A DNA stretch of 64,000 bases from Puniceicoccales bacterium. Lineage in GTDB: Bacteria > Verrucomicrobiota > Verrucomicrobiia > Opitutales > UBA9783. The stretch is taken from contig JAISBA010000002.1 in assembly GCA_031266455.1 (NCBI GenBank), positions 1,937 through 65,936 on the forward strand. Reading direction: 5' to 3'. Each line of letters opens with the position of its first letter. Position 1 is the stretch's first letter. The position numbers were made by a program, and so were the translations under genes. Below, in pieces: positions 1 through 64,000 of this stretch. Under the pieces are notes generated by a model that was given only the letters and a program-made list of their open reading frames with translations, did not search any database and was not told the origin of the DNA.

Positions 1-133
1 CGGGGACTAGAGGTACATGTATGTGATTTTTCTGGAGGTGGGGGATGGTCTCTAGGAAAAACAGTGATGGGGATAATTTAAACTTGCCAAGAGGAAGTCC
101 AGAGGGTTTTTGTTGTAAAGAGTAAAGGCGGTT

Positions 134-367
134 TTAGTAAGGTAGTTCGCAGCTAGCGAGTATCCACTGGTGGTTTGATCCTTGCGTATAAACCTCAATA
201 CGGTTCTCTACAAAAGCATAACAGATGTTATTACACTTATAAAGTACGTAATTATCACCAATCGCACCAATAGTTGAATCGTGTAGAGATCCACGGCCAT
301 TTCCGTCATACATATGGATTGGAAAATTTGGATCCAATAGTAGGCGTCCTGGAATGATATCACGCAT
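134..367 (-). CDS. hypothetical ORF, possibly a 3' gene fragment (no family recognised)
   Basis: The 77-aa ORF lies immediately downstream of a strong hairpin. The frame stays open upstream of the ATG as far as the hairpin, and I see no obvious promoter or RBS. Confidence 0.2.
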   Translation of the reverse strand: MRDIIPGRLLLDPNFPIHMYDGNGRGSLHDSTIGAIGDNYVLYKCNNICYAFVENRIEVYTQGSNHQWILASCELPY

Positions 368-424
368 GTGGGTACCATTTGTGTTGACAACCGCACAACC
401 ATTTTCAATCTGCGAACCCGGTAG

Positions 425-461
425 AAAATAAAAATAGGTACCTAATACCTATTTTTATTTT
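425..461. terminator. AT-rich perfect hairpin, likely intrinsic (bidirectional) terminator
   Basis: Arms aaaataaaaataggta (425-440) and tacctatttttatttt (446-461) are perfectly complementary over 16 bp, with loop cctaa. The T/A runs are part of the arms. The hairpin sits 29 nt downstream of the stop of the minus-strand gene at 490-1314. Confidence 0.6.
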
Positions 462-489
462 TGTGGAGATTACCTGAATTTTGAGGGTT

Positions 490-1314
490 TCAAAGAAGAT
501 CAAAACAATCTACATTGTATAAAGTTGTCATTGTATCTGACCATAAAATGTACGTACCGTCCTCGTATAAAAAGACAGGGGCGTGAGTTAAAAGATGGTA
601 ACCTACGAGTGGGAGTGATCTGTCTTGATCGTTATAAAGCACAAGACTTTGGCAGAGAGACGTATGAAACCATAATGATCTTTGCCCAGATTTACTCATG
701 AAACGCTTCTCCTCACACCATTCATCATTAATTTTTTTAACTGCTGTACCATTGATTGTACAGAATTCTCTTTTGTCATCTTCATAAACCGGCATTCCAT
801 TATAGAAATATCCTACTGGATTCTGGTGCACAGAAAGTTCGATGGAGTTAGGGTCATCGTTAAAAATCACACTGGATATTAATTCTTGTTTGGTTGACAT
901 CCTGTCCGGCCATACAAGGTACAGGTTCCGCGCTGGGTGAAAATAGACGGGGTTATGAGTTTCACGGTGGTACCCTGCATGCGAAAGTTGTCTGTCTTGA
1001 TCGTCGTAAAGTGCAGGGTTTTCAGGTGACTTTTTTATATCAGCCCACAATGTTATTTTACTAGAGTTGCCCTTGAGACACTTCTCTTCACACCATATAT
1101 CATTAATTTTTCTAACTTTGTTGCCAGATGATGTGTAGAATCCTTTATGGGAAAAGAATCCTTTCACACCTTCGTAAACTGGAGTCCCGTTAGAGAGAAG
1201 TCCTACTTTTTGCCCTGGGGGTGTCGCGTACAGCGATACGCCCTGTGTTATTCCAGCCATGCAAAGGCTGGTATTAATTAATTTTCTTACAAAATGTTGT
1301 TTCATAATGGCCAT
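490..1314 (-). CDS. secreted hypothetical protein built from two ~120-aa tandem repeat domains
   Basis: The N-terminus looks like a signal peptide (MAIMKQHFVRKLINTSLCMAGITQGVSLYA). Two internal repeats share G(T/M)PVYE..., KKIND(I/E)WCEEK, LY(D/N)DQDR(Q/S)L...GYH..TH.PV and LWxD. I recognise no known family. Confidence 0.6.
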   Translation of the reverse strand: MAIMKQHFVRKLINTSLCMAGITQGVSLYATPPGQKVGLLSNGTPVYEGVKGFFSHKGFYTSSGNKVRKINDIWCEEKCLKGNSSKITLWADIKKSPENPALYDDQDRQLSHAGYHRETHNPVYFHPARNLYLVWPDRMSTKQELISSVIFNDDPNSIELSVHQNPVGYFYNGMPVYEDDKREFCTINGTAVKKINDEWCEEKRFMSKSGQRSLWFHTSLCQSLVLYNDQDRSLPLVGYHLLTHAPVFLYEDGTYILWSDTMTTLYNVDCFDLL

Positions 1315-1767
1315 TTGTTATTACGCTATATTTATCAATGTCAATAGAAAAATTTATAAATCTTCCGTATCCGATCAAAATCGTGGGAATATTAATATAT
1401 CTTTGCAAAATTCTATAAACGACGAGATCTACAACGGAATGCCGTCAAGCAATTATTTCATTTCCTTCCGACAATAACTTGCCTTCAAAAGGCCTTGAAT
1501 CCAAAAAAGTTGAAGTAGAGCAAAACTTTATACTTCTGGATTTCCCTCCCGCGTATGGATTTCAAAAATGCGAAATCTACAGCCAACGGAGCTATGGAAG
1601 TATTTTGGGAGTAAAATGAACCATCCCCAGAGATTGTCATCGCAATCGGAGTTCGAAAGAAGATCTCCGCAGGCTAAAGTTTGCAGGCGTGTTTCAAAAG
1701 CCTTCAAGAACCAACGATTCCGATCGGTCTTTAAAAATCTGCTGAAGTTAACTCGTCTCGCAGGCCG

Positions 1768-1844
1768 TGGTCGGGATGACTGGATTCGAACCAGCGACAT
1801 TTACGTCCCGAACGTAACGCTCTACCAAGCTGAGCTACATCCCG
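1768..1844 (-). tRNA. tRNA-Pro (anticodon CGG)
   Basis: I folded the cloverleaf by hand from the reverse complement. Acceptor stem is CGGGATG/CATCCCG, D arm GCTC-AGCTTGGTA-GAGC, and anticodon stem TTACG/CGTAA with loop TTCGGGA. T arm is GCTGG-TTCGAAT-CCAGT, the discriminator is A, and CCA is encoded. Total length is 77 nt. Confidence 0.9.
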
Positions 1845-1873
1845 CGCGAAACACGGTATATGGGAAAATTAAA

Positions 1874-2461
1874 TTAGGAAGGCAGCAAGCTTTTTAATGA
1901 AAAAAAATGACAGAGAGCAGTGGCCGTTGCATCCGACTCATCCGGAGGTAAAATGCGCGGCAATTGCAATAGTTGACAAACCATTTTGGCCACTTGCTCT
2001 TTCGTTGCTTGTCCCATGCCCGTAATGGATTTTTTAATTCTGCGCGGCGTATATTCTTTGGTTTCGACGTTGGACAAAGCAACGGCCGCCAAACAAGCAC
2101 CTCGGCAAGATCCCAAAATCTGAGCCACTTTGGAATTTTGCACGTAAATTGTTTGTTCCATCGAAACGGCGCACACGGGGTAAGACTGCAGTAGGTATTG
2201 CGTTGCTTTAAATAATTCGCCCAAACAAACCACAAAATCAAGCCGAGGACTTAATTTCAAGGTTGAAGACGTGTGTAAATTGATTTTCTGGTGATCGCCA
2301 ATTTCTATGACGGCAAAGCCACTACTTCTCAAACTTGGATCGATACCCAAAATGAAACCTTGAAAAGCGTCAAAATCCGCACGGATATCTTTTGGGTGAG
2401 AAGCTTTTTTGGAAAGTCCTAAAATTTTATTTGTCCACAAATGACGCCGCCGAACACTCAT
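1874..2461 (-). CDS. ruvC: crossover junction endodeoxyribonuclease RuvC
   Basis: ILGIDPSLRSSGFAVIE matches the RuvC N-terminal catalytic motif. The C-terminal ...GMGQATKEQVAKMV...DESDATATALCH matches the RuvC acidic/His end. Its start overlaps the upstream stop in a TAATG arrangement. Confidence 0.9.
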   Translation of the reverse strand: MSVRRRHLWTNKILGLSKKASHPKDIRADFDAFQGFILGIDPSLRSSGFAVIEIGDHQKINLHTSSTLKLSPRLDFVVCLGELFKATQYLLQSYPVCAVSMEQTIYVQNSKVAQILGSCRGACLAAVALSNVETKEYTPRRIKKSITGMGQATKEQVAKMVCQLLQLPRILPPDESDATATALCHFFSLKSLLPS

Positions 2462-3177
2462 TATTTAAGCGCGGGGATACGCAATCTCATGCCAATTTTC
2501 AAACCATTGGGAGAAGATAAGACATCTTGATTGGCATCAAAAATGACTTTCCATTTGACGGCACTTCCGTACATTTTTAGGCTAATTTTTGACAACGTAT
2601 CTTCACTTTGAACAATGTAAGTTCGTTCGATGTGGCTGTTGGGTATTTCCTCATTGGTCTGAACTACCATCGTATGTGCCGTTGGAATCTCGGTCTTCGT
2701 AACTTTATTTCTTAACTGCACCAATTTGCTTTTGAGTTGATTATTTTCGGCGCGTACTTGCTTAAGGACTTCGATTAAATTTAAATATTCCGGAGATTCG
2801 TTGTAATGATCGCTCAATGGCAAGGTGCGCGCAAATTCCTTCTTTGCGGTTTCAATCATTTGTAAAACCATGTGAGCCACTTTGCTATCCGGATCTTGTA
2901 CAAGATGCTGGCGAAAATGGTAGATGGCGAAAATGGGATCATGCCTTACACTCAGGCAGAGTTGACCCAATTCAAAGTGGGTGCTGGAGCCCTCTCCATT
3001 TCTCTTCTCAAGGAGATTTTGAAACACCTTGAAAGCTTCTTCGGGGCGATTTTCGTTTAAAAATTGTTGACCTTGTTGAAAAAGAGGTTCTTCTGTTTCT
3101 ACAACGACTTGCTTGGTATTTTGACATCCCGTCAACCCTACCCACAGTAGACCGAAAAACCATTGACTTATCTTCAT
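2461..3177 (-). CDS. lipoprotein with TPR-like region and C-terminal LysM peptidoglycan-binding domain
   Basis: Signal peptide with lipobox (LWVGLTGC). The C-terminus YIVQSEDTLSKISLKMYG....IFDAN...L.SPNGLKIGMRLRIP fits the LysM consensus. Confidence 0.75.
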   Translation of the reverse strand: MKISQWFFGLLWVGLTGCQNTKQVVVETEEPLFQQGQQFLNENRPEEAFKVFQNLLEKRNGEGSSTHFELGQLCLSVRHDPIFAIYHFRQHLVQDPDSKVAHMVLQMIETAKKEFARTLPLSDHYNESPEYLNLIEVLKQVRAENNQLKSKLVQLRNKVTKTEIPTAHTMVVQTNEEIPNSHIERTYIVQSEDTLSKISLKMYGSAVKWKVIFDANQDVLSSPNGLKIGMRLRIPALK

Positions 3178-3326
3178 GTACTAAAAAAGCCCCACTTTAC
3201 ATTTCATCGCATAACTTGGATTAAACTGCAAGCTAAAATGTTACATACGCTCCAACAATTGAAAATTGGAATTATTTTACAATAGTTGCCTCACAAAGGA
3301 ACATGGGTGACCTGAAGACGAATTTT

Positions 3327-3355
3327 TTGTTTGCATTTTTAGGTGTGTCTATAAT
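3327..3355 (+). promoter_or_regulatory. candidate sigma70-type promoter upstream of asd
   Basis: TTGTTT, a 17-nt spacer, then TATAAT, about 165 nt upstream of the asd ATG. This is a consensus match only. Confidence 0.25.
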
Positions 3356-3521
3356 CAATTTTACAATAAAATGTTCCGTCATCGAGGCATAGAATGGGTA
3401 GGCTACACGCCTTTCGGCGCTTTAGGGAATGTTATCACTGTATAAGGGTGGGGCACATGGTAGAATTTCTTTATAAATGGTTTGGCGTAAAATTTCTCTG
3501 CACCGCATGGTTTTGCACAAG

Positions 3522-4517
3522 ATGAAGACAATAGGCATTGTGGGAGCCACAGGGTTGGTAGGGCAGGCATTATTGGAAGAATTGTTAAAAATACCCGCAT
3601 GTCGCTCTAAAAACTTTGTACTATTTTCATCGGATAAAACGGCAGGCTATCTTTGTGACCTTAAGGGTTCTCGGTCTAAAATTGAAAGTCTGGCGGACGA
3701 TTGGTTAAAGAAAGTAGATTTTTGGTTCTTTGCCACACCTAAACATGTTGCCGCCCATTGGATTCCAATCATTTTAAGCAATAGCGGTGCAAATTGTATA
3801 GACGGAAGCAGCGCATTTCGCTTATGCGAAGAAATTCCACTCATCATTCCAGAAATCAACATGTATCAATTGACCCCAACCAAGCGATTGGTTGCAAGTC
3901 CTAATTGTACGACAACCATTGCACTGATGGCGCTGTGGCCTTTGCATAAGATTTTCCACCTAAAGCGCTTCTGGGTGCACAGTTATCAATCAGCTTCGGG
4001 CATGGGGAACGACGGCATGCGCGAACTTGAGGAACAAATAAAATCTTGGAGCGAAGGAAAAAGTTGTGCAAACATACGTAATTTTTACAAACCTTTGGCT
4101 TTTAATGCGATTCCCCAGATTGGCAATTTAGATGCCGATGGCGTTTCGGGAGAAGAGCGCAAGTTAGTGTTGGAATCTAGGAAAATTTTGGGCGATGAGA
4201 CCCTAAAAATTTTTGCCAATTGTGTACGTGTTCCGGTCCTGCGGTGTCATTCTATGGAGATTAATGCTGAATTTGACGAAACCCTTGATTTGGATGTGGC
4301 GAAAATGGCCTTAAAGTCGGCCGAAGGTTTGCGTTGGTACGAAGAAGACTATCCAACGGCACTGGAGTGCTCCAAACAGGGCGCGTGTGGTGTCGGGCGC
4401 TTACGTTACGACAACGCCCTGGATAACGGTATGGCCCTGTGGGTTGTGGGAGATCAATTGTTGAAGGGAGCTGCGCTTAACATGGTACAGATTTTTCAAC
4501 ACTGGATGACTTTATAA
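3522..4517 (+). CDS. asd: aspartate-semialdehyde dehydrogenase
   Basis: MKTIGIVGATGLVGQ is a Rossmann N-terminus and SPNCTTT is the active-site Cys motif. I placed the start at the internal ATG (M16 of the listed ORF) that yields the canonical N-terminus. Confidence 0.9.
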   Translation: MKTIGIVGATGLVGQALLEELLKIPACRSKNFVLFSSDKTAGYLCDLKGSRSKIESLADDWLKKVDFWFFATPKHVAAHWIPIILSNSGANCIDGSSAFRLCEEIPLIIPEINMYQLTPTKRLVASPNCTTTIALMALWPLHKIFHLKRFWVHSYQSASGMGNDGMRELEEQIKSWSEGKSCANIRNFYKPLAFNAIPQIGNLDADGVSGEERKLVLESRKILGDETLKIFANCVRVPVLRCHSMEINAEFDETLDLDVAKMALKSAEGLRWYEEDYPTALECSKQGACGVGRLRYDNALDNGMALWVVGDQLLKGAALNMVQIFQHWMTL

Positions 4518-4734
4518 ATACACATACCTCCAGAGCATTCATTGGACCGGTCATTTTTCCGGAAAAATCATCCGCAATCTAAGGATCCATTCAATATGGA
4601 GGGTTTGTAATGATTTTGCGCGATCAATGTGCGTTTCCCAATGGGTTGCTTAGGTTGGATCCGTTGTATGGGTACGTATTCAATAAATGGAAAAAACTTG
4701 CAAATTATAAGCCTACGTGTCATGGATCAACGAC

Positions 4735-5643
4735 ATGCGAAAATTTCGATGGGTGATTCTATTTTTTATTGGTTTTTGGGGATGCGTGAAAGTGAATGCA
4801 GCAGCACCTCTGGATATAGGTCATGCTTGTGCTTTGGGACTTACGCAGGGTATAACGGAGTTTTTGCCCGTTTCATCCACAGGGCACATGATTTTGGTCA
4901 ATGAACTGTTTTTGAAAAGCGGTACCGATTATCTGGGAAAAGTTTTGAATAGCACGCAACTTGCGCTCAATCACTACATGGTTTGCATTCAATTGGGAAC
5001 CCTAGGGGTTTTACTTTTATTTTATAGGCGTGAAATAAGGAAAATGCTTGCGGGCCTCATGGGGAAAAACAACGAAGGGTTACGTTTAGCATTTCATGTG
5101 GCTATTGCATTTGTGCCGGTAGGATTATTAGGGTTTATAGGAGGGGATTGGATTCAAATGCATTTGTACAACCGATCTTGCGTATTGGCAGCCGTATTTG
5201 TTGGCGGTATTTTTATTTTTTTCGTCGAAAATTATCGCAAGCGTCAGCAAGTTCGATGGACGTTGGATAATATGCCCATAAGGGTTGCCCTGGGTATCGG
5301 ATTGTTTCAATTGATGGCTTTGTGGCCCGGGTTTAGTCGTTCACTGGCGACCATTGTCGGCGGCGTTGTGTTGGGCATGTCACTGGTGCAATCCATCCAT
5401 TTCAGCTTTTTGCTAGGTTTGCTAACTTCAACGGTTGCAACGGGATATAAGTTTTTAAAGAGTGGCTCCGAAATGTTGCAACAGCTGGATGTTGTTTCCA
5501 TGTTGACGGGTATCGTGGTTGCCTTCGTTGTTGGAATGGTAACCATTCATGCGTTTTTTGGATATTTGAAGAAAAAGGGGTTAGGGATATTTGGATATTA
5601 TCGTCTAGGCCTAACGGTGATTTTTACTATTTTTGCAAAATGA
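4735..5643 (+). CDS. uppP: undecaprenyl-diphosphate phosphatase (BacA/UppP)
   Basis: GLTQGITEFLPVSSTGHMIL is the UppP signature, and the protein is multi-TM. The listed ORF begins at a GTG, so I took the first in-frame ATG at 4735. Confidence 0.9.
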   Translation: MRKFRWVILFFIGFWGCVKVNAAAPLDIGHACALGLTQGITEFLPVSSTGHMILVNELFLKSGTDYLGKVLNSTQLALNHYMVCIQLGTLGVLLLFYRREIRKMLAGLMGKNNEGLRLAFHVAIAFVPVGLLGFIGGDWIQMHLYNRSCVLAAVFVGGIFIFFVENYRKRQQVRWTLDNMPIRVALGIGLFQLMALWPGFSRSLATIVGGVVLGMSLVQSIHFSFLLGLLTSTVATGYKFLKSGSEMLQQLDVVSMLTGIVVAFVVGMVTIHAFFGYLKKKGLGIFGYYRLGLTVIFTIFAK

Positions 5644-5740
5644 CTGGACAAGCGCAATAAAAATTGTCAATAGTAGTAAAAGTTTTGTTTGAAGTACGAA
5701 TTTTTGTACGGACAGCAATCTTTTAATCTTTGAATGTCAA

Positions 5741-7075
5741 ATGAACAAAAAAAAAGCTGCTGCCAAAGGGATTCAACCATCTTTTGCCTATCTTATTGAA
5801 AAAAAACGTGAACGTGAAGAGTTCACCGATAGTGAAGTACGTTACATTGTAGAATCAATTTTGTCCAATACGATACCTAGCTATCAGTTGTCTGCGCTTA
5901 TTATGGCAATTTATTTTCAAGGATTATCGGCGCAGGAAACGGCCGTTTTGGCCGAAGAAGTCATGTTGTCCGGAGAAGTTATCGATTTGACGGATATTGG
6001 AAAACCTAAAATTTCATTGTATGCAACGGGCGGTGTGGGTGATAAAACCGCTATTGTGCTTACAGCTTTAGTTGCAGCGTGCGGTGTGGTGGTTCCTTCG
6101 GTGGTGGGAGAGGATGAGAATTTTATTTTTGGAAATCTTAAAAAATTAAGTGCTATTCCGGGATTTAAAACCAATTTGTCCGTTAAGGAATTTGTTCAGC
6201 AATTGAAAAATATAGACTGCTGCTATTGTGCGCAGCCGCAACAAATTACACCGGTGGATACCATTTTGCATCAAATGCGGCAAGCGACGGCAACGGTAGC
6301 AAGTATTCCATTAATTACGGAAAGTATTTTGAGCAAGCGGCTGGCGGTTGGATCTGAAAATTTAGTCGTGGATGTTAAATGGGGGAATGGATCGTTCATA
6401 AAAGATATAGAAGATGCAAAGCAGTTGGCAAGAACCATTACGCGCGTGGCACGTTCTCTTCAACGTCGCTGTGTAGCTTTGGTAACGGATATGAATCAAC
6501 CTTTAGGCGATACCATTGGAACTGCCCTGGAGATTCAAGAAGTCATTGAATTGTTGCGAGGGCGTGGCAGTGACGATTTAAAAGAATTAATTTTAAAGTT
6601 AGGCATGGAAATGGTCCGACTCGCAGGCGTATCCGGATCTACATTGTCGGCTAAACAAACGGTTTTACGACACCTCAATGACGGTTCTGCCTTTGAACGT
6701 TTTAGGGAAATGGTTAAGGCACAAGGTGGAGATATAACCTACATTGACCATCCGGATAAATTCCCCAAAACCAAATACATGCGTAAATTACCTGCTCCTA
6801 AAAGGGGATATATTCACGGAATTAATGCGGGTATGTTGGCCAAAGGTGTGGATATTCTGTCCCAACCGGATGATGTCAGCAAAGTGGATACGGCGGTAGG
6901 GATTACCCAATTGAAAAAAATTGGATCGCAGGTCAAACAAGGGGATCCACTGATGATGATTCACTATAACGATCACTCTCGATTGGATACCGCTTTGGAA
7001 TACTTGCGTTCGGCTTGCAAATTGGCTCCCAAACGTCCTATATTGTCCGAATTAGTGGTTGAACGTGTTGCCTAA
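5741..7075 (+). CDS. thymidine / pyrimidine-nucleoside phosphorylase
   Basis: Contains the ATGGVGDKT phosphate-binding motif (family consensus is STGGVGDK). The 444-aa length and the N-terminal glycosyltransferase-family-3 helical domain also fit. Confidence 0.85.
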   Translation: MNKKKAAAKGIQPSFAYLIEKKREREEFTDSEVRYIVESILSNTIPSYQLSALIMAIYFQGLSAQETAVLAEEVMLSGEVIDLTDIGKPKISLYATGGVGDKTAIVLTALVAACGVVVPSVVGEDENFIFGNLKKLSAIPGFKTNLSVKEFVQQLKNIDCCYCAQPQQITPVDTILHQMRQATATVASIPLITESILSKRLAVGSENLVVDVKWGNGSFIKDIEDAKQLARTITRVARSLQRRCVALVTDMNQPLGDTIGTALEIQEVIELLRGRGSDDLKELILKLGMEMVRLAGVSGSTLSAKQTVLRHLNDGSAFERFREMVKAQGGDITYIDHPDKFPKTKYMRKLPAPKRGYIHGINAGMLAKGVDILSQPDDVSKVDTAVGITQLKKIGSQVKQGDPLMMIHYNDHSRLDTALEYLRSACKLAPKRPILSELVVERVA

Positions 7076-7484
7076 GAAAACAAAGTATTGGTCCGCTTTA
7101 CGATCACGCGAGACGTTGTCACTCATCGCGACATTGCGAGGGATTGGGCAAGTGCAGGCGGACGAAGTTTCTTTTAAAAAACCCATTGCTTTGGCGGAAG
7201 CTGTGGATCGCTATTTAAAACAAAAGCTACCCTCCGAAGAACGTATAAATTGTGTTGAACGGATGCGAAATCATTGGAAAACGTGGTTTGCGAATACGCT
7301 ATGGGTAGAGTGTTGGCCAGAAAAATTGGATCAACGTAACATATTGTGGCTGCGGGTTCCCAATCCGATTTTGAAACAGCAATTGCAGTTTTTGGAAAAC
7401 ACCTGGAAGCTACAGTTAAATCAACGATTGGGGAAAGTGTGCGTGAAAGCAATTCGTTGGTGGGTAAGTGAAATAGACGCCTAA
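7059..7484 (+). CDS. DUF721 (DciA-like) domain protein
   Basis: The C-terminal half (W..WF.....V.CWPEKLDQRNILWLRVPNPILKQQLQF....LQLNQRLG...VKAIRW) fits the DUF721 pattern. The start codon is non-ATG and overlaps the upstream gene, so the exact start is uncertain. Confidence 0.55.
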   Translation: MNVLPKKTKYWSALRSRETLSLIATLRGIGQVQADEVSFKKPIALAEAVDRYLKQKLPSEERINCVERMRNHWKTWFANTLWVECWPEKLDQRNILWLRVPNPILKQQLQFLENTWKLQLNQRLGKVCVKAIRWWVSEIDA

Positions 7485-7766
7485 GTCCCATACCGTGTGC
7501 GCACGATAAGGATCTTTTCGGAACTTTTTATATTTCAAAAAAATCTTACCCACGAAGCGGATACGCAGAATAGGGTTCGCTAAAACGATTTTGCCCCTTT
7601 AAAGGCGGCCCTGGAGGTTAAATTGAACTAAAAATGATACTTTATAATCATAACCCATCAATTTTTCCTTCACTGGGTCATTTATCTTTGCAAATTTAAA
7701 ATCACATTTTAAATTTGCAAGGATGATCGCCAGAAATGTATTACCACAGCTACTGAAAGCTTTAGA

Positions 7767-7970
7767 TTGATTTGGGCCATCGAAATCAAAAGTTGGGTAA
7801 TTCCTAAAAAAAGTAAAGGATTTCATATGGCCATCGAGGATGTACAACCCACAAGAGCTTTTGTTGTCCATGGCGGCAGAGGACAATATCCGATGGATGA
7901 AAATCTCCATGCCATCGGGTTTCCCGAAATGGTCCAAGAATTAAATAATAAGCTTTTGTTTAACACTTAG
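7767..7970 (+). pseudogene. C-terminal remnant of a DUF4143 / AAA-ATPase-type gene
   Basis: LIWAIEIKSW..PKKSKGF......PTRAFVVHGGRGQYPMDENLHAIGFPEM resembles the DUF4143 C-terminus (AIEIKS..., VVY.G....). The upstream frame is closed by stops and no ATPase domain is present. Confidence 0.3.
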
Positions 7971-8268
7971 GTAAATTTATAACCTTTAAGGCCTTTTTAT
8001 TTTTTATACATCCGTGGATTAAATTTAGTTGCTTCCCAAGACAAATTTTTCGACTTTGCTTTTGCCTCATAGATATAGCAGGTAAATGTTCTGATTCCGA
8101 TAACGGCCATCATCGAAAACGACCCCACAAATGGAGCATTTATTCTCATGCACAACTATTTTTCAGTTTTTTATTTACTTTTTATATTTCTTTTTTTAAA
8201 ATTAAAACGGATGGGGGTTTAAATTAACGCTGAAATCTCCCGAAAACAATTTTATAATGGCTTGAATT

Positions 8269-36968: not shown

Positions 36969-38231
36969 ATGCGGTCACTTAAATGGTATATATATAGAAG
37001 CATTTATAAAGCAAGCCTATTTGGTATCAATATTGCTAATAGTGCAAGCATGAAACCATTGCATTACATGATTGCGGCCAATGTCGCATATTTTTGTTTA
37101 AAAAGTGCCTGTTGGGGAAACGAAAGCGATTATCGGATCGTCGACGATTGCCCATCCGGTGATCACATAAAATTGCTCTATCAAATGAAAACCATTGATG
37201 GAATGTTTGATTGGGATACACAACATCGATATTATGTCCTAACACCTTCTGGGAAACCTATCTATCGGTCCATACAGGATTTGGCAAGCGAATGTATACG
37301 AGGACTCCCTTGCGTCACACAACATACGTATCCTGAGCATCGGTCTTTGGTCGTTAATACGTTTTTGCGAAAGTACATTTCATCTTGTTATCGCGGTGAC
37401 CATGTGGGCGTTTTTCTCGATTTTCTTTCCAATCAACAATCGCTCACTTCTTTAGTCCCCTTCTCCGACAAGATAATTCCTGTAGAGGGTACCCTTGAAC
37501 AAGATTTTAACCATAAGTCGTTTGCGCAAATTTTTGGAGAATGTATGCGAACGCCTTCCATGGGTACGATGATGCGTGACCCCGAATACTGTCAACAACG
37601 TATACAAAAAAGAGAAAGTTGTGATGTGATGGAATTGGATCGGTCCGTGATTGCAAGAGTACTCAATCAACCGAGTAGCGATAAAACGGTGCTATTTGTA
37701 GGATTTGATCAAACTTTACCTACAGAAGGTGGAAATATTTATGCATCTACTCTCGACTATGAACGGTCGTTATTTTTAAGTACCTGGGGAGACCGACCTT
37801 CAAACGATCATAATCAAATAAAAACTTGTTTTTGCCAAATGCCGAATTTGTTGGAAATTTTTCCGGATATGTGCAGCGCATTTGACTACATCATCGTGGG
37901 TGGCCAAACGCGCGAATACGTTTATCCAGAAGCTTGGGCAGCATTTGGCCGTATGCTGAAGCTTGGCGGTCGACTAGTATATCCAGCTTATGGTTCATTA
38001 TCCTGCCATGACCAACTCTTTAGTTTGTTTTTAAACCAAACGCTGATGGAAAGCGTCGCCGAAGAAGGTTTTAGTTTCGCATTGCACCAGTGTGATCAAG
38101 TGTCCGAGCCCATTCATCAAACAATCAAAAAATTGGCAAGCTTTAATTGTGAACCCACTTATGGTAGTTTTTGTTACGTGCAAGGTGGAACATTATTTTG
38201 GCATAAAAAGATTATATCCACGCGTAAGTAA
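36969..38231 (+). CDS. hypothetical protein with possible degenerate class I methyltransferase-like C-terminal region
   Basis: A long clean ORF. FDYIIVGG......EAWAAFGRMLKLGGRLVY resembles the post-motif-I / motif-III region of SAM methyltransferases. The Gly-rich motif I is not conserved (VLFVGFDQ). The start may be at 37050. Confidence 0.5.
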   Translation: MRSLKWYIYRSIYKASLFGINIANSASMKPLHYMIAANVAYFCLKSACWGNESDYRIVDDCPSGDHIKLLYQMKTIDGMFDWDTQHRYYVLTPSGKPIYRSIQDLASECIRGLPCVTQHTYPEHRSLVVNTFLRKYISSCYRGDHVGVFLDFLSNQQSLTSLVPFSDKIIPVEGTLEQDFNHKSFAQIFGECMRTPSMGTMMRDPEYCQQRIQKRESCDVMELDRSVIARVLNQPSSDKTVLFVGFDQTLPTEGGNIYASTLDYERSLFLSTWGDRPSNDHNQIKTCFCQMPNLLEIFPDMCSAFDYIIVGGQTREYVYPEAWAAFGRMLKLGGRLVYPAYGSLSCHDQLFSLFLNQTLMESVAEEGFSFALHQCDQVSEPIHQTIKKLASFNCEPTYGSFCYVQGGTLFWHKKIISTRK

Positions 38232-38323
38232 GTCAAAAAAACTTTTACTGCATACTTAAACATAGGAACATCCATGCCAATACATAACGTATATCGCCGC
38301 GTGGAGCATTCGGTTCCGGTCCT

Positions 38324-39169
38324 TTATGAATTGCCCGAAAAAGCTTGCAAAAAAGTTGCCAGGCGAGATTTTAATTGACTGCGGGATACAATCTGATCAA
38401 TCAATCCGTGTTGCAACAAGAATTCAGCCGTTTGGAAGCCTTCGGGCAGTTCCTGCTGCGTTGTATCCTTGATGACACGAGGGCCCGCAAATCCAATCAG
38501 TGCGCCTGGCTCCGCAAGAATTAAATCCCCCAAGGAGGCAAAACTCGCCATGACGCCCGCCATCGTCGGATTTGTCAAAACAGAGATAAACGGTAGGTGC
38601 GCCTGCGATAACTTGGCCAAAGCCGCACTCGTTTTTGCCATCTGCATAAGACTTAAAATACCTTCATACATGCGTGCACCTCCCGACGCAGCGATGATGA
38701 TGACAGGACATTTTTTCTCCACACCCCTTTCGATGCAACGCGTAATTTTTTCACCCACCACTGATCCCATACTGCCACCTAAAAAACGAAAATCCATAAC
38801 CGCCATGGAAATAAGACAACCTTCCAATTGCCCCATGCCGCAAATCACCGCATCCCTAAGTCCCGTTTTTTTCTGATATTGTGCAATTTTCCCGGGATAC
38901 GATTCGAGCCCTTCAAATTTGAGTGGATCGGATGCATGCAATTGCACATCTTTTTCTTCGAAACTCCCGGCGTCGGTGAGCAGACGAATGCGTTCCGGAG
39001 CCGATAATGGAAAGTGATAACCACTTTTGGGTACAACCATCCAATTTTCTTGAAGGGTTTTGTTGTAAACAATTTCTCCCGTGACCGGACATTTCGTCCA
39101 AACATCTTTCGGAATATCGTTTTTTCGAACGGTGACCGTAGAATATTTTGGCTTACCAAATAAAGACAT
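38324..39169 (-). CDS. accD: acetyl-CoA carboxylase carboxyltransferase beta subunit
   Basis: [26 protein letters not shown] and [11 protein letters not shown] are the AccD carboxyltransferase motifs. The N-terminal zinc-ribbon cysteines are mostly replaced. Confidence 0.9.
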
Positions 39170-39189
39170 AGTTTATTCCTTTCTTCCTA

Positions 39190-39906
39190 TTATCCGTGTG
39201 CCAACGCAAATATACTTATGCGTTGCGCACCTCCTTTTTGCAAGGTTTTTGCACAGGCATTCAAAGTAGCACCCGTCGTAAATACGTCATCTACCAAAAC
39301 GTAATGCACGTCAGGGTTGCACGCATCTCGCTTTTTGAGTGAAAACACATTGCATACATTGGATTTTCTCTCTTCTCGCGTTAGGTACGTTTGCGATCGC
39401 GTGTAACGTCGCCGCACCAACATATTTTTGACCTCCCCTTGGCAGTGTTGAGAAAGTAAATTCGAAATCCATTCGCTTTGATTAAATCCTCGCTGCCAAT
39501 GACGAAAATAATGCAGAGGTACGGGGATGAATGTACTTCCTTTGAAAACGTTTAATTTGGATGTAAATTGATTAAAAAGTGCTCGCAAATTATGTTTTAA
39601 AAACAGCCCATTTTTGTATTTCAGCAGGTGAATCAATGCCCTTCCGATCCCTTTATAGGGGAATAAGGTAATACCGCATTGGAAACTTGGATTCATTTCC
39701 AAACAGTCGGCACAAATTAAGTTTTCTGCAACTTCAGGTAACATAGGACGACCACAACGTTGGCAACAGCCGCCGTCGGACAGAACGAATTCTTTTGCAC
39801 ACGCATTGCAGATAAATCCATCACGTATGGACGGCATAGGCCGGTGGCAATGCATGCAAAAGCGAGGGAAAAAGAAATCTAAAAAACTCATCCACAGAAC
39901 ATGCAT
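39190..39906 (-). CDS. comF: ComF family protein (phosphoribosyltransferase fold)
   Basis: N-terminal Cys-rich zinc fingers (CMHCH...CNAC...CQRCG...CADC) and the C-terminal PRT motif VLVDDVFTTGATL. Confidence 0.8.
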   Translation of the reverse strand: MHVLWMSFLDFFFPRFCMHCHRPMPSIRDGFICNACAKEFVLSDGGCCQRCGRPMLPEVAENLICADCLEMNPSFQCGITLFPYKGIGRALIHLLKYKNGLFLKHNLRALFNQFTSKLNVFKGSTFIPVPLHYFRHWQRGFNQSEWISNLLSQHCQGEVKNMLVRRRYTRSQTYLTREERKSNVCNVFSLKKRDACNPDVHYVLVDDVFTTGATLNACAKTLQKGGAQRISIFALAHG

Positions 39907-39913
39907 TATTTCC

Positions 39914-41650
39914 TTAATTAAGTTGAATGGGGATGGCTAGCTTTTCAAGTCGTTTTTGTTCTGACTCCATTTGCAGATCCCCTTGCCAACGTCGTAAATC
40001 AAACACGGTTACGTACAGCATAAGTCCCAAAAATAAGATAACGAAGACCGTTTGTATGGTACTGATAAGCCTTCCCGGCAGCGCTTTACCGCGTATTTTT
40101 TCAATGCATGCAAATAGGATATGTCCACCATCAAGCACAGGTATTGGAAATAAATTCAAAATAGCCAGATTTATGTTGAGTAGAACAATAAACCAAAGAA
40201 GTCGTCGAAAATCATCGGTTGAAAATCGATGCAATAGGCGCATGATCCCGGGAGCTCCCATTAAATGTTGTACTTTAATATCCGAGTTTTTATTAACGAG
40301 CCTGGAAAATGTTTCCAAAGTCGATTGGATGGATTGTGAAAATTGTTTCCACGGCGTAGGATGCGTGAGGATCATTTTTTGTTGAAACAAAATGCCCAAG
40401 CGATAGGTGTATTGCATGTCATGCAGTTGCAAATTGAGATCCGTTGCGGGCAAGGAAACCAACTGACTTTTACCATTGTGGACGAGTTCGAACATTAAAT
40501 TTTTTCCACGAAAAGATTCCAGCAGAGCGTATAAATCGTTGAGGTTATTAACCCGAATACCGTTGCAGGAACGGACGATGGCGTCTTCGGTGAACGGAAT
40601 AAAAAACTCTCCCTGAGATGTAAGAATTTTTATGCAGGTATCCCTATCTTGTTCATCGACATAAAATTCCAGTAATTTGTTTTTTTCTCCCATTTGTAGC
40701 CACGATTTTTGCTGAGGCACTTTAAGAGGTTCGCAGGCGAGCTTCAATAACTCTCCATTGCGTTGGAGGCTTAAAGCAACCGATTCGGGCTTTTTTTCAT
40801 TGAGATAAGTGCGCAAGCCTAAAAACGAATGTAATGGTTGGTCATCAATGGCAACAATTTTATCCCCCAGCTGCAGTCCAATCTTTTCTGCCGAAGACCC
40901 GGATTCTATGCGCTCAATCGTTAAATCTTGTTTGGGTGCAATGATCCCACTGAAACGAACAAAGTCGTTTGTGAGAAGATTTGTTTGTACTTTTAGAGGA
41001 CGCAAAACAGTGCTATGAGTTTGCCGGTTTCTTTCAAACGTAATTCTTGATTGGGCATGGCCTTGCTTGCTGCGGTGCGTTCCAAGAATAATGTACTTTT
41101 CTATATCCGAAAAGCATTGAATGGGTTGATCGTCGATGGCAAGAATTTTGTCTCCCACCTGTAATCCAGCCTGCAAGGCAGGAGAAGGTTGCGTGACACC
41201 GAATTCATCGGACCACTTGGGTACAATATAACCGATTTCAGTACTTTTATCCTGTTCCGGAACGGATAAACCTACGATCCATAACATGGTTGCGATGACA
41301 AAGGCAAATAAAATATTGAAGACGGCTCCCATGACGGCTACGAGAAATTTGTCCGTGAAGCTTAACGTCTTTGTAGGGATTGTCGATGAACCTTCCAGGA
41401 TGGGAATTTCGCCCATCTGCGGAAGTGCAACGTAACCTCCAAGCGGGAACAGCGATATACAGTACTCCGTTTCTCCTCTTTTCCAAGAAAAGATTTTGGG
41501 GCCAAAGCCAATTGAAAACGTGGGAACATACAGTTTCCTTTTTTTGGCGATCAAGAAGTGTCCGAATTCGTGAATAAAAATGGATCCGCCAAAAAAGGCG
41601 AGCATCCAAAAAATAGCCCACAAATTTAACAACCATGCACCCCATTCCAT
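39914..41650 (-). CDS. rseP: RIP metalloprotease RseP (site-2 protease) with extended PDZ region
   Basis: HEFGHF zinc motif, LQVGDKILAIDDQPI and LQLGDKIVAIDDQPL PDZ repeats, and the C-terminal NLFPIPVLDGGH motif. Confidence 0.9.
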   Translation of the reverse strand: MEWGAWLLNLWAIFWMLAFFGGSIFIHEFGHFLIAKKRKLYVPTFSIGFGPKIFSWKRGETEYCISLFPLGGYVALPQMGEIPILEGSSTIPTKTLSFTDKFLVAVMGAVFNILFAFVIATMLWIVGLSVPEQDKSTEIGYIVPKWSDEFGVTQPSPALQAGLQVGDKILAIDDQPIQCFSDIEKYIILGTHRSKQGHAQSRITFERNRQTHSTVLRPLKVQTNLLTNDFVRFSGIIAPKQDLTIERIESGSSAEKIGLQLGDKIVAIDDQPLHSFLGLRTYLNEKKPESVALSLQRNGELLKLACEPLKVPQQKSWLQMGEKNKLLEFYVDEQDRDTCIKILTSQGEFFIPFTEDAIVRSCNGIRVNNLNDLYALLESFRGKNLMFELVHNGKSQLVSLPATDLNLQLHDMQYTYRLGILFQQKMILTHPTPWKQFSQSIQSTLETFSRLVNKNSDIKVQHLMGAPGIMRLLHRFSTDDFRRLLWFIVLLNINLAILNLFPIPVLDGGHILFACIEKIRGKALPGRLISTIQTVFVILFLGLMLYVTVFDLRRWQGDLQMESEQKRLEKLAIPIQLN

Positions 41651-41851
41651 AACCTTGCTTTATGGAACCATGAATAAAATTTTTTGCAATTCAAATTTTT
41701 GGCAGACTAAAGCAATGATACTTTTAAAGGAGGGTAGCACATCCGGTACACGGAAACGCTTCTGCGGTACAAGTCGTTATCCAAAAACATTTGAATGCAA
41801 CAGGGCCTGGGTACAAATTACGTTCAATACAAAAACGTCCTTCATGCCGAT

Positions 41852-42832
41852 TTACCGCAGAGTCGTTCGCAGACGTGGATCATTGAAACACAGCAGTATG
41901 TCTGCCAATAAATTACCCAGAATGAGCATGCAACTTCCAATGACCACCGCTCCCATCACGACGTATTGATCTTTAGCCATGAATGCTTCAAATAACAGCT
42001 GTCCCAAGCCGGGGTAGTTAAAAACGTTTTCAACGAGTAATGCTCCTGACAATAGGCCAGCAAGCGCAAATCCAAAGTGTGAAATGAGCGGATTAAACGT
42101 GTTTCTTAAGACGTGCTTAAAAAGGAGTGTCCGGGAAGATACGCCTTTTGCTTGGGCAACACGCACATATTCGGCATGCAAATTGTCCAAATAGCAATTG
42201 CGTGTGATGCGAAAAATGTGGGCAAAAATGCTTAAGCTGAGAATGAAAGACGGAAGCAATAGATGCTGTAACGTATCTACGATTTGCTGCGATAACGAAA
42301 GGAAATCGTGCTCAATGGATGTTTTGCCCATGATGGGGAATAATCCTGTTTTTGCCGCAAAGAAAATACCCAATAAAGCCAAAAAGAATTCCGGCAAAGA
42401 GAGAAATAGGTAGGCTAAGAACCGCAGGGCTTTATCCCATAGGCCATGCGCGTAAATGGCTGCCAAAATGGCGCATGGGATGGCGCTCGTCCAACCTAAT
42501 ACGAGGGCCAATAGGGTTAACCGTATTGTAGCTCCCACACGCTGTTGAAAGAGTTCTAATACGGGTAAATTATAAATCCATGATTCTCCAAAATCTAGAC
42601 GACATAAGCATTTTACCCAGCAAAAATACTGGACATACCACGGTTTATCCAACCCAAATTTGTTTTTTAAACTGAGTACGTATTTTGAAGCAATGGAAGG
42701 ATCCGCTTCCACTTGCGTTAAAAAGTCCCCGGGACAACAATACATCAATAAGAATGTAAAGCATGTAATGCCGAAAATAAGTCCCACAGAACTTATCAGT
42801 CTACGTCCTATAAAATACTTCATGGGTCGCAC
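41852..42832 (-). CDS. ABC transporter permease (OppB/DppB family)
   Basis: The 326-aa protein has six hydrophobic segments. The region AEYVRVAQAKGVSSRTLLFKHVLRN contains the EAA-type loop typical of peptide permeases. Confidence 0.8.
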   Translation of the reverse strand: MRPMKYFIGRRLISSVGLIFGITCFTFLLMYCCPGDFLTQVEADPSIASKYVLSLKNKFGLDKPWYVQYFCWVKCLCRLDFGESWIYNLPVLELFQQRVGATIRLTLLALVLGWTSAIPCAILAAIYAHGLWDKALRFLAYLFLSLPEFFLALLGIFFAAKTGLFPIMGKTSIEHDFLSLSQQIVDTLQHLLLPSFILSLSIFAHIFRITRNCYLDNLHAEYVRVAQAKGVSSRTLLFKHVLRNTFNPLISHFGFALAGLLSGALLVENVFNYPGLGQLLFEAFMAKDQYVVMGAVVIGSCMLILGNLLADILLCFNDPRLRTTLR

Positions 42833-44715
42833 CAGATTTCTTCAATATTCCAAATAATATTACCTCTTGGAGGAATGCGAAGATTTTTCCATTTATTTTT
42901 TATTCCCGTAAAGTGATTGGCTGAACACAAAGGCATCCAGGGGACTTGTTCGTTCATAATTTCTTGAATGCGATCCCAGTAAGGTTTGCGGACGGCTACA
43001 TCTAAACTTTGAGCCTGCAAATTTAGCAGTCCATCTACCTCTTTTTCCCATTTCGTTTGAGCTTGCGTTTGCTTAGGCCACCAATAGTGGAAATTACCAC
43101 CGCTGTGCAGGGCTTCTAAAAAATCATTGGGATCGTTTTGCCCGAATCGAAAGCCAACGATGGCGCTATCGTAGGTATAATGGTGATTAATTATTTCCAA
43201 TAAAGCTTTGAAATCGAGATTAATGACATTTACGTCAATACCTAGGTCAGCCATATTATTTTTGAACGTTGTAATGAGGGTATTGGTCCCCGATGTTGAC
43301 CACAGGATATCGAAACAAACGCGCTGTTGGTCGGTATCCCTCAAATCACCTTGCTCATCCCACGTAAATCCGGCTTCTTTGAGCCTTTGTTTCGCCTTAT
43401 CCGGACTGTAGTCGTAAGGATGCAGTTCGGGATTATACCAACGGCTATCAAGGCGGTGTATAAAACTATGCCACACTTCACCCTGCCCCAAGTAATTTGC
43501 TTCCACCATTCCTTGCCTATCCAGTCCATACAAAATAGCCTGCCTAAAGCGAACATCGCTGAACCATTTTAATTTGTATGGCTCAACAAAATGTTTACCC
43601 TTTGCGGTGACTCCGGATTGCAAATTGAACCAAAAAAACGTAAATTTGATATCGGGGCCTCGATCGTAGATCGTGTAGTCATACCGGCTTGCTTCATTTT
43701 TTATCCACTGCAAATCCATAGAACCGATGGGAGCTGCATCCGTTTTCCCAGATCCAAACAAAATAGTTCTTACGGTTGTATTGGATACGTATTGCGTGAT
43801 ATAGGCATCCACGTAGGGTAAGCGTTGACCGAGGTTGTCCACTTTCCAATAGTAGGGATTGGGAACCAAAATAAGTCTTTCTCCCGGCTGGAAATATTTG
43901 ATGCAGAAAGGACCCATGCCGACGATATCTTGTGGATTGTCAACGGCTGTTTGGAGGTTCCATTGATTTAATAGGGTATTGTTTCTGACGCTTTCCTCAA
44001 GTTTATGTTTGGGTAATATGAAAACACTGGACAGGTCTTCCAAAAAGGAAGCCCAAACAATGGGTGTTTCAAATTCGATGGTTTTGTGGTCTATTTTTTT
44101 GTATGCCAATTGTTTTTGCTGATAAATAAATTTGTTGACGAAAGTACTTGGAAATTTCCATTCACCATGTTCCCGATCATCTTGTATTTTTGCAAATAAC
44201 AAATCAAAGGTAAACAGCACATCTTCGATGGAGAACGGATGTCCGTCGCTCCATTGGAGTCCTTGCCGTAGAGTGAATCTATAAATTCTATTGTCCTGAA
44301 TGGTAAAATATTTGGCCAAACCGGGGATTAAACATTGATGTTCGTAATCGTATTCCAACAAACTGGCAAAAAGTAATTTTTGAGCATTGTTGGAAGGCCC
44401 ATCTATTTTGGTGAGTGGATTAAACGTTTTGGGTTCCTGTTCAAAGGAAGTAACGAATACGCCTCCATATTTTCCAGGAGGTTGCAGCATGCGGCAATAA
44501 TCAATCGGAATTGTGGATAAAGGCAGGCGACACTTTGCCACCGGAGAAGGCTTGAATTTTCTCAATTGAAGACTAACAACTACAATGCAGACGCCCGCAA
44601 GGGTAACCCACAATATTTTCACCTTTTTTAGGAAAAACGAACTTATTTTATAATCAAGCTTTTTGTTGTAAAACACATTTTTAACCCGCTGTTTCGCGAC
44701 TTCATCGGAATACAA
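42820..44715 (-). CDS. ABC transporter substrate-binding protein, family 5 (OppA/DppA-like)
   Basis: The 631-aa protein has an N-terminal membrane anchor or signal and an SBP_bac_5-like pattern (LARSW......YTFHLR-like: LAKYFTIQDNRIYRFTLRQGLQWSDG). It overlaps the permease gene by 13 nt. Confidence 0.75.
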   Translation of the reverse strand: MYSDEVAKQRVKNVFYNKKLDYKISSFFLKKVKILWVTLAGVCIVVVSLQLRKFKPSPVAKCRLPLSTIPIDYCRMLQPPGKYGGVFVTSFEQEPKTFNPLTKIDGPSNNAQKLLFASLLEYDYEHQCLIPGLAKYFTIQDNRIYRFTLRQGLQWSDGHPFSIEDVLFTFDLLFAKIQDDREHGEWKFPSTFVNKFIYQQKQLAYKKIDHKTIEFETPIVWASFLEDLSSVFILPKHKLEESVRNNTLLNQWNLQTAVDNPQDIVGMGPFCIKYFQPGERLILVPNPYYWKVDNLGQRLPYVDAYITQYVSNTTVRTILFGSGKTDAAPIGSMDLQWIKNEASRYDYTIYDRGPDIKFTFFWFNLQSGVTAKGKHFVEPYKLKWFSDVRFRQAILYGLDRQGMVEANYLGQGEVWHSFIHRLDSRWYNPELHPYDYSPDKAKQRLKEAGFTWDEQGDLRDTDQQRVCFDILWSTSGTNTLITTFKNNMADLGIDVNVINLDFKALLEIINHHYTYDSAIVGFRFGQNDPNDFLEALHSGGNFHYWWPKQTQAQTKWEKEVDGLLNLQAQSLDVAVRKPYWDRIQEIMNEQVPWMPLCSANHFTGIKNKWKNLRIPPRGNIIWNIEEIWCDP

Positions 44716-44835
44716 TACTTCGTTTTACAATACGTCGTCGAGGTTTTACGCCCCCCGTAAACTTGTTGGCCATAATGCTTGACCTAGGGCCGTGTAAAAT
44801 TTACAAATTTGTTCTCAAAACTTATTGGCTGTCGA

Positions 44836-46074
44836 ATGGTTATGAAAAAAGGAGGCGCGCATGCGTATTTCATTTGGGCAATCGGGTCCTTATTCTATTT
44901 ATACGAATATTTTGTACGCGTTGTACCGAGTGTCATGGAAGGTGATTTGGAGCTTGCGTTTGGCGCCAATGCAACGCAAATAGCGACGGCGGTAGGTATG
45001 TATTTGATGGCTTATTCGCCCATGCAGCTGGTCGTGGGCCCATTATTTGACGTTTTTGGGACGCGCAAATTGTTGGTACCGGCCAGTCTTATTTTAACGT
45101 TGAGCTGCTTATTACCTTTGGTCCCAAGTGACCATCTGGTTTACTTTGGACTCGGTAGATTCCTAATGGGTTTTTCTTCGGCCTTTGGGTTTGTCGGCGT
45201 GATGTATTTGTGTACCCTTTGGTTCCCCGCCAAACGCTTGGCAATGTTGTCAGGACTCACAACAGCTTTAGGTATGCTGGGAGCTATTACGGCCCAAACG
45301 TGTCTATCGTCTCTTAATGAGCAATTGGGTTGGCATTCAACGTGGTATTTATCGGTAGCTTTTGGTATTTTTGTAACATGCTTGCTAATGTTTTGCATTC
45401 CCAAACATCCAGATTGGTTGCCCAAGCCTAGGGGTAAACACATTTGGATTTCCTGTAAAAATAATTTGATACAAGTATTTAAAAGCAAACAAACCTGGCT
45501 GATTGGATTTTTAGCCAGTGCATTATTCATGCCATTGGCCGTGTTTGCCGATTTTTGGGCCATACCTTATTTTGTGAATGTTTCTCATTTTACCAGCAGA
45601 CAAGCCGTACAGTTAACGGCATTATTATATTTGGGATGGACATTGGGATCCCCTTTTGTGGGATGGCTTTCCGATAGATTTCAAACGCGAAAAATTCCTC
45701 TGTTCGTCAGCGGCCTACTGAGTAGTTTTGTCTTTACCTGGATTATTTGCATTCCCGGGGCACAGTTTTTTACAATTGCGTTTCTATTGTTTATTTTGGG
45801 ACTTTGTTCCAGCGGCGAGGTGGTCAGTTTTATCGCTTGTGTAGAACTGAATACAAAGCAAGCAAGCGGTAGTTCGATTGCCGTGATCAATATGATCGTT
45901 ATGTGGTTATGCGGCTTTGTACAAACGCTTACGGGATATCTGATCGATTTATTTAAGCCTTGTTACGATTTGCAGCAAACGTATCAGCTATCCCTATGCG
46001 TTATAGCTTTGTCCTTAATTTTAGGAACCCTTCTCTTTGGTCTGTTTGCCAAAGAGAAGAGTCGAATGCAATAG
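44836..46074 (+). CDS. MFS transporter
   Basis: Twelve hydrophobic segments with an MFS loop motif (DVFGTRKLL). The start is set at the first ATG because the listed ORF begins at a TTG. Confidence 0.7.
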   Translation: MVMKKGGAHAYFIWAIGSLFYLYEYFVRVVPSVMEGDLELAFGANATQIATAVGMYLMAYSPMQLVVGPLFDVFGTRKLLVPASLILTLSCLLPLVPSDHLVYFGLGRFLMGFSSAFGFVGVMYLCTLWFPAKRLAMLSGLTTALGMLGAITAQTCLSSLNEQLGWHSTWYLSVAFGIFVTCLLMFCIPKHPDWLPKPRGKHIWISCKNNLIQVFKSKQTWLIGFLASALFMPLAVFADFWAIPYFVNVSHFTSRQAVQLTALLYLGWTLGSPFVGWLSDRFQTRKIPLFVSGLLSSFVFTWIICIPGAQFFTIAFLLFILGLCSSGEVVSFIACVELNTKQASGSSIAVINMIVMWLCGFVQTLTGYLIDLFKPCYDLQQTYQLSLCVIALSLILGTLLFGLFAKEKSRMQ

Positions 46075-46207
46075 GTACCGCATTCAATGCGATATGCTGT
46101 GGGATACGGGTACGACAAAAGCAAAGATAGACTTGTTTAGGTTCACAAAAGCACATACATCCTACCGACAACCCGGTAAGATAAAATTTTATTCTAAGCC
46201 CAATTTA

Positions 46208-47131
46208 TTAAAATCGGAATTCCGTTTGGGAATTCGGCAAAGTTTGATGAACACGATACCGTTCGCAGGTCCTTTTGCTTAAGGCCGTTAAATTGAGTTC
46301 GTTAAAAACACGTATGAGTTCGGTGGGATTAGGTTGTATTTGCTGTGCGTTAAAAATATCCACATTATCAATTAAATCTTCCGCATAATCCAATTGGGCC
46401 AACTGTTGATTTCTTGCAAGAAGATTTTTTGCTTCCATCAGACGGTCGCGAAATCGTTCGGGTTTTATGCAGTCGATGTTAGTAAGTATCGCGTTGATAG
46501 ACGTATACTGCCGTAACCAACGAATGGCAGTTTTCGACCCTACGCCGCAAACACCTTCGAAGTTATCGGCAGCGTCCCCCATAAGTGCCAAGTAATCAAC
46601 CACCTGGTTAGGCCAGATTCCCATTCTTTCGTATACACCCTTTGTATCCAGTAATTTCCAGCCTTGTTGCGTAGGTATAAGTTGATGTACACGTTCGTTA
46701 ACGCACTGCATTAAGTCTTTGTCAGCACTTACAATAACCGCTTTACCATGATTTTGAGAAATCTTTTGAGACAATGTCCCCAATAGATCATCTGCTTCCA
46801 CGCCCATTTTTTCAAGCACATGTCCGCCCAAATGTGGAATAAGCTGTTTTATGAAGGGCAATTGCTGCTTAAATGCTTCTGGGGTGGCCATTCGATTTGC
46901 CTTGTAAACGGGCAAAAGTTGTGTACGTCGAATCGATCGACTGCAGTCAAAAAAAATCCATAAATGAGTGTATTGAATCCACTGTTCAAGCAACCATAGC
47001 GTATTGATGAACCCGTAAATTGCGTTTACAGGCAGCGTACTTGCGTTTGATAAATGTTTAACACCGTAGAAACATCTGAAAGCCAAATTGGTTCCATCAA
47101 TCAATAGATGATCGGTTGCATACACTCGCAT
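46208..47131 (-). CDS. 5'-3' exonuclease (Pol I N-terminal / FEN-like, stand-alone)
   Basis: LLIDGTNLAFRCFYG, YKANR, EADDLLGTL, VSADKDLMQ and the H3TH region GVCGVGSKTA. Confidence 0.85.
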   Translation of the reverse strand: MRVYATDHLLIDGTNLAFRCFYGVKHLSNASTLPVNAIYGFINTLWLLEQWIQYTHLWIFFDCSRSIRRTQLLPVYKANRMATPEAFKQQLPFIKQLIPHLGGHVLEKMGVEADDLLGTLSQKISQNHGKAVIVSADKDLMQCVNERVHQLIPTQQGWKLLDTKGVYERMGIWPNQVVDYLALMGDAADNFEGVCGVGSKTAIRWLRQYTSINAILTNIDCIKPERFRDRLMEAKNLLARNQQLAQLDYAEDLIDNVDIFNAQQIQPNPTELIRVFNELNLTALSKRTCERYRVHQTLPNSQTEFRF

Positions 47132-47218
47132 AAAACTGAGTATGGCAAAAGAAAAAGTAAAGGTTTAAAATTTTTATGTTGTTTTTTTGTATCAATATTT
47201 GTATTATAAGGACTAGCT

Positions 47219-48979
47219 ATGCAAATGAAATACGTAATCTTTCCCTGGTTAATAGGGGTATGCTTTTCTAATATGTGTCCTGGAACTTCGCATCCATCTT
47301 ATGCAAGAGCAATGCCCGTTCAGCCTTTTCAACCTACTGAAACTTCTCTTGCAGATAATCTTGCAGATAGTTTTCGTTCCACCTCGGCGCCACTCGTTCA
47401 ACAACGATCGGGAAGACGCAACATAAGTCCATTGATGGATGGCGAAATGTGTCAAATATTGGCTTATTTAAACAACAAGGCTTACGATAATTCAAAGCGA
47501 CTTGCGGAAGGTTTGTATATATTCCGAAATGCTACTTCTCCCGCCAGTTCATGGCTTAGCCAAGTCGGTGTTGTTTCAAAAGAACCGTTTATTGGAATAC
47601 ACGGTGTTGATGAAAATCAAGAAAAAGATTATCCTGGATTTCTAGCTTACCGCGTTCAAGAAAAGCCGGGAGAAGGGAAACATATTGACCTATTTGTTAC
47701 ACTTCGTGGATCTCAAGGAGAAGACTTTCAAGCATTAGGTGGATATGGAGGTGCCAGTTAGCTTACCAATTTTGATGCTGCTAAGTTAATTGACTTGGGG
47801 GCTGAATTTGGAATTCCAGATAAATATTTTACACCCGGAGATGCAAGGAAACTCAGTTTGCATCAAGGCTATGCAAGAAAGTTCATATCTTTTAAGCCAA
47901 ATTTGAGGCATCGCTTGATGGAATTGTTGCATGAAGATTTAAAGATAGTTCCATTCGATATATTGGCAGAGGGTTTTTCGGACAAAGACAGAAATTTAAG
48001 AGGTCTCGCTCTCAAGTCGCATGTGGATCATGTACGTAAATGTACATACCAAATATATTGCACGGGGCATAGCCAAGGAGGAGGTGTTGCGCAGGTTACT
48101 GTAGCCTATTTGACAACCCTCCTGGGTGAATACCTGTATGGGCCGAATTTTGACAATAAAGAATTCAACTCGGTTTACGGTGTTTTTATATCTCCAGCGC
48201 GTGCTTGGGGTAATAAAAGTACGCGCGCCGTTTACGAAAATGTTGTTGGGGTAAATAATATGATAGGGTATAGTAGTGTCATGGACATTGTAACATGCAT
48301 GCCGTTAGGGCACAACATTGAAAAAGACAAAGCTAATGCTACGATGCTCAGTGTTGGGAAACACATTCTAAGGGGACTTGCTCCCTTTTTTACCCCTCCC
48401 TATAATGAGTTGGTAAAACTGATTTGTAACAGCGAGAATAGCTACGAAACGTTAACACATTGGTGCTTTGAGGATCCTGTCCGCGTTTTTACGGAGTATT
48501 GCAAATCAAATATCGCAACCATCAACCTATTTGTAGGAGATGTAAAGGCGGGAAAATTGGTAGTAGATAACGAAGCACCGTATGTAAAATCTCTATTGGA
48601 GGTGCGAAAAAAATTCAAAGATTTTTTTAACAATAAAAGACAAGCAGAAGAGTTAAGGACGCTCATCAAAGAGGTACAAGAAGCATATTTTTTCGCCCAC
48701 AAAGATGGTTTTTTATTTGTCAGGACAAAGCGTAATTTTCATGCTCTTAAGGCAATAGCAAAACTAAAAAAGGTCATCGAAATATGCATGGGCCCAGAAC
48801 ATTTTATCGCTTCACAGCACTTGGGGGCGTACGCCTACAATCATGTTTTGGCGGATGATGGGCTGATTAAAACGAATTTGGGTCCATTTTTTAATGCTCA
48901 GCTATTATCCTTTGATTTGCAACGAGGTGCCGAAGATGCCGACATCTATTTCGCAAAGAAAGAAAGTATGACCAAGTAG
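47219..48979 (+). pseudogene. class 3 lipase-like alpha/beta hydrolase, interrupted by one in-frame TAG (47759-47761)
   Basis: The two listed ORFs (47219-47761 and 47795-48979) share one frame and together are collinear with the intact paralog at 49329-51215. The stop corresponds to a Trp codon in the paralog (GASWLTN versus GAS*LTN). Lipase_3-type motifs FVTLRGSQG, HQGYA and CTGHSQGGGVAQ are present. Confidence 0.7.
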
Positions 48980-48991
48980 TGAAGTGAACCC

Positions 48992-49203
48992 TAAAAGCAG
49001 GTTTCTTTGACAAGAGTTATACTAACAAACATTGGCTTAGGAATTAAACTAAAATACTCAAATGTAATCGTCATACGATAGGTTTTGTGTATTGGTTTAC
49101 AAACGTACGAGTTATATAAGAGATGGAGTATCTTCATTCGCGTCTTTGGCAATTGATTTTTACACATTAATAAATATCCGTACTGCAAAAAACTTAGGTA
49201 GGT
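48992..49203. repeat. 212-bp non-coding repeat, copy A (3' flank of lipase-like gene A)
   Basis: About 92% identical (16 mismatches by hand alignment) to 51229-51440. Identity includes perfect blocks of 51 nt and 39 nt. Confidence 0.85.
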
Positions 49204-49328
49204 ACACAAACCATCATTGAGTGTTCTGTAAAGCTTACAAGATATGATTTCCCTTTTGAAAATCAACTAGAGGTTATGGATGCAAGTACACTATTTTTGG
49301 CATTAAAAATGCTCTTTAAGCTAATTAT

Positions 49329-51215
49329 ATGAGATACACTATCTTGCATTTGTTAATATTTGTAAACTTTTTATGCACGTGCTTGGGAACTATAAATCCA
49401 TTTAAAGAGAGTAATGTTGAATATTTTTCAGAACCGGAAGTTCCTATCGACCCTGTTTTTGGTGAGAAAACATCGGTATGGAAAGATTCAGATCAAAATG
49501 TTTTTTCACCTAGTTTGTATGAGGAACGTACAAATAAAAAATCTGCCATAATTGTTGATAAGACTAACGAACGTAAGAGTAACTTTCTTTCCAAATCGGA
49601 ACCACTTATTCAACAAAAATTGGGGAAGAGTATTGTAAGCTCATTGGCAGACAAAGGGATATGTCAAATATTAGCTTACTTAAATGCTAAAGCTTACGGC
49701 AACACAAAACGGTTGTCGGAAGATCAGTTCGTATTTGGTGGGGATTTGTACGGGATAAAAGGGGAAGATACTTCTCCGGCTAGCCAATGGTTAATAGAAA
49801 AAGGAATTATTGCACAAGAACCATTTGTTGGACTGCATGGTGCAGGTAAAAATAAGGAATTAGATTATCCTGGTTTTGTATCCTACCGCATCCATGAAAA
49901 GTCGGATGGATGGAAACATGTGGAAATATTTGTTACATTTCGAGGATCTCAAGGAGAAGATTTTCAGGCATTAGGTGGGCTTGTAGGTGCCAGTTGGTTG
50001 ACCAATTTAGATGCCGATAAATTACAATTAAGTGGAGTCGAATTAGGGATTTCTGATAAATATTTTACCCCTAATGGTGATAAACAACTTAAGGGACATC
50101 AAGGCTACGCGCAAAAATTTATGTCTTTTAAGTCAAGTTTTAGTAATCACTTGGTGAAGTTGTTTAAGAACGATTTGAATCTGGTTGATTACAATGCGTT
50201 GTTAGATCATTTTTCAGATAAAGATAAAAGTTTAAAAGGTGTCGCACTTAAGTCGCGCGTAGATAGTGAACGTAAATGTACATTTCAAGTATATTGTACG
50301 GGACACAGTCAAGGAGGTGGAGTTGCGCAGATTTCTATAGCATTTTTAACGATATATATAGGTGAGTATTTGTATGGCCCTAATTTTGACAATAAAGACT
50401 TTAACCTGGTTTACGGTATTTTTATGTCTCCTGCACGTGCCTGGGGTGATGAACGTACACGTCTTGTTTATGAAAGCGTTGTTGGAGTAAATAATATGGT
50501 AGGGTATAGCACCGTTATGGATCTTGTAACGTGTCTTCCGTTAGGCCACAATATTGAAAAGGATAAAGGTAAGGTCGTATTTCTTAGTATTGGAAAACAT
50601 ATTTTAAGTGGAATTGCTGGACTGTTAGGGAACCCTTATTCTGATTTAATAAAATTAATTTGTAAAAGTGAAAATAGCTACGAAACATTAATCCATTGGG
50701 CTTTTGAGGATCCCGTAGGTATTTTCTCAAAGTACTGTAGGTTGAATATTGAAAAGATTGATGCTTTTGTAAAAGATGTAAAGGCTAAGAAAATTGTTGT
50801 AAATGATGAAACAAAATACGTAAAATCTCTGTTGGAAGAGAAAAAGAATTTCGAAAATTTCATCGGTAATCCAAAAAATGTAAGCAGTTTGAATACGCTT
50901 ATCAAAGAGACCCAAGAGGAGTATTTTTACGCCCATAGAGAAGGTGGTTTGTTTGTCACGATAAGGCGTGATTATCATGCTTTGAGAGCCGTAAAACGAC
51001 TGATTGAGGCTGTTAAAATGTGTGGCAGTCCTGTAGATTTCATTGCTTCGCAGCACTTTGGTGTGTATACCTGCAACCGTTCTTTGGAAAAAAATGAGGT
51101 AATTACAACAAACCTAGGTCAATATTTTAATCCTGAGATTTTGTCTTTTGATTTACAGCAATGTGCCGAACGTGCTGATGCTTACTATGAAAAGAAAAAC
51201 CGTCTAGTTAAATAA
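49329..51215 (+). CDS. secreted class 3 lipase-like alpha/beta hydrolase
   Basis: Signal peptide MRYTILHLLIFVNFLCTCLG. Lipase_3-type motifs FVTFRGSQG, HQGYA and the nucleophile elbow CTGHSQGGGVAQ. Confidence 0.75.
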   Translation: MRYTILHLLIFVNFLCTCLGTINPFKESNVEYFSEPEVPIDPVFGEKTSVWKDSDQNVFSPSLYEERTNKKSAIIVDKTNERKSNFLSKSEPLIQQKLGKSIVSSLADKGICQILAYLNAKAYGNTKRLSEDQFVFGGDLYGIKGEDTSPASQWLIEKGIIAQEPFVGLHGAGKNKELDYPGFVSYRIHEKSDGWKHVEIFVTFRGSQGEDFQALGGLVGASWLTNLDADKLQLSGVELGISDKYFTPNGDKQLKGHQGYAQKFMSFKSSFSNHLVKLFKNDLNLVDYNALLDHFSDKDKSLKGVALKSRVDSERKCTFQVYCTGHSQGGGVAQISIAFLTIYIGEYLYGPNFDNKDFNLVYGIFMSPARAWGDERTRLVYESVVGVNNMVGYSTVMDLVTCLPLGHNIEKDKGKVVFLSIGKHILSGIAGLLGNPYSDLIKLICKSENSYETLIHWAFEDPVGIFSKYCRLNIEKIDAFVKDVKAKKIVVNDETKYVKSLLEEKKNFENFIGNPKNVSSLNTLIKETQEEYFYAHREGGLFVTIRRDYHALRAVKRLIEAVKMCGSPVDFIASQHFGVYTCNRSLEKNEVITTNLGQYFNPEILSFDLQQCAERADAYYEKKNRLVK

Positions 51216-51228
51216 CTAGACAAATCCG

Positions 51229-51440
51229 TAAAAGCAGATTTCTTTGACAAGAGTTATACCAACAAATATTGGCTTAGGAATTAAACTAAAATACTCAAAT
51301 GTAATCGTTCTATGATAGATTCTGTGTATTGGTTTACAAACGTACGAGTTATATAAGAGATGGAGTATCTTCATTCACGTCTTTGGTAATGGGTGTTTAC
51401 ACATTAATAAATATCCGTACTTCAAAAAACTTACATAGGT
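51229..51440. repeat. 212-bp non-coding repeat, copy B (3' flank of lipase-like gene B)
   Basis: See copy A. It holds the same position relative to the stop codon of its lipase gene. Confidence 0.85.
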
Positions 51441-51535
51441 CATTTTTTCATCTTGTGCAAATCGCCATCTTGATTTGAAAATTTTGTTTCGTTTTACCTT
51501 GCTTGGATGGGCCATTTTTCATATATCAAGAAAAT

Positions 51536-51898
51536 ATGCAGGAAGTGCAAGAACGCTTGTTGACGGTTGTGAATCAAATCAAAGAAAAATATCCTTTGTA
51601 TGGGAGACGAGCTTATTTTTTTATTTACGAAGTCGTAGGATTTACGGGCAAAAAATTACAATTATCCGATAAACAACATATTACGGCTGAAAATTTTTTA
51701 AAAGGTTTTCGTGATTTAACCAAAGAATCTTTTGGACCTATGGCAATGGATGTTTTGAAGTCGTGGAATGTACAAAATTGTGAAGACATTGGACGTATCG
51801 TAAGTCATTTCGTTGAATTTAACGTATTACGTAAGGAATCATCCGATTCTTTTGACGATTTTACCCGTTACCAATTTGATTTCAATCAGGTATTTTAG
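51536..51898 (+). CDS. Minf_1886-family protein (PVC-superphylum conserved hypothetical)
   Basis: Y....AY.F....V.FT.........HI.....L.G.RD....FGPMA..VL..W.....EDIG.IV...VE...L.....DS.DDF matches my recollection of this family. The start is set at the first ATG. Confidence 0.6.
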   Translation: MQEVQERLLTVVNQIKEKYPLYGRRAYFFIYEVVGFTGKKLQLSDKQHITAENFLKGFRDLTKESFGPMAMDVLKSWNVQNCEDIGRIVSHFVEFNVLRKESSDSFDDFTRYQFDFNQVF

Positions 51899-51899
51899 T

Positions 51900-52538
51900 A
51901 TGCTAAATATCCATGCTTACACCTTTGGTCCTTACGAAAATTGCGTGTACGTGATGTATGCCAACGTAAAAAAAGTAGCCGTTATCATAGATGCCGCTTC
52001 CGGTAGTTTTGATGGATTAAAAAAATGCCTGGCAGACCATGAAATTCATCTATTTTTGACGCATGGGCATTGGGATCACATGTGCGAAGCGGCTAAGTTT
52101 CAACGCGAGCTAAAAGCGGTTGTATACGCTCATAAAGCGGACCAGGACTGGTTTACAACGGAACAATCTAAATATGCACCTCCCGGCATTTTTTTTGAAA
52201 CAATTGCTCCTGATGTCTGGGTAGAGCATGGGCAAATGATTCAATGTAGTGACTTGGTTATTAAAGTATTGCACACACCCGGGCATACGCTTGGGCAAAT
52301 TGCGTTGTACATGGAATCTCTAGGCAGCGTATTTGTGGGAGATACTTTGTTTCGTCGCACCGTAGGTAGGACTGATTTGCCGGGTGGAAATTTTGATCAA
52401 TTGAAAGACTCCGTTCGGCGCATTTTGTACACTTTACCCGAAGATACGGTTGTTTATCCGGGTCACGGTGAAAAGACGAGCATAGGCGCTGAGCAAAAGC
52501 ATAACCCTATCGTTCCTTTGGGTGAAAATTCTCTTTAG
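51900..52538 (+). CDS. MBL-fold metallo-hydrolase (glyoxalase II-like)
   Basis: THGHWDH metal motif, HTPGHT, and GDTLF....GRTDLPGG. The start is at the internal ATG one nucleotide after the upstream stop. Confidence 0.85.
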   Translation: MLNIHAYTFGPYENCVYVMYANVKKVAVIIDAASGSFDGLKKCLADHEIHLFLTHGHWDHMCEAAKFQRELKAVVYAHKADQDWFTTEQSKYAPPGIFFETIAPDVWVEHGQMIQCSDLVIKVLHTPGHTLGQIALYMESLGSVFVGDTLFRRTVGRTDLPGGNFDQLKDSVRRILYTLPEDTVVYPGHGEKTSIGAEQKHNPIVPLGENSL

Positions 52539-52727
52539 ATAGCACTTTTGTCTTTTCTACTAGAGAAAAGTAGGCATGCGTATGACACTTATGGATATAC
52601 GCAAGAAGTAAGCGATGCAGCATTTAGGTTTACCTGCATTAAAATTTGAAGATTCACGGTGAAAATTTTTGCAAATAAACGTTGAGAGTACTTGCCATTT
52701 ACTGTTTAACAGATGAGTCTTAGGCGT

Positions 52728-53843
52728 ATGCAAATTTTTGTTCCGGGAGAGAAACAAGAAGAAACTCGGGTGGCGGTAACCCCCGACACGGTGGAAAAGT
52801 TCAAAAAATTAGGCATTGAGGTTTGTGTCGAAGAGGGTATAGGTGAGGCAAGTTTTTACTCGGATGAAGCTTACCGTTTGGCAGGTGCATGCGTTGTTCT
52901 CAATGAGCACCGCCTCGGACAATTAGAACACACCGATTGCATTTTGCACGTTTTGCCTTTGGATGAAACCTGCTTACTGCACGTTAAGGAGAATGCCTGG
53001 CATATCAGCTTTTTTGATGCTTTTCACTACGCATCTCTGCTGGATTCGTTTAAACAACGTAAACTCAACGTCGTTAGTTTGGAACGTATCCCAAGAATCT
53101 CTTTGGCGCAAAAAATGGATGCATTGAGTTCACAGTCAAGTTTAGCGGGATACGTGGCGGTTATTCAAGGAGCAAGTCATTTGATGCGCACGTTACCCAT
53201 GATGGTTACACCGGCAGGAACTTTACAGGCCGTACGCGTTTTTGTCATCGGCGCAGGGGTTGCCGGGTTGCAGGCGATTGCAACGGCTAAGCGTTTGGGG
53301 GCTCGCGTGGAAGCTTTTGATACGCGCCCTGAAGTGGAGGAGCAAGTCCATTCTTTGGGGGCAAAATTTTTGAAAATCGATCTGGGTAAAACGGAAAGTA
53401 CCTCCCAAGGATACGCAAAAGCTTTAACGGAAGAACAGTTGAACCATCAGCGTCAGTGGATGGCGCGTACGTGTTCGCATGCGGATATGGTAATCACAAC
53501 GGCGAAGGTTTTTGGACGTAAGGCACCCCTTATTTTAACGCAATCCATCATCGATCAAATGCATGCCGGCAGCGTGATCGTTGATTTAGCGGTCGAAACG
53601 GGAGGCAATACGGAAGGATTGATTCCGGGCAAAAATATCATGTCCAAAAAAGGTGTCTTTATTTTAGGCGAGGGGTATTGGGAACGTAAGGTGGCAACGG
53701 CCGCAAGCCAAATGCTTGCCGCCAATCTTTACGCTTTTGTGGAACATTTTTGGTCATCGGAAACAAAGTTTTTAAAAAGTGATACGGAAGATGATATTTT
53801 AAAAAGTTGCATGTGCATAAAAGCGGGAGAAGTACGTTTTTAA
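52728..53843 (+). CDS. pntA: NAD(P) transhydrogenase alpha subunit, dI domain (PntAA-like) / alanine dehydrogenase family
   Basis: MQIFVPGEKQEETRVA..P, SLAGY.AV and the Rossmann motif VFVIGAGVAGLQAIATAKRLGA.V.AFDTR. No membrane dII or dIII genes are adjacent. Confidence 0.75.
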   Translation: MQIFVPGEKQEETRVAVTPDTVEKFKKLGIEVCVEEGIGEASFYSDEAYRLAGACVVLNEHRLGQLEHTDCILHVLPLDETCLLHVKENAWHISFFDAFHYASLLDSFKQRKLNVVSLERIPRISLAQKMDALSSQSSLAGYVAVIQGASHLMRTLPMMVTPAGTLQAVRVFVIGAGVAGLQAIATAKRLGARVEAFDTRPEVEEQVHSLGAKFLKIDLGKTESTSQGYAKALTEEQLNHQRQWMARTCSHADMVITTAKVFGRKAPLILTQSIIDQMHAGSVIVDLAVETGGNTEGLIPGKNIMSKKGVFILGEGYWERKVATAASQMLAANLYAFVEHFWSSETKFLKSDTEDDILKSCMCIKAGEVRF

Positions 53844-53846
53844 AGC

Positions 53847-55130
53847 ATGGGAAAACCGCAGCCGAGTTTATTTGCATCAACCGAAAATACCCTTTATAAG
53901 CCGTTGGCTGAACGTATGCGACCGGTATGCTTGCAGGATTTAGTTGGACAAGGACATTTAGTCTCCAAAGAAAGTGCTTTCCTGCGATGGATAGAACAGG
54001 GAGGGATCGGTAATGTGCTCTTGTATGGCCCACCCGGTTGTGGTAAAACCTCACTAGCCCAATTGATGGTCCATCAATTGCGGCGTAACCTGATTACGAT
54101 CAACGCAGTACTGTCCAATTTGGGAGAGCTCAGAGAATGTCTAAGGCAGGCGGAACAAAGTCAGGGAAATTCACTTTTGTTCATCGATGAAATTCATCGT
54201 TTTAACCGTTCCCAACAGGATGCCCTGTTACCTTTTTGTGAAACGGGACGTGTGCAGCTGATCGGTGCAACCACACGCCATCCCGCTTTTTATTTAATTC
54301 CGCCACTTTTAAGTCGCAGTTATTTGTTTGAATTGAAGGCATTGGAATCGAAGGATATTGCCCGAGTACTTAAAAACGCTTTAAAAGATTCGAAAAATGG
54401 ATTAGGTGCATTAAACATTGAAGCGGAGGAAGAAGCGATCGAATCTGTGGCCAATGCTACGCAGGGAGACTTGCGTCGTGCACTTAATTTATTGGAATAT
54501 CTCTGTCTAGGCTTACCCATAGGATCTTGTTTACAAGCTTCGTGGGTTCAAAAAGAATTGAAACAGTGGAAAAATACTTATGATGCGCGCGAGTCCGATC
54601 ATTATGATTGTATTTCTGCATTCATCAAAAGCGTACGCGGTAGTGATCCGGATGCGGCTCTGTATTGGTTGGCACGCATGTTAAAAGGTGGAGAAGATCC
54701 TTTGTACGTGGCACGTCGCTTAATGATTTTGGCTTCCGAAGATGTGGGATTGGCGGATTCTCGGGGGTTAAATTTGGCAAGTTCCGTTTACTTGGCTTGC
54801 GAAAAAATTGGAATGCCTGAATGCGCCATTCCCTTGTCGCACGTTACACTTTTTTTGGCATTGGCTCCCAAAAGCAACAGCGCCTACATGGCTTGGCAGG
54901 CAGCTTGCGACTTCGTTGCCAACGGTCGTTTGCAGACAGTCCCCGATTATTTGCGCGCAAAGGTATCCAAAACTTCGGAACCCTACTTGTATTCTCACGA
55001 TTTTGAAGCGAACGTTTCCGGACAAAAATATTGGGATGAAGCTCAGCAGTTTTATCACTTGAAACCGATAGGCGCAGAGCAGAATTTTTTGCCGCTATAC
55101 AAGCATCGACGTCAATTGAAAGAAAAGTAA
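53847..55130 (+). CDS. rarA: replication-associated recombination protein A (RarA/MgsA)
   Basis: Walker A GPPGCGKTSLA, Walker B FIDEIHRFN, and the C-terminal MgsA domain (HYD.ISAFIKS.RGSDPDAALYWLARML.GGEDP.Y..RRL). Confidence 0.9.
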   Translation: MGKPQPSLFASTENTLYKPLAERMRPVCLQDLVGQGHLVSKESAFLRWIEQGGIGNVLLYGPPGCGKTSLAQLMVHQLRRNLITINAVLSNLGELRECLRQAEQSQGNSLLFIDEIHRFNRSQQDALLPFCETGRVQLIGATTRHPAFYLIPPLLSRSYLFELKALESKDIARVLKNALKDSKNGLGALNIEAEEEAIESVANATQGDLRRALNLLEYLCLGLPIGSCLQASWVQKELKQWKNTYDARESDHYDCISAFIKSVRGSDPDAALYWLARMLKGGEDPLYVARRLMILASEDVGLADSRGLNLASSVYLACEKIGMPECAIPLSHVTLFLALAPKSNSAYMAWQAACDFVANGRLQTVPDYLRAKVSKTSEPYLYSHDFEANVSGQKYWDEAQQFYHLKPIGAEQNFLPLYKHRRQLKEK

Positions 55131-55247
55131 AGAAGGATATTTTATACGCCTTAGGGGGGAATTGTGTTTAGGATTTTACGTTGGGTTTCGTTGATTCGTA
55201 GCGAAAAATGATTGCAGAGGGTACTTTAAATGTACTTCATATAAGCT

Positions 55248-56723
55248 ATGAAAAGAACGGGGATTGCGCCCACCAGGGATGAAAATTACGCGGAATGGTA
55301 CCAGCAAGTCGTTCGTGCTGCCGATTTGGCCGAAAATTCTCCCGTACGCGGATGCATGGTGATTAAACCCTGGGGATACCGTATTTGGGAAACGTTACAA
55401 TCGAAGTTGGATAGCCGTTTTAGATCGACAGGGCATCAAAATGCCTATTTCCCTCTATTGATTCCCGTAAGTTTTTTGGAACGTGAATCGGAACACGTGG
55501 CAGGCTTTGCCAAAGAATGTGCGGTTGTGACTCACTCCAGGTTAAAATTAAACGATCAGCATCGCCTGGAACCTTGCTCTCCGCTGGAAGAGCCATACAT
55601 CGTAAGACCTACTTCGGAAACGATTATAGGCGAATCATTTTCTCGATGGATTCAATCGTATCGCGATTTACCCTTGCTGATTAATCAGTGGGCCAACGTG
55701 GTGCGCTGGGAAATGCGTACGAGACTATTTTTACGCACATCCGAATTCCTGTGGCAGGAAGGGCACACGGCCCACGCAACGGCCGAAGAAGCGCAAGAGG
55801 AAACGTTGAGAATGCTTGAAATTTACAAAGATGTTGCCGAAAACGAATTGGCTATTCCCGTAATCGTAGGTGAAAAAACGGCCAGCGAGCGGTTCCCGGG
55901 CGCAGTGTCAACTTATACTTTGGAAGCCATGATGCAAGATCGTAGAGCTTTGCAACTGGGAACGTCGCACTTCCTTGGGCAGAATTTCGCAAAGGCAATG
56001 CATATTTCTTTTGTGGATGAAGATGGCCAAAAAAAGTATGTTTGGACAACTTCCTGGGGTGTTACAACGCGTTTGATTGGAGCTCTCATCATGACGCATT
56101 CGGATGATGATGGTTTGATATTGCCTCCTCGCTTAGCCAATTTGCACGCAATTATCCTGCCTATCATTCACGAAGAAAGTAAACGTTGTCCGGTTGAAGA
56201 CTATTGCTTGAATTTACAGCAAACGCTTCAGGCAAACGCTGACATCGAAGTGCAGGCGGACACACGGGACTTACGTGGCGGTGAAAAGCGCTGGCAGTGG
56301 ATAAAAAAAGGTGTGTGCTGTTTGATTGAGATCGGGTCCAAGGAAGTTGAATCCAATACAGTTACTTTTGTCATGAGAGATGCCGTTGACCAAAGGGAAA
56401 CAATTTCGAAAGATAATTTTATACAACAATTGACCGATCGTTTGGAATCTTTGCAGCAGCGTCTGTTCAAGCAAGCCTTATGTGCACGCGATGCGGCCAC
56501 CGTACAGATTGCCGACGAAAAGGCATTTTATGAATTTTTTGAACGTGGGGGCGGATTTGTTTTGGGCTATTGGTCTGAAGACTCATCCATTGAGTCTCGC
56601 ATAAAGAACGAATTGAAAGTTACCGTCCGTTGTTTGCCATCAAAATATGCTGAAAAAAGAGGGCATTGTTTGTTCACGGGTAAAACTAACTGTCCTCTGG
56701 CCGTATTTGCAAAAGCATACTAA
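55248..56723 (+). CDS. proS: proline--tRNA ligase, archaeal/eukaryotic-like type
   Basis: Class II motifs (RPTSET, FLRTSEFLWQEGHT, GTSHFLGQNF), no bacterial INS editing insertion, and a C-terminus ending in Tyr (...FAKAY). Confidence 0.9.
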   Translation: MKRTGIAPTRDENYAEWYQQVVRAADLAENSPVRGCMVIKPWGYRIWETLQSKLDSRFRSTGHQNAYFPLLIPVSFLERESEHVAGFAKECAVVTHSRLKLNDQHRLEPCSPLEEPYIVRPTSETIIGESFSRWIQSYRDLPLLINQWANVVRWEMRTRLFLRTSEFLWQEGHTAHATAEEAQEETLRMLEIYKDVAENELAIPVIVGEKTASERFPGAVSTYTLEAMMQDRRALQLGTSHFLGQNFAKAMHISFVDEDGQKKYVWTTSWGVTTRLIGALIMTHSDDDGLILPPRLANLHAIILPIIHEESKRCPVEDYCLNLQQTLQANADIEVQADTRDLRGGEKRWQWIKKGVCCLIEIGSKEVESNTVTFVMRDAVDQRETISKDNFIQQLTDRLESLQQRLFKQALCARDAATVQIADEKAFYEFFERGGGFVLGYWSEDSSIESRIKNELKVTVRCLPSKYAEKRGHCLFTGKTNCPLAVFAKAY

Positions 56724-56733
56724 GATTCAGGAA

Positions 56734-64000: not shown

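Follow-up and report, generated by a model that had tools for sequence, protein, structure and literature searches.

The window, a stretch of 64,000 nucleotides, belongs to a Puniceicoccales MAG of ~1.02 Mb in 24 contigs (G000), which we compared with its relatives G001 to G005 and JAIRSW010000011 (hereafter JAIRSW). Across the genus, the locus studied here has a common gene order: an MFS transporter, a 5'-3' exonuclease on the minus strand, one or more lipase-like genes, a spacer, a gene of the Minf_1886 family, a metallo-beta-lactamase-fold (MBL) gene, and AlaDH/PNT. In G000 two lipase-like genes, c1 and c2, are present, each followed by a copy of a 212-nt spacer segment, E. The features of the locus are the following:

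46208..47131, minus strand: gene for a 5'-3' exonuclease, which is the neighbour on the upstream side and anchors the synteny
47132..47218, plus strand: spacer between the exonuclease gene and c1, a shortened form of the ancestral upstream spacer that is common to the G001 gene lipB
47219..48979, plus strand: lipase-like gene c1, whose product has a signal peptide and the nucleophile-elbow motif GHSQGG; the gene clusters with the second lipase gene of G001
48992..49203, no strand assigned: E1, first copy of the 212-nt spacer segment, starting 13 nt past the c1 stop
49187..49203, no strand assigned: junction J2, the tail of E1 (AAAAAACTTAGGTAGGT), similar to the E2 tail as well as to the motif that opens the exonuclease-to-lipase spacer of relatives
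49204..49328, plus strand: spacer Y, upstream of c2, an orthologue of the exonuclease-to-lipase spacer of single-copy genomes (77-85% identity)
49329..51215, plus strand: lipase-like gene c2, intact, 628 aa, with 67-75% amino-acid identity to the exonuclease-adjacent lipases of relatives
51229..51440, no strand assigned: E2, second copy of the segment, between c2 and the Minf_1886-family gene, in the syntenic (ancestral) location
51441..51502, plus strand: upstream region of the Minf_1886-family gene, 77-92% identical and kept in all members of the genus including G001
51503..51898, plus strand: gene for a Minf_1886-family protein (TIGR04138), the downstream neighbour, with 88-92% amino-acid identity in the genus

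The products of c1 and c2 seem best named lipase-like rather than lipases, because the match of c1 to the Pfam family Lipase_3 (PF01764) reaches 17.8 bits, below the gathering score (cut-off 22), and the GHSQGG nucleophile-elbow motif alone is visible; c2 has no Pfam match, and neither gene has a match among NCBIfam families or PDB sequences. Both the lipase-like genes and their orthologues evolve fast, with dN of 0.14-0.25 versus 0.03-0.11 in the neighbouring genes, and dN/dS of ~0.15-0.42 versus ~0.1, a pattern that would fit relaxed or diversifying selection on secreted proteins (e.g. effectors). Elsewhere the genome has a third such paralog, a distant one (G000:C10:156206-157015), with ~30-40% identity over two segments; it is present in every member of the genus, and has no E spacer.

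Two further observations concern the genes themselves. The frame of c1 contains an in-frame TAG at 47759-47761, at a codon that is TGG in c2 and in all orthologues (GAS*LTN versus GASWLTN), and the remainder of its 586-codon frame is intact despite this TAG. It would stem from a nonsense mutation that arose very recently or else from an error of base calling, and codon reassignment is unlikely because c1's own stop is also TAG. In c2, a perfect 9-bp inverted repeat (GTCTAGTTA/TAACTAGAC) spans the stop codon at 51202-51221 and scores as a terminator-like structure on the minus strand; it is probably fortuitous, since it has no counterpart in c1 or in any relative.

We found that E1 and E2 align without gaps over their whole length, with 16 mismatches in 212 positions (92.5% identity, 0 indels), in agreement with the gap-free flanking duplicate of ~92% identity described in the original prediction. 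The perfect blocks reported there are also present, but their true lengths are slightly greater than the 51 and 39 nt given, namely 54 nt for the block that starts at 49086 and 41 nt for the one at 49031. The borders are sharp: outside the edges of E1 and E2, identity drops to 10-50% per 20-nt window within ~15 nt on both sides. The offset from stop codon to start of E is 13 nt for both genes, and the left edge of E coincides with the end of the 13 paralog-specific nucleotides that follow the stop.

The adjoining coding sequences had been said to be more diverged than the flank, and this is borne out by the alignment of the two genes: the c1 and c2 proteins share 52% amino-acid identity, and their codon alignment has 68% nucleotide, 55% third-position, and ~42% synonymous-site identity (pS 0.58, dS 1.13). 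The flank, at 92.5%, is thus well above the synonymous sites of the coding sequence, and the refuting outcome that the original prediction had named for this comparison did not occur. With the coding identity of 0.68 as background, 196 or more matches in 212 positions have a binomial tail of 1e-17. No rise in identity toward the 3' end was found along c1 and c2. A tract at 92.5% next to coding sequence at 68% (nucleotide) and 42% (synonymous sites), with sharp boundaries, is what a recombinational copy displays.

Apart from E1 and E2, no copy of E was detected in G000 by either a BLAST-type search or an nhmmer profile search. Among 20 other genomes of the family, G002, G003, and G004 have one copy each, as does JAIRSW, a further MAG that was found via a protein-database search with c1. 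Each of these single copies sits between one c2-type lipase gene and the Minf_1886-family gene, and E2 is taken as the syntenic, ancestral copy because this position is shared by the single copies of four species. A metagenome scan with the neighbouring Minf_1886-family protein returned no close relatives.

The orthologous copies are 76-81% identical to E1/E2 in aligned columns, with 24-40 gapped columns. For the same genome pairs, identity is 76-82% in the MBL-AlaDH spacer, 77-85% in the exonuclease-lipase spacer (Y), and 62-78% in the MFS-exonuclease spacer, so that the conservation of E between species equals the ordinary spacer background. Synonymous divergence of the neighbouring genes ranges from 0.41 to 0.96, and their synonymous-site identity (45-68%) is below the aligned-column identity of E (77-81%); the other spacers show the same excess of aligned-column over synonymous-site identity. 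One run of 12 nt, TCAAATGTAATC, is invariant in all six E sequences and may be a candidate small binding site. As a separate observation, dS to G003/G004 is 0.82-0.96 to the left of the lipase locus (MFS and exonuclease; 44809-47131) and 0.46-0.54 to its right (Minf_1886-family, MBL, and AlaDH; 51503-53840). This ~2x contrast may be due to codon constraints that differ between the two sides, or to recombination with a breakpoint at the lipase locus.

Two members of the genus depart from this arrangement. G001 has all the flanking genes and two lipase genes, lipA and lipB. The first of them is followed by just the first ~38 nt of E; after the second comes a stretch of ~205 nt, X, which looks unrelated, and then the conserved upstream region of the next gene. 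No match to X was found elsewhere in the family, and against E it is weakly alignable (global z 2.5-3.1). In G005, the most distant member, the lipase gene is separated from the Minf_1886-family gene by a 569-aa gene that is read from the opposite strand (2379-4088 of L046, G005:C5:39000-49000). Its family is represented in the window's genome by five or six paralogs, which are found on contigs C18, C10, C12, C21, C3, and C4, with 30-34% identity over full-length matches and 48-53% for a short fragment on C4.

The genes and their flanks have very different ages. In a maximum-likelihood tree, c1 pairs with the second lipase of G001 (lipB) with support 95/98, and c2 is placed among those of the species with one copy. 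A sister relationship of c1 and c2 is rejected by AU tests (p=1.7e-4), as is one of G001 lipA and lipB (p=5e-9). Moreover, the dS between c1 and G001 lipB (0.59) equals that of the neighbouring genes between G000 and G001 (0.41-0.66), and c1 and lipB have in common the shortened upstream spacer, the N-terminal signal sequence, and the 13 nt past the stop. Because of the tree, the AU tests, and this agreement in dS, the duplication of the lipase-like gene is older than these species.

By contrast, E1 and E2 differ by 7.5% without any gap, versus 76-79% identity and 24-40 gap columns between E2 and its orthologues. Expressed as Jukes-Cantor (JC) distances, this is 0.08 for E1-E2 versus 0.22-0.27 for the orthologous flanks, i.e. 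~3x less divergence. Flanks held by selection since the gene duplication should have diverged at least as much as the orthologous flanks (~20%, with many indels). Because E1 and E2 differ by 7.5% without indel, versus ~20% in orthologues, their common ancestor is much younger than that of c1 and c2, its age being roughly one third of that of the split from the sister species, and their high identity points to recent copying, not to purifying selection.

The differences between the two copies can also be given a direction. With four outgroups, 14 of the 16 could be polarised: 10 are derived in E2, 4 in E1, and the remaining 2 are ambiguous. All 14 polarised changes fall at sites that are invariant in the four other species, and for this reason both copies are taken to be drifting, the syntenic E2 no more slowly than E1. 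The divergence of E looks neutral.

The right edge of E1 tells how the copy is joined to its surroundings. The sequence immediately to its right is Y (49204-49328), i.e. the orthologue of the spacer that stands between the exonuclease and the lipase gene in single-copy genomes. The last ~17 nt of E1 are similar to the E2 tail on the one hand and, on the other, to the motif located before Y in relatives (CAAAAATCTTAGGTAA in JAIRSW, for instance), with 16 of 18 positions matching the E2 tail and 12-13 of 18 matching the upstream motif of relatives. Since the tail of E1 is joined to an orthologue of the upstream spacer, J2 is a head-to-tail duplication junction lying in a short imperfect direct repeat (~17-20 nt), and this repeat brackets the unit formed by Y, the lipase gene, and E.

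A different junction is present in G001. At J1, the first ~38 nt of E are joined, within a TAGCCAAG microhomology, to exonuclease-proximal spacer, which is followed by a c1-type gene. The order of the paralogs is also opposite, c1 then c2 in G000 and c2-like then c1-like in G001 (4231-8041 of L042, G001:C8:33000-44000). Because paralog order and junctions (J1 versus J2) differ between the two genomes, the lipase locus has been rearranged more than once at short repeats. We tried array rotation, an ancient tandem plus conversion, and allelic cassettes joined independently as models of this history; with none of them did we arrive at both arrangements, starting from a single ancestor, by fewer than ~3 events.

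Several other explanations of the repeat have to be weighed against recent copying. One of the options raised originally was that E is a functional RNA or DNA element. It might for instance be a 3'UTR-derived sRNA, a processing or termination signal of the lipase mRNAs, or an operator, kept near-identical by selection. We consider this unlikely, and equally so a version in which a 3'-flank RNA module (such as an sRNA or an mRNA-processing element), common to two effector-like lipase genes of ancient divergence, is kept identical by selection together with gene conversion and the copies of sister species are its fast-evolving orthologues. The equal offset of E1 and E2, 13 nt past the stop of each paralog, is what such a module would display, as is the run of 12 nt that never varies among the six sequences. 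In the centre of E, an imperfect hairpin of ~60 nt can also be drawn, in which 95% of cells pair across species and which reaches z -2.2 in E1; in E2, however, it falls short of significance (z -0.75 and -0.36), and other folds are predicted in G004 and JAIRSW. The folding energy of the whole of E does not differ significantly from that of shuffled sequences (z +0.12 and -0.50 for the plus and minus strands, respectively). RNAalifold gives covariation terms of +0.53 and -1.13 kcal/mol for the six homologues, which amount to ~5 independent lineages and thus provide low power; by pair counting, on the same ~5 lineages, one pair has double changes, and the covariation score (0.237) is reached by 199 of 500 shuffles. 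No match was obtained with Rfam 15 (cmscan of 46000-53000, both strands, E<=1). Promoter and terminator scans of E yield fewer sites than shuffles and none that is conserved, the sole terminator-like hairpin nearby being the one at the c2 stop, on the minus strand. A functional element is further contradicted by conservation between species at the level of other spacers, with many indels, by G001, which has both genes without a recognisable E, and by the 10 changes that E2 has gained at sites invariant in four other species. Nor did the originally proposed search for more copies, when run on the genome and its relatives, favour it: there are two only in the window's genome and one in each relative with E.

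It is still less probable that the tandem is an artefact of assembly, in which two strains that occur together were merged, one with c1 and the other with c2 at a single locus, so that E1 and E2 would be strain variants. The genome is indeed a MAG in 24 contigs, the c1 and c2 cassettes lie between like flanks, and a difference of 7.5% would fit closely related strains or species. However, the passage from E1 to Y resembles the alternative path, imperfectly, over only ~17 nt, far below an assembler k-mer, Y is without the first ~20 nt expected at a branch point, and the independently assembled G001 also has both gene types in tandem; the imperfect shared bases and this independent tandem pair are what make a chimera unlikely. 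Comparably improbable, or slightly more so, is an origin of E as a small mobile element (MITE-like) or as the decayed relic of a lost gene or of an rRNA fragment. In its favour one may cite the discrete, sharp-edged segment, the 569-aa opposite-strand gene at the position of E in G005, and a 15-bit nhmmer match (E=0.005) of the six-sequence E profile to a segment of 23S rRNA (G000:C13:34934-35074), which outscores 30 column-shuffled controls and reversed controls. Yet E has no terminal inverted repeats or target duplications, its only two copies are both homology-placed behind paralogs, its descent in four species is vertical and syntenic, and it has no match in plasmid and phage collections. 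As for the candidate relics, tblastn of the G005 protein against E gives noise only, and the 23S rRNA match does not survive the omission of any single lineage and fails in pairwise tests for five of the six sequences (G004 being the exception); we treat it as chance. Least credible of all is a small protein encoded on the minus strand of E (MKILHLLYNSYV... or MTITFEYFSL...). Recomputation agrees with the original prediction that all three plus-strand frames are closed and that minus-strand frames of 48 and 52 codons are open in the two copies, and the shorter MTITFEYFSL frame recurs in E1, G004, G003, and JAIRSW. However, each of the nine differences between E1 and E2 in the frame either changes an amino acid or affects the stop. 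E2 has lost the start codon of the MTITFEY frame, JAIRSW has no MKIL start, and in G002 and G003 the frame is cut short by a deletion of 7-10 nt. By codon position, 7, 12, and 13 of 28 columns are variable, without any excess at the third position. With start loss, frameshifting deletions, no coding pattern of substitution, and small ORFs unconserved on both strands, we reject a protein-coding gene, as was rightly done before.

The explanation that we prefer, with a probability of roughly 0.7, is that E was copied recently and passively, by recombination between non-allelic sites or by gene conversion, in the tandem pair of lipase-like genes. This had been the other option of the original prediction, and it is supported by genes older than the species, flanks 3x less diverged, and a duplication junction; the accompanying remark that either explanation would be unusual was overstated, since recombination between tandem paralogs is commonplace. 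According to this recent-copy explanation, E would be a non-coding spacer of the ordinary kind, situated between the Minf_1886-family gene and a lipase-like gene that evolves fast and whose product is probably secreted, and we infer that it has no function of its own beyond that of any 3' spacer. Its two copies would have arisen because the tandem lipase array recombined at short imperfect repeats, the end of E1 being the tail of this spacer joined head-to-tail to the spacer that is normally upstream of a lipase gene. The genes c1 and c2 are old paralogs, whose split preceded that of the sister species, and the spacer copies are far younger.

As for the order of the recombination events, which we infer from the arrangements in G000 and G001, three routes might be envisaged. 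An ancient c1-c2 tandem may have had an X-like flank behind c1 that was lately overwritten from E2 by conversion or template switching. Alternatively, a c2-c1 array may have been re-duplicated recently at J2 and then have undergone two short-homology deletions, or two old allelic cassettes may have been joined independently. Under all three routes E is a passive passenger. What speaks against the preferred explanation is that no single simple event gives both the G000 (c1-c2, J2) and the G001 (c2-like/c1-like, J1) arrangements; in addition, conversion across a flank that has diverged beyond recognition lacks homology, and would need either continuous concerted evolution or template switching at short homologies.

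The repeat that seems more conserved than the genes would therefore represent a dating artefact of recombination in a tandem array, rather than a new RNA or regulatory element. Such a duplication of E is nothing out of the ordinary, and has little importance outside this locus. A modest by-product is that the fast-evolving lipase-like genes of these reduced Puniceicoccales genomes appear to lie in a rearrangement-prone site bounded by short repeats, a site at which two species have the paralogs in opposite order.

Known systems offer partial parallels to the locus. By its position just past a stop codon, its length of ~200 nt, and its repetition behind both paralogs, E recalls 3'UTR-derived sRNAs and conserved 3'UTR elements, but differs from both in having no terminator-like 3' end, no Rfam family, and no conservation above the spacer background. 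Another likeness may be found in bacterial gene conversion and concerted evolution between tandem or dispersed paralogs, of which tufA/tufB and the rRNA operons are examples: there too, a tract is too similar for the age of the duplication, has sharp boundaries, and is unchanged in function. However, in tufA/tufB and the rRNA operons the genes themselves are homogenised, whereas here this concerns the non-coding 3' flank alone and the coding regions escaped. Tandem duplication and deletion at short imperfect direct repeats proceed by RecA-independent or short-homology recombination, and the present locus resembles them in that the right edge of E1 lies in a repeat of ~17-20 nt that also flanks the single-copy unit of relatives, and in that the different junction of G001 lies in the TAGCCAAG microhomology. 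In contrast to a simple tandem duplication, the genes at this locus are not equally young, so that at least one further event (replacement, deletion, or conversion) would be needed to account for it.
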